Source: Methylococcus sp. UBA6136
Lineage (GTDB): Bacteria > Pseudomonadota > Gammaproteobacteria > Methylococcales > Methylococcaceae
Assembly: GCA_002423305.1 (NCBI GenBank)
Contig: DIVI01000054.1
Coordinates: forward strand, 15,937-62,358
Length of the DNA stretch: 46,422 bases
Direction of reading: 5' to 3'
Every line of letters begins with the position of its first letter. The stretch's first letter is position 1. Positions 1 to 46,422 of the stretch are shown here, piece after piece. The notes under the pieces are model-generated. The model was not told the DNA's origin, did no database searches, and worked only from the letters and a program-made list of their open reading frames with translations. Made by a program: the position numbers and the translations under genes.

Positions 1-581
1 AGCTCGGCGATGGCAATCGCCCCTGGCCTGAGCAACCGTGGCTGTTCGTCCAGCAGGCTGAGGATGGTGGATTCCAGGCCAACCGTGCAGTCACCCCCTT
101 CCAGGATCAGATCGACCGACTCGCCGAATTCGTCGTGGACGTGGTCGGCACGGGTCGGACTGACCCGGCCGAAACGATTGGCCGAGGGGGCCGCGATTCC
201 ACCGCCAAAGGCGCGGAGCAAGGCCAGCGCTACCGGGTGATCGGGCATGCGGAGACCGACACTGTCCTGCCCGCCGGTTACCTCCAGCGGCGCGTTCCCG
301 CGCTTGAGTATCAACGTGAGGGGACCGGGCCAGAAACGAGCGGCCAATTGTTTGGCGGCGGACGGAATCTCCCGTGCCCATTCCGTCATCCTCTCGGCGT
401 CGCCGATATGGACGATCAGCGGATGGCTGGTGGGCCGACCCTTGATGGCAAATATCCGTTGCACCGCCTCAGGGTTGCTGGCATCCGCGCCAAGGCCATA
501 GACGGTTTCGGTCGGAAAGGCCACCACGCCGCCCTGGCGAAGCTGCTCGACGGCCAGGGCAATATCGGTGGTTATGGGCAT
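1..581 (-). CDS. tsaC: L-threonylcarbamoyladenylate synthase (YrdC/Sua5/TsaC family), C-terminus cut by the window edge
   Basis: Absent from the ORF track because it runs off the window. Reverse-strand translation from the ATG (complement of 579-581) reads MPITTDIALAVEQLRQGGVVAFPTETVYGLGADASNPEAVQRIFAIKGRPTSHPLIVHIGD...IAAPSANRFGRVSPT. This carries the YrdC-fold signatures TETVYGL, KGRP..PL and SAN.FG. Confidence 0.8.
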   Translation of the reverse strand, partial: MPITTDIALAVEQLRQGGVVAFPTETVYGLGADASNPEAVQRIFAIKGRPTSHPLIVHIGDAERMTEWAREIPSAAKQLAARFWPGPLTLILKRGNAPLEVTGGQDSVGLRMPDHPVALALLRAFGGGIAAPSANRFGRVSPTRADHVHDEFGESVDLILEGGDCTVGLESTILSLLDEQPRLLRPGAIAIAE

Positions 582-606
582 GTCAGGGCTGTAAGTCGGC
601 CGGGTG

Positions 607-1002
607 TCAATGCGTCCCGCTGCCCTTCTGGATGAACTCGATTTTGTAGCCGTCCGGGTCGGCGACGAAGGCAATGATGGTCGCACCATGTTTCATCGGC
701 CCGGCTTCACGCAGGACGCTGCCGCCGCGCTGGCGGGTGAGTTCACAGGCTCGGGCGGCATCGTCGACTTCAATCGCGATATGGCCGAAGCCGGTGCCAA
801 GGTCGTAATGATCGGTGTCCCAGTTGTGGGTCAACTCGATCACGGCACTGTCCTTTTCGTCCTGATAGCCGACGAACGCCAGGGTGAACTTGCCTTCCGG
901 GTAATCGTGCTGCCGCAGCAGGCGCATGCCCAGCACTTCGGTGTAAAAGGCAATGGAGCGATCCAGATGGCCTACCCGGATCATGGTGTGAAGGATTCTC
1001 AT
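607..1002 (-). CDS. gloA: Lactoylglutathione lyase (glyoxalase I)
   Basis: The 131-aa ORF reads [26 protein letters not shown]...[25 protein letters not shown]...[11 protein letters not shown]. This is the classic GloA pattern over its full length. Confidence 0.93.
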
Positions 1003-1046
1003 GGTGTTATCGCTTGAGTAGCCGGGGTCGGATAGTCAGGATCGGG

Positions 1047-1592
1047 TCAGTTTGCCGGCGCCTGCATGATGCTGTCGATGTTCCTGTCTCGCAGAAACAG
1101 CCGGACCTGATTGGCGTCGGGGATGGTTTGGTAAGGTCCAAGCTTGACCCGGTACCAGCTGGCATATTCCAGCTTGATCTGTTCCAGACGGGGTTTGAGT
1201 TTCGCGAAGTCTTCCAGTCGGGCTTTCAAGGCCTCGGCCTGCTCCTGACTCCTGAAGGCGCCCAGCTGAAGGAAATACTGGCCCACGACGGGTGTTTTTC
1301 CAAGACGGACCTCCCGCTTCTCGCTGTTGACCTCACTCTCCGGGATCTTTCTTTCCGTGTCCGGGAGTAGTTTGAAAAAGCTGAAGTGTGGTGCCGGCAA
1401 GGATGAATCAGGCAGAGCGGGCGGGGCCGGACTCGTCTGGTCCGACACAGGCAGGTAGCGCGGGAGAATCAGCGCGACCAGACCAGCGAGGATCGCCGCC
1501 GTCACAAGCCCCCATCCTAGGCCCGGAAAGGCGGGTTTGGGCTTCTTCTTTTGCTGAAAACCCGGAACACGATGCTTGAGATCTTTCGCCAT
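1047..1592 (-). CDS. SPOR-domain (peptidoglycan-binding) membrane protein
   Basis: The C-terminus FLQLGAFRSQEQAEALKARLE...YRVKLGPYQTIPDANQV is a SPOR domain, and one TM helix (GWGLVTAAILAGLVALIL) lies N-terminal. I chose the internal ATG at 1592 (MAKDLKHR...), 5 nt past the argS stop. The track start at 1667 would overlap argS by 71 nt. Confidence 0.75.
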   Translation of the reverse strand: MAKDLKHRVPGFQQKKKPKPAFPGLGWGLVTAAILAGLVALILPRYLPVSDQTSPAPPALPDSSLPAPHFSFFKLLPDTERKIPESEVNSEKREVRLGKTPVVGQYFLQLGAFRSQEQAEALKARLEDFAKLKPRLEQIKLEYASWYRVKLGPYQTIPDANQVRLFLRDRNIDSIMQAPAN

Positions 1593-1596
1593 AGGA

Positions 1597-3360
1597 TTAC
1601 ATCGATTCCGGCGCCGAGACATCCAGCAGCGCCAGCCCGTTGGCGATGACCTGCCGGACCGCCGCAATCAGGTTCAGGCGGGCGTCGCGCAGATCGGCAT
1701 CCTCGACCAGGAACTGGTGCGAGTTGTAATAGCCATGCAGTTCGGCGGCCAGGTCGCGCAAATAATGAATCAGGTGATGCGGTGCATGCTGCAGCGCGGA
1801 TTGCTGCACCACCTCCGGATAGCGCGTCAGTGTGGTCACCAGGGCGTTCTCATGCGGCTCGGTCAGTCGGCTCAGGTGTGTCATGCCGTTCGGCAGGTTG
1901 CGCGGCAAGCCCTTCTCATCGAGCTGGCGAAACACACTGCACACACGGGCGTGGGCGTACTGCACGTAATAGACCGGGTTTTCGTTGGTGCGCGAGGTCG
2001 CCAGCTTGAGGTCGAAGTCCATGTGCTGGTCGGACTTGCGCATGACGTAGAAGAAGCGCGCTGCGTCCTTGCCGACCTCGTTGCGCAACTGCCGCAGCGT
2101 CACGAACTCGCCGGAGCGGGTCGACATCTGCACCTTCTCCTCGCCGCGATACAGCACGGCGAACTGCACCAGCAGCACGTCCAGCTTGTCCCGCTCGCCG
2201 CCCAGCGCCTCGATGGCGGCCTTCACCCGGGGAATGTAGCCGTGATGGTCGGCGCCCCAGATATTGATAATGCGATCAAAGCCACGCTCCAGCTTCTGCA
2301 TGTGGTAGGCAATGTCGGAGGCAAAATAGGTCATCTGGCCGTTCTCGCGCACCACCACCCGGTCCTTTTCGTCGCCGAGGCGGGTCGAGGCGAACCAGGT
2401 GGCGCCGTCCTGCTGATACAGGTAGCCGGCCGTCTGCAGCGTGTCGAGTGAACGCTGCACGGCGCCGGAGTCAGTCAGGCCGCGCTCGGAAAACCATTCC
2501 TCATAGTGGACGCCGAATTCCTCCAGATCCTGGCGGATGTCGGCAAGGATGTCGTTGAGGCCGGCGTCGAACACCTCCCGGTAGTCCGTCGAGCCAAGCA
2601 ACTCCTTGGCCCGGCCCACCAGCGCGTCGATATGCAGTTCCTTGTCGCCGCCCTGTGGCTCGTCGTCGGGGATGCCGGCGAAAACCTCGGCCGCCGGTCG
2701 GCGCAGGCGCTCGCCCTGGGCCTTGTGCAGATCAAAGGCGATGGCGCGCACGTACTCGCCGCGATAGCCATTACTGGGAAACACCAAGCTCTCGCCGCAT
2801 TCCTCCAGATAACGCAGCCAGACGCTGGCGGCCAGGATGTCCATCTGCCGGCCGGCGTCATTCACGTAATACTCGCGATGCACCTCACAGCCGATGGCGG
2901 CCAGCAGGTTGGCCACCACCGCGCCATAGGCCGCGCCTCGCCCGTGGCCAACATGCAGCGGGCCGGTCGGGTTGGCGGAGACGAATTCCACCTGCACTCG
3001 CTGGCCGGCGCCGCTGCTGCGGCTCTTGCCGAACTCGTGGCCGGCCTCGTGAATATCGCGGATGACGCCAAACTGCGCCTGCGGGTCGATGAAGAAATTG
3101 ATGAAGCCGGGACCGGCGATTTCGACCTTGGTTACAACGGGGTCTGCCGCCAGGGCGGCGATGATTTTTTCCGCAAGTGCTCTTGGGTTGCTGCGGGCCG
3201 GCTTGGCCAGCGTCATGGCCAGATTGGTGGCGAAATCGCCATGCTGGGCGTCGCGGGCCCTTTCAATCAGGCACTCAGGTTCCAGTTCGGTGGGCAGATC
3301 CCCATTGCTTTTGAGGATGGCAACAGCATCCAGCAGTAATTCTTCCAGGCGTTTTTTCAT
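1597..3360 (-). CDS. argS: Arginine--tRNA ligase
   Basis: The 587-aa ORF has the class I HIGH-type motif ([14 protein letters not shown]), an MSTRSG (KMSKS-like) motif and an anticodon-binding C-terminus. It is alignable end to end with ArgS by eye. Confidence 0.97.
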
Positions 3361-3439
3361 TCGGAGGGCGGCGGCGGGGAGGGTGAGTGGGCCGGCTATT
3401 ATCCTTAAAAGCCATCAGCGATGACAATCGCACTGATTT

Positions 3440-6367
3440 TCAAGGAGCTGGATTCGATTCGCCGGCCTGAGCGCGGGCCAGTCGACGCAAATCGGCCTCG
3501 TGTCGTTCGGTCAAACGCTCGATCTTGTGACGTAGCCAGCCGAGATCTTCCCGAAGCAGGCTATTTTCCGGGAACTCGATGGCCAACTTTTCGATGATGC
3601 CGCGGGCGGTTTGATATCGGGCGAGGGCGGCGGTGATGTTTTTTTCCAACTCACGGCTGCGCCCAAGCTTGATGAGAACCGTCGCGATGTCGCGGCGGTG
3701 AATGCCATCGAAAGCCGACTGATGGGCCGGATTTTCGGCGATCAGCAAAAAGCGTTGAAAATGATGATCAGCCTCGGCGGGATCGTCCAGGCCATTCAGC
3801 GTATCGCCCAGATTTTTGTGGCAAAGCGCGACATCTCTCTGCCATTCCGGGTTGTCGGGTTGGAGGTGGGCGGTGTTCTCGGCAATCGCCAGTGCGGTGC
3901 GGTAGCGATTGAGCGCCCCGGAGAGGTCATCCTTGGCGCGCAGGATGTCACCGATACGGTTGTGAGTAGCAGCCGGGGCCCGCGCGAACCGCACCTGCTG
4001 GGGTTGGGCCTCGGCCAGTTTCTCGAAATGGGCGAGGGCATGCTCCAATTGGGTCATGGCCGTTTCGCTGTTCTTCAATGCGATATTCAGTTCTGCCAGG
4101 TCGGCGTGGCTGCTGGCTAGATCGAATTCCAGCGAGCTGTCTTCGGACGCAAGGTGATGAAGTTTGCCGATCAGACCATGAACGGCTTGCTGGCTCTGCA
4201 AGGCCCCCTCCACGTCACCCAGTTCCTTTTGCAGGCTTCCTATCTTGATGTTCAGTCGCAGTGCATCGCGGAGGCGATCCTGTCCCAGGGTTTCCTGCTT
4301 GGCAATGAAGGTCCGAATCCCCAAGCTTTTGCGGTAATGATCCAGTGCCGATGAGGAATCCTTCTGTTCCACCAACAGGTCACCCAGCTGTTCCTGGATG
4401 CGGGCAAAGTCTCGTTGCCGTGCGCCATTTTGTGGATCGATTGCCATGGCTCTGACCAGGTAGGCACTGGCAGCCCGATACCATTGCATGGCGCGTCTGC
4501 TTGCGCCATGCATGAGGTCCAGATCGGCCAGGTGAATGGCCAGACGGATGCGGCCGGTGACTTCTGCGGCACTGTCCTCGGCCTCTATCGGCCTGTCGCG
4601 CAGATCCTCGGTCAGTTTTCTTCCGTGAGCCGCCAGTGCGTCGAGCCGGCGCCAATCCCGGCTGGCATGGCAGGACTCGGCGATGATATACAGGGCCTGC
4701 AGTGCGGATTCTTTTAGCAAGAGTTGTCGGGGAGACACAGTCACCACCTGGTTGATGGCCTTGCCGGCTAACTCATAAATCTGCAGTGCATTATCTGTCC
4801 GTGTTGCCAAGCCATGCTTCACCAGGCTGCTGGCGCCCTCTTCGACATACAGTCGGGCAGCGTCAGTTGACAGGGGGACTTCCTGTGGCTCGTTGAGAAA
4901 AATGGTGAAGAGGTCCTCTTTCCGGTCATCCGCGCTTAAGCCGCTGAGTATCAGGCACTCGGTCAGGAAATCCAGGGGCAGCGGGGTATCCCCCAGCTCC
5001 GCCGCCAGTCGGAGTATGTCTCGGCCCGCCCCTCCCAGAGCCCTCAGGCTTTCGAGAATCATTGCTGCGCAGGCGGTTTCACGGGATTCAGGAAACTGTC
5101 CGGGCCAGTGCTGGCTGAATTCGCTCGCAGGTTTGTTCTTCTTCTCCAGCTTTTGCAGCAGCCAATTGAAGGTGGCGCGGCGATGTCGGCGATGACCCTC
5201 TGCCAGGGCGGCCATCATGGCGATGAACCGCGGATGTCGGCCCACCGCCTCACTTAACCAGTTCGCAGCGTCCATGTCCTCACCCCGTCCGGTCGCCTTG
5301 TTCTGTGTGATGGCGAGGAGTCCGGCGGCCTCATCGAGGATGGGCAGGTGAATGGGTTCTCCCCGATGGTCGTAGCGTGGGCTGCATGTCACGAAAATGG
5401 TTCGGCCCAGCCGAGGGGATTGGTTTTGCGCTGTGGGGGCCAGCCACTGCTGGATGACCGGGCCATTGATGCCTTCGGGAAGATCGTCGACTATCCAGAG
5501 GAAAGGCTGGCCTGCACGGTCGAGAAGGTCCCCTAGATCGGTCATCACTGCGGCAAGGGGACTCTGTTCGTCTAGCTGGGTGTCAGGACTGATTTGGCGG
5601 AGCAGGGATAGCAGTTGAGGCGCCAGTGCGGGGTTTTCAGCCAGTTCCCTGAGTCTGAGCGCAGGTGTCGCCCCGCGGGCCGAAATGCGGAAAATACCGC
5701 CGGGGTAGGCTGCACTGAAACGAAAAGCATATTCGCGCGTCAGGGTGGATTTTCCTAATCCGGGAGGGGCGGAGACCACGATGAAGGAAGGGGAATGCCC
5801 ATGAACGCCCATTGACGGATGAGTCAACCCGTCATGAATATCCCAAAGCTCTCGCTCTCTGCCGGCGAAGAGAACAGGGCCATGAGTCAAGGTGTCATAA
5901 GGTTCGATCCAGCCGGCGTGTGCTTGCGGGTAAAGCCCGCCCAGCGTTCCGTCTAATCGTGCGCAGCATTGATGTAATTTTTCTGCCAGCGCCGGGATGT
6001 CCGGGGTGTCTGATTGATCCGTTGTGGGGGGGATGATGTAATCCCTGAGTTGCAGGGGATAGATATGCTTGAGGCCGGTTTCGGCGTTGACAACCAGAAT
6101 CCGTTCGGGAGTCGAGGTGGCCTCTCGCTGGCGAGCGATCCAGGCCATGGCGAGATGGGTCTGACAGGCCCGCGACCGGAAGAAACCCTCTGAAGCCCAA
6201 ACGAGAAAACTTTTGGATGTGGTGAGTTTGGGGTGCAGGTCGCTGCCGTGCCCGCCTTCATAGTTAAAACAGGACACACCTCGCGCCGCCAGGGCGGCTG
6301 TCAGCCGTTTGACGGTGGCGGCGGATGCCGGGTCATGACAGATGAAAACGTCGTGGGGGCCGGACAA
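3440..6367 (-). CDS. TIR / NB-ARC (STAND P-loop NTPase) / TPR-repeat protein, bacterial NLR-like
   Basis: A TTG start at 6367 has GGAG 9 nt upstream. The N-terminus is TIR-like (DVFICHD...SFLVWASEGFFRSRACQTHL). The STAND module shows FAGRERELWDI, Walker A SAPPGLGKST (Lys codon 5750-5752), Walker B FLWIVDDLPE, TIFVTCSPR and GRHPRFIAMMA. The C-terminal ~400 aa consist of repeated TPR-like units. Confidence 0.85.
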   Translation of the reverse strand: MSGPHDVFICHDPASAATVKRLTAALAARGVSCFNYEGGHGSDLHPKLTTSKSFLVWASEGFFRSRACQTHLAMAWIARQREATSTPERILVVNAETGLKHIYPLQLRDYIIPPTTDQSDTPDIPALAEKLHQCCARLDGTLGGLYPQAHAGWIEPYDTLTHGPVLFAGRERELWDIHDGLTHPSMGVHGHSPSFIVVSAPPGLGKSTLTREYAFRFSAAYPGGIFRISARGATPALRLRELAENPALAPQLLSLLRQISPDTQLDEQSPLAAVMTDLGDLLDRAGQPFLWIVDDLPEGINGPVIQQWLAPTAQNQSPRLGRTIFVTCSPRYDHRGEPIHLPILDEAAGLLAITQNKATGRGEDMDAANWLSEAVGRHPRFIAMMAALAEGHRRHRRATFNWLLQKLEKKNKPASEFSQHWPGQFPESRETACAAMILESLRALGGAGRDILRLAAELGDTPLPLDFLTECLILSGLSADDRKEDLFTIFLNEPQEVPLSTDAARLYVEEGASSLVKHGLATRTDNALQIYELAGKAINQVVTVSPRQLLLKESALQALYIIAESCHASRDWRRLDALAAHGRKLTEDLRDRPIEAEDSAAEVTGRIRLAIHLADLDLMHGASRRAMQWYRAASAYLVRAMAIDPQNGARQRDFARIQEQLGDLLVEQKDSSSALDHYRKSLGIRTFIAKQETLGQDRLRDALRLNIKIGSLQKELGDVEGALQSQQAVHGLIGKLHHLASEDSSLEFDLASSHADLAELNIALKNSETAMTQLEHALAHFEKLAEAQPQQVRFARAPAATHNRIGDILRAKDDLSGALNRYRTALAIAENTAHLQPDNPEWQRDVALCHKNLGDTLNGLDDPAEADHHFQRFLLIAENPAHQSAFDGIHRRDIATVLIKLGRSRELEKNITAALARYQTARGIIEKLAIEFPENSLLREDLGWLRHKIERLTERHEADLRRLARAQAGESNPAP

Positions 6368-6560
6368 AGGGGAACGCTCCTGCCGAGGAAATCAATATTT
6401 TGGGCATCTCATTGTATCCCGAATGTTTCGCCAACGATGAATTGAACCTCCATCGCTGAACGCTTGATGGCCGACCGTCGACAGTTGATCATTGGCTGCA
6501 TTAATCCCCCTTTGATTGTGTATGATTTAGCTTACTTTCCAATCATAAAAGACCCATTTC

Positions 6561-7694
6561 TTGACCCCACCAACCTGGTTAGCGACCCCCAACGGCGAAA
6601 ACTGCCTGAATCTGTCCTTTAGCGGTGACTGGTGCCTAGAGTCCATCGCTTTGATGGATTTGTCAGCACTTCTTGCTGAGTTGAACGAGCGTTCAGGTGC
6701 GCAATCGGTAGTGCTGGATGGGCGCGAACTGGGCCGTTGGGACAGTGCCTTTATGACCTTTCTTCTTGATTTCAAGCAGGGTTGTGCCGCGCACCATGCG
6801 ACCCTCGACATCAGTGGCATGCCCTCGGGGGTGCGTTCCCTGTTGGATCTGGCTTCGGCTGTTCCAGAAAGGGAGGGGGCTCGACGAACGGCTTCCCGCA
6901 GTGTCTGGCTGGCTGAGGTCGGTGAGACGGCTCGCAAGTTGTGGGCGGATGGTCTTTTTCTCACCCGTTTTCTGGGTGAAACGACGCTGGCGGGATTCGC
7001 CTTGATCGTCGGCAAGGCACGCTATCGGCGCGTCGATCTATGGTTGCAAATTCAGGAGTGCGGTCCCTCTGCGGTGCCGATTGTTACCCTGATCAGCCTG
7101 TTGGTGGGGTTGATCCTTGCTTTTGTCGGAGCTGTACAGTTAGCTATGTTTGGTGCCCAGCTGTACATCGCTGATCTGGTTGCACTGGGTATGACCCGTG
7201 AAATGGGCGCTCTGATGACTGCCATTATCATGGCCGGCCGCTCCGGAGCGGCTTTCGCCGCACAGATCGGCACCATGAACGTGAATATGGAGATCTCCGC
7301 CTTGCGGGTCATGGGGTTCGCACCGATGGAATTTCTGGTGCTCCCGCGGATGCTGGCGTTGATTCTGGTCATGCCTTTCCTGTGCCTGTATTCCGATCTC
7401 CTCGGCATCATCGGTGGGGGGCTGGTCAGTGTCGCCTTTTTCGATATTCCGGTCACCCAGTTCATGCATCGAACGGCCGAATCGGTTCACCTGACGGATT
7501 TCTTTATCGGCGTATTCAAATGTGCACTGTTCGGGGTTCTGATTGCTCTGGCGGGCTGCATGCGAGGTTTGCAGTGTGGCCGCAGTGCCTCCGCGGTTGG
7601 CGATGCGGCGACTTCGGCTGTTGTTACCAGCATCGTCTTCATCGTCGTTGCCGACTCCATAGTCACGCTGGTCTGTGACCGGCTCGGTATTTAG
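6561..7694 (+). CDS. MlaE/YrbE-family ABC transporter permease with an N-terminal STAS-like extension
   Basis: The 377-aa ORF starts at TTG. The C-terminal ~260 aa are polytopic with the MlaE-like pattern (ECGPSAVPIVTLISLLVGLILAF...MTREMGALMTAIIMAGRSGAAFAAQIGTM...EISALRVMG). The N-terminal ~110 aa are soluble and STAS-like. Confidence 0.85.
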   Translation: MTPPTWLATPNGENCLNLSFSGDWCLESIALMDLSALLAELNERSGAQSVVLDGRELGRWDSAFMTFLLDFKQGCAAHHATLDISGMPSGVRSLLDLASAVPEREGARRTASRSVWLAEVGETARKLWADGLFLTRFLGETTLAGFALIVGKARYRRVDLWLQIQECGPSAVPIVTLISLLVGLILAFVGAVQLAMFGAQLYIADLVALGMTREMGALMTAIIMAGRSGAAFAAQIGTMNVNMEISALRVMGFAPMEFLVLPRMLALILVMPFLCLYSDLLGIIGGGLVSVAFFDIPVTQFMHRTAESVHLTDFFIGVFKCALFGVLIALAGCMRGLQCGRSASAVGDAATSAVVTSIVFIVVADSIVTLVCDRLGI

Positions 7695-7699
7695 CTCGT

Positions 7700-8494
7700 G
7701 TGGTGGTTGGCATGACGGAAGCCGTGATCACTGTGGAGAATCTGACCATGGCCTATGGCGACTTCCTGATTCAGCGGGATCTCAATTTCACGGTCAATCG
7801 GGGAGATATTTTCGTGGTCATGGGCGGCAGTGGTTGCGGTAAAAGCACGCTCCTGATGCACCTGATCGGGCTGCAGACTCCCGCGAAAGGATCGATTTTT
7901 TATGGGGAGCAGGATTTCTGGCGGGCCAATGCCAGGCAGCGGGAACAGATCATGCGACGGGTCGGCGTGTTGTTCCAGAGCGGGGCGCTCCTGAGTTCCA
8001 TGACGCTGGCGGAAAATATCGCGCTGCCCTTGATGGAGTTCACTTTACTGACATCGCGACAGATCGCCAAGATGGTTTCCTACAAGCTGGCATTGGTCGG
8101 GTTGGCGGGGTTTGAAGACTACTATCCCTCCGAAATCAGTGGCGGCATGCAGAAGAGGGCGGGCTTGGCGCGAGCCATGGCACTCGATCCCGAGATCCTT
8201 TATTTTGATGAGCCATCGGCCGGTCTGGATCCCATCAGTGCCAAGTTGCTAGATGATCTGATCAAAGGCTTGCGTGATAGTCTGGGTGCCACGGTGGTCA
8301 TGGTGACGCACGAACTGGCCAGTATATTTGCGATCGGCACCAACTCCATCTTCCTGGATCCAGAGACCAAGACGGCGATTGCCGCTGGCCCTCCCCGGCA
8401 GATGTTGGCTGAGTCAAGCGATGAGAGGGTCATCCGCTTTCTGACCCGTGATAATCCAAAAGCAGAACTCCCACCATTAGAGGCCATTTCGTGA
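7700..8494 (+). CDS. ABC transporter ATP-binding protein (MlaF-like)
   Basis: It has Walker A GGSGCGKSTL, signature ISGGMQKRAGLARA and Walker B ILYFDEPSAGLD. The start is GTG 7700 or ATG 7712. It lies 5 nt after the permease stop. Confidence 0.9.
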   Translation: MVVGMTEAVITVENLTMAYGDFLIQRDLNFTVNRGDIFVVMGGSGCGKSTLLMHLIGLQTPAKGSIFYGEQDFWRANARQREQIMRRVGVLFQSGALLSSMTLAENIALPLMEFTLLTSRQIAKMVSYKLALVGLAGFEDYYPSEISGGMQKRAGLARAMALDPEILYFDEPSAGLDPISAKLLDDLIKGLRDSLGATVVMVTHELASIFAIGTNSIFLDPETKTAIAAGPPRQMLAESSDERVIRFLTRDNPKAELPPLEAIS

Positions 8495-9537
8495 GCAAGC
8501 CTATCAATGCCATGGCGATCGGCGGATTTCTGATTGGTGGTATCGCGTTGCTAATCACTGCGCTCCTGGTGTTTGGGGGGGGGCAGTTTTTCAAGCCCAA
8601 GATGCATTGGGTCGTCTATTTCGAAACCTCTCTGAACGGGCTCAATGTCGGTGCGCCGGTTAAGGTGCAGGGGGTGCAGGTGGGCATCGTGAAAGAGATC
8701 GAATTGCAGCTGGACCGGAACAAGCAAAAATTGATGAAGCCGGTGGTGCTGGAAATTGAACCCTGGCGGTTGGCGTCGCCCGATGGTTCTCCCTTTGATC
8801 TATCCCTGATTCCAGGTCGTGAACGGCACAAGGAATTCAAGAAACTGATTGATGCCGGGTTGCGAGCACGGCTTGAGGTGCAAAGCATCCTCACCGGATT
8901 ACTTTATGTCGATCTTGATTTTCATCCGGAACAACCGGTTCGGATGACCGGTTTGGGTTACAAGGATATGCCTGAAATACCCTCCATTACCCCTACGGTG
9001 GATGAGGTCAAGGCAACGCTCGAGGATATCGTCAAAAAAATCAGAGGCATGCCGCTGGATCAAATGGTGGCCGATTTTTCGGCCACGCTCGCGGAGCTGA
9101 GGGCGTTGGTGGGCTCCGAGGATACGCGTAAGTCTCAGGTAGCGTTGACCAATGCACTTCAAACGGCGGAAAGCCTGTTGGGTCGACTCGACAGACAATT
9201 ACCCGGTTTCATCGATCGCATGGACAAAACCATGGGCAGCATCGGGCAGAGTTCGACAGATATCAGTGTGACGGCCAAAACGACCACCGCTCTGGTCCGA
9301 GATCTGCAAGGCAACACGGGGCCGATGATGAAGGCCACCGAACAGACGCTGCTGAAGGCCACGGATGCGCTGGAGTCGACACGAATCGCCGCCGAAAATA
9401 TCGCCGACACCACCGCCGATGACTCCAATCTTCAGGGATCCGTAGCCGAGCTGACCAAGGCAGCACAATCGCTCAGGGTCTTGACGGATTACCTTGAGCG
9501 TCACCCCGATTCACTTTTGTTTGGTAAGAAAGACTGA
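8491..9537 (+). CDS. MCE/MlaD-family substrate-binding protein with a long helical C-terminus
   Basis: The GTG start overlaps the ATPase stop (GTGA), suggesting translational coupling. An N-terminal TM helix is followed by an MCE core (VVYFETSLNGLNVGAPVKVQGVQVGIVKEIEL). The remaining ~200 aa are helical. Confidence 0.85.
   Translation: MSKPINAMAIGGFLIGGIALLITALLVFGGGQFFKPKMHWVVYFETSLNGLNVGAPVKVQGVQVGIVKEIELQLDRNKQKLMKPVVLEIEPWRLASPDGSPFDLSLIPGRERHKEFKKLIDAGLRARLEVQSILTGLLYVDLDFHPEQPVRMTGLGYKDMPEIPSITPTVDEVKATLEDIVKKIRGMPLDQMVADFSATLAELRALVGSEDTRKSQVALTNALQTAESLLGRLDRQLPGFIDRMDKTMGSIGQSSTDISVTAKTTTALVRDLQGNTGPMMKATEQTLLKATDALESTRIAAENIADTTADDSNLQGSVAELTKAAQSLRVLTDYLERHPDSLLFGKKD
8575..8583 (+). 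repeat. G9 homopolymer inside the MCE gene (codons 29-31, Gly-Gly-Gly)
   Basis: Read directly: gtttGGGGGGGGGcag spans the 8580/8581 line break. It is the longest homopolymer I noticed in the window. Confidence 0.9.
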
Positions 9538-9660
9538 GCCGATTTTGTATCGGCATGGCGGTTGTCGGGTTGGGTCTGAATGGGAATCTATCGTGATAAG
9601 CTCTTGCCCGTTTAGGCGTGAGCCGTTTCTGGAATCTTCCGTTTTTTGGAGTGAGCGAAA

Positions 9661-10275
9661 GTGCGAGACGACGTAAATCTTGTCGGTGCCGGAAAATGGG
9701 CTTTCTGGTGTCTGTTGATGGTTGGCTTGACGGGATGCTTCAGAAATACGGTTCCGGACCAGTTTTACATGTTGCGTGCCGCCGATTTTGCCGGGCAATC
9801 TGTTATTCACGGCGAGGGGCCAATGGTTGGACTGGGGCCGGTTCATATACCCGCTTATCTCGACCGACCACAAATAGTTACTGCCACATCTGGACAGGAA
9901 TATCGGCTCTCTGAGGATCATCGTTGGACTGAGCGTCTCGATGAGAATATTGCGCGTGTCTCGGCGCAAAATTTGTCTGCGCTAATACCGACAGATCGCA
10001 TCGTCATGCATCCCTGGCCGCGTGAGTCCCAACCGGATGTTCAAGTAGGTATCTCCATTCAGGAGATGCACGTGGACCCTCGTGGCGAAGTGCGCATGAG
10101 CGCCCTCTGGTCGCTGCGGCAGGGCAAAAGTGATGTCACCCATCACAGATTCAACTGCCATCTCCCCGCCTCCACGACGGACTATGCGCAGATGGTGGAG
10201 GTGGAAAGCCAATGTCTGATCCGTTTGAATCGTGAGATGGCCGTTGCGATAAAAAAACGCCTGCAGCCGGGTTAG
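9661..10275 (+). CDS. ABC-transport auxiliary lipoprotein (PqiC/YmbA, DUF330-like)
   Basis: It has a lipobox LTGC after a hydrophobic leader and is the fourth gene of the MCE operon. Its size and position are typical of the lipoprotein partner. The start is GTG, with GGAG 9 nt upstream. No catalytic motif was seen. Confidence 0.7.
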   Translation: MRDDVNLVGAGKWAFWCLLMVGLTGCFRNTVPDQFYMLRAADFAGQSVIHGEGPMVGLGPVHIPAYLDRPQIVTATSGQEYRLSEDHRWTERLDENIARVSAQNLSALIPTDRIVMHPWPRESQPDVQVGISIQEMHVDPRGEVRMSALWSLRQGKSDVTHHRFNCHLPASTTDYAQMVEVESQCLIRLNREMAVAIKKRLQPG

Positions 10276-10386
10276 AGCGGGCCTGGCCAGGCGCATAACG
10301 ATGGTTTTAAGGGGATTGTGCGGCTTCGGGCCGTCTTGCCCGTTCTTCAGATGTCTCGTCAGTAAAACCCGAGTGGGGTCCCGCCG

Positions 10387-10959
10387 ATGTCGCTCTTGAG
10401 ATTTCTGCCCGGCATCATCGTGCTGCAGATTTCCACAGCCGCTTTGGTTTACGCGCTGATGCTCCCCGAGGCGCATGAGGCCTTGTGGCTTCCGGTGGCC
10501 ATCCTGGGCGGTGTGGTGAGCCTGCTTTCGGCGTTCTGGTTTGGCTCAATCGCCGACCATGTCAAGAAGGATGCGCTCGCCAATGTCCGCACCCAACATG
10601 CCCGTGAGCGTGAGAAAATCGTGGTGACGGCGGAAATCGACAAGCGTGCGGCGCTGGAGCAGAGTCATGAGCGAATTCTCAAGGAAACTGCCCGTGCACA
10701 GTCCCAGGCTTACTGGCGACTGGGACTCGGCCTCACTGGATTACTGGCTCTGGGCGGAATCATGGTGGCTATCGAGTTCATGACCGTCGGCCTGCTGATC
10801 ATGGCAACGGCCGGGGGCGCATTGGGTGGTTATGTCATGCGTTCACGTCAGGAGACTCGATTTGCCGATCGATCTGATGGGCATCCTCCACTGTTGACCG
10901 CGAGAGAAATCAAGGCGCTAGGGGCGGCTCCGGCAAAAAAGACGCCATTGGAGAAATAA
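10387..10959 (+). CDS. Hypothetical membrane protein (2 TM helices, charged helix, 2 TM helices)
   Basis: The 190-aa ORF starts at ATG. It has hydrophobic pairs at both ends and a central charged segment (KKDALANVRTQHAREREKIVVTAEIDKRAALEQSHERILKETARAQ). I recognise no family. Confidence 0.5.
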   Translation: MSLLRFLPGIIVLQISTAALVYALMLPEAHEALWLPVAILGGVVSLLSAFWFGSIADHVKKDALANVRTQHAREREKIVVTAEIDKRAALEQSHERILKETARAQSQAYWRLGLGLTGLLALGGIMVAIEFMTVGLLIMATAGGALGGYVMRSRQETRFADRSDGHPPLLTAREIKALGAAPAKKTPLEK

Positions 10960-11174
10960 GTCAGCGGGCTTGCCAATGCTGAGCGCGCTCGATAGAAAAC
11001 GATGGGGTTCATAGCAAAACCGGTCCTCATGAGTCTGATCACCAATGCTATGATTCAGCCCTTGCCTAGGATTGAGGGCCAGGGAGTGGTGCCATGCAGG
11101 GCTTGCCCCGTAGGCTGAAATGCTCCGGTTTCGATCATTTCGCTGAATTTGAGTGAGTCTACGATCAAACTGAC

Positions 11175-13292
11175 ATGAAGTTCGTCAAGCAGCCCCTGCA
11201 ACGGCTCTCCTCGGTGAAGTCGCCCTTCGAATGTTCTCCTGGGTCACCCCTGCCCCAGGGCGTCCATCTTGCCAATGATGGCGTCAATTTCGCCTTATTC
11301 AGCCGCCACGCCACGCGGGTCTGGTTGCTCCTGTTTGATAATGTGGATGCGGTTCATCCGTGCCAGACGATTGAACTAGATCCCAAACACCACAAAACCG
11401 GCGATATCTGGCATATCCGGATTCTCAATGCCGGGCGTGGCCTGGTCTATGCGTATCGGGTAGACGGCCCGTTTCAGCCGGAACGCGGGCATCGGTTTGA
11501 TGCTGCACAAATACTCATCGATCCCTGTGCGACCGCACTGACCAGTCCGAAAAAGCTGGATTTTGGTGTGATTTGTCGGTCTGCGGGGGCAAAAGAACTT
11601 GTTTGCCCGGATGCCCCTGCGATCGTCAAATGTCTGGTGACTGATAACAGCTTTGACTGGGAAGATGACCGACCGCTTTACCACCCCTGGTCGGACCTGG
11701 TGATTTATGAGGCCCATGTTCGTGGGTTGACGCTCTCACCGACGGCTGGCTCCAAGTCCCCGGGAACCTTTTTGGGGGTGATAGACAAGATTCCCTACCT
11801 GAAGGAACTGGGTATTAATGCCATCGAATTCATGCCTCTGCAGGAATTCAATCCGGACGAGGTCACGGCGCGAAATCCCGCGACCGGAGAGCGACTAACC
11901 AATTACTGGGGCTACAACACGATCGCATTTTTCGCCCCTTACGAGGGCTATGGGTCACGGCTCTATCCCGGTTGCCAGATCGATGAGTTCAAGACTATGG
12001 TCAAGGCTCTGCACAAGGCAGGTATCGAGGTGCTGCTGGATGTCGTTTTCAACCATACGGCCGAGGGCAACGAAACCGGGCCGACGTTGAGCTTCCGTGG
12101 TCTCGATAACAGCATCTTCTATATCCTCGAGGACGATAAGCGCTATTACAAGAACTATTCCGGTTGTGGAAATACCCTGAACTGTAATCACCCGGTAGTC
12201 CGTAACTTCATTTTGGAGTGTCTGCGTTACTGGGTAGTTGAAATGCATGTGGATGGATTCCGGTTCGACCTGGCTTCCATTCTGGGGCGGGACCGCGATG
12301 GTAGCCTGGTGGCTAATCCCCCTTTGCTGGAACAGATTGCGGAAGACCCTATCCTGAGGGACGTGAAGCTGATCGCGGAAGCCTGGGATGCGGGTGGGGC
12401 TTATTTGGTCGGCCGGTTTCCTGGGGAGCGCTGGTCGGAGTGGAATGGGCTGTACCGTGATGACATACGCCGCTATTGGCGGGGTGATGCCGGTCTGGCC
12501 GGAGCCTTTGCCAGCCGATTGTGTGGCAGCGCGGATATTTATGAACATAGCGGCAAGGCGCCGGTAAACAGCATCAATTTCGTGACTTGCCATGACGGCT
12601 TTACCCTGCGTGATCTGGTCAGTTACGAACACAAGCACAATCTGGCCAATGGCGAGGATAGCCGTGACGGTTGCAATGACAACTTCAGCGCAAATTATGG
12701 TTGCGAGGGCGACACGTCGGACCCCGCCATTCGGCAGTTGCGCTTGCGACAGATGAAAAACCTGATGGCTACGCTGTTCATGTCGCGCGGTGTGCCGATG
12801 ATGCTGGGCGGGGATGAATTCTGTCGGACCCAGCATGGCAACAACAACGCCTATTGCCAGGATAATGAGGTTTCCTGGTTGGATTGGTCGCTACTCAAGA
12901 AAAATCAGAATTTCTTTCGTTTTGTAAAATCGTTGATTCAATTGCGCCGCCACTATCCGGTTCTATCTAGCGAGCGGTTTTATCGGCCTGAAGAAATTAC
13001 TTGGTTCAACGCCCATGGACATCCGCCTGATTGGCATGGAGATGGGGTGATTGGTTGCCAGATACACCATCAGCAGGGCTCACAAGTGCTTTGTCTGCTT
13101 GCTAATCCCACCCATCAAAGGGCTGCATTTCACCTTCCGATCCCCCCCAAGGGGCGGGACTGGAAGCGGCTGATGGATACAGGAGCAATTGAGCCGTTTG
13201 ATATTTGTGAGCCGAGCAAGAGTGTTCCGCATAAACTGGGTGAGCCAGTCATCCTGTTGGACCGTAGTCTGGTTTTTCTTGTGGCTGACTGA
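11175..13292 (+). CDS. glgX: Glycogen debranching enzyme (isoamylase-type)
   Basis: The 705-aa ORF has GH13 catalytic regions (VLLDVVFNHT, VDGFRFDLAS, IAEAWD, FVTCHDGFTL) and a GlgX-type N-terminal domain. Confidence 0.95.
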   Translation: MKFVKQPLQRLSSVKSPFECSPGSPLPQGVHLANDGVNFALFSRHATRVWLLLFDNVDAVHPCQTIELDPKHHKTGDIWHIRILNAGRGLVYAYRVDGPFQPERGHRFDAAQILIDPCATALTSPKKLDFGVICRSAGAKELVCPDAPAIVKCLVTDNSFDWEDDRPLYHPWSDLVIYEAHVRGLTLSPTAGSKSPGTFLGVIDKIPYLKELGINAIEFMPLQEFNPDEVTARNPATGERLTNYWGYNTIAFFAPYEGYGSRLYPGCQIDEFKTMVKALHKAGIEVLLDVVFNHTAEGNETGPTLSFRGLDNSIFYILEDDKRYYKNYSGCGNTLNCNHPVVRNFILECLRYWVVEMHVDGFRFDLASILGRDRDGSLVANPPLLEQIAEDPILRDVKLIAEAWDAGGAYLVGRFPGERWSEWNGLYRDDIRRYWRGDAGLAGAFASRLCGSADIYEHSGKAPVNSINFVTCHDGFTLRDLVSYEHKHNLANGEDSRDGCNDNFSANYGCEGDTSDPAIRQLRLRQMKNLMATLFMSRGVPMMLGGDEFCRTQHGNNNAYCQDNEVSWLDWSLLKKNQNFFRFVKSLIQLRRHYPVLSSERFYRPEEITWFNAHGHPPDWHGDGVIGCQIHHQQGSQVLCLLANPTHQRAAFHLPIPPKGRDWKRLMDTGAIEPFDICEPSKSVPHKLGEPVILLDRSLVFLVAD

Positions 13293-13307
13293 GCCCGAAC
13301 CCGCTTT

Positions 13308-14927
13308 ATGTTGAAAAGGCCAAAGATAATTTGCCCATTCGAGGTGTTGATATGGCGATGGGGCATGTTGTTAGCGGTTTTTCTGGTTGTTGCTGGCTGT
13401 GAGTTGATTGGCCCCGACTTCCAGAAGCCGGATAGTGAAACTGAACCCGGTTGGCTGGACCGAAAGGATGGCCGGATCAGCCAGCGAGGTTCGGACCACC
13501 GTAACTGGTGGAAAACCTTCACTGACCCGGTTCTGGACCAGTTGATCCAGACGGCCTATCGGCAGAATCTTTCCCTGCGCGAGTCGGGTTTGCGGATTCT
13601 GGAGGCCAGAGCACAGTTGGGTGTCGCGGTCGGTGATTTTTACCCACAGAAACAGGATCTCTCCGGATTTACCGATTACATCAAGCTGCCGTCGGGTGCA
13701 CTCAGTGAGTTGCTGCCGAATAAGGCCGGGGGTCTGCCACCCTTCTGGTGGAGCCGGATGGGAATTTCAGCAAGCTGGGAACTGGATATCTGGGGCAAGT
13801 TTCGTCGAGCCATCGAGGCAGCCGATGCCCAGATGCTGGCTACCATTGCGGCCTATGATGCGGCGATTGTTACTTTGACGGCGGACGTTGCGACGACCTA
13901 CATACGCATCCGCACGCTCGAAAAAAAGCTCGATATTGCTCGCAGCAATGTTCAGGCTCAGCTCAACAACCTACGAATTGCGGATGCCAAGTTTCGCGGC
14001 GGAAGTTCGTCCCGGCGGGATGTGGAACAGGCCAGAACCGTGCTGGGGGGCACTCAAGCCTCGATTCCAGCACTCGATTCGCAGTTGCGCCAGGCGAAAA
14101 ACGCACTTAGTGTGCTGCTGGGTCAGCCGCCTGGTGATTTGGATAAACCCTTGGGGTTGGGTCAGCGGTATGCGCAAATACCGGCACCGCCGGTGCAGGT
14201 GGCCGTGGGTATTCCCTTGGATTTGCTGCGCCGAAGACCGGATATCCGTGAGGCCGAATATCAGGCGCAAATGCAGTCAGCCCAAATCGGGATTGCCAAG
14301 GCACAACTGTATCCCGCTCTCTCTTTGAGTGGCAGTTTTTCTTTCGTCTCCTCTACGGCGAATGGCATGAGTCTTGGTGACATGTTTCAGTGGGGTAATC
14401 AGTTCTATCGTTTTGGTCCCGCGGTTCAGTGGAATATTTTCAATTATGGCCAGATCACCAATCAGGTGCGATCCAATGACGCGCTTTTTCAATCCAAGTT
14501 GGTCAACTACCAGAATGTTGTGTTGAACGCGCAGAGAGAGGTCGAGGACGGATTGATTGCCTTTCTCAAGGCACAGGACTCGGCGGAATATCTGGCTCAG
14601 AGTACCGCCGCCGCAAAGCGGTCGCTGGAACTTGCTACCTTGCAATACAAAGAAGGAATTGCCGATTTCACCACGGTGTTGACAGCAGAACAATCCCTGC
14701 TTTCCCAGCAGGACAATTTTGCTTCGGTGTTGGGCGATATCGCGACAGGGTTGGTGAGCGTTTATCGCGGACTGGGTGGTGGCTGGCAGATTCGCGAGGG
14801 TCAGGCGTTTGTGCCGGAGCCCATCAAGGCGGCGATGGCGAAGCGCACGGATTGGGGAGATCTGTTGTCGTCCACCCCGGTGCCAGAGGGCCCAGCCAAA
14901 GGCACGGTCCGAATGCCGGACTGGTAG
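13308..14927 (+). CDS. RND efflux outer-membrane factor lipoprotein (NodT family)
   Basis: It has a lipobox VVAGC followed by ELIGPDFQKPD...W, and two TolC-like repeat halves. The start may instead lie at an internal Met just before the signal peptide. Confidence 0.9.
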   Translation: MLKRPKIICPFEVLIWRWGMLLAVFLVVAGCELIGPDFQKPDSETEPGWLDRKDGRISQRGSDHRNWWKTFTDPVLDQLIQTAYRQNLSLRESGLRILEARAQLGVAVGDFYPQKQDLSGFTDYIKLPSGALSELLPNKAGGLPPFWWSRMGISASWELDIWGKFRRAIEAADAQMLATIAAYDAAIVTLTADVATTYIRIRTLEKKLDIARSNVQAQLNNLRIADAKFRGGSSSRRDVEQARTVLGGTQASIPALDSQLRQAKNALSVLLGQPPGDLDKPLGLGQRYAQIPAPPVQVAVGIPLDLLRRRPDIREAEYQAQMQSAQIGIAKAQLYPALSLSGSFSFVSSTANGMSLGDMFQWGNQFYRFGPAVQWNIFNYGQITNQVRSNDALFQSKLVNYQNVVLNAQREVEDGLIAFLKAQDSAEYLAQSTAAAKRSLELATLQYKEGIADFTTVLTAEQSLLSQQDNFASVLGDIATGLVSVYRGLGGGWQIREGQAFVPEPIKAAMAKRTDWGDLLSSTPVPEGPAKGTVRMPDW

Positions 14928-14948
14928 AAATGTGATGAGTGTCCTTTC

Positions 14949-16127
14949 ATGACTCTGACAAAAAGTTCAAGTGAGCCTGCGGTGCAGTCACCGTCTGGAT
15001 ATGCGCCTGGTTTCAGGGGGATTGCGATAGGGTTTGCGCTAGTCTTGGCGGGGTGCGATGTCCCTAACTCCTATCAGGCACCACCGCCTCCCGAAGTGAC
15101 AGTGAGCCACCCCCGACAGGGTTTGGTGACGCGCCATATCGAGTTTACCGGCAATACCCAAGCGCTCTATACAGTGCAACTGCGGGCGCGAGTTGAAGGC
15201 TTTTTGGAGAAGGTCCTTTTCAAGGAGGGGGACATTGTTCAGGAAGGACAGGTTCTGTTTGTGATCCAGCAAAACACCTATCAAGCCAAGCTTAAGGAGG
15301 CCGAGGCGAAGTTACTGGCCGCGAAGGCCCGTTTGTTGCATTCGGAAACCGAGTTCAAGCGTTTTACCGGGCTATTGCAACAGGATGCAGCGGCTCAGAC
15401 CGACGTGGACCGATGGCATTACGAACGCGACGCCAATCAGGCGGATGTGATGTCGGCGGAAGCACAGGTTGAATTGGCCAAACTTAACCTCGGTTATACA
15501 ACGGTCAGGGCGCCATTCCAGGGGCGGATCAGCCGACGCTACAAGGATCCCGGCAATGTGGTGGGTGCCGGGGAAGAGACTGTTCTGGCGGATATCAACA
15601 AGGTCGACCCCATTTACGTTTATTTCACGATCAATGAGCAGGATCTTCTGCGAATCCGAAAAGAAAACCCAGATATCACCGCCAAGACGTCTCGACCCAA
15701 TTTGCCTGTGGATGTGGGGTTTTCCAATGAAAACGGGTTTCCGCATCGGGCCCGGTTGGATTATGCCGACATTCAAGTGGACACCAACAGCGGCACCCTA
15801 CAGCTCCGCGCCACTTTGGCCAATCCGGACTACAGAGTCCTCCCCGGGTTGTTCGCGCGCATCCGCGGCGAGCGGTCGCAACCGCAGGAGAGTCTGTTTC
15901 TCCCAGAGGAGGCCATTGGCTATGACCAGGGAGGCCCTTACGCCCTGGTTGTCGACGATCAGTTCATAGTCTCGCGTCGTGGTGTGACCCTCGGGCCACA
16001 GGTCAACAGGGAATACGCTATCGATGCCGGGCTTTCCGGGGGCGACAATGTCATTGTGAATGGCCAGATGAGGGCTATTCCCGGGCACAAGGTAAGGGTT
16101 ATCTGGGCCGGATCAGGGGCACCATGA
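14949..16127 (+). CDS. RND efflux periplasmic adaptor (membrane fusion protein)
   Basis: It has a lipobox-like LAGC, a biotinyl-lipoyl-like hairpin region (RARVEGFLEKVLFKEGDIVQEGQVLFVIQ...YTTVRAPFQGRI) and typical HlyD/AcrA layout. Confidence 0.9.
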   Translation: MTLTKSSSEPAVQSPSGYAPGFRGIAIGFALVLAGCDVPNSYQAPPPPEVTVSHPRQGLVTRHIEFTGNTQALYTVQLRARVEGFLEKVLFKEGDIVQEGQVLFVIQQNTYQAKLKEAEAKLLAAKARLLHSETEFKRFTGLLQQDAAAQTDVDRWHYERDANQADVMSAEAQVELAKLNLGYTTVRAPFQGRISRRYKDPGNVVGAGEETVLADINKVDPIYVYFTINEQDLLRIRKENPDITAKTSRPNLPVDVGFSNENGFPHRARLDYADIQVDTNSGTLQLRATLANPDYRVLPGLFARIRGERSQPQESLFLPEEAIGYDQGGPYALVVDDQFIVSRRGVTLGPQVNREYAIDAGLSGGDNVIVNGQMRAIPGHKVRVIWAGSGAP

Positions 16128-19100
16128 TATCCAAATTTTTTATAGAAAGACCGATTTTTGCCAATGTCATCGCCATTGTTACGATCATTCTTGGCCTGGT
16201 CAGTCTGCTAAATCTGCCTATTGCTCAATACCCCAACATCGTTCCACCGACCATCCAGGTCGTTACCCGGTATCCCGGGGCGAGCGCTGAGATTATCGCC
16301 AAAACCGTCGGTATTCCCATCGAGCAGGGGGTCAATGGTGTTGAGAATTCGCTGTATATGTCATCGACCAGTGGATCGGATGGGACCTACACGTTGACCA
16401 TCACCTTTCGAGTGGGTTCGGATTTGAACGCGGCGTTGAGCCTGGTTCAAAACCTCGTCAATGGGCAGCTGGCGCAATTACCTGATGCGGTTCAGAAGCA
16501 GGGTATCAATATCCGCAAGGTATCCACCAATATCCTGCAGGCCGTCAGTATTTATGCCGAGGACGAGCGTTACGACGAAACCTTTCTTTCCAACTATGCC
16601 CTCATCAATTTGCAGTACCCTCTGGGGCGAATCCCCGGGGTGGGTCAGGTCAAGGTGCTGGGAGCGGGTTCCTACAGCATGCGCATTTGGTTGAACCCGG
16701 AACGACTCAAATATTTTGGTCTCACTACAGTGGATGTGGCCGATGCGGTCAAGCAGCAAAACACACAGGTTGTTGCCGGACAGTTGGGTGGCCCGCCGGT
16801 CCCGGATGATCAGTCCTTTCAGTTGACTGTCAATGCGCTTGGCCGGTTAGATGATGTCGACGAATTCGAAAACATCATTGTCAAGACGGTCGCACCGAAG
16901 AGCGGGCAAGCAGCCCAAATTGTGAGGGTCAAGGATATTGCACGGGTGGAGTTGAGTCAGCAGTCCTACAACAACTTTGCGGGGTTGACCGGACACAAGG
17001 CGGCGCAAATTTTGGTTTATGCTCTGCCCGGTGCCAACGCCATTGAGGTGGGCAAGCAGGTCCGCAAAGAGGTTGAGCAGCGGAGTCGAGAGTTTCCCGA
17101 GGGTCTGACCTACGCGATTCGTTACGATACGACCGATTTCATTCAGCAGTCGATTGATTCCGTTTATGAGACGCTTTACGAGGCGGGCTTTTTGGTCTTG
17201 GCTGTCGTAATCCTGTTTCTGCAAAACTGGCGCGCGACGCTAGTGCCCGCTACCACCGTCCCAGTAACCATTATTGGCGCCTTCGCAGCGATGGCTATGC
17301 TGGGCTTTTCAGTCAATTTGATGACGCTGTTTGCATTGATTTTGGCAATTGGGATCGTCGTGGATGACGCGATCGTTATCGTAGAGAATGCATCCCACCA
17401 CATTGAGCGTGGCTTGAGTCCCAAAGAGGCGGCCATCAAGGCCATGAGTCAGATGACCGGCCCCGTGATCGGCATCACGCTGGTACTGTCCGCCGTATTT
17501 CTTCCGGCGGCTTTTCTGCCGGGAATTACCGGTCAGCTTTTTCGTCAGTTTGCCCTGGTCATTGCTGCTACCGCTATCATCAGTGCCATCAATGCCCTGA
17601 CACTCAAACCGGCCCAATGCGCGCTTTATCTCAAGCCCCGCCCTGCAGATTATCGGCCAAATGTTTTTTTTCGGGCATTCAATCAGGTCTATGGCCGGAT
17701 AGAGTCAGCCTACACGGCATTGGTCCGCTGGATGGTCCAGCGGACCCTTTGGATGAGCCTGATTTTTGGCTTGATTATCTTCGCGGGTGGCTGGCTGTAT
17801 GCCCATCATCAGTCCGGATTTCTGCCGATTGAAGATCAGGGCTATGCCATTGTGGTGGGTAAGCTGCCTGAGGGCGCATCACAGCCTCGGACTCGGGCTA
17901 CAGTTAGGCAGGTAGAGGCGCTGCTGAAAGAAACTCCCGGTATTGCGTCCTGGGTGACCATCGGCGGTTTTTCTATGCTGGATGCTGCCAATCTGGCCAA
18001 TGCCTTCAGTATTTTCGCGATCTACGAGCCGTGGGACAAGCGTGGGGCTGGACTGGATCAGAAATCGATCCTGGTGGATCTTAAAAAGCGGCTGGATGGG
18101 GTTCAGGAGGCAAGGGTCATTGCGGTGACGCCCCCTCCCATTGCCGGTTTGGGTCAGGCGGGTGGCTTGCAGATGATGATTGAGGATCGGCGAAGTCTAG
18201 GGTTATCGGAATTGCAACGTTCTCTGCTGGCCTTGCAGCAGGCAGGAGCAACCCAGAGTGGACTGGCTTTTTTGGGGACAACCTTCAGCGCTCAGAGCCC
18301 TCAGCTGTATCTGGATATTGATCGCGTCAAGGCACAAACCTTGTCAGTGCCGATGGAAAACGTTTTCGGCACCCTACAGGCTTTTCTGGGCTCTTCTTAC
18401 GTGAATTTGTTTACCAAATTCGATCAGTCGTTTCAGGTTTATGTTCAGGCAGATGCACCGTTCCGAAGGAAGGTTGACGATATCAAAAATCTGAATGTTC
18501 GCAATTCCAAATCGGACATGGTCCCCTTGGGATCCTTGTTGAATGTCGAGCGTCGGGTGGGATCTGAGTTGGTGACACGCTATAACCTTTACCCTGCCGC
18601 GTCGGTGTTTGGTGCCCCCGCTCCGGGATTCAGTGGTGGTGATGCCATCACACTAATGGAGGAAATGGCGCATAACGTCTTGCCTCAGGGTCTGGCTGTA
18701 GACTGGACGGCCACGGCTTACCAGCAGAAGCTTTTGGGTAACACGGCCTATTATGTGTATGCCTTGTCTCTCTTGCTGGTATTTCTGGTTCTGGCAGCTC
18801 AATACGAAAGCTGGTTGAGCCCTCTGGCCGTGATCATGGTGGTGCCGATGGCGTTAGTGGGTGTAATCCTGGCACAGATATCCCGTCACTTTGACAACAA
18901 TCTTTACACGCAGGTGGGCTTGGTGCTCATGATTGCGCTCGCCAGCAAGAATGCGATCCTAGTGGTGGAGTTCGCCCGCGAGTTGCGGGCGGAGGGTATG
19001 TCTATTGTCGAGGCGGCCGTTGAGGCCACTCGACAACGATTTCGCCCCATCCTCATGACCTCATTCGCCTTTATTCTGGGAGTTGTTCCACTTCTCAAGG

Positions 19101-19267
19101 CTGAAGGGGCGGGGGCCGCGAGCCAGCAAGCGATCGGCACGGTGGTATTCGGCGGAATGCTGGCCTCAACCTTGCTGGCAATTCCTTTTGTGCCGGTTTT
19201 CTATGTCATAACCCAGCGCTGGACGGAGCGGCGACGTGCGGTCAAGGCAGCCAAAGAAGCCCAATAG
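16124..19267 (+). CDS. RND multidrug/hydrophobe efflux permease (AcrB/HAE1 family)
   Basis: The 1047-aa ORF starts MISKFFIERPIFANVIAIV...LPIAQYPNIVPPTIQV. It has 12-TM topology, and its ATG overlaps the adaptor stop (ATGA). Confidence 0.95.
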   Translation: MISKFFIERPIFANVIAIVTIILGLVSLLNLPIAQYPNIVPPTIQVVTRYPGASAEIIAKTVGIPIEQGVNGVENSLYMSSTSGSDGTYTLTITFRVGSDLNAALSLVQNLVNGQLAQLPDAVQKQGINIRKVSTNILQAVSIYAEDERYDETFLSNYALINLQYPLGRIPGVGQVKVLGAGSYSMRIWLNPERLKYFGLTTVDVADAVKQQNTQVVAGQLGGPPVPDDQSFQLTVNALGRLDDVDEFENIIVKTVAPKSGQAAQIVRVKDIARVELSQQSYNNFAGLTGHKAAQILVYALPGANAIEVGKQVRKEVEQRSREFPEGLTYAIRYDTTDFIQQSIDSVYETLYEAGFLVLAVVILFLQNWRATLVPATTVPVTIIGAFAAMAMLGFSVNLMTLFALILAIGIVVDDAIVIVENASHHIERGLSPKEAAIKAMSQMTGPVIGITLVLSAVFLPAAFLPGITGQLFRQFALVIAATAIISAINALTLKPAQCALYLKPRPADYRPNVFFRAFNQVYGRIESAYTALVRWMVQRTLWMSLIFGLIIFAGGWLYAHHQSGFLPIEDQGYAIVVGKLPEGASQPRTRATVRQVEALLKETPGIASWVTIGGFSMLDAANLANAFSIFAIYEPWDKRGAGLDQKSILVDLKKRLDGVQEARVIAVTPPPIAGLGQAGGLQMMIEDRRSLGLSELQRSLLALQQAGATQSGLAFLGTTFSAQSPQLYLDIDRVKAQTLSVPMENVFGTLQAFLGSSYVNLFTKFDQSFQVYVQADAPFRRKVDDIKNLNVRNSKSDMVPLGSLLNVERRVGSELVTRYNLYPAASVFGAPAPGFSGGDAITLMEEMAHNVLPQGLAVDWTATAYQQKLLGNTAYYVYALSLLLVFLVLAAQYESWLSPLAVIMVVPMALVGVILAQISRHFDNNLYTQVGLVLMIALASKNAILVVEFARELRAEGMSIVEAAVEATRQRFRPILMTSFAFILGVVPLLKAEGAGAASQQAIGTVVFGGMLASTLLAIPFVPVFYVITQRWTERRRAVKAAKEAQ

Positions 19268-19311
19268 GTGCCATGTGGGCTACTCTTCATGGGTTGCCCG
19301 TTAGGTTCTGT

Positions 19312-20127
19312 TCACGGGGTGACTGCTTGGCTGGCTGAATAGGTATTTCCAAGGTTGTCCTTGACCTCCGCTTTCAATTCGCCCGCTTTGTCCGGAGCGA
19401 AGTAGAAGCGAAGGTTGGGGTCAGCACTGATGGCAATGTCGGTTTTGGTGGTCATGACCGCTTTTCCCTCAAAACTAACCTTGACTTCGGTCACGTAGTG
19501 AGCGGGTTGCACCATGCGGCTGATCTGATCCATCTGCATGCCGGTAATGTTGGGGTGGCTGATCAGCAGTTGAACCGGATTGGGCTGGCCGAGGGTGGCC
19601 TTGTCGCCGTCGAACCTGAATTTCATTTTTCCCATACGGGCCTTGGCGGCCTCCAGATCGGTGCCTATCGGCGCAGAGCAACCCCCGCTGGCTTTTACAA
19701 AGGCCTTGGCCATGTGGAGTTTGCCATCGTTGGTTTCCGCAATGGCGCGAACATGGGTGTAGGCATTGAATCGCATGCGGGTGGCAATATCGGCCTTGCC
19801 ACTCTCCGGGGTGAAGTCGAATGAAGCCGAAAACGGAACCGGGTTGTTGTCGATGATGACGGTGATGTTCTTGATGAAATTCTCCTTGGTTTGAGGGAAT
19901 TTGCTGGTGATCTGGAGGGGAACCAACGCGGGGTCCTCGGCGCGGTAGGGTGCCGTAATCTCAAGGGTCTGCTGGTCTTCCTCGATGGCGCGATTGGGGA
20001 AGAACTGCTGTTTGAGGGTCGTGTTCCAGGCCGTTTCGTCTTCTCCCTCTGCGCGAAGGGCCTGCGAGGCCAGGAGTAGTCCGGCGATGATCATCAGGAT
20101 TCGGGAAGATGTGACTGGGATTTTCAT
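19312..20127 (-). CDS. Periplasmic SoxY-SoxZ fusion-like carrier protein (quinoprotein-dehydrogenase-associated type)
   Basis: It has a Sec signal peptide. The SoxY-like half ends in KASGGCSAP, and that Cys is the only cysteine in the protein (codon 19678-19680). The C-terminal half is SoxZ-like and beta-rich. Confidence 0.75.
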   Translation of the reverse strand: MKIPVTSSRILMIIAGLLLASQALRAEGEDETAWNTTLKQQFFPNRAIEEDQQTLEITAPYRAEDPALVPLQITSKFPQTKENFIKNITVIIDNNPVPFSASFDFTPESGKADIATRMRFNAYTHVRAIAETNDGKLHMAKAFVKASGGCSAPIGTDLEAAKARMGKMKFRFDGDKATLGQPNPVQLLISHPNITGMQMDQISRMVQPAHYVTEVKVSFEGKAVMTTKTDIAISADPNLRFYFAPDKAGELKAEVKDNLGNTYSASQAVTP

Positions 20128-20181
20128 GCTGAAACTCCTTGGTTAGTGAAGGGGTGATTTTGACTGGAGCGGGGGATGAAT

Positions 20182-21120
20182 TCAGTCGTCTTCCCATTCC
20201 AGTTCGGCAAACGCAGTCGCAATATTGCGCTTGTGGAAGTCGTCGAACAATTGCCAGTCCGGGCGCATCGACTGGCCGATTTCGTTCATGGCCTGCTCGA
20301 TGGTCTTGCCGGCCTTGATGGCGGCGCGAATCTCGGTTTGCAGGCGTTTCAGATAGTTTTCCTCGCCCATCAGGGCTAACGGCCAGGCGGCAACGACAGG
20401 TCCGTGCCCGGGAACCACCTGCTTGGCTCCGATTTTTCGGAGCTTTTCGATCTCGCTGAGCCAACCGTTTAGGCTACCATCCACCACCGGAACATGTCCC
20501 ATGAAAAGCAGGTCACCGAGCCACAAGGTCTCCGTTTGCGTGTCAAAAATGCTCAGGTCGTTATCCGTATGCGCCGTGGGGTGTGCGGTTACTCGCAGGG
20601 TTCTCCCGCCGAGGTCCAGTTCAAGGGTATCCTTAACGGGTTGGTCGGGTGGCACGAAATGTTCCGGTGACAGGGCAAATCCAAGCTCACTGTGGGCTTT
20701 CTCCCGGTAAAAAGGCGCCCTCAGAGCCATCGCCTGGGTCAGCTTATGATGGCCCACAAAGCTGACACCGACCGCCTTGAAGGCAAGGTTGCCGTAAATG
20801 TGGTCGGGATGGACGTGGGTATTGATGACATAGCAGATGGGGATTTGGCTGTGCTTGCCGATTTGCTGTTTCAGGGCAAACCCTTGATACGGACTTCCTC
20901 CGCTATCAATGACAGCGATGCAGTGCTCACCGATGATGAATCCGATATTGGCAATCTCGCCCCGGTTGTGTTGGTTGGGTAGTTGGTGGACGCCTTGATG
21001 AACGTAGACACCCGTCGCGATCTCCTTCAGGGAGAGTTCCTCGGCGGTGGCTTGGTCCCAACTCATAAGCATGAAAAGAGCAAAGACCCAAATCAGGTAA
21101 CGGGATGCAAGTAAGATCAT
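20182..21120 (-). CDS. Periplasmic metallo-beta-lactamase-fold zinc hydrolase
   Basis: It carries the HxHxDH motif (INTHVHPDHIYGN) plus downstream His/Asp ligands. I chose the ATG at 21120 (MILLASRYLIWVFALFMLMSWDQATA, a signal peptide) over the TTG at 21192 used by the ORF track. It ends 54 nt upstream of the SoxYZ-like gene on the same strand. Confidence 0.8.
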   Translation of the reverse strand: MILLASRYLIWVFALFMLMSWDQATAEELSLKEIATGVYVHQGVHQLPNQHNRGEIANIGFIIGEHCIAVIDSGGSPYQGFALKQQIGKHSQIPICYVINTHVHPDHIYGNLAFKAVGVSFVGHHKLTQAMALRAPFYREKAHSELGFALSPEHFVPPDQPVKDTLELDLGGRTLRVTAHPTAHTDNDLSIFDTQTETLWLGDLLFMGHVPVVDGSLNGWLSEIEKLRKIGAKQVVPGHGPVVAAWPLALMGEENYLKRLQTEIRAAIKAGKTIEQAMNEIGQSMRPDWQLFDDFHKRNIATAFAELEWEDD

Positions 21121-21476
21121 GATGATTTGTGGTTTTTTTGCTGAAAGGGTAGGTGCCAACGGATGAGGATTTTCGGCCCGCCTAACGATCAAATCAATCG
21201 TTTTGCCGTCGGGTGTTACTGCGCCGGTTCAAGGGCAAGGAACGGGAGTGGGGTGAACAAGTTGCACTGGGCCCAACGGTCATTTTTGTTCGTTTTCAGT
21301 CGTTGACTTTTGAGGTGAAATCCTTCAAGTTACGCAACTAAACGGGCATCTTCGGGAGATTTTCCCGTTTTTTGTGTGTCATAAACTTGCTGAAAAAAAC
21401 CACGGCTCATAGTGGCCGTAGGTGTGAATAAGCGTTCGAAAGCGTATTTTTGCCTTATATCTGAGGAGGATAGACG

Positions 21477-23339
21477 ATGAATAACTCTTTGAAGAGTTTG
21501 CTGCTTTCTGCGGCTGTAGCGACCGCCTTGGCAGCGCCGGGCGTCAGTCTCGCTAACGCCGAAATCGAGAAGTTGTCCCATGACCCGGTCAACTGGGCAA
21601 CCTGGGGTGGCGACTACTACGGTACCCGTTTCAGCACGCTGACCCAAATCAACAAGGACAACGCCAAGACCATTCAGCCGATTTGGACGTTCTCTACCGG
21701 TGCCCTGCGTGGTCACGAGGGTGGTCCGCTGGTTGTGAACGGGTTGATCTACATTCACACCGGTTTCCCCCACAAGATCTACGCACTCGACCAGAACACC
21801 CACAGCGTGGTCTGGGAATACGACTATGCACCTGACAAGGGAACCGACCCTGCCCAAGTTATTGGTGTTATGTGCTGTGACGTCGTCAACCGCGGTCTCG
21901 CATACGGCGATGGCAAGATTTTCATGGCTCAGGGTGACGCCACCTTGATCGCACTGGATGCCAAGACTGGCAAAATGGTGTGGAAGGTGAAGAACGGTGA
22001 TCCCAAGGCGGGCATGACCAACACCGCTGCACCGCTGATCGTCAAGGACAAAGTTCTGGTCGGTATCTCCGGTGGAGAATTCGGTGTACGCGGCTTCATG
22101 GCGGCTTACAACGTCAAGGACGGCTCACTGGCATGGAAGACCTACAGCATGGGTCCCGATGCCGATATGAAGATCGATCCGGAAAAGACCATGACCTGGA
22201 CCGACGGCAAGATGGCTCCGGTCGGCAAGGACTCTTCCCTGAAAACCTGGCAGGGTGACCAGTGGAAGATCGGCGGTGGCACCACTTGGGGCTGGACCAG
22301 CTATGACGCTGAAGCCAACCTGATCTACTACGGTTCCGGCAACCCCTCTACCTGGAATCCCGTTCAGCGTCCTGGCGACAACAAATGGTCCATGACCATT
22401 TGGGCGCGTGACGCGGATACGGGTGCGGCCAAGTGGGTTTACCAGATGACCCCGCATGATGAGTGGGATTACGACGGTATCAACGAAATGACCTTGATCG
22501 ACTTGCCCATGAAGGACAAGGACGGTAAGGAACACAGCAAGCTGCTGACTCACTTTGACCGTAACGGCTTTGGCTATACCCTCGACCGTATGACCGGTGA
22601 ACTGCTGGTTGCCGAGAAATTCGACAAGATGGTCAACTGGGCATCGCACGTCGATCCCAAGACCGGTCGACCACAGGTCGTAAGCCAGTACTCCACTCAG
22701 GCGGGTGGCGAAGACCACAATCAGAAGGGCATCTGTCCTTCGGCCATGGGCGCCAAAAACGAGCCTCCGGTCACGTTCTCACCCAAGACCAAGCTGATCT
22801 ACATCCCCGGCAACCACACCTGCATGGACTATGAGCCCTTCCAGGTTGAATATACTGCTGGACAGCCCTACGTCGGTGCTACTCTGAACATCTACCCCGC
22901 CAAGGCCAACGTCAAGACGGGTGAGAAGGAAGAGAAGTTGCATATGGGTTCCTTCACCGCATGGGATCCGGCGACGGGCAAGATTGCTTGGCAGATCGAC
23001 GAGCCTTTCTCCCTGTGGAGTGGCATGGTCTCCACTGCCAGCGACTTGGTCATCTATGGAACCCTGGAAGGTTACCTGAAGGTGCGTGATGCTAATACCG
23101 GTGCCGAACTCTACAAGTTCAAGACCCCGTCCGGGATCATTGGCAATATCAGCACCTGGATGCATGATGGCCGTCAGTACATCGGTGTGCTGTCTGGTAT
23201 CGGTGGCTGGGCCGGCGTCGGTATGGCGGCAGGCCTTGAAGGCGATAGCGAAGGTCTGGGCGCCGTGGGTGCCTACAAGAGCCTTGGCGCTCACACCAAG
23301 CTGGGTGGCGTGTTCACCGTATTTGCTCTGCCCAAGTAA
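21477..23339 (+). CDS. xoxF: PQQ-dependent methanol/ethanol dehydrogenase, XoxF (lanthanide) type
   Basis: The RBS GAGGAGGA lies 6 nt upstream, and there is a signal peptide ending in ANA. It has the vicinal Cys-Cys ([11 protein letters not shown]), repeated Trp-docking propeller motifs, and the DYD triplet ([11 protein letters not shown], codons 22467-22475) where MxaF-type enzymes have D-x-A. Confidence 0.93.
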
Positions 23340-23379
23340 GGGTGGGCATGGGTCCTTGCGGCCCTTAGGCTGAACCGAA

Positions 23380-23420
23380 GAAAGCCCCGACTGAGTCGCT
23401 CAGTCGGGGCTTTCTGTTTT
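23380..23420 (+). terminator. Rho-independent terminator after xoxF
   Basis: GAAAGCCCCGACTGAG tcg CTCAGTCGGGGCTTTC forms a perfect ~16-bp stem followed by TGTTTT. Confidence 0.8.
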
Positions 23421-23464
23421 GTAGGCCCAATTGACTTGGGTTTGATACGCAAAGGAGGTTTTAG

Positions 23465-24328
23465 ATGAAAGCTTTTTCGAAACGGTGTGGAATGACCCTC
23501 GCCATCGGAACGCTCCTGTTATTAGCCGGCCTCGCGGAGGCGGGCGACAAGGCATTCAAGGTTTGCGCCGATCCCAATAATCCGCCGTTCTCGGTCAAGG
23601 ACGGCTCCGGCTATGAAAACAAAATTGCAGAACTGTTTGCCAGCGAACTCGGCCAGACTCTCGAGTACACCTGGTTTCCACAACGCCTCGGATTTATCCG
23701 CAATACCCTAAAGTCGAAGCTGCCGGATTCCGAAGAGTACAAGTGCGATGTGGTGATGGGGGTTCCCACGGGGTTTGAGATGGCGGCGACGACAAAGCCT
23801 TATTATCGTTCGACCTATGTGCTGGTCTATAGGAGAAACGGTCCGCTGCATGGCATCAAGGCCCCTGCAGATATCGACAAGCTCGCCCCGGAGACAAAGG
23901 CCAAATTGCGCATTGCGATGTTTGATGGTGCCCCCGGAACAACCTGGCTGTTGAATCATGGTTTGATTGGTCAGGGGATTCCTTATCAGTCCATGACCGG
24001 TGACGTCACGCAGAATACGGCGCAGATTCTGGCGCGGGATTTCTCCGAAGACAAGATCGACATGGTCGTTATCTGGGGGCCCATGGCAGGTTATCTTGCC
24101 ACGAGCAGCCCCGATGCTTTCGAACTGATTCCCATGAAATCCGAACCCGGACTCCAGTTTGAATTTCCAATGTCCGTGGGCGTCAGAGTGCCCGACAAGC
24201 AACGCAAGCAGGTGCTGGATGATCTGATCGCCAAAAATGGGGAAAAGATCAAAACCATTTTGGAAAGCTACAAAGTCCCGCTGGTCGATGCCAGCGAAGC
24301 AAAAGAGATCAAGAAGGACAACGACTGA
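23465..24328 (+). CDS. xoxJ: MxaJ/XoxJ-like periplasmic substrate-binding protein associated with quinoprotein dehydrogenases
   Basis: It has an AAAGGAGG RBS, a signal peptide, the FKVCADPNNPPFS motif typical of MxaJ/XoxJ, and a type-2 periplasmic binding-protein size. Confidence 0.85.
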   Translation: MKAFSKRCGMTLAIGTLLLLAGLAEAGDKAFKVCADPNNPPFSVKDGSGYENKIAELFASELGQTLEYTWFPQRLGFIRNTLKSKLPDSEEYKCDVVMGVPTGFEMAATTKPYYRSTYVLVYRRNGPLHGIKAPADIDKLAPETKAKLRIAMFDGAPGTTWLLNHGLIGQGIPYQSMTGDVTQNTAQILARDFSEDKIDMVVIWGPMAGYLATSSPDAFELIPMKSEPGLQFEFPMSVGVRVPDKQRKQVLDDLIAKNGEKIKTILESYKVPLVDASEAKEIKKDND

Positions 24329-24369
24329 CCTTTCGGCCCATCGGGCCCATGAACCGGCAGCTCTGATGC

Positions 24370-24400
24370 CCGGTTTTGCTAGGATCAGGTGCAAAACCGG
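24370..24400. terminator. Stem-loop between convergent xoxJ and the DUF2909-like gene (no U-tract)
   Basis: CCGGTTTTGC (24370-24379) pairs perfectly with GCAAAACCGG (24391-24400) around an 11-nt loop. No T-run follows on either strand, so terminator function is uncertain. Confidence 0.4.
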
Positions 24401-24419
24401 CGCCCGCGAGGACGCTTTC

Positions 24420-24674
24420 TTAATGGGCTGGTTTTGAACTGGCTGGTGCTGCAGGGGAGCCGGAGTCAAAGCCGGATTTAAGACCGTGAGGTTTGATGAG
24501 TCCGGTGCTGAAAGCGATTAACAGCGCTATAAAAAGTCCGATAGAAAGAGCGATTCTTAGGGTCAGGGCACGGACGGTGCGAGGGGATCGATCGCGGTCC
24601 TTCAAAAGATAATAGAGGCCGGAGCCGAGACTTCCGATAATGACGAGCAATGCCAATACGATGAATATCTTCAA
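24420..24674 (-). CDS. Twin-transmembrane-helix small protein (DUF2909-like, cytochrome oxidase cluster-associated)
   Basis: Two TM helices flank KDRDRSPRTVRALTLR. I chose the TTG at 24674 (MKIFIVLALL...), which has AAGG 6 nt upstream. The track GTG at 24722 would overlap the divergent SURF1 start. Confidence 0.65.
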   Translation of the reverse strand: MKIFIVLALLVIIGSLGSGLYYLLKDRDRSPRTVRALTLRIALSIGLFIALLIAFSTGLIKPHGLKSGFDSGSPAAPASSKPAH

Positions 24675-24713
24675 AATCTGCCTTTTCGCAGGTGGGTTTG
24701 GGACGCCGGAATA

Positions 24714-25463
24714 ATGAGCCACCGGGCCAGTGGCGGTTCGCCGAATTATAGCTTCAAACCTTCTGGAAAAGCCGTGGGACTATTTGCCGTGGTTTTTCCT
24801 CTATTCATAGTGTTGGGCTTCTGGCAACTGCAGCGCGCAGATGAAAAGACGACGATCAATGCCCTGCGTGATGCGCGGTCGCAGGAGTCCCCCATCGCTC
24901 TGAGGTCTGTCGTCACGGGGGACATTGAGGACCTGCTTTTTCATCCTGTTTTGGTTGAAGGTGAGTACGATAGTGCCCATCAGTTTCTGTTGGATAATCA
25001 GCTCGAGGGGCAGTTGGCGGGCTACCATGTGCTCACGCCCCTCAGGCTCTCAGGAGCGGATAGGGCGGTTCTGATCAACCGTGGCTGGTTGCCGCAGGGT
25101 GCCAGCCGGCAGACTTTGCCGGACATCCATCCGTTGCCTGCGGGAATTACGAGAGTGACGGGCCTGGTCGACAGATTTCACCGGGTCGGCTTTAAGCTTA
25201 AGGGAGCCGATATCCCGACGGTCGGCTGGCCTGCCGTGGTTCAAGTGCCTGATGCGGACAAGATCGCCGACAGGCTCGGTTATCCGGTCCTGCCCTATCA
25301 GGTATTATTGGATTCCGCTGCCCAAGACGGTTACAGTCGGCTTTGGCATGTGGTCCGGCTAGATCCCGGCAAGAACCAGGGCTATGCCTTGCAGTGGTTT
25401 CTATTTGCGGCCCTTGCGGCTTTTTTCTTTGTCCGGCACGGCATCCAATCTGACGTCGGATAA
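24714..25463 (+). CDS. SURF1-family cytochrome oxidase assembly protein
   Basis: It shows GFWQLQRADEK after the N-terminal TM helix, then NRGWLP, then a C-terminal TM helix (YALQWFLFAALAAFFF). This is the SURF1/Shy1 pattern. Confidence 0.85.
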   Translation: MSHRASGGSPNYSFKPSGKAVGLFAVVFPLFIVLGFWQLQRADEKTTINALRDARSQESPIALRSVVTGDIEDLLFHPVLVEGEYDSAHQFLLDNQLEGQLAGYHVLTPLRLSGADRAVLINRGWLPQGASRQTLPDIHPLPAGITRVTGLVDRFHRVGFKLKGADIPTVGWPAVVQVPDADKIADRLGYPVLPYQVLLDSAAQDGYSRLWHVVRLDPGKNQGYALQWFLFAALAAFFFVRHGIQSDVG

Positions 25464-25475
25464 CTTTTTCCAGTT

Positions 25476-26075
25476 ATGACACACGCTTCAAAACCACTCT
25501 GGCAGAGCCGCGCGCTGGTGATTGTGATCGCCCTCACGGCGGTTGTCCCCTTTGTTCTGGCCTGGTACTACGCAAATCACCCCGAGTTGATTGAGAGAAC
25601 CAGCAATTATGGTTCGCTCATTATCCCCACGCGACAACTGAGTCATGATCAACTGATGGCGGCGCCCCTCGGACCGGTGAATGACATGGAGCAGATCAAG
25701 GGCCGTTGGCTTCTGCTGCAGGTGGCGCCCGGTTTCTGTACGACGGTTTGTGTCGAGACATTGCACAAGACTCATCAAGGCTGGCTGATGTTGAACAAGG
25801 AAATGCCCCGGGTGCAGCGGATTTTGCTGGTATCGCCGGAGACCCGATCACGGGAAGTGCCAGAAATAGCCAAGGATGATGCGCTGGTGACGTCGGGCCT
25901 GACCCCTGAGGTGCTGCAGGCGTTGACCAGCGCCATCGGGAAACCCGCCGAAGAAGGCGCCGTGGTTCTCGTCGATCCGCTCGGCAATCTGGTGCTGTGG
26001 TACGACACGGGATTCGACCCTTATAAGATGGTCAGGGATCTCAAGCACCTGCTGAAGGCCTCCCAGATCGGGTGA
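25476..26075 (+). CDS. Membrane-anchored thioredoxin-fold protein with CxxxC (SCO1/SenC-like, putative oxidase biogenesis factor)
   Basis: It has an N-terminal TM anchor, then GRWLLLQVAPGFCTTVCVETLHK (a CxxxC motif in SCO-like context). It sits between SURF1 and ctaA, as in other oxidase assembly clusters. The family assignment is tentative. Confidence 0.45.
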   Translation: MTHASKPLWQSRALVIVIALTAVVPFVLAWYYANHPELIERTSNYGSLIIPTRQLSHDQLMAAPLGPVNDMEQIKGRWLLLQVAPGFCTTVCVETLHKTHQGWLMLNKEMPRVQRILLVSPETRSREVPEIAKDDALVTSGLTPEVLQALTSAIGKPAEEGAVVLVDPLGNLVLWYDTGFDPYKMVRDLKHLLKASQIG

Positions 26076-26150
26076 TTTCGGAATCTCTGCCGATTTTCCA
26101 GTGAAGTGCCCGCAGATGGTTTCAACCCCAATAAAAACCCACTCAATACC

Positions 26151-28193
26151 ATGTTCAGGAAGCTAACGCTTTTCACCCTTTTGATTGCGCTCTGTGTTGT
26201 GCTGATGGGCGCTTACGTGCGGATTTCCGACGCAGGTCTCGGTTGCCCTGACTGGCCTGGCTGCTATGGAAAGCTGATCGTCGATCCTGCTGCAGCAGGC
26301 GGCCACGCAGCGGCGGGTAACTTCGATGCGTCCAAGGCCTGGAAAGAGATGACCCACCGCTACCTGGCGGGTGGATTGGGTGTGCTGGTCCTGTTGCTTG
26401 TCGCACTTTCGTTCCGAGTGCATGAACGGCGAAATCGTGTGATCGGTTGGAGTGTTGGTGCGCTGCTCCTCATCATTTTTCAGGCTCTCCTTGGCATGTG
26501 GGCGGTCAAATACAAGGTTATGCCGATGGTGGTCACGGCCCATCTGATGGCCGGGTTCATCACTCTTTGGCTGCTGTATCGACTTTATATGCTCACGGGT
26601 CCCCAATCTGCGCCGACGGAAAAGGTGACCGGCTTGCTCTGGTTGAGCCGGTTGGGCTTGCTCCTGGTCCTGATGCAAACGGCCCTTGGCGGTTGGGTAT
26701 CCTCCAATTATACGGCTCTGTCATGTCCGGACTTTCCGACGTGCCTTGGAAGCTGGATGCCGGAAATGGATTTCTCTTCGATTGTTTCTGGCATTGTCCA
26801 TCCTGAAAATTATCAGGGCAGCCTGTTACCGCCAGCAGCCCGAGTGGGTATTCACTACCTGCACCGCTTGGGCGCCGTGCTGACGTTCCTGGTTCTTACC
26901 GCGCTCGCGATGGGGGTGACCTCCAATCGCAAGGTGCCGCGACTCAGCAAGCCGGGCTTGTTGCTGAGCTTTCTTTTGCTGGTGCAGATTGGCCTTGGGA
27001 TGGCGTTAGTCTTGCTGCGTCTGCCGGTCGCGATCGCGGTCGCCCATCATGCCGTCGCCGCGCTTCTGTTGTTGCTGGTGGCCCATCTTCATTATTTCCT
27101 GGGGTTGACCGTTCGTCGGGCCGACAAGGTTGTCAGCCCCGCTGAATTCGTTGAGTCGCCCGCCCAGCTGGAAGCCATCCCGCCGGTGACCCTGCCTCCG
27201 CTCACCTTTCCCGAGGTGGCTCCGGAGCCTGTTTCACAAAAGCCGGAAGCCAAGGTGCCCTCGGCCGAAGGGCTTTTTGTCAGGCTCAAGAGTCAGTTAG
27301 GCAAAACCCGGGGGGGGCTGACGGGCTTCCTTGGCACTCTGGCGCTGGGTAAGAAAACTATAGACCGTGAGTTTCTGGATGATCTGGAAGCCCAATTGCT
27401 GACGGCGGATATTGGCGTCACCGCTACCCAGGACATCATCGAACATCTGACCGAAAGCCTGGAGCGCCATGAGCTCGCCGATATTGATGTGGTCAAGGAT
27501 CGGCTCCGCACCTATCTGCATGAAATGATCGCCCCGGTGAGCAGGCCGTTGGTGATCGCTGATGAAACCCGGCCCTTCGTAATCCTGGTCGTGGGTGTCA
27601 ACGGGGTGGGCAAGACCACGACCATCGGCAAGCTGGCCAAACGGCTGCAGAACCAGGGCCATAGCGTGATGCTGGCTGCGGGAGATACGTTCCGCGCGGC
27701 AGCTGTCGAGCAGTTGCAGACCTGGGGTGAGCGCAATCAGGTTCTGGTCATTGCCCAGCATACCGGCGCAGATTCAGCTTCGGTCATCTTTGATGCCCTG
27801 CAGGCGGCGCAGGCGCGAGGTATTGACGTTCTGATCGCCGATACGGCCGGACGGTTGCATAACAAATCCAACCTCATGGAGGAGCTCAGCAAGATCAAGC
27901 GCATCATGGCGCGGCTGGATGAGTCGGCCCCACACGAAGTCCTGTTGGTGCTTGATGCGGGTACGGGACAGAATGCCATCAATCAGGCCCGACAGTTTGG
28001 AGAAGCCGTGGGGCTGACCGGCATTGCGCTGACCAAGCTGGATGGCACGGCCAAGGGAGGCATCATTTTTGCCCTCGGCAAGCAGTTCGGAATACCCATC
28101 CGCTTCATTGGCTTAGGGGAGGGCATTGATGATCTCCAGGATTTCAATGCCGAGCAATTTATTGATGCCCTGTTTACGGATTCCGGGGTCTGA
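26151..28193 (+). CDS. Heme A synthase (CtaA/COX15) fused in frame to signal-recognition-particle receptor FtsY
   Basis: This is one ORF with no stop. The N-terminal half is polytopic COX15 (GAYVRISDAGLGCPDWPGC, EMTHRYLAG, ALSCPDFPTC, His-containing helices). A Pro/Glu/Ala linker spans 27111-27269. A complete FtsY NG domain follows (LFVRLKSQLGKTRGGL, GVNGVGKTTT, DTAGR, TKLD). I chose the ATG at 26151 over the GTG at 26106. Confidence 0.85.
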   Translation: MFRKLTLFTLLIALCVVLMGAYVRISDAGLGCPDWPGCYGKLIVDPAAAGGHAAAGNFDASKAWKEMTHRYLAGGLGVLVLLLVALSFRVHERRNRVIGWSVGALLLIIFQALLGMWAVKYKVMPMVVTAHLMAGFITLWLLYRLYMLTGPQSAPTEKVTGLLWLSRLGLLLVLMQTALGGWVSSNYTALSCPDFPTCLGSWMPEMDFSSIVSGIVHPENYQGSLLPPAARVGIHYLHRLGAVLTFLVLTALAMGVTSNRKVPRLSKPGLLLSFLLLVQIGLGMALVLLRLPVAIAVAHHAVAALLLLLVAHLHYFLGLTVRRADKVVSPAEFVESPAQLEAIPPVTLPPLTFPEVAPEPVSQKPEAKVPSAEGLFVRLKSQLGKTRGGLTGFLGTLALGKKTIDREFLDDLEAQLLTADIGVTATQDIIEHLTESLERHELADIDVVKDRLRTYLHEMIAPVSRPLVIADETRPFVILVVGVNGVGKTTTIGKLAKRLQNQGHSVMLAAGDTFRAAAVEQLQTWGERNQVLVIAQHTGADSASVIFDALQAAQARGIDVLIADTAGRLHNKSNLMEELSKIKRIMARLDESAPHEVLLVLDAGTGQNAINQARQFGEAVGLTGIALTKLDGTAKGGIIFALGKQFGIPIRFIGLGEGIDDLQDFNAEQFIDALFTDSGV

Positions 28194-28500
28194 AATGGGC
28201 GGTGCCGGGTATGTCGCAAATGCTGCTATGGCTCCGGCGATTTCTGTGGTGACTGGCGCCGATTCTGGCCTGATGGGCCGCATCCGCCATGGGTGGCGAA
28301 AGTTTACTGGGGAGCATCGCTGCCTTGGGGAGTGCATTCCAGTATGGCCAGCGCGTTTATGCCGGTGGTCTTGCAGTATGTCCAGGCTTAGGTTGGTGCC
28401 GCAACGGCCGGCCTTTTGAAAGCCACCCTGCTCTGGTCGGGTGACATTGAGGCACTGGATAAACAGCGTCTCAACCTGTCATCCGTCACTTCTCGAGGTT

Positions 28501-29817
28501 TCAGAACCTGGCAGTATTTTCCAGATGAGTGGTCAACATCCGCGCCAGCGATAACTGATCCATCACGCCGGCGCTTTCCCGGGCACTGTGCATCGCCCAC
28601 ATCGGGGCACCGCAATCCATTGTCCTCATGCCCAGGCGGGCCGCGCTCATTGGTCCAATGGTCGAGCCGCATCCCAAATCGCTACGATGTACATAGGTCT
28701 GACTGGGAACGCCCGCCTGACGGCACAACTCCGCAAACCAGGCTTCCGTGAATCCGTCGGTGGCATAGCGCTGATTGCTGTTGATTTTCACGGCGGGTCC
28801 CTGGTTGAGCCGGATGGCGTGGCAGGATTCGTAGGCATTCGGAAAATTGGGGTGAAAGGCATGGGCGGCATCTGCGCTGATCATCAGGCTGTGGGCCAGA
28901 CCACGCTGATATTCGCTCCGCTCCTCTCCGCGACTCTGGGTGATGCGCTCCAGAATGTCCGAGAGAAAGCTGCCATCGGCGCCCTTGTGACTTTCGCTGC
29001 CGATTTCCTCATGATCAAAAAAGGCACAAACCGAGGTATGCGGTGCAGGCTTTGCGTCCAGCAACGCGCAAAGACCGGCGTGGCATGAAGAAAGATTGTC
29101 GATCTGGCTATCTGCCAGAAACTCGCCGGCCGCTCCCCAGAACGCGCCTTTCTGGGTATCGTAGACGTTGAATTCAAAGCTTAAAATGTTCCCCGCCGGG
29201 CAATCGGCTTGTTTGGCGAGCAGAGCACGGAATTGCTGTGCCGGAGGCAGTTCATTTTGCAATTGGCCGAGAATCAGCGGTAGTTCCGTTTGCTTGTTGA
29301 GCTTCAATCCTTCGTCGTTGACCTTGCGGTTCATGTGGATCGCCAGATTCGGCAATCGGGCCAGTGCCTGTTCAAATCGGATCAGCCGGCTTTCGACCCC
29401 ATCCTTGCCGCGCAGGTGCAATTGACCCGCGAGACTGAGATCCCGATCGGTAAAAGTCGCGAGAATGGGCCCCCCGTAAGGCTCGACCCCCAGTCTCGTA
29501 AGCTGTTCGCTGCCATATGCGGCCTTCGGTTTGAGCCTCAGGCCGGGTGAATCCGTATGGGCGCCGATGATGCGAAAGCCGCTGTCGGCCGTAGCCTTCT
29601 CACCGACTTGGAAGGCGATCAGTGACGAGTCGCCACGGATGACGTAATGGCGATCGCCGGAACTAAGTCGCCAGAGTTTCCGTTCATCCAGGCGGGTGTA
29701 GCCATCGACGCGCAGCCGCTGTTCGAGGGTCGCCACGGCATGCCAGGGGCTGGGGCTGGCATCAATGAAATCGAGCAGGTCCTGGGCGTGCTGCTGGTGT
29801 TCTGGGGTGATCTGCAT
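28501..29817 (-). CDS. apeB: M18-family aminopeptidase (aspartyl aminopeptidase-like)
   Basis: The 438-aa ORF reads FIDASPSPWHAV...IIGAHTDSPGLRLKP...FFDHEEIGS...ISADAAHAFHPN...GSTIGP. These are M18 metal-ligand regions. Confidence 0.9.
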   Translation of the reverse strand: MQITPEHQQHAQDLLDFIDASPSPWHAVATLEQRLRVDGYTRLDERKLWRLSSGDRHYVIRGDSSLIAFQVGEKATADSGFRIIGAHTDSPGLRLKPKAAYGSEQLTRLGVEPYGGPILATFTDRDLSLAGQLHLRGKDGVESRLIRFEQALARLPNLAIHMNRKVNDEGLKLNKQTELPLILGQLQNELPPAQQFRALLAKQADCPAGNILSFEFNVYDTQKGAFWGAAGEFLADSQIDNLSSCHAGLCALLDAKPAPHTSVCAFFDHEEIGSESHKGADGSFLSDILERITQSRGEERSEYQRGLAHSLMISADAAHAFHPNFPNAYESCHAIRLNQGPAVKINSNQRYATDGFTEAWFAELCRQAGVPSQTYVHRSDLGCGSTIGPMSAARLGMRTMDCGAPMWAMHSARESAGVMDQLSLARMLTTHLENTARF

Positions 29818-30002
29818 GGCGGGGACGTTTCAATATGGATGAACACAGGGGCCGGAGTGCATCGCGTCGGTGTTATGGAGGCCTTGCTCCAGTTTAGCCG
29901 ATCGCTCGTCTTTGGTGAAAAGGCTGGGTGGCACATGGGGCCAGCAATTCTGGGATAATCACCCCATGACTTCCCCCCGCAGCTTCCGTTGATTCTCTGA
30001 CC

Positions 30003-30629
30003 ATGACCGAGAAGGTTTCCCTGCTGCATGCCCGTGATTTGAGCTGTTATCGAGGCGAGGTCTGTCTTTTCGAAAATCTGGGTTTCGAATTGAGCGCCGG
30101 GGAAGCCCTGCAAGTCGAGGGAGCCAATGGCGCCGGCAAGACCAGCCTGTTGCGCATCATTGCGGGCATGACCCCTCCGGACGAAGGTGATGTGCTGTGG
30201 CGTGGGGAATCCATCCAGGATCGCCGTTCCGATTTCAATGCTCAACTGGCTTATCTGGGCCACCATCTCGGGCTCAAGCATGAGCTGACGGTCGAGGAAA
30301 ATCTGCGCGCATCCGTCGTGATTCAGGGCGCGGCCGATTCGCTTGGCCGCTTGACGGATATCCTGCGGCAGGTCGGATTATCCGAGCGGGCAGATTTGCC
30401 GGTGAGGGTGTTGTCAGCGGGACAGAAGCAGCGGGTTGCACTGGCGCGGATGCTCTTGATCGGTGCAGTGCTGTGGGTACTGGATGAGCCCTTCACAGCT
30501 CTGGATGCAGGCGGAATTGGGCTGATCAGTGACTTGGTGGGGCATCATCTTGATCGCGGCGGGCTGGCTGTCATGACTTCCCATCAGGCCATTCCGTTGG
30601 GTTCACGTCTCCGCCGGCTCGAATTGTGA
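30003..30629 (+). CDS. ccmA: Cytochrome c maturation heme exporter ATP-binding subunit
   Basis: It has Walker A GANGAGKTSLLR, signature LSAGQKQRVALA and Walker B VLDEPFTALD. It is immediately followed by ccmB and ccmC. Confidence 0.9.
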   Translation: MTEKVSLLHARDLSCYRGEVCLFENLGFELSAGEALQVEGANGAGKTSLLRIIAGMTPPDEGDVLWRGESIQDRRSDFNAQLAYLGHHLGLKHELTVEENLRASVVIQGAADSLGRLTDILRQVGLSERADLPVRVLSAGQKQRVALARMLLIGAVLWVLDEPFTALDAGGIGLISDLVGHHLDRGGLAVMTSHQAIPLGSRLRRLEL

Positions 30630-31306
30630 TGTCATCGGGCTGGCAGGCTTTCATCGCGCTGGTCAAACGGGATTTATTGCTGGCGTTCCGGCACCGTGGG
30701 GAGCTGCTCAATCCGCTGCTGTTTTTCATGATGGTGGTGACGCTTTTTCCGCTGGGTGTCAGTCCGGAGTCTTCGCTGTTGCGAACGATGGCGCCCGGAG
30801 TCATCTGGATCGCGGCGCTCCTGGCTGGGTTGTTCTCGCTGGAGAGCATTTTCCGTTCCGATTTTGACGATGGCGCGCTCGAGCAGATGGTGCTGAGCCC
30901 GCATCCCTTGTCCCTGCTGGTGCTGGCCAAGGTGCTGGCGCATTGGCTGGTGACGGGCCTGCCGATGCTGCTGATGGCGCCCTTGCTGGGGATGTTCCTG
31001 TCGTTGCCCGCTCCCGGTTTGGTCGCAATGGAACTGACCCTGCTGATCGGTACGCCCTTGCTCAGTCTCGTGGGGTCGATTGGCGTCGCGCTGACCGTGG
31101 GTCTTCGACGCGGTGGGGTATTGCTGACCCTGCTGGTCTTACCTCTGTATATCCCCGTATTGATTTTTTCCACCAATGCCGTGTCGGTAGCTGTGGCGGG
31201 CCTACCCATCGACGGGCAGGTTTATTTCCTGTTGGCCTTGCTGGCCCTGGCCATTACCCTGGCGCCGTTTGCCACTGCGGCGGCGTTGCGCATCAGTTTG
31301 AGTTGA
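30626..31306 (+). CDS. ccmB: Heme exporter permease CcmB
   Basis: The start overlaps the ccmA stop (GTGATG). It is a six-TM protein with FRSDFDDGALEQM, the CcmB hallmark region. Confidence 0.92.
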   Translation: MMSSGWQAFIALVKRDLLLAFRHRGELLNPLLFFMMVVTLFPLGVSPESSLLRTMAPGVIWIAALLAGLFSLESIFRSDFDDGALEQMVLSPHPLSLLVLAKVLAHWLVTGLPMLLMAPLLGMFLSLPAPGLVAMELTLLIGTPLLSLVGSIGVALTVGLRRGGVLLTLLVLPLYIPVLIFSTNAVSVAVAGLPIDGQVYFLLALLALAITLAPFATAAALRISLS

Positions 31307-31310
31307 ATCT

Positions 31311-32057
31311 ATGTGGAATATGATCTGGCTGTTTTTTCATAAACTGGCCTCGCCCAAGCACTTCTATCGAATCAGCGGACTATTGATTCCCTGGCTCGCC
31401 GCCATTACGGCCATCCTGCTGGTGCTGGGGCTCTATCTGGGGCTATTCGTGGCGCCGCCGGATTATCAGCAGGGAGAAAGCTATCGCATCATTTTCGTCC
31501 ATGTGCCCAGCGCCTGGATGTCGATGTTCATTTACACCTTCATGGCCGTACTGAGCGCGATCTACCTGATCTGGAATATCAAGCTGGCCGATGTCATGGC
31601 CCGGAGTTCCGCCGTACTGGGTGCGTCATTCACCTTGCTGGCCCTGGCGACGGGATCTCTCTGGGGCAAGCCGATGTGGGGCGCCTGGTGGGTATGGGAT
31701 GCCCGACTGACCTCGGAATTGATCCTGCTGTTTCTTTACATGGGCTACATCGCGCTGGTGATGGCGATTGAGGATGTCCGCACTGCGGCGAGAGCAGGGG
31801 CAGTGCTGATTCTGGTCGGTGTGGTGAACATTCCCATCATCCATTACTCGGTGGAATGGTGGAATACCCTGCATCAGGGACCTACGGTCACCAAACTAGA
31901 CAAGCCCTCGATTCACCTCAGCATGCTGGTGCCGTTGCTGTTGATGGCGGGCGCATTCCAGTTTTACTACTTCACTGTCGTGCTGATGAGGGCGCGTGCT
32001 GAATTGCTCGACCGCGAGCGGCGCAGCGAATGGGTCAGGGAGCTGATGGGCCGGTAA
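31311..32057 (+). CDS. ccmC: Heme lyase/chaperone-loading protein CcmC
   Basis: It carries the WWD tryptophan-rich motif (WGKPMWGAWWVWDARLTSE) and flanking His residues. It starts 4 nt after ccmB. Confidence 0.93.
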   Translation: MWNMIWLFFHKLASPKHFYRISGLLIPWLAAITAILLVLGLYLGLFVAPPDYQQGESYRIIFVHVPSAWMSMFIYTFMAVLSAIYLIWNIKLADVMARSSAVLGASFTLLALATGSLWGKPMWGAWWVWDARLTSELILLFLYMGYIALVMAIEDVRTAARAGAVLILVGVVNIPIIHYSVEWWNTLHQGPTVTKLDKPSIHLSMLVPLLLMAGAFQFYYFTVVLMRARAELLDRERRSEWVRELMGR

Positions 32058-32107
32058 GCGGGTTTGGCCTTGTGATCTGCTGGCTATTGCTTGTTTTCGC
32101 AAGGCAC

Positions 32108-32144
32108 AAAAAAACCCGACAGGCGATCCCGTCGGGTTTCTTTT
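32108..32144. terminator. Bidirectional Rho-independent terminator between ccmC and the Lpp-like gene
   Basis: AAAAAAACCCGAC aggcgatccc GTCGGGTTTCTTTT has an A-run upstream and a T-run downstream. It can therefore terminate both convergent transcripts. Confidence 0.8.
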
Positions 32145-32166
32145 AAAATTTTCGCAGAGCGAAAAC

Positions 32167-32424
32167 TTATTTCATGGCGCCCTTGCGGAAGCCACGGTCC
32201 AGCTTGGCATTGACTTCTTCAGCAGCGGCAGCAGCGCGGCGAGCAGCAGCGTCAGCGCTGGTAGCAGCAGACAGTGCTTCGTCAGCAGTGCTCTTTACAG
32301 AAGAGATCTCAGCCTTCAGGCCATCGACCTGAGTCTGGAGAGCGCTCAGGTCGCTTTTGCTGGCGCAGCCAACGGTGAGGCCAGCAGACAGTAGAACGAT
32401 GGACAGCTTGGTTGCATTCATCAT
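32167..32424 (-). CDS. Braun/OprI-type major outer-membrane lipoprotein (alanine-zipper, C-terminal Lys)
   Basis: It has a lipobox LTVGC, an Ala-rich heptad coiled coil (QTQVDGLKAEISSVKSTADEALSAA...AAAAEEVNAKLD), a terminal Lys as in Lpp/OprI, and a strong AAGGAA RBS. Confidence 0.8.
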   Translation of the reverse strand: MMNATKLSIVLLSAGLTVGCASKSDLSALQTQVDGLKAEISSVKSTADEALSAATSADAAARRAAAAAEEVNAKLDRGFRKGAMK

Positions 32425-32672
32425 TGTAAATTTCCTTCTTATGATGCGGTCGTTTTAAGAAAGCATCTGCACCTAAGATTAAGCACGGACGCCGCTCAGG
32501 TTTAAGTTTGCCGGGAATTCGCCAAACTTTCCAGTATTATTTTTACACAATTTGTTGCAATGTCACCAGTTTTTCGTGCTCTTGAGACGATTTGCCCGAA
32601 CTCACCTTGATTGGCCCACGTCCTGATCATCGCCAAAGTGCCGTTTCGCCAATTCGGAGACCTCGCTGATAG

Positions 32673-34361
<1,689 letters not shown>

Positions 34362-34523
34362 AGTTTGCTGGATAAATGTGCGGTGGTTGGCTGGGCAGGA
34401 GCGACGCGTAAACCCATCACCCCCTCGCCGGGTTTCCGCTATCGCTGCTACCCAGCCCACGGGCTACGGGCTGTCTGAACTTGGAGCTCTCTACTTGTTC
34501 TGCGAATACGCCGTGATGTCACC

Positions 34524-35300
34524 TCATTTGGCAGGCAGCCGCTTGGCCAACTGAGCGTACTGCTGCAGGCTAAGGGTCTCGGCGCGGGCTGTGGGGTCAA
34601 TGCCGGCGTCCATGAGCTGAGCTTCATCAAATAGGCTCTTTAACGCATTCCGCAGCGTCTTGCGGCGTTGGGAAAAGGCAGTGGCCACGACCTTGCCAAG
34701 TGCGGCGGGGCTGGCGTCCACGGGAGGTTCTGCGTGCGGAATCAGTCGCACGATGGCGGATGTCACCTTGGGCGGTGGATAAAAGCTTTCGGGGTAAACC
34801 TCGAAGAGTTTTTCGGCCCGGCAGTAGTATTGGGCCATGATTCCCAGTCGGCCATAGTCCGCATCGCCCGCCTCGGCGCACAGTCGATCGATCACTTCCT
34901 TCTGCAACATGAAATGCATGTCTTCGATGATCCCGGTGTGGGCGAAGAGATGAAACAGCAGGGGCGTGGAGATGTTGTAGGGGAGGTTGCCGACGATGCG
35001 CTGCTTTTCTCCGTGGGTGAGGGTGTGAAAATCGAATTTCAGTGCATCGGCCTGATGCAGATTGAACTGCGGTGAATTTTCAAAGCGGCGCTTGAGGATG
35101 GTGGCCAGATCGCGGTCGATTTCGACGGCGTCCAGGGGAATCCCGCTTTTCAGGAAGGCGGCCGTCATCGCGCCTTCGCCGGGGCCGATTTCGACCAGAT
35201 GGTCCCCTGCACGGGGGTTCACTGCCGCAACGATGCGGTGCACCACGGTATCGTCGCGGAGGAAATTCTGGCCAAAGCGCTTACGCGGGGTGTGATTCAT
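34524..35300 (-). CDS. rsmA: 16S rRNA (adenine1518/1519-N6)-dimethyltransferase
   Basis: It reads PRKRFGQNFL..., has the SAM motif VEIGPGEGAMT and the NLPYNISTP motif, and sits in the classical position after pdxA. Confidence 0.95.
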   Translation of the reverse strand: MNHTPRKRFGQNFLRDDTVVHRIVAAVNPRAGDHLVEIGPGEGAMTAAFLKSGIPLDAVEIDRDLATILKRRFENSPQFNLHQADALKFDFHTLTHGEKQRIVGNLPYNISTPLLFHLFAHTGIIEDMHFMLQKEVIDRLCAEAGDADYGRLGIMAQYYCRAEKLFEVYPESFYPPPKVTSAIVRLIPHAEPPVDASPAALGKVVATAFSQRRKTLRNALKSLFDEAQLMDAGIDPTARAETLSLQQYAQLAKRLPAK

Positions 35301-35320
35301 TAGGGCAGTTTCAAGTGTGT

Positions 35321-36307
35321 TCAGTGTCGCGAGCGGCGAACCAGGTCGATGGCGGCGTCGATGGCAGCCAGCAGGCTGCCAGGGTCGGCTTTTCCCGTTC
35401 CCGCCAGTTCCAGTGCGGTGCCGTGATCGACCGAGGTGCGGATGATGGGCAGGCCGAGGGTGATGTTGACCGCTCGACCAAAGCCCAGATGCTTGAGAAC
35501 CGGGAGACCCTGGTCGTGATACATCGCCAGCACGGCATCCGCCTCGGCCAGCATGGGCGGCAGAAACAGGGTATCGGCCGGCAGCGGTCCGACGAGGTTC
35601 AAGCCTTCTTGCCGCAGGACGTCCAGAGTTGGGGCTATGACCTCGATTTCCTCCCGGCCAAGATATCCGCTCTCGCCGGCGTGAGGGTTCAACCCGGCCA
35701 CCAGGATGCGTGGGTGGGGGATGCTGAAGCGCTTAACCAGGTCGTGATGCAGGATGCGCAGGGTCTTCTTAAGGCGCTCAGGCGTGATGCTCTGACTGAC
35801 CTGGGTAAGGGGCAGGTGGGTGGTGGTCAACGCAACACGCAGCCCCGGCGCCGTCAGTAGCATGACGGGTTCTCCGCCCGTCAGGCCCGCAATGTATTCG
35901 GTGTGACCGGAGAAGGGGATGCCGGCCTGATTGATGCTGGCCTTGTTGATGGGGGCGGTCACCATGGCATCGAACTGTCCCGCAAGGCAGGCCTCAGTCG
36001 CGGCACGGAGGGTCTTCAGGACGTAATCCGCGTTGACGCAAGACAGGTGCCCGGAAGTGGTGTCTGCAGCCGCGGCCACGGGCCAGACATGAAGGCGCCC
36101 CGGCGAGTGGGGCAAGGCCTTGGCCGAGTCTGGGTACCAGGTCACCAGTTCGATGTCCAGGCCGAGCTCCTCTGCCCGGCGGGATAGCAGGTCAGGGTCG
36201 CCCGCGATCACCAGCTCGCAGAAGAGACTTTGACTTGCGACCTGAAGGCACAGGTCAGGCCCAATCCCCGCTGGCTCTCCCGTGGTCAAAACCAGCCGGG
36301 GGATCAT
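35321..36307 (-). CDS. pdxA: 4-hydroxythreonine-4-phosphate dehydrogenase
   Basis: It reads LTTGEPAGIGPDL...FSGHTEY...GLNPHAGE...AMYHDQGL...SVDHGTA. Its ATG overlaps the surA stop. Confidence 0.95.
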   Translation of the reverse strand: MIPRLVLTTGEPAGIGPDLCLQVASQSLFCELVIAGDPDLLSRRAEELGLDIELVTWYPDSAKALPHSPGRLHVWPVAAAADTTSGHLSCVNADYVLKTLRAATEACLAGQFDAMVTAPINKASINQAGIPFSGHTEYIAGLTGGEPVMLLTAPGLRVALTTTHLPLTQVSQSITPERLKKTLRILHHDLVKRFSIPHPRILVAGLNPHAGESGYLGREEIEVIAPTLDVLRQEGLNLVGPLPADTLFLPPMLAEADAVLAMYHDQGLPVLKHLGFGRAVNITLGLPIIRTSVDHGTALELAGTGKADPGSLLAAIDAAIDLVRRSRH

Positions 36308-37665
36308 GGGTTGGCTTTGCCGGCCTCGGCGGGAGCGCCCTCAGGCATCAGTTCGGGGACGCGAATTTCAACATAGGCTTCGTCTCGGATACGGCGGAGC
36401 CAAAGTTCGGTTTCCTCTTCGACCTTGCGCTTGAATATCTCGTCCTGAGCCTGTTTCTTCAGTAGCTCATTGGTGTCGTCGGATTCCTGGCGTTCTAGCA
36501 CCTGTATGAGGTGCCAGCCAAACTGGCTCTGGGTAGGTTCGCTGAGCTCATTGGGTTTCAGGTCATTCATGGCCTGTTCGAATTCGGGGACCAGGGCGCC
36601 AGGGGCGACAAAGCCCAGGTCGCCGCCTTTCACGGCTGATCCCTTGTCATCAGAATTGCCACGGGCCAGGTCAGCAAAATCATCGCCCGCCTCAATTCGG
36701 GTCTTGATGGTTTCGAGCTTTTTTCGGGCATCGTCATTCGTCATGACTTCATTGGGCTTCAGCAGTATGTGTCTGACGCGGGTTTTGGTGATGCTCTCCA
36801 CATCACCCCCCCGTTGATCCATCAGCTTGATGATATGAAAGCCGCTAGGGCTCCGGATGGGGCCTTCTATTGAGCCCTTTTTCATCTTCGGGACGGCATC
36901 GGCGTAAATGGTGGGCAGTTCGCTGAGCTTGCGCCAGCCAAGATCACCCCCCTTGAGTGCCTCGGAGGCATCGGATGAGCTAAGGGATACCTGACGAAAA
37001 TCGGCCCCCTTGCTGAGCTCGGCAATGAGTTTTTCGGCCTTCTCCCGGGCGGCCTGGACGGTCTCAGGTGTTGCGCCTTGGGGTGTACCGATGAGGATTT
37101 GACCCAACTGGTACTCGACATTGGGGTTAGCGCCGGCCTTGAGTCGGGCCTCCATCCAGTTCTGAACCTCGCGGTCGCTGATCTTGATCTGACTGTTGAC
37201 CTGACCGCTGCGCAGCCGCTGTTGGGCGAGCTCACCTCTGATCTGCTCGAGAAAGTCCAGATACTCGATGCCCTCGGCTCGGAGCGAACTGCGTAGATCT
37301 TCCGGTGACATGTTGTTCTTCTGCGCAATCTGCTGGATGGTCTGACGCAGGGTTTCATCATCGACACGCAGACCTGATTTTTCAGCCATGCTGATTTGGA
37401 TTTTTTCCAGGATCAGCCGATCGAGGACCTGTCGGGCCAGTGCCAGCTCGGAGGGGGGCAAGGTTCCACTCTGGGACAGTCCTTGCCGGATAAGGGCAAT
37501 TTTTTTCTGAAGTTCGCTCTCCAGAATGACATCGTCCTCGACCACGGCCACAATACGGTCGACCCCTTCAGCCAGCGACAGAGAGGGAAACAGCAGTGTA
37601 ATCAGCAGGCTGAGCAACGGGCCTGATTTTGCAAAGTGGGTCAAAGCAGTGTGTTGGTTGCTCAT
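36304..37665 (-). CDS. surA: Periplasmic chaperone / peptidyl-prolyl isomerase SurA
   Basis: It has a signal peptide (MSNQHTAL...LSLAEG), an N-terminal chaperone domain and two parvulin domains (FHIIKL..., GWHLIQV). I chose the ATG at 37665, 13 nt after the lptD stop, over the track start at 37734, which overlaps lptD. Confidence 0.92.
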   Translation of the reverse strand: MSNQHTALTHFAKSGPLLSLLITLLFPSLSLAEGVDRIVAVVEDDVILESELQKKIALIRQGLSQSGTLPPSELALARQVLDRLILEKIQISMAEKSGLRVDDETLRQTIQQIAQKNNMSPEDLRSSLRAEGIEYLDFLEQIRGELAQQRLRSGQVNSQIKISDREVQNWMEARLKAGANPNVEYQLGQILIGTPQGATPETVQAAREKAEKLIAELSKGADFRQVSLSSSDASEALKGGDLGWRKLSELPTIYADAVPKMKKGSIEGPIRSPSGFHIIKLMDQRGGDVESITKTRVRHILLKPNEVMTNDDARKKLETIKTRIEAGDDFADLARGNSDDKGSAVKGGDLGFVAPGALVPEFEQAMNDLKPNELSEPTQSQFGWHLIQVLERQESDDTNELLKKQAQDEIFKRKVEEETELWLRRIRDEAYVEIRVPELMPEGAPAEAGKANP

Positions 37666-37678
37666 GTCCAGTATGGTC

Positions 37679-40534
37679 TTAATAGTCTCTGAATCGGTAT
37701 CCGGTAATGCTTCTCTCGAGGAATTTATCCACATCTTCGTTCAGTGTGGTCAGGCCCTTGAGTTCGATCTGCAGGAACACGGCGTTGTTGGATTGGGCGG
37801 TCCCATCAGGGTTGATGGTGTTGAGGTAGCGGCGACCAATCAGGGCGAAGCGCCAGCAGCAGGTTTCCCGCTCGAAACCGGCAAAGCTCTCAGTGGTGAC
37901 GTTGTCAAGAAACGAATACTGCCAGCGTCCGATGGCGTACCAACCCGCCAGGATGGGCAGTCGCATTGAGACGTCGGTCAGGTCAAGACAGCCCGAACTG
38001 TTGGTGTAGTAATTCTGGCCTGTCCATGAGGGCGCGCAGTTGTTCGTATACTGGTTTCGGCGGTAACGATACGCCAGATTAAGAATGTGATTTTGCTTGT
38101 TGTTGTACTGAAGTCCAACCTGGCCACGATCGATCTGATTGAAGGAGGGGTTGTATTGCCCGGCGGTGTAGACCGACCAGTTGTCGGTGATGGCGCCGTA
38201 AAGATCTCCCACAATGTTGGAGAAGCTTTGTTTGTAGGTATCGGGCGCCAGTCCTGCGGGGGTCACCTCTCGATTGGAGAAGTAGGCGATGTTGCCAAGG
38301 GTAGCCCGAATTCGCTCGATACCTGTTTCATGATCGATCAGTCTCGAGGTCACAGCAGCCGTGAGGTCGTTGGCGTCACCGATGCGGTCATAACCCGCAA
38401 ACCGATTCTCACGGAAGAGCTGGTAGTAAGTGAAGTCGTAGCTGGTGGTATCAAATACCGGAATGTTTTGCTGGTTCACGGTTGGGATGTATACGTAGAA
38501 CAGCCTTGGTTCAATGGTGTGCTGCATCGGCGTATCACCGATTTCGAGATCCCGATCAAAATAGGTTCCGCTATCCAGCGACAGAATCGGCGTCGTAAAA
38601 GTTTGACTGGTATTGCCGTTGGTGTTGACGCCCAGGTTCTGCTGCAACTGTCCCCAATATTCTGTGTTCTGCAGGGAGTATTGGTTGAAAGCCATGGTTG
38701 CGCTGGGACGAATGAATCCGGCGCTAGTCTCCATCGGGTAAGTCAGCTTGGGCCGAATGAGGAAGCGCTGGCCCGTGGTCATCTCGTTGCTGTCGGCCTG
38801 GATATACGAGACCTGAGTCTGGTTGCTCAACATGAGGCCGGTGTCGGCGAGGTTTTCGCCGAAGCTGTGTTCGATCTTTGGAAGGTAGAAGTAGGGATAC
38901 TGATTTTTCGGGACGCTCGGGTCGATGGTCTGGAAATAGTTGGCCATGCCGGTGATCGGGCCCCAGGGGCTGGTGTAATTCACCATGGCCACACTGGGAA
39001 TGTTGAGGTAATTGACCGTGTTGAGCGCCGATCCCAGTTGATTCAGGTAGTTGTAATCCGATACCCAGTTGGCATCGACATGAGCTGTCACGTGCTCGCT
39101 GAAGCGGGTGTCGTCCAGAAAGCTCACCTGACCGCGCGTGGTTTTGGTTTCATCGTCGTAAGGCAGGATATCGCCTGAAAGCCGGGCCCTGGAGGTCTCG
39201 TCGATGTAGCGCAGTTCGTTACGCAGCATGAAGCCACGCTTGGTCAGGTAGCGGGGCTGGGCCGTATAGTCATAGTTGGGTGCCAGGTTGAAGTAGTAGG
39301 GAATCGAAAAGTCGGCACCACTGACCTGGGTCACCCCGACGTTGGGGCTCAGAAATCCCGATGAGCGCCGTTTGTCGGTCGGGAAATCCATGTAGGGGGT
39401 GTAGAGGAATGGAACGTCCATGAACTCAAACCAAGCGTCCTGTGCGCTGCCCCGCCCCGTTTCCTTATTAATCTTGACCTTGGATGCGTGAAGGATCCAG
39501 TCCTGGTTGCCGGTAGGGCAAGTCGTGTAGCTGAAGTTCTCATACCGCGACAGGGTATTGCTGTCGATGTTGGTCAGTCGGGAGGTGCCGCGTCCCGGTA
39601 CGGCGGGCAGGATGAACTGGCTGTTGCGGAACACGCCGCGACCCGCTTCGCCATCCATGAAGCCGGAATCGCTCGACAGGATGAACCCCTTGTCCTGATA
39701 GGTGACGTTGCCGTGCACATTCACGGCATTGGTCTTGAGGTTGCGGGTGATGTAATCACCCCACAGTTTCTGATCCGCCTTGACCATTTCGGCCGAGCCG
39801 GTGAAGTTGGTCACTTCGTTATCGACCAACTCGAAATAATCGGAATCGATGTCGATGGGTGCCTTCTCCCGGGCCAGTTTTTCCTCGGGCGTCAAGATAA
39901 ACTCTGCCAGCGGCGGCGGCGCCTTTTTGCCGACCTTGGGCGCACAACTGCGTTGCCAGGGACTCACGGGCAAGCGCCCCAACATGTTCTCGAAGCGATC
40001 CTCGTCCTCTCGTGTGATGGTGTTGGATTCCGCCCAGTTTTCCGTGGATTCGCCTTCTTCGCTAACGACATGCGCCAGGCCGCGCGGGTCACGGCCACTC
40101 AGCGAGCAGACCCAATTCCGGTCTGGGCCTTCGTCCAGGTTGGGGGTGCAGTTCCATCCGGAGACCTTTGCCTTCTCAGGGTCCCCTTTGGGTTGTGGCG
40201 GTTGGAATGGCGCCTTGCTGTTCAAAAGTTGTGGCTGGTCTTCGGGGCCTGATGCCTCATCCATGTCGTCGCGGGTGGTCGCTTGCGGATCTGAAGGATC
40301 TTCGCCGAGCTCCACTTCTCTCTCCGTAGCGCCGCCTGACCCTGACAACGGCGTTTTTGAGCCGCATACCCAGTGGCCGCCTCGATCATCCCGAGCGCAA
40401 TCCCAGTCATTCGCTCCTCCCGGAGACAGTGAAGGGTAAACGCTGAAGCAAATGGCCACTAGCCAAAATCCAATCCGGTAACCGGCGGGAGGCATGAGGC
40501 GCTCAGCTAATGGCGTATGTCTGAAAACCGGCAT
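37679..40534 (-). CDS. lptD: LPS-assembly outer-membrane protein LptD with an extended N-terminal region
   Basis: It has an OstA-like beta-jellyroll (ADQKLWGDYITRNLKTNAVNVHGNVTYQ) followed by a large beta-barrel, and sits at the head of the lptD-surA-pdxA-rsmA cluster. An alternative start is Met14 (40495). Confidence 0.92.
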   Translation of the reverse strand: MPVFRHTPLAERLMPPAGYRIGFWLVAICFSVYPSLSPGGANDWDCARDDRGGHWVCGSKTPLSGSGGATEREVELGEDPSDPQATTRDDMDEASGPEDQPQLLNSKAPFQPPQPKGDPEKAKVSGWNCTPNLDEGPDRNWVCSLSGRDPRGLAHVVSEEGESTENWAESNTITREDEDRFENMLGRLPVSPWQRSCAPKVGKKAPPPLAEFILTPEEKLAREKAPIDIDSDYFELVDNEVTNFTGSAEMVKADQKLWGDYITRNLKTNAVNVHGNVTYQDKGFILSSDSGFMDGEAGRGVFRNSQFILPAVPGRGTSRLTNIDSNTLSRYENFSYTTCPTGNQDWILHASKVKINKETGRGSAQDAWFEFMDVPFLYTPYMDFPTDKRRSSGFLSPNVGVTQVSGADFSIPYYFNLAPNYDYTAQPRYLTKRGFMLRNELRYIDETSRARLSGDILPYDDETKTTRGQVSFLDDTRFSEHVTAHVDANWVSDYNYLNQLGSALNTVNYLNIPSVAMVNYTSPWGPITGMANYFQTIDPSVPKNQYPYFYLPKIEHSFGENLADTGLMLSNQTQVSYIQADSNEMTTGQRFLIRPKLTYPMETSAGFIRPSATMAFNQYSLQNTEYWGQLQQNLGVNTNGNTSQTFTTPILSLDSGTYFDRDLEIGDTPMQHTIEPRLFYVYIPTVNQQNIPVFDTTSYDFTYYQLFRENRFAGYDRIGDANDLTAAVTSRLIDHETGIERIRATLGNIAYFSNREVTPAGLAPDTYKQSFSNIVGDLYGAITDNWSVYTAGQYNPSFNQIDRGQVGLQYNNKQNHILNLAYRYRRNQYTNNCAPSWTGQNYYTNSSGCLDLTDVSMRLPILAGWYAIGRWQYSFLDNVTTESFAGFERETCCWRFALIGRRYLNTINPDGTAQSNNAVFLQIELKGLTTLNEDVDKFLERSITGYRFRDY

Positions 40535-40699
40535 GCACCTTTCGTGAGTGGGTTGGTGAGGCGATCATGGGCGCGGGGCCGGTGAAGGCATGGTCGTCGG
40601 AAAGCGGTCTTTTATGTTGAAATATCCGATTTCGACTGGCCATTTTACCGAAAGCCATCACTTCGGTAAGTGTTTTCTTCATCCTTTTTAACGTGTGAT

Positions 40700-41713
40700 A
40701 TGGATTCCACGGATACTCGTTACCAACAATTGCTGGATTGGCTGCGGACCGATTTGGGCCGACCGGTCGAATCGATTGCTCCCGCTTCTTCCGATGCCAG
40801 TTTCAGGCGTTACTTCCGGATTCATTCCGAGGGCCAGTCTCACATTGTCATGGACGCTCCGCCTCCCCAAGAGAATGTCAGACCTTTTGTTGCCGTGGCC
40901 GAGTTGCTTCGCGAGGCCGGCGTTCGGACGCCCAAGGTTCACGCGGTGGATGCGGATCGGGGGTTCGTGCTCTTGGGCGATTTCGGCAATCGCAATTACC
41001 TTGATGAGCTGGGTGATGATACTGCCGAATCGCTCTATGGCGATGCGATGGCTTCCCTGCTGGCTTTGCAGCAGGGTGCCGCGGCGGCTTCGGTGGACTT
41101 GCCGTCCTATGACGAGCGTTTGTTGCGAACGGAACTGGGAATATTCCGGGAATGGTTTCTGGAGCGGTGGCTTGGGCTGGCGCTTTCTGCCGAGGAGTCC
41201 GCGACGATCGATCAAGCCTGGGCAGCGCTGGTCTGGTCTGCCCTGGAGCAGCCTCGGGTCTGTGTGCATCGCGACTATCACTCTCGCAATCTCATGGTGA
41301 CCGATGGGGCCAATCCGGGCGTACTGGATTTTCAGGATGCGGTGGTGGGGCCGATAACCTACGATCTGGCCTCCCTGCTCAGGGACTGTTACATCGCTTG
41401 GCCGAAGGAGCGGGTTTACCTTTGGATGGAGTCCTACCAGAAGGCATTGCTGGCCGCTAAATTGCTGGAGGAATCCGATGCCCCCCGTTTTCGCCGCTGG
41501 TTTGACCTTATGGGCATGCAGCGGCACCTCAAGGCCGTCGGTATTTTTTCCCGACTGAACATTCGTGATGGCAAACCGGGTTATTTGAAGGATATTCCGC
41601 GAACACTGGCATATGTTACCGAGGTGGGGCGGGATTATCCGGAATTGGCTGGTTTCATGGCGTTTCTCGAATGCCGAGTGTTGCCGGGGCTGACCAGGGA
41701 GGCGCTGTCATGA
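40700..41713 (+). CDS. amgK: N-acetylmuramate/N-acetylglucosamine anomeric kinase (aminoglycoside-phosphotransferase fold)
   Basis: It has the APH-fold motifs (SDASFRRYFRI, HRDYHSRNLM, LDFQDA). It is divergent from lptD and coupled to murU, as in Pseudomonas. I chose the ATG at 40700 over the GTG at 40670. Confidence 0.8.
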   Translation: MDSTDTRYQQLLDWLRTDLGRPVESIAPASSDASFRRYFRIHSEGQSHIVMDAPPPQENVRPFVAVAELLREAGVRTPKVHAVDADRGFVLLGDFGNRNYLDELGDDTAESLYGDAMASLLALQQGAAAASVDLPSYDERLLRTELGIFREWFLERWLGLALSAEESATIDQAWAALVWSALEQPRVCVHRDYHSRNLMVTDGANPGVLDFQDAVVGPITYDLASLLRDCYIAWPKERVYLWMESYQKALLAAKLLEESDAPRFRRWFDLMGMQRHLKAVGIFSRLNIRDGKPGYLKDIPRTLAYVTEVGRDYPELAGFMAFLECRVLPGLTREALS

Positions 41714-42378
41714 GAGCCATGATTCTGGCTGCAGGCCGGGGTGAGCGCATGCGGCCACTGACTGATCACACGCCCAAGCCCTTGCTGCGGGCGGGTGGCC
41801 GCCCATTAATTGAGCATCTGGTGGTGGCGCTCGTCGGAGCTGGTATCACTGAAATGATCGTCAATACCGCACATCTGGGCGAGCAGGTGGAAGCGGTGAT
41901 GGGCGATGGTTCTCGGCTGGGGGCGCGCTTGCACTTTTCACCCGAGCGCGAGGCGCTGGAAACGGGCGGCGGTATTTATCGGGCGCTGCCACTCCTGGGA
42001 GACGATCCGTTCCTGGTGATCAATGGCGATATCGCAACGGATTTCCCCTTTGAAACGCTGACTGCATTGCCGATCCAGATGGCTCATCTGGTCCTCGTGC
42101 CCAATCCCGAACACCATCCCAAGGGCGACTTCGGTCTCGATGGATCGACGGTTCTGGATGGGGGCGAGCCGCGCTATACCTTTGGCGGTATTGGCGTTTA
42201 CCATCCTGACCTGTTCCGTGAGTCCAGTCCCGGCCGCTTCCCGTTGGCGCCACTGCTCAGGACAGCAATGGGTCGTCAGTCGGTCACCGGTCAGCTTTAC
42301 GAAGGTTTCTGGATGGACATCGGAACCGTCGAGCGGCTCCAGTCGTTTGATGCCTATCTCAATGCAAGGGCGGCTTGA
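41710..42378 (+). CDS. murU: N-acetylmuramate alpha-1-phosphate uridylyltransferase
   Basis: It has the nucleotidyltransferase motif MILAAGRGERMRPLTDHTPKPLL. Its ATG overlaps the amgK stop (ATGA). Confidence 0.85.
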   Translation: MRAMILAAGRGERMRPLTDHTPKPLLRAGGRPLIEHLVVALVGAGITEMIVNTAHLGEQVEAVMGDGSRLGARLHFSPEREALETGGGIYRALPLLGDDPFLVINGDIATDFPFETLTALPIQMAHLVLVPNPEHHPKGDFGLDGSTVLDGGEPRYTFGGIGVYHPDLFRESSPGRFPLAPLLRTAMGRQSVTGQLYEGFWMDIGTVERLQSFDAYLNARAA

Positions 42379-44236
42379 TTGGCGAGGGTTCCTTGTCTGA
42401 TTGCTCCAGCCAGGCCAGCCATTCGCTTACGACGACCAGCGCCCAGATGGCTCGGCCGTGGTCGGCCTGACGTTCAAGGTGCTCGTTCATGAGTTCGAGC
42501 GCGGCGCGGCGATCCAGGCCGATGCGATCCAGCTCAGGGCGGGCGATGGCGTTTTCCACCCAGTCACGCAAGGGTTCACGTAGCCAGCTGCTGAGCGGGA
42601 CCGAGAGCCCGCGCTTCTTCCGATAGACGATGTCCTTGGGCAGGTAGCGGGAGGCGTACTGTTTCAGAAATACCTTGGTTTGGATGCCCTTGACTCGCTG
42701 CCCCGGTGTCAGGGCGGCAGCGAATTCCATCACCGCCTGATCGAGGAACGGTGCCCGCAACTCCAACGCTGAGTGCATGCTGGCGCGATCGGCCTTGGTC
42801 AGGAGACCCTCCGCCAGAGAGCGCTCAAGATCGTAATGCTGGATCTGGTCCAGCAGGGATTCGCCTTCGGGAGCGAACCAGGGCTGCAGCGTGGGCGACA
42901 AGCCCAGTCGCGCCAGAATCCCAGGAGCAATGCTGGAATTCCACAAGACATGCCGGGCTACGCCATCGAGCGTATCGCCCTGGACAAAGCGCTTCAGCAG
43001 GAAGGACAGGGTGACTTTTTTATCACTGGGCGGCCAGCGTTCGACCTGGTCGCGAATGAATCGGCGAACCCCGGCCGGAAGGCGCGCATATCGCTCCGCA
43101 AATCCGGCCCCGAAATACGTCGGGTAACCACCAAAGAGTTCGTCGGCCCCTTCACCGGACAGGGAGATCCGGATGTCCCGCGCGGATCGCTCGGACAAGA
43201 GCGCCGTCGGAATCCAGGCGGGGTCGGCCAGGGGCTCGCCACTGGTGCGGATCACGTCCTTGAGCAAGCGCGGAATATCGTCCGGGGTGACCCAGACCGG
43301 GATGTATTCAACGCCCAGATCCGCGGCGACCTGTTCGGCGAAATAACCTTCATCAAAGGAGTCTTCCCGGAAGCGAAGCCCATAGGCGGTGAGAGACTTT
43401 TCGGGATGCAGGCTGCGCGCGACGGCAGCAATCAGGGATGAATCGACCCCGCCACTGAGAAACAACCCCACCGGGACATCCACTTCGCTCTGCCGCCAGA
43501 CGGCATTGCGAAAAACCAAATCGAACGCTTCCAGTGAAGTATCTGTCTTGGGCGCGTTTGCCCTTGGCCAACGCCAATAATGGGTGGTTTTTATGCCTTC
43601 AGCACTCAGGGTCACGCATTCGGCGGGACCCACCTTGATGACACCTTCCAGCGGGCTGTCCGGCGCCGGGAAGTATCCCAGTTGCAGATAACGGCGGACG
43701 GCGGCGTTGTTAATGGTCTGGGATTGGGGGTGACTGACGGCCATGGCGGCCAACTGGGAAGCAAAAGTGGCAACCCCGTTTTCCAGGGAATAAAACAGCG
43801 GCCGCTCGCCGGCACGGTCACGAACCAGCAGCAGTTTGCTCTGGCGCGGGTCCCACACGGCGATGGCAAAGGCGCCGATCAATTTCTCGACGAAAGCTTC
43901 ACCCAGCTCAAGGTAAAGGCCGGGTAACACCGCCACATCGGTATCTTGCTCGACCGGTCGACCACGTTCCGCCAGCCATTCCCGCAAGGCGAGGTGGTTG
44001 TCGATTTCGCCATTGCAGATCACCATCACGCCGGTGGCGGCATCAGTCAGCGGTTGTTCACCGCTGGTGAGTCCACGAATGGTGAGTCGGGCCATGCCGA
44101 AGCTGGCCGCATGATCGGCCTTGATCCAGTGGCCATCCGGTCCGCGATGCACGAGACGATTAAGCATCGCCGGAACGGCATCGAGCGGAGGCGGCGACGA
44201 AGTCAGGAAATTGACCTGACCGCAAATCCCACACAT
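42359..44236 (-). CDS. Asparagine synthase (glutamine-hydrolysing) family amidotransferase
   Basis: It has the N-terminal nucleophile MCGICG and the PP-loop FLSGGVDSS and is 625 aa long. It lies 1 nt downstream of the ArnT-like gene, so it is probably a glycan or envelope amidotransferase rather than housekeeping AsnB. Confidence 0.88.
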   Translation of the reverse strand: MCGICGQVNFLTSSPPPLDAVPAMLNRLVHRGPDGHWIKADHAASFGMARLTIRGLTSGEQPLTDAATGVMVICNGEIDNHLALREWLAERGRPVEQDTDVAVLPGLYLELGEAFVEKLIGAFAIAVWDPRQSKLLLVRDRAGERPLFYSLENGVATFASQLAAMAVSHPQSQTINNAAVRRYLQLGYFPAPDSPLEGVIKVGPAECVTLSAEGIKTTHYWRWPRANAPKTDTSLEAFDLVFRNAVWRQSEVDVPVGLFLSGGVDSSLIAAVARSLHPEKSLTAYGLRFREDSFDEGYFAEQVAADLGVEYIPVWVTPDDIPRLLKDVIRTSGEPLADPAWIPTALLSERSARDIRISLSGEGADELFGGYPTYFGAGFAERYARLPAGVRRFIRDQVERWPPSDKKVTLSFLLKRFVQGDTLDGVARHVLWNSSIAPGILARLGLSPTLQPWFAPEGESLLDQIQHYDLERSLAEGLLTKADRASMHSALELRAPFLDQAVMEFAAALTPGQRVKGIQTKVFLKQYASRYLPKDIVYRKKRGLSVPLSSWLREPLRDWVENAIARPELDRIGLDRRAALELMNEHLERQADHGRAIWALVVVSEWLAWLEQSDKEPSPIKPPLH

Positions 44237-44237
44237 T

Positions 44238-46076
44238 TCAGTGCCCAGTGGCCGGCAGCAGCGTGCCGATGTAATCGCTGTAGAGCCGATCGACTCGCGT
44301 CGCTTGCTTTAGGGCGATGGCTTCGAGTTCGGCACGTCTGTCGCTACGGGCCATCAGGTAGGTGGGATGGTTGCGTGCTGTGAGGTGGTGCTGCATTTGA
44401 GCGTGAGGCACCAGACGATCCGGCCAGGCCTTTCCAGATTTGAGCGAGAACAGGACATAATTGCTGGTGAGTTCATTGCCATCTTCCGTGAACACGGTGA
44501 CGGGTTGACCCAGATAAAAAGGCAGCCCATGTGGCATGCAGCCGATGCAGGCAAACTCGCTGTTTGCGGGAATGTCCGCCGGTAATTTCTCGAACAAGGA
44601 GCGGGCTGATTTGAGGCTGGCATGGCGGGGAATAACTTCGAAATTCGCAGTCAGCAGCAGGACTGAAATCGACAGGAAGGCAACCAGGGCAAAACGGGTG
44701 CTCTTGAGACCATAAGCCACCAGTGCCAGCGTCGCAGTGACTCCCAGTGAGATGCTGAAGCCAGGAAGCAGGGGGCCAAACTGTTTGATTGTGTCGGCCG
44801 TAAGCCATCGGGGTTTGGCAAGTGCCTCCGGCGCAAAGCTCAAAACGAGAAAAGGAATGGCCAGCAAACAGGCCGCGAGAGCAAGCCCCAGGCAGGCACG
44901 CATGATGATGCCCTGTGCGGCGGCATTTCGGGCTTCGATCGCTTCGGCAAACACGCGCGCCACCAGGACGCCCAGCGCGATGACGCCCGTCAGGATATAG
45001 CCGGGGAGTTTCGACTGCGACAGGGAAAAGAACACGACCACGACGAGAGCCCAGACGACAAACAGCTGGTCGGGGCGGCCCAGTCGGGTACGCTCGCGCA
45101 GAGTGATGCGCATCGATTCAGGCAGCAAGACGCTCCATGAGAAAAAGCAGCCGGCGATGATGAGCGCATAGTAGTAAAAGGGCTGCGTCCTGCGAAACTC
45201 CGTAGTGGTGAAGCGGGCAATGGATTCCTTCATGATGCCGTAGTACGGAAAGTCCGGGCAGGCCAGCGACAGGCCGACAAACCACGGGAGTACCACGGCC
45301 AGGAACAGCAGGATATGCGCAGGTCTGAAGAAGCGCTTGATGGCCGCTCGACGACCTGAAGCAAGATGGAACGCCGACATCACCAGAAGTGGCACCAGGA
45401 AGCCGACGGGGCCCTTTACCAGGGTCGCAAGCCCGGCGGCCAGGGTTGCCATCCAATACCAGTGGCGGCGTGTCTTGCCCTCATGCTCTTCTGCCAGATA
45501 AGCCGCAAAAATCGCGGCACAGACGAACAACGCCAGCATCATGTCGAAAATGACGATGCGGGAAAACGCCATGAATAGAGGTGTGCTGGCGACAATCACC
45601 ATCGCCAGTGAGGCGGTCATTTCACCGTAAGCGCGCCGGCAAAAGGCGAAGACCATGATGAGGATGCCCAGACCCGATAGCGCAGAAGGCAGTCGCGCGG
45701 CAAACTCGGTGTCACCCAGTGCCGCCAGGGACAGCGCAACCGACCTGAAGAAAAATGCCGGTTTATCGAGGTAGGTGGCACCATCGTAGGTGGGTACCAG
45801 CCAAGTGCCAGCAACCTTCATTTCCCGAGCGACTTCCGCGTTGCGTCCCTCATCCGGCGACAGCAGGGGGAAGTCACCCAAATGAAAGAAGGTAGCCCAA
45901 ATGCTGAAAATCAACGCGGCAAAGAGCCAATACCGCGAAGTGGCAGGATGATTGGGTGTTGGGATGGTATTCAAACGAGGCGGCCTGATCGTCTGTGGAG
46001 AGTTGGGGTGAGGTGTGAGTGGCTTTCGCGAGAGCCGTTCATGTGGGCGCTTTTTAGCTCTCAAGCGAGCCTGCAT
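44238..46076 (-). CDS. ArnT/PMT-like polyprenyl-phosphate-sugar-dependent glycosyltransferase (GT39/GT83 type)
   Basis: It is a polytopic membrane protein with the ArnT-like first periplasmic loop LLSPDEGRNAEVAREMKVAGTWLVPTYDGATYLDKPAFFF. The start is uncertain: ATG 46076 overlaps the upstream gene by 23 nt, and a TTG about 100 nt downstream is possible. Confidence 0.8.
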   Translation of the reverse strand: MQARLRAKKRPHERLSRKPLTPHPNSPQTIRPPRLNTIPTPNHPATSRYWLFAALIFSIWATFFHLGDFPLLSPDEGRNAEVAREMKVAGTWLVPTYDGATYLDKPAFFFRSVALSLAALGDTEFAARLPSALSGLGILIMVFAFCRRAYGEMTASLAMVIVASTPLFMAFSRIVIFDMMLALFVCAAIFAAYLAEEHEGKTRRHWYWMATLAAGLATLVKGPVGFLVPLLVMSAFHLASGRRAAIKRFFRPAHILLFLAVVLPWFVGLSLACPDFPYYGIMKESIARFTTTEFRRTQPFYYYALIIAGCFFSWSVLLPESMRITLRERTRLGRPDQLFVVWALVVVVFFSLSQSKLPGYILTGVIALGVLVARVFAEAIEARNAAAQGIIMRACLGLALAACLLAIPFLVLSFAPEALAKPRWLTADTIKQFGPLLPGFSISLGVTATLALVAYGLKSTRFALVAFLSISVLLLTANFEVIPRHASLKSARSLFEKLPADIPANSEFACIGCMPHGLPFYLGQPVTVFTEDGNELTSNYVLFSLKSGKAWPDRLVPHAQMQHHLTARNHPTYLMARSDRRAELEAIALKQATRVDRLYSDYIGTLLPATGH

Positions 46077-46422
46077 GGAAGATCAGTTGACCCAGAAACT
46101 CCTCGCCCTGTTCGGCAAACTCGATCCGTGTCACGCAGGCATGGCCCACCTTGATGCGAAAAAGATGGGAAAGTGGGATATCCAGGATTTTGGCCAGCAT
46201 CATCCGGATGATGCCTGCATGGCAGACGATGAGAAGATGCTTGCCGGCATGTCTATCCAGAATGTCCTGGCAGGCCTCCGTAACACGATTGCGAAAATCC
46301 GCCAGCCCCTCTGCCCCATCAGGACGGTAGGTTGTGGGGTCGCGATAGAAGCGCTGGACCAGGCCGGGATCAAAGCGGGTGATTTCATCGCCCGTCTTGC
46401 CTTGCCATTCTCCGAAACCGAT
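46054..46422 (-). CDS. Histidine phosphatase superfamily protein (phosphoglycerate mutase / CobC-like), N-terminus outside the window
   Basis: It is an edge-truncated ORF absent from the track. The reverse-strand reading frame gives IGFGEWQGKTGDEI...HLLIVCHAGIIRMMLAKIL..., the GEWEG and (S/C)HGG-type motifs of branch-1 histidine phosphatases. Confidence 0.7.
   Translation of the reverse strand: MGFGEWQGKTGDEITRFDPGLVQRFYRDPTTYRPDGAEGLADFRNRVTEACQDILDRHAGKHLLIVCHAGIIRMMLAKILDIPLSHLFRIKVGHACVTRIEFAEQGEEFLGQLIFHAGSLES

Follow-up and report, generated by a model that had tools for sequence, protein, structure and literature searches.

A TIR–STAND–TPR protein of Methylococcaceae, encoded upstream of argS, that lacks the catalytic glutamate of TIR NADases

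Bacterial TIR–STAND proteins are usually read as fast-turnover, NAD-consuming anti-phage effectors in defence islands. The gene described here, located at 3440..6367 on the minus strand of a 46,422-nt stretch of Methylococcus sp. UBA6136 DNA (the window), raises the question of whether such a function can be read from domain architecture. The initial annotation had described a 975-aa open reading frame with a TIR domain, a STAND NTPase and TPR repeats, in that order, and had put it forward as a candidate immune sensor. The reading frame and the order of its domains were confirmed by profile searches, an AlphaFold model and Foldseek comparison. The coding sequence is complete, with a TTG start at 6365-6367 and a stop at 3440-3442. 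A GGAG Shine–Dalgarno sequence is found 8–9 nt 5' of the start, in the ribosome-binding region (GGCAGGAGC; 6368..6385, minus strand). The TTG start is conserved in nine related loci, and the Shine–Dalgarno sequence and TTG are identical in L001–L008. The GC content of the gene is the same as that of its flanks. The suggestion that it does not represent a recent island was correct. No tRNA was found in the window and no mobile-element genes were found near the gene. All other window genes that were scanned are of core type.

About 61 full-length homologues were found, with identities from 100% down to 33%. These proteins form a monophyletic family, the named members of which all belong to the Methylococcaceae (Methylomagnum and Methyloparacoccus), in addition to MAGs from lakes. 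The reading frames are intact over the entire range of identities, with lengths of 906–1009 aa. The window protein also belongs to a wider bacterial TIR–STAND–TPR family of the same TIR subtype, with which it shares a homologous TIR-plus-linker and NTPase in the same order. This wider family, used as the outgroup, consists of widespread, uncharacterised bacterial TIR–STAND(NB-ARC/AP-ATPase-like)–TPR proteins (e.g., P0064 and P0068), one example being a “tetratricopeptide repeat protein” from an Azospirillum lipoferum 4B megaplasmid. Overall identity between outgroup and window protein is 26–31%. The outgroup resembles the window family in its TIR domain (HMM matches of 1e-24 to 1e-37 over 150 aa, including the linker), in the NTPase module (matched in 103/105), in having a TPR-type sensor, and in the shared motifs SR.CQ.xL, R89, N94 and HI.P..LR.

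The N-terminal domain (aa 1–115; 6023..6367, minus strand) is a TIR fold, as had been claimed for residues ~5–110. Pfam TIR_2 matched the window protein with E = 1.7e-5 and 25.7 bits, slightly below the 28-bit cut-off, and matched 32 of 38 family members, with a best value of 1.8e-10. When the family profile was compared to the PDB, TcpB, AbTIR and RUN1 were matched at 4e-6 to 1e-4. Furthermore, the top 25 PDB matches found by Foldseek with an AF2 model of the domain (pLDDT 84) were all TIR domains. The domain has a flavodoxin-like β-α fold with the D-hydrophobic-F-hydrophobic-S pattern in βA and S-R-x-C in αC, and residues R66, Q69, R89, N94, H101 and P104 are invariant in the family and common to the outgroup. 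The linker between the TIR domain and the nucleotide-binding domain (NBD) (aa 116–165; 5873..6022, minus strand) contains one helix; in the outgroup, this linker is conserved along with the subtype of TIR.

The STAND NBD (aa 166–345; 5333..5872, minus strand) was delineated from an AAA_16 match, column counts and Foldseek matches to 6mfv and Avs3. It contains the invariant pre-P-loop motif F.GRERELWD, a Walker A motif or P-loop of the GxxGxGK[ST] type, APPGLGKS (5747..5770, minus strand), in which K206 and G203 are both present in 38/38 members, and a Walker B motif of the hhhhD[DE] type, FLWIVDDL (5480..5503, minus strand). At Walker B, D294 is Asp in 35 members and Glu in three, while D295 is Asp in 30, Asn in five, Glu in two and Gly in one. 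The sensor-1 position is Cys328 here and Arg in 28/38 members. The NBD is followed by the helical and winged-helix domains (aa 346–545; 4733..5332, minus strand) and the repeat sensor, completing the STAND arrangement. A GxP-like motif, GRHP, is present at aa 376–379, and a clear MHD motif is absent. The winged helix, with its β-hairpin, is visible in the AF2 model at aa 446–541; aa 476–500 form a conserved loop for which the model confidence is low. The sites linked to hydrolysis are somewhat relaxed (D295 in 30/38, sensor-1 Arg in 28/38) compared to the outgroup (93/100 and 92/100, respectively). Nevertheless, the Walker A lysine is invariant and the Walker B aspartate position is always acidic (Asp or Glu in 38/38), conservation that shows a STAND module predicted to be competent for NTP binding. 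Motifs, AAA_16, model and Foldseek thus all bear out the STAND part of the original STAND/NB-ARC assignment. The NB-ARC/AP-ATPase clade is marked by a match to Pfam NB-ARC (PF00931) together with the sensor-1 Arg of RNBS-B ('TTR'), GLPL and MHD motifs, and direct membership of the window family is doubtful: the best Pfam match of the NTPase was AAA_16, and NB-ARC was weakly matched in only 2/38 members (best 1.6e-3), whereas related outgroup proteins carry PF00931 and the outgroup often scores on this model.

The C-terminal part of the protein (aa 546–975; 3443..4732, minus strand) is an α-solenoid sensor arm made up of seven to eight TPR-like helical hairpins of 48 aa and a long terminal helix. 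TPR_12 matched the window protein at 1e-12, the seven to eight repeat units align without gaps over aa 597–975, and helix pairs are seen in the AF2 model. The TPR-like repeats recognised previously are therefore real, with a period of 48 aa rather than the 40–45 aa given at the time. The full-length AF2 model had a pLDDT of 89.3. Its top Foldseek match was 6mfv, a STAND–TPR protein from Pyrococcus horikoshii (E = 1.3e-13 over 823 columns) that has the same succession of NBD, helical, winged-helix and TPR domains; Avs3 and SAMD9 came next. However, 6mfv is archaeal, has no TIR domain, and shares 13% sequence identity with the window protein. A search of PDB sequences with the full-length profile yielded only TPR and TIR matches and no STAND, so the STAND relationship needed structure comparison to be found.

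The likeness to TNL and Avs proteins noted in the initial annotation is a fair description where domain order is concerned. Avs3 (PDB 8dgc; Foldseek E = 1.4e-8) also consists of an N-terminal effector, a STAND NTPase and a C-terminal TPR-like sensor, but the TM-score to the window protein is only 0.19. While Avs proteins are found in defence islands and have active enzyme effectors, the window gene occupies a fixed position in a core-gene context, its TIR lacks the catalytic residue (see below), and no Avs model in PADLOC matched it. In the plant TNLs RUN1, ROQ1 and RPP1, an N-terminal TIR likewise precedes a STAND NTPase and a repeat sensor, and the RUN1 TIR aligns to that of the window protein, including the SRxCxxxL motif. 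The plant sensor, however, is an LRR with a C-JID (post-LRR) domain, not an array of 48-aa TPR-like repeats; in addition, the BB-loop region of the window protein is ≈7 residues shorter, and the Pfam NB-ARC model does not match it. An NTPase module of the NACHT type, as in bNACHT proteins, was not found by either Pfam or PADLOC in the window protein or the 38 family members. Nor does the locus resemble Thoeris, in which a TIR gene forms an operon with a signal-activated effector: no effector or partner gene was found linked to the TIR–STAND–TPR gene in ≈30 loci, and there was no second TIR or STAND reading frame in the window or in any flank.

The clearest departure from an enzymatic TIR was found in αC. 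The catalytic glutamate of TIR NADases in this helix (E100 in RUN1, E642 in SARM1 and E208 in AbTir) is replaced by a histidine in the window protein. In the profile alignment, RUN1 E100 is aligned with H71 (codon at 6155..6157, minus strand), and the canonical motif SRWCLDEL reads SRACQTHL. The position is His in 26, Gln in eight, Glu in two, Arg in one and Leu in one of 38 family members (non-Glu in 36/38), and two further family representatives carry Ile and Cys. By contrast, glutamate was present in 139/139 outgroup representatives with the same TIR subtype, which also keep the adjacent Cys, and in 62/62 metagenome loci (Fisher p = 1e-35 for the loss in the family relative to the outgroup). 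In the tree of the monophyletic family, those members that keep the glutamate occupy scattered or basal positions, a placement that implies that it was lost independently at least four times. No alternative invariant acidic residue was found in the TIR domain among family members. Since three family members keep the glutamate, some of these may still be NADases. In the clade of the window protein, His is nearly fixed at this position (25/26), a pattern that might reflect the gain of a different catalytic or binding function and not mere inactivation.

The position of the gene is also unusual. In 25 of 29 family loci, it is directly adjacent to argS (1597..3360, minus strand in the window), which is followed by a SPOR-domain gene (1047..1667). 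This adjacency, in the same orientation, persists at identities of 33–36% and with three different upstream flanks, while the outgroup adjoins argS in 0/63 cases and is found in variable contexts, such as an NRPS cluster, beside a PIN/MazE pair, or on megaplasmids. Three relatives (Methylocaldum sp., Methylococcus sp. EFPC2 and one further genome) lack the gene. Strict conservation as a core gene, which the initial annotation had named among the grounds for rejecting its proposal, was thus not found. The absence of a minus-strand terminator in the 79-nt spacer between the gene and argS, noted previously, was confirmed, and the description of the gene as monocistronic was not borne out in this respect, although argS has a promoter of its own. 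This σ70-like promoter (TTGTCA-18-GATAAT; 3398..3427, minus strand), which had been missed, lies inside the spacer, outside the TIR gene, of which it marks the 3' boundary, and is conserved in all related loci, including the three without the TIR gene. The spacer itself varies from 71 to 319 nt across loci. In L020, the TIR gene is intact and is separated from argS by the insertion of a 5-kb TetR-MacAB-OEP operon, and in L022, L025 and L036 the TIR gene is intact with no argS downstream. An operon with argS was therefore rejected, based on the presence of the promoter in genomes without the gene and on the L020 insertion. Given the separate, conserved promoter of argS, the two genes are linked by position and not as an operon, and their linkage reflects descent rather than co-transcriptional dependence.

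The dN/dS ratio of the gene is 0.09–0.13 overall, 0.17–0.20 in the TIR domain and 0.08–0.14 in the TPR arm, compared to 0.06–0.08 for argS. By this measure, every domain, including the TPR sensor, is under purifying selection, and there was no sign of diversifying selection on the TPR arm. Protein-level evolution in the family is three to four times as fast as in argS, and the trees of the two agree only in part (Spearman 0.40); both findings are compatible with some conflict-driven evolution or transfer within the family. A strictly vertical core gene was rejected because of this partial congruence and the three relatives that lack the gene. Accessory and defence genes typically show such a patchy distribution among relatives.

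PADLOC matched no Avs, bNACHT or other STAND model among the 38 members, giving only weak P-loop matches, and PADLOC and NCBIfam together returned nothing specific for the window protein or the 38 family members. No defence genes were found near the TIR–STAND–TPR gene. (An AAA_15/DUF4276 pair lies close to the gene in one family locus, and a patatin gene in another.) Phage and plasmid collections contained no family member, only outgroup-type matches of 26–29% identity on alphaproteobacterial megaplasmids. In the literature, we found neither this family nor any bacterial STAND with a Glu-less TIR described. The proposal of an immune sensor is only partly supported: the architecture was given correctly, but an NAD-consuming function is weakened by His71, the lack of a PADLOC match, the fixed position next to argS without defence or mobile genes and with purifying selection on all domains, and the lack of a direct NB-ARC match.

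We considered several explanations for these observations. A canonical Avs- or TNL-like sensor, in which a phage protein bound to the TPR arm would trigger oligomerization, followed by NAD+ depletion or production of a signal nucleotide by the TIRs and abortive infection, appears improbable. It would account for the domain order, which is that of TIR-type Avs and TNL receptors, for the match of the TIR of the parent TIR–STAND–TPR family to the defence models PDC-S66, SAVED-TIR and ThsB, for the patchy distribution, and for a protein that evolves faster than its neighbours. It would not account for a glutamate that is invariant in the outgroup and missing from almost the entire family, the window protein included, nor for a position that is fixed across deep divergence without the surroundings of a defence island or mobile element in the window, and the PADLOC results and the low dN/dS of the TPR arm do not favour it either. 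The fixed chromosomal site and the lost glutamate together make it improbable that the window protein is an anti-phage sensor of the standard, NAD-destroying type. By analogy, the protein might still be an immune sensor with a different output, if an effector encoded elsewhere were recruited or activated by the clustered pseudo-TIRs, or if the His/Gln site were to bind, without cleaving it, an NAD-derived signal produced by a different TIR enzyme. Replacement of the catalytic Glu by Gln or His is a type of change known to retain substrate binding while removing catalysis, as in E-to-Q trapping mutants, and the TIR folds of the animal adaptors MyD88 and MAL/TIRAP signal by assembly, not catalysis. 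(MAL was among the Foldseek matches of the window TIR model; these adaptors are a functional analogy, and the likeness ends at the fold.) The purifying selection on the TIR (dN/dS ≈0.2) and its invariant residues shared with the outgroup are consistent with such a role. However, there is no linked partner gene in the ≈30 loci, no second TIR gene nearby and no defence context, and the idea is drawn wholly from analogy; we consider it rather unlikely.

The remaining two alternatives fare worse. The co-orientation with argS immediately downstream in most loci, despite differing upstream flanks, and the lack of a terminator between the genes could point to functional coupling, for example through co-transcription, or because the protein regulates or guards arginyl-tRNA synthetase or cell division. 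This is very doubtful in view of the separate argS promoter, the variable spacer and the TIR genes that remain intact when argS is displaced or absent; moreover, the TIR–STAND–TPR protein has no DNA-binding domain. Finally, the loss of the catalytic Glu, the relaxation of the second Walker B Asp and of the sensor-1 Arg, and the loss of the gene from some lineages might suggest a former defence gene that has lost its activity and is drifting towards a pseudogene. Such a decaying relic is strongly disfavoured and scarcely credible, considering the intact reading frames in highly divergent members, the dN/dS of ≈0.1 in every domain, the many invariant family-specific residues, and the conserved start codon and Shine–Dalgarno sequence.

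The explanation that we favour, with somewhat better than even confidence, is that of an NLR-like STAND switch specific to this lineage. The protein would be a sensor that has been domesticated or exapted, and its TIR domain would serve as a scaffold, an adaptor or a nucleotide binder and not as an enzyme. The gene would descend from the widespread bacterial TIR–STAND–TPR family and would have settled, in part of the Methylococcaceae, as a chromosomal resident immediately 5' of the argS promoter. If the protein follows the STAND paradigm (Apaf-1, MalT, plant NLRs and Avs), binding of a ligand by the TPR arm would release autoinhibition. Solely by analogy with the same paradigm, ADP would then be exchanged for ATP and the NBDs would oligomerize, bringing the N-terminal TIRs together in a cluster. 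With His, Gln, Arg or Leu in place of the glutamate, the clustered TIRs would most likely not cleave NAD+; their role would instead be that of a non-catalytic scaffold or adaptor, or of a module for nucleotide binding.

A further step, which we offer more tentatively as possible but not the likelier outcome, is that the family represents the domestication of a bacterial NLR into a resident, vertically inherited receptor, in which an NADase TIR has been turned into a pseudo-enzyme scaffold or a receptor for NAD-derived nucleotides. If so, it would be an independent parallel to the non-catalytic adaptor TIRs of animals, and the repeated changes from Glu to Gln to His would be a sign that selection acted against catalysis while sparing binding. 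The family provides a natural contrast, in that the glutamate was repeatedly lost once the gene was fixed beside argS in methanotrophs, while the outgroup keeps it. Purifying selection on the NTP-binding switch and on the remainder of the TIR continued as the glutamate was lost. It also serves as a warning that domain architecture alone is insufficient for assigning a defence function. If confirmed, these proteins would offer a tractable system in the cultured hosts Methylomagnum ishizawai and Methyloparacoccus murrellii, and a way to ask what non-catalytic bacterial TIRs do and how immune-type receptors are repurposed.

The open reading frame that the initial annotation placed at 3440..6367 (−) is real: the gene, X, comprises 975 codons from a TTG start, with a Shine-Dalgarno sequence (GGAG) 8–9 nt 5′ of it, and nine related loci keep both the TTG start and the N-terminal SGPHD. 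Conservation of this weak start codon points to low expression. The GC content of X (0.57–0.62) is the same as that of its flanks. The proposed three-part layout of TIR domain, NTPase and repeats was borne out by Pfam profiles, AlphaFold2 and Foldseek. The product of X, the window protein, matched TIR_2 (E = 1.7e-5, 25.7 bits) and AAA_16 (30.6 bits) slightly below the curated cut-offs, and TPR_12 clearly (1e-12); among 38 members of the family, i.e., the X homologues in Methylococcaceae, TIR_2 matched 32 (best 1.8e-10) and AAA_16 matched 30. A profile of family residues 1–160 matched the solved TIRs of TcpB/BtpA (4e-6), AbTIR, PdTIR and the plant receptor RUN1 (8e-5). The full-length AlphaFold2 model, based on the family alignment, is confident (pLDDT 89.3, pTM 0.79), and the TIR-only model reached a pLDDT of 84. 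When the TIR model was compared with the PDB in Foldseek, the best 25 matches were all TIR domains (25/25), and the closest match to the full-length model was the Pyrococcus STAND-TPR protein 6mfv (1.3e-13), ahead of Avs3 and SAMD9.

The Walker A (APPGLGKS, with K206) and Walker B (FLWIVDDL) motifs lie in the translation where they had been read. However, the Pfam NB-ARC profile was essentially unmatched, with weak matches in 2 of the 38 family members; thus, the NTPase is a STAND module, as claimed, but its NB-ARC membership can only be inferred through relatives. The TPR-like repeats are genuine, but their period is 48 aa rather than the 40–45 aa first estimated, with seven to eight units aligned without gaps over aa 597–975. 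A loop in the winged-helix region (aa 476–500, window 4868..4942 (−), DRKEDLFTIFLNEPQEVPL) is nearly invariant across the window's clade despite its low confidence (pLDDT 56–72), and may constitute a linear interaction motif.

In a profile alignment, the catalytic glutamate of TIR NADases, E100 in RUN1 (SRWCLDEL), corresponds to His71 of the window protein (SRACQTHL). In the 38 family members, this column contains His (26), Gln (8), Glu (2), Arg (1) and Leu (1). The subtype-defining residues R66, Q69, L72, R89, N94, H101 and P104 are invariant in the family TIR, and the alignment contains no substitute invariant acidic residue. Distant TIR-STAND-TPR proteins are matched by the family TIR HMM along the full 150 residues, linker included (1e-24 to 1e-37), and these outgroup proteins share the TIR subtype of the family. 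When 1.84 billion representatives were searched exhaustively by HMM, 1,297 proteins proved to have this TIR type, and 612 of these reached E ≤ 1e-10. Residues were counted on the best 150 of the 1,297, about 12 from the Methylococcaceae family and 139 from the outgroup. Among these, the outgroup had the catalytic Glu in 139/139, together with Cys68 (139/139), Arg89 (139/139) and His101 (138/139), whereas 2 of the 12 family representatives had the Glu. The Glu was likewise present in all 62 scorable outgroup loci from metagenomes; argS was near none of the 63 metagenomic outgroup loci. Family and outgroup thus differ extremely at this position (Fisher p about 1e-35). Outgroup TIRs match the defence TIR models PDC-S66, SAVED-TIR and ThsB, none of which matched a family member.

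On the outgroup-rooted tree, the family is monophyletic and Glu is found only in scattered or basal members (proteins P0242, P0059 and P0047), so at least four separate replacements must have occurred: one to Ile, one to Leu, one to Gln, which gave rise to His and Arg derivatives, and one to His, nearly fixed at position 71 in the window's clade. Going from Glu to Gln, and from Gln to His, takes a single nucleotide change each time. In the NTPase, the NTP-binding residues are invariant, with K206 in 38/38 members and D or E at D294 in 38/38. The positions tied to hydrolysis are somewhat relaxed relative to the outgroup, both at the second Walker B Asp (30/38 versus 93/100) and at the sensor-1 Arg (28/38 versus 92/100). 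The window protein has Cys328 at the latter position (VTCSPRY; codon 5384..5386 (−)), where the 90% identical protein P0002 has Arg; this Cys may lower NTP hydrolysis in Methylococcus sp. UBA6136.

Pairwise Nei-Gojobori comparison of the window gene with three relatives gave dN/dS values of 0.09–0.13 for all of X, 0.17–0.20 for the TIR, 0.11–0.18 for the TIR-NBD linker, 0.08–0.15 for the NBD, 0.07–0.08 for the helical/winged-helix region and 0.08–0.14 for the TPR arm, compared to 0.06–0.08 for argS. Thus, every domain is maintained by purifying selection, and X is no relic. The TPR sensor arm showed no sign of diversifying selection in these coarse pairwise estimates. In the 345 nt coding for the TIR (window 6023..6367 (−)), dS was below that of the whole gene in 3/3 comparisons (0.24 vs. 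0.45, 0.42 vs. 0.56 and 0.90 vs. 1.45), which could reflect mRNA or start-region constraint, or local recombination.

The window is ordinary core chromosome. X is flanked on one side by argS and a SPOR-domain gene and on the other by a divergent MlaE/F/D/auxiliary lipoprotein operon; elsewhere are glgX, an RND efflux system, SoxYZ, a PQQ dehydrogenase, ccm genes, pgm and ksgA-pdxA-surA-lptD. A 695-aa ORF (26106..28193 (+)) combines a COX15/CtaA haem A synthase (aa 19–325) with an FtsY-type SRP54 N+G GTPase (aa 413–690), representing either a genuine fusion or a pair of genes run together by a missing stop. As initially noted, the window contains no tRNA, the ORFs scanned include no integrase, and the 79-nt spacer between X and argS has no minus-strand terminator. 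The scanned ORFs include no defence gene either. This spacer contains a sigma70-like argS promoter (TTGTCA-18-GATAAT, 3398..3427 (−)), whose consensus, ATTGnCAG-N17-TTTTAGGATAAT, occurs 5′ of argS in every related locus (L001–L015). An extended T-tract upstream of the promoter is kept across Methylococcaceae with or without X. The promoter is also present in three genomes that lack X. Transcription of argS is therefore independent, the 3′ end of X falling just before the argS promoter.

Database searches found about 61 full-length homologues of X (906–1009 aa, 100% down to 33% identity), below which follow distant TIR/NB-ARC/TPR proteins at 26–31%. All named family members are from Methylococcaceae, including lake and sediment MAGs, Methylomagnum ishizawai RS11D (MishRS11D_25830) and Methyloparacoccus murrellii (JCM19379_05130), and the named copies are annotated as "hypothetical protein" or "ATP-binding protein". 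The order Mla operon, X, argS, SPOR is kept in eight GTDB genome loci, down to 52% identity (the contig covers both flanks in six; L003 and L008 break off within neighbouring genes). X has another upstream neighbour in Methylomagnum (36%) and on a 202-kb metagenomic contig (33%), but still lies directly 5′ of argS-SPOR, co-oriented. Metagenomes contributed a further 17 family loci, of which 14 have argS immediately downstream. In all, argS adjoins X in 25 of the 29 distinct family loci having downstream sequence. In one exception, L020, a five-gene TetR-MacAB-OEP operon (TetR, MacB permease, ABC ATPase, membrane-fusion and outer-membrane-factor genes; L020:4877-9848) separates X from argS, both intact; in L022 and L025, X is followed by other genes, and L036 (502-3510) encodes a basal, Glu-retaining member not adjoining argS. 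In the L036 protein, five to six tandem 48-aa TPR units are almost identical to one another (DPANAGWQRDLSVSHNKIGDVL...ASYRAGLAIAEKLAAQ), pointing to a recent repeat expansion.

Methylocaldum sp., Methylococcus sp. EFPC2 and one further taxon have argS-SPOR with the argS promoter but without X, with argS 76–81% identical to that of the window. Congruence between the trees of argS and X is only partial (Spearman 0.40). Most simply, X would have been acquired long ago 5′ of argS and then have descended vertically, with several losses, a few rearrangements and perhaps some exchange between related lineages. X is neither a strict core gene nor a gene of a mobile island; the initial reading had likewise seen no recent island. 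No family copy was found in phage records, and plasmid records held only outgroup-type proteins, on alphaproteobacterial megaplasmids. Two neighbours are defence-like: an AAA_15/AAA_21 ATPase and DUF4276 pair (L010:4410-6318) lies 1.7 kb upstream of one X homologue, and a divergent Patatin and TPR-S protein is encoded at L018:1110-3701, on the same contig as L020; each occurs in a single locus and is not conserved across the family. No linked partner gene was found in about 30 loci.

The TIR-STAND-repeat layout of X is common to plant TNLs, TIR-type Avs and bacterial TIR/AP-ATPase/TPR proteins, the last noted in comparative surveys (PMC8195603). The immune-sensor reading in the initial annotation was partly supported, right as to architecture but doubtful as to mechanism and role. 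A canonical NAD-depleting anti-phage sensor would fit the architecture and ancestry but is improbable, as it conflicts with the lost Glu, the core context, the pattern of selection and the lack of any PADLOC STAND or Avs match among the 38 family members. An immune sensor with a non-NADase output is somewhat easier to accept, if still unlikely; the present data also fit a non-immune, exapted role. Functional coupling of X to argS-SPOR is very improbable: the argS promoter is autonomous, the spacer varies from 71 to 319 nt, and intact X copies occur apart from argS. That X is a decaying relic can practically be dismissed, as both dN/dS and ORF integrity rule it out.

What stands is a TIR fold lacking the canonical catalytic residue, together with a STAND module that binds NTP and a TPR solenoid, all maintained by selection. 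In established STAND mechanisms (Apaf-1, MalT, plant resistosomes, Avs3/4), we find a model for how these parts might work: the TPR arm would keep the protein closed until ligand binding, and nucleotide exchange would then lead to NBD-mediated oligomerisation, gathering the N-terminal TIRs. In the Glu-bearing outgroup, such gathering would assemble NADase sites; in the window protein, it could not do so by known chemistry. Most plausibly, the clustered TIRs would form an assembly or adaptor surface, or bind but not cleave a nucleotide. Hydrogen bonding to ribose hydroxyls is still possible with His or Gln, as in E-to-Q trapping mutants.

A 2026 survey described 589 prokaryotic STAND clades, of which 198 are defence-associated and interspersed with non-defence clades (PMC13581612); by its effector criterion, a TIR-STAND protein such as X would count as defence-related. 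Our literature search found no description of the X family, which is a new, monophyletic, clade-restricted and positionally fixed branch in which the catalytic residue of the effector was repeatedly lost while the rest was conserved. Although function is inferred, the comparative signal is unusually clean and leads to specific, cheap experiments in cultured methanotrophs.

Follow-up and report, generated by a model that had tools for sequence, protein, structure and literature searches.

A conserved in-frame fusion of heme A synthase and the SRP receptor FtsY in the order Methylococcales

The DNA analysed here (the window) is a 46,422-nucleotide stretch of contig DIVI01000054.1 from Methylococcus sp. 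UBA6136 (assembly GCA_002423305.1). It contained a gene, ctaA::ftsY, in which heme A synthase (CtaA/COX15) and the SRP receptor FtsY are encoded by one uninterrupted ORF (Table 1), as seen both in the list of ORFs and by reading the DNA directly. The forward-strand frame had two candidate starts, GTG at 26106 and ATG at 26151, and ran to 28193 with no in-frame stop. We took ATG 26151 to be the start codon because all of the orthologues open with MFRK or MYRK. Every motif quoted in an earlier note on this DNA was present (GAYVRISDAGLGCPDWPGC, EMTHRY, ALSCPDFPTC, LFVRLKSQLGKTRGGL, GVNGVGKTTT, DTAGR and TKLD). The note's central claim, an in-frame fusion with both parts complete, was borne out by the single ORF and by the Pfam and NCBIfam matches. 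Its author knew of no described fusion of this kind, and we likewise found none in the literature on FtsY and heme A synthase, methanotrophs included.

Table 1. Features of the fused gene and of the two genes upstream, in window coordinates.
Feature	Position	Strand	Evidence
SURF1 (heme a insertion, oxidase assembly), second gene upstream of the fusion in one operon-like array	24714..25463	+	Pfam SURF1, 142.7 bits
PA0111/PP_0108-like redox-active disulfide protein, 199 aa, directly upstream	25476..26075	+	NCBIfam NF058629, 50.7 bits, below cut-off
ctaA::ftsY CDS, 680 aa and stop codon	26151..28193	+	Single ORF; Pfam and NCBIfam domains; conserved MFRK
CtaA N-bundle, TM1-4, aa 1-165, substrate (heme O) side	26151..26645	+	Residues, dN/dS, AF2
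CtaA C-bundle, TM5-8, aa 166-320, heme b side	26646..27110	+	Residues, dN/dS, AF2
Linker, aa 321-372, acidic, Pro-rich, disordered	27111..27266	+	pLDDT, dN/dS, length variation
alphaN1 membrane-targeting helix, A/N junction, GLFVRLKSQLGKT	27267..27305	+	E. coli alignment, AF2
FtsY NG domain, aa 373-680	27267..28190	+	E. coli FtsY match, Foldseek, G motifs, dN/dS

The CtaA half matched the Pfam profile COX15-CtaA (PF02628) at aa 4-310, covering profile positions 2-321 of 322 (222 bits). We take the key residues of class B heme A synthases to be those numbered H60, H123, H216, H278 and Glu57 in B. subtilis, together with the Cys pairs of ECL1 and ECL3. The N-bundle of the window possessed the ECL1 pair C32/C38, the motif E66-x-x-H69-R70 and H131, all canonical, and its C-bundle possessed the ECL3 pair C192/C198, H238-R239 and H299. 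C32, C38, E66, H69, H131, C192, C198, H238 and H299 were identical to their counterparts in free CtaAs. AF2 placed helices at aa 2-27, 60-87, 94-120 and 125-148 in the N-bundle and at aa 160-185, 228-257, 263-288 and 293-317 in the C-bundle. This half was identified from Pfam, from weak matches to PDB sequences and from the residue pattern; Foldseek with the whole model had only FtsY and Ffh among the matches listed and gave the CtaA half no structural confirmation. Selection was measured region by region as dN/dS between the window and L002, giving 0.088 for the N-bundle and 0.129 for the C-bundle. The window CtaA is under purifying selection, with its catalytic residues intact; the constraint on both bundles is indirect support for its predicted conversion of heme O to heme A. 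C192, C198, H238 and H299 were invariant in 48/48 fused loci and R239 was found in 47/48, while all five were kept in 56/56 sequences of alignment A1.

The linker had pLDDT below 50 at aa 325-368, a dN/dS of 0.45 and a length of 31 to 62 aa among orthologues. Its resemblance to a short FtsY A-domain, proposed earlier, was upheld by its acidic, Pro-rich and disordered character. It looks like an A-domain remnant without the basic alphaA1 lipid-binding motif, since free FtsYs open with an alphaA1 of the MFGFLKKK type and the fused protein has none. The alphaN1 segment GLFVRLKSQLGKT, modelled by AF2 as a helix at aa 373-385, aligned with GFFARLKRSLLKT of E. coli, making F376 the equivalent of Phe196. 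Both alphaN1 and Phe196 have a role in the membrane targeting of FtsY (PMC5533587). Within this region L379, T386 and R387 were invariant among orthologues, and the F376 position was occupied by F, Y, L or M across the fused family.

In the FtsY half, Pfam recovered SRP54_N (aa 398-452) and the GTPase domain SRP54 (PF00448; aa 475-675, 259 bits), and the ftsY equivalog TIGR00064 of NCBIfam scored 364.8 bits, above its cut-off of 260.7. The G motifs GVNGVGKTT (27594-27620), DTAGR (27840-27854) and TKLD (28032-28043) were invariant across the fused family. The NG domain matched E. coli FtsY with 396 bits and about 63% identity, its model reached a Foldseek TM-score of 0.93 to 7o9h and 2qy9 (E. 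coli FtsY), and its dN/dS was 0.044. The fused gene would be the sole FtsY of the genome. For the protein as a whole, AF2 modelled eight confident TM helices, the disordered linker, the alphaN1 helix and NG. Hydropathy agreed with eight TM helices, and the positive-inside pattern pointed to an N-in, C-in topology, which places the FtsY half on the cytoplasmic side. The protein of the window lineage is probably bifunctional, a heme A synthase and an SRP receptor, and both activities would be present in the fused protein.

The fusion is real and is conserved throughout the order Methylococcales. More than 120 full-length relatives were found in independent assemblies, and the GTDB species-representative genomes yielded 48 uninterrupted fused ORFs with identity down to 44%. 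They came from Methylococcaceae, Methylomonadaceae, Methylothermaceae and symbionts of mussels and snails, about 50 species-level genomes in all. Among 1.84 billion representatives, the fusion accounted for 17 clusters at 50% identity. The fused FtsY halves made up one clade in a neighbour-joining tree of NG domains. Outside the Methylococcales clade, the best 150 cluster representatives included neither a CtaA-FtsY fusion nor any other polytopic FtsY fusion. Seven proteins of similar length (P0180, P0181, P0184, P0219, P0251, P0238 and P0160) were rejected as fusions because they had no CtaA domain; no hydrophobic segment was predicted in any of them except P0251, which had one, and the extra N-terminal sequence of each is probably a long A-domain.

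That an assembly or sequencing error joined two neighbouring genes has a negligible probability. The orthologues were fused genes rather than two separate ones, with no stop or frameshift between the domains, and the uninterrupted ORF recurred in many independent assemblies, closed chromosomes included. The gene was interrupted in L055, a single draft isolate genome of Methylocucumis oryzae, but the break lay in an A7 homopolymer within the N domain and not between the domains, and nothing inside the window favoured an error. Apparent second copies within one MAG (L022/L070, L017/L067 and L007/L015) were discarded as the same gene split between contigs or as strain variants.

In most loci the gene order was coxB-coxA-cox11-coxC-SURF1-PA0111-like-ctaA::ftsY-ftsE-ftsX(-rpoH), and in outgroups the corresponding genes formed separate operons, one ending in ctaA-ctaB and the other reading ftsY-ftsE-ftsX-rpoH. 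SURF1 was syntenic with the fusion in all loci having the upstream flank, and the PA0111-like gene stood between SURF1 and ctaA in fused and unfused clusters alike. A full cox cluster lay upstream in most orthologues, whereas none of cox1-3, cox11 and ctaB was present within the 46-kb window. Downstream of the fusion the window had an M18 peptidase and ccmABC, with ftsEX and rpoH not nearby. For the window, then, the logic of a joint cox-ftsYEX operon is ancestral only. In Cycloclasticus and two other outgroups (L063, L069 and L078), ftsYEX-rpoH was adjacent and convergent to the cox-ctaA cluster; ctaB was beside ctaA in L063 and L069 and was not found there in L078. In L032, from Methylothermaceae, the fusion was followed by ftsEX-rpoH and then by a convergent ctaB. 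The fusion had a single origin, in the common ancestor of the methanotrophic Methylococcales. We infer that one inversion would have brought ftsYEX-rpoH to the end of the cox operon, immediately behind ctaA, where the reading frames merged. Gene order explains the fusion, and a functional reason is unnecessary: ctaA is the last gene conserved in the cox operon, and ftsY heads ftsYEX. Locus L058, where a free ftsY lies downstream of a cox cluster, was considered as a direct pre-fusion state and rejected, as unrelated genes on both strands lie in between.

We think it reasonably probable, though far from assured, that this polytopic protein unites a heme A synthase, a linker and the cell's SRP receptor, that it originated in a single inversion and that its role as an anchor maintains the fusion. 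Residues 1-320 would form a class B heme A synthase with eight TM helices, followed by a disordered acidic linker of ~50 residues, and the last ~308 residues would be FtsY. As CtaA begins and ends in the cytoplasm, NG would be held permanently at that side of the membrane. In place of the basic alphaA1 motif of free gammaproteobacterial FtsYs the fused protein would use the CtaA body, and it would have retained the acidic stretch along with alphaN1, the essential helix. The full-length protein is presumably the functional form, and the fusion most likely gives the SRP receptor a permanent membrane anchor.

The fate of the N-bundle bears on what keeps the fusion. Substrate-side His or Cys residues of the N-bundle were lost in 19 of the 48 fused orthologues, eight of which had the ECL1 loop deleted, and placed on the NG tree these losses represented at least six independent events. 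The orthologues with a decayed N-bundle still had the fusion, the Cys pair and both His of the C-bundle, and FtsY. As the membrane-embedded C-bundle and FtsY are always kept, this pattern of residues suggests that the anchoring role is what maintains the fusion, and that it accounts better for its retention than enzymatic coupling does. The decayed lineages keep cox1-3, cox11 and SURF1, so heme a needs some source in them. Either the fused protein has kept some activity or an undetected second ctaA supplies it, and in the latter case the CtaA half in the window may be redundant too. An inert anchor could do without heme-b ligands that never vary and without a Cys pair outside the cytoplasm, which argues that the C-bundle does more than span the membrane.

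Selection might instead maintain a functional coupling, in which the tether sets SRP-dependent co-translational insertion of Cox1 beside heme a synthesis and so coordinates insertion and cofactor supply in space. We regard this as unlikely. The fusion does remain within a cox/SURF1 assembly cluster across the order, the heme-b-binding residues of the C-bundle are invariant everywhere and the catalytic residues of the window are all intact and constrained. However, the repeated losses from the N-bundle left the fusion in place, the window clade has the gene apart from the cox structural genes, and FtsY serves every SRP substrate as receptor, Cox1 being just one of them; moreover, gene order alone yields the fusion. 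Rather improbable, in our view, is that the CtaA module with its heme-b-binding C-bundle serves as an oligomeric, heme- or redox-sensitive platform for the SRP receptor, tied to the building of intracytoplasmic membranes. In the Aquifex heme A synthase trimer the C-bundle is the core. In E. coli, accumulated ribosome-FtsY docking sites induce internal membranes (PMC2173083). Such a platform, if it exists, would couple targeting to the assembly of respiratory complexes or concentrate ribosome-FtsY docking sites, an innovation confined to the methanotrophic Methylococcales with their massive, protein-packed intracytoplasmic membranes.

It is similarly doubtful that a free FtsY (alphaN1 and NG) is produced besides or instead of the long form, whether by internal initiation or by cleavage in the linker. 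A disordered linker under relaxed selection would be accessible to proteases. E. coli NG+1 alone is sufficient for growth (PMC2780400, PMC5533587), and the N-terminal cleavage of E. coli FtsY is attributed to Weiche 2008 as cited in PMC2780400; by analogy, the fused protein could be cleaved in its linker. GTG 27255, with GGAAG (27245-27249) 5 nt upstream, is present in the window where the earlier note placed it, but the nested FtsY start proposed there proved not to be conserved in a survey of the orthologues' linkers. No in-frame ATG, GTG or TTG occurred in the linker of 13 of the 49 orthologues, only 5/49 combined a start codon with a Shine-Dalgarno core, and L001, 97% identical, has lost the GTG, so that internal initiation is not general. 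Promoter-like sites were likewise absent from 24300-28600. Moreover, a functional free FtsY would leave the frame unpreserved over about 50 species with a hypervariable linker. Terminator-like matches stood at background (6 found against 4.7 expected), among them a 5-bp hairpin with a T-run at 27257-27273.

In textbooks FtsY exemplifies a receptor that repeatedly binds and leaves the membrane by means of weak lipid-binding helices, and the need for a soluble FtsY pool has been debated for decades. A membrane anchor as the reason for keeping the fusion would mean that a whole order, to which the principal aerobic consumers of methane and several symbionts of animals belong, has swapped this cycling for a covalent polytopic anchor. 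The fusion would be nature's own long-running counterpart of the Zelazny-Bibi experiment. The family offers a graded series from anchors that are intact enzymes to half-decayed pseudo-enzymes keeping the heme-b site, which lets one ask what FtsY requires of an anchor and how one of two functions is shed from a bifunctional fusion. There are consequences for annotation too, as ftsY is a standard single-copy phylogenetic marker and heme a capacity is inferred from the presence of ctaA. Annotation pipelines label the fused protein FtsY only, and methanotroph genomes may therefore be recorded as lacking heme A synthase; the converse risk is that it is scored as present despite a dead N-bundle.

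Compared with free gammaproteobacterial FtsY of the E. coli type, the fused protein shares the alphaN1 aromatic (F376 for Phe196), the N domain and all GTPase motifs, and its gene takes the ftsY slot of ftsYEX-rpoH in most orthologues. Where free FtsY has the basic alphaA1 motif at its N-terminus, however, the fused protein has an enzyme with eight TM helices, and its A-domain is cut to about 50 residues. With class B CtaA/COX15 (two Cys pairs), for which we take 6A2J of B. subtilis and 8AW5 of Aquifex to be the structures, the window shares the full-length Pfam match, eight TM helices, both Cys pairs, E-x-x-H-R and the four His. The fusion also occupies the place of free ctaA, after SURF1 and the PA0111-like gene. 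Unlike free CtaA it continues past the CtaA part for about 360 aa, encoding FtsY, and unlike the class B enzymes many sister lineages of the window have lost residues of the N-bundle. Natural fusions of CtaA with the product of a neighbouring gene are already represented by the CtaA-CtaB proteins (PMC9145763, PMC8239418). There CtaA is joined to the enzyme that acts just before it in the pathway, whereas in CtaA-FtsY the partner is functionally unrelated and ctaB has been displaced.

Membrane-anchored SRP receptors are also known already. FtsY constructs with a TM anchor function in vivo (PMC2780400, PMC5533587), and one N-terminal hydrophobic helix was found in about 25 of 150 representative FtsYs. 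The comparable cases are 3L-Pf3-FtsY, the hydrophobic N-terminus of the Streptomyces lividans protein, the single-TM FtsY of Oleiphilus (L060) and eukaryotic SR-alpha, which is held by SR-beta. In TM-anchored FtsYs, as in the fused protein, NG is permanently tethered to the membrane through a hydrophobic N-terminal module. Those described have a single helix or are laboratory constructs, whereas the fused protein carries a complete, conserved, polytopic heme-binding enzyme throughout an order, and it is this polytopic enzymatic anchor that differs from the single-helix anchors described.

The fused gene, ctaA::ftsY, was recovered as a single uninterrupted ORF, both in the ORF listing and on reading the DNA, and the one-ORF structure, motifs and coordinates described in the earlier note were all found again in the window. 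The ATG was taken as the start codon because the orthologues all begin with MFRK or MYRK. Judged from sequence, the CtaA and FtsY halves are both complete (see table). The residues that define class-B heme A synthases were fully present in the window (C32/C38, E66-x-x-H69-R70, H131, C192/C198, H238-R239 and H299) and are the same as in free CtaAs of other proteobacteria. E. coli FtsY matched the C-terminal 330 residues with 396 bits. This match included the junction helix alphaN1, where GLFVRLKSQLGKT in the fusion aligned with GFFARLKRSLLKT in E. coli FtsY. AlphaN1 is the lipid-binding helix of FtsY, and its aromatic Phe196 is required for function (PMC5533587).

Features of the fusion gene and its surroundings (nucleotide positions are those of the window; aa, residues of the fused protein)
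Feature	Position	Strand	Basis
SoxY-SoxZ fusion, one 271-aa ORF	19312-20127 (SoxY aa 40-150, SoxZ aa 176-266 of that ORF)	-	
Metallo-beta-lactamase-fold gene	20182-21192		
PQQ methanol/ethanol-family dehydrogenase and MoxJ-like periplasmic binding protein	21477-24328	+	TIGR03075, 740 bits (dehydrogenase)
ctaA::ftsY	26106 (GTG)/26151 (ATG)-28193	+	ORF listing, DNA reading
COX15-CtaA	aa 4-310 (profile 2-321 of 322)		Pfam, 222 bits
SRP54_N	aa 398-452		Pfam
SRP54 GTPase	aa 475-675		Pfam, 259 bits
ftsY equivalog TIGR00064			NCBIfam, 364.8 bits (cut-off 260.7)
Eight confident TM helices	aa 2-27, 60-87, 94-120, 125-148, 160-185, 228-257, 263-288, 293-317		AlphaFold2
Disorder	aa 325-368		AlphaFold2, pLDDT <50
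Helix before NG fold	aa 373-385		AlphaFold2

An AlphaFold2 model (56 family members as input, mean pLDDT 81) placed the NG fold of FtsY behind the TM helices, a disordered stretch and a short helix. The NG part superposed on E. coli FtsY NG+1 with a TM-score of 0.93. A structure search gave no confirmation of the CtaA fold, the matches listed for the whole model being FtsY and Ffh only. The loops rich in K/R are short (MFRK, HERRNR, NRKVPR, RRADK) and alternate with two long loops that contain Cys, a pattern that indicates an N-in, C-in topology and thus gives a predicted cytoplasmic position for FtsY.

The fusion is an order-wide trait. More than 120 full-length relatives (54-91% identity), each with both domains, were found in a search of 5.8 billion proteins. 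In a scan of GTDB species representatives, 48 fused ORFs were complete and free of interruption; they were 632-712 aa long, with identity down to 44%. The fusion is therefore shared by related genomes, as the earlier note had proposed to check, and an assembly artefact is ruled out. The hosts were Methylococcaceae, Methylomonas, Methylobacter, Methylomicrobium, Methylomarinum, Methyloprofundus and Methylothermaceae, and the fusion was present in the methanotrophic symbionts of Bathymodiolus and Gigantopelta. Closed genomes carrying it included Methylomagnum ishizawai, Methylocaldum marinum, M. gracile, Methylococcus sp. EFPC2 and Methylomarinum vadi; a copy in a Lake Mendota Methylococcaceae MAG (L001) was 97% identical to that of the window. 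When 1.84 billion cluster representatives were searched exhaustively, 17 clusters proved to be fused, with no other fusion of this kind among the best 150 representatives. In a neighbour-joining tree of NG domains the fused proteins formed one clade, with free FtsYs, including that of Cycloclasticus, outside it.

The sole interrupted copy, in Methylocucumis oryzae Sn10-6 (L055, ~10775-10795), breaks at an A7 homopolymer within the N domain; the break probably reflects an indel error in this draft sequence, not a gene that is truly split. What looked like second copies within one MAG proved to be the same gene divided among contigs, or strain variants. In a Methylotetracoccus MAG (L012, 9068-9223) a 56-aa fragment, 75% identical to FtsY NG, lies ~2 kb downstream of the fusion, perhaps as the relic of a pseudogene or through duplication at this locus. 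Three records are apparently mislabelled: a 5.3-Mb Methylocaldum replicon titled 'plasmid' (L003), a Methylocaldum-like contig under Methyloversatilis universalis (L005) and a gammaproteobacterial contig under Bordetella parapertussis (L069).

Most fused loci read cox2-cox1-cox11-cox3-SURF1-PA0111-like-[ctaA::ftsY]-ftsE-ftsX(-rpoH), whereas outgroups had two separate operons, cox...SURF1-PA0111-like-ctaA-ctaB and ftsY-ftsE-ftsX-rpoH. By position, the fusion is thus orthologous to ctaA as well as to ftsY. The two operons adjoin convergently in Cycloclasticus (L063), L069 and L078, in the first two as ftsY>ftsE>ftsX>rpoH> <ctaB<ctaA<...<cox; ctaB was not detected at the L078 locus. Inversion of the ctaB-to-ftsY block would give cox...ctaA>ftsY>ftsE>ftsX>rpoH> <ctaB, exactly the order found in Methylothermaceae L032. 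We infer a single inversion, which would account both for the fusion and for ctaB having been displaced. In Methylotetracoccus oryzae (L024, 12102-12947) rpoH directly follows the fusion, without ftsEX, and neither ftsE nor ftsX was detected in the fetched loci of L003, L005, L012, L014 and L024. The window's own clade has lost both ancestral flanks. The dehydrogenase/MoxJ-like pair lies directly upstream of SURF1, where sister lineages have cox2-cox1-cox11-cox3, and an M18 peptidase and ccmABC lie 3′ of the fusion. No cox1-3, cox11, ctaB, ftsEX or rpoH was found within the 46-kb window, and the sole downstream ABC-ATPase match in L001 and L002, which are closely related to it, was at the ccmA position. 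The SoxY-SoxZ fusion, adjoined by the metallo-beta-lactamase-fold gene, occurs here in a methanotroph-like genome.

An optional nested FtsY start had also been suggested, at GTG 27255 preceded by GGAAG. Both elements are present, but they are not conserved across 49 orthologues: the linker lacked any in-frame ATG, GTG or TTG in 13, only 5 had a start codon with an SD core there, and L001 has QAP in place of KVP at the site. Between 24300 and 28600 no sigma-70-like sites were found, and terminator-like matches were at background level (6 found, 4.7 expected). One of the six, a GC-rich hairpin of 5 bp with TTTTTG after it (27257-27273, plus strand) within the codons of the linker end and the start of alphaN1, is therefore probably due to chance. 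A minor isoform peculiar to the window, or release of FtsY by proteolysis, may occur.

Between the window and L002, dN/dS was 0.088 in the N-bundle (TM1-4, the heme O side), 0.129 in the C-bundle (TM5-8, the heme b side), 0.45 in the linker and 0.044 in NG; both enzyme halves are thus constrained in this lineage. Across the family, the two Cys and two His of the C-bundle were invariant (48/48 loci, and all 56 sequences of the family alignment); the Arg adjacent to H238 was conserved in 47 of the 48 loci and throughout the alignment. The N-bundle was fully canonical in 16 of the 48 loci, lacked only the Glu (Arg present or absent) in 13 and had lost one or more His or Cys residues in 19, with the ECL1 loop deleted in 8 of these. 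Decay over roughly the first 165 codons was seen in L023, L025-L027, L029-L031, L034-L038, L040, L044, L049, L050, L052 and L066, and the losses represent at least six independent events on the NG tree. Pfam CtaA scores followed this decay, from 250 bits in free Cycloclasticus CtaA through 222 in the window and 82 in Methyloprofundus to 40 in the protein match P0140. Decayed N-bundles had dN/dS of 0.13-0.26, a persisting constraint as expected of membrane helices.

What is kept throughout is the fusion together with the heme-b bundle and FtsY, not the catalytic site. This pattern speaks for permanent anchoring of FtsY in the membrane as the function that is maintained; the fused protein is presumably the cell's sole SRP receptor. 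Retention of the heme-b ligands and the periplasmic disulfide is puzzling for a mere anchor. The source of heme a in the decayed lineages is a further puzzle, since cox1-3, cox11 and SURF1 are kept upstream there. We speculate, from one evolutionary event, that the fusion is tied to intracytoplasmic membranes: the fused clade coincides with methanotrophic families, and build-up of ribosome-FtsY docking sites leads to internal membranes in E. coli (PMC2173083).

Membrane-tethered FtsY is functional (PMC2780400, PMC5533587), and a true TM helix occurs in certain FtsYs of Gram-positive bacteria and archaea (PMC2780400). One N-terminal hydrophobic helix was predicted in the Oleiphilus FtsY (L060) and in ~25 of the 150 best FtsY cluster representatives (among them P0185, P0199, P0204, P0208, P0215, P0236 and P0263), so simple TM anchoring appears common among relatives. 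The N-terminal extension of P0195 includes TPR repeats, and P0155 and P0249 are longer than 1000 aa. The nearest free FtsYs have a basic start (MFGFLKKK, MFTFGRKKK, MFFRRKKK), then a short acidic A-domain and alphaN1; this start corresponds to alphaA1, the secondary lipid-binding motif of E. coli FtsY (PMC5533587). Fused proteins lack alphaA1 and have CtaA in its place. They share the acidic stretch, here variable, Pro-rich and 31-62 aa long, and alphaN1. Reviews on the diversity of CtaA mention fusions with CtaB and none with FtsY (PMC9145763, PMC8239418), and literature searches for FtsY together with heme A synthase, COX15, CtaA, methanotroph or Methylococcus returned nothing relevant, in line with the earlier note, which knew of no described CtaA-FtsY fusion. 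Databases already show the architecture, and both parts are named in one genome annotation ('cytochrome oxidase assembly family protein/cell division protein FtsY'). Membrane-anchored SRP receptors are of a known kind; apparently new is the use of a conserved polytopic heme enzyme as the anchor, shared by a whole order.
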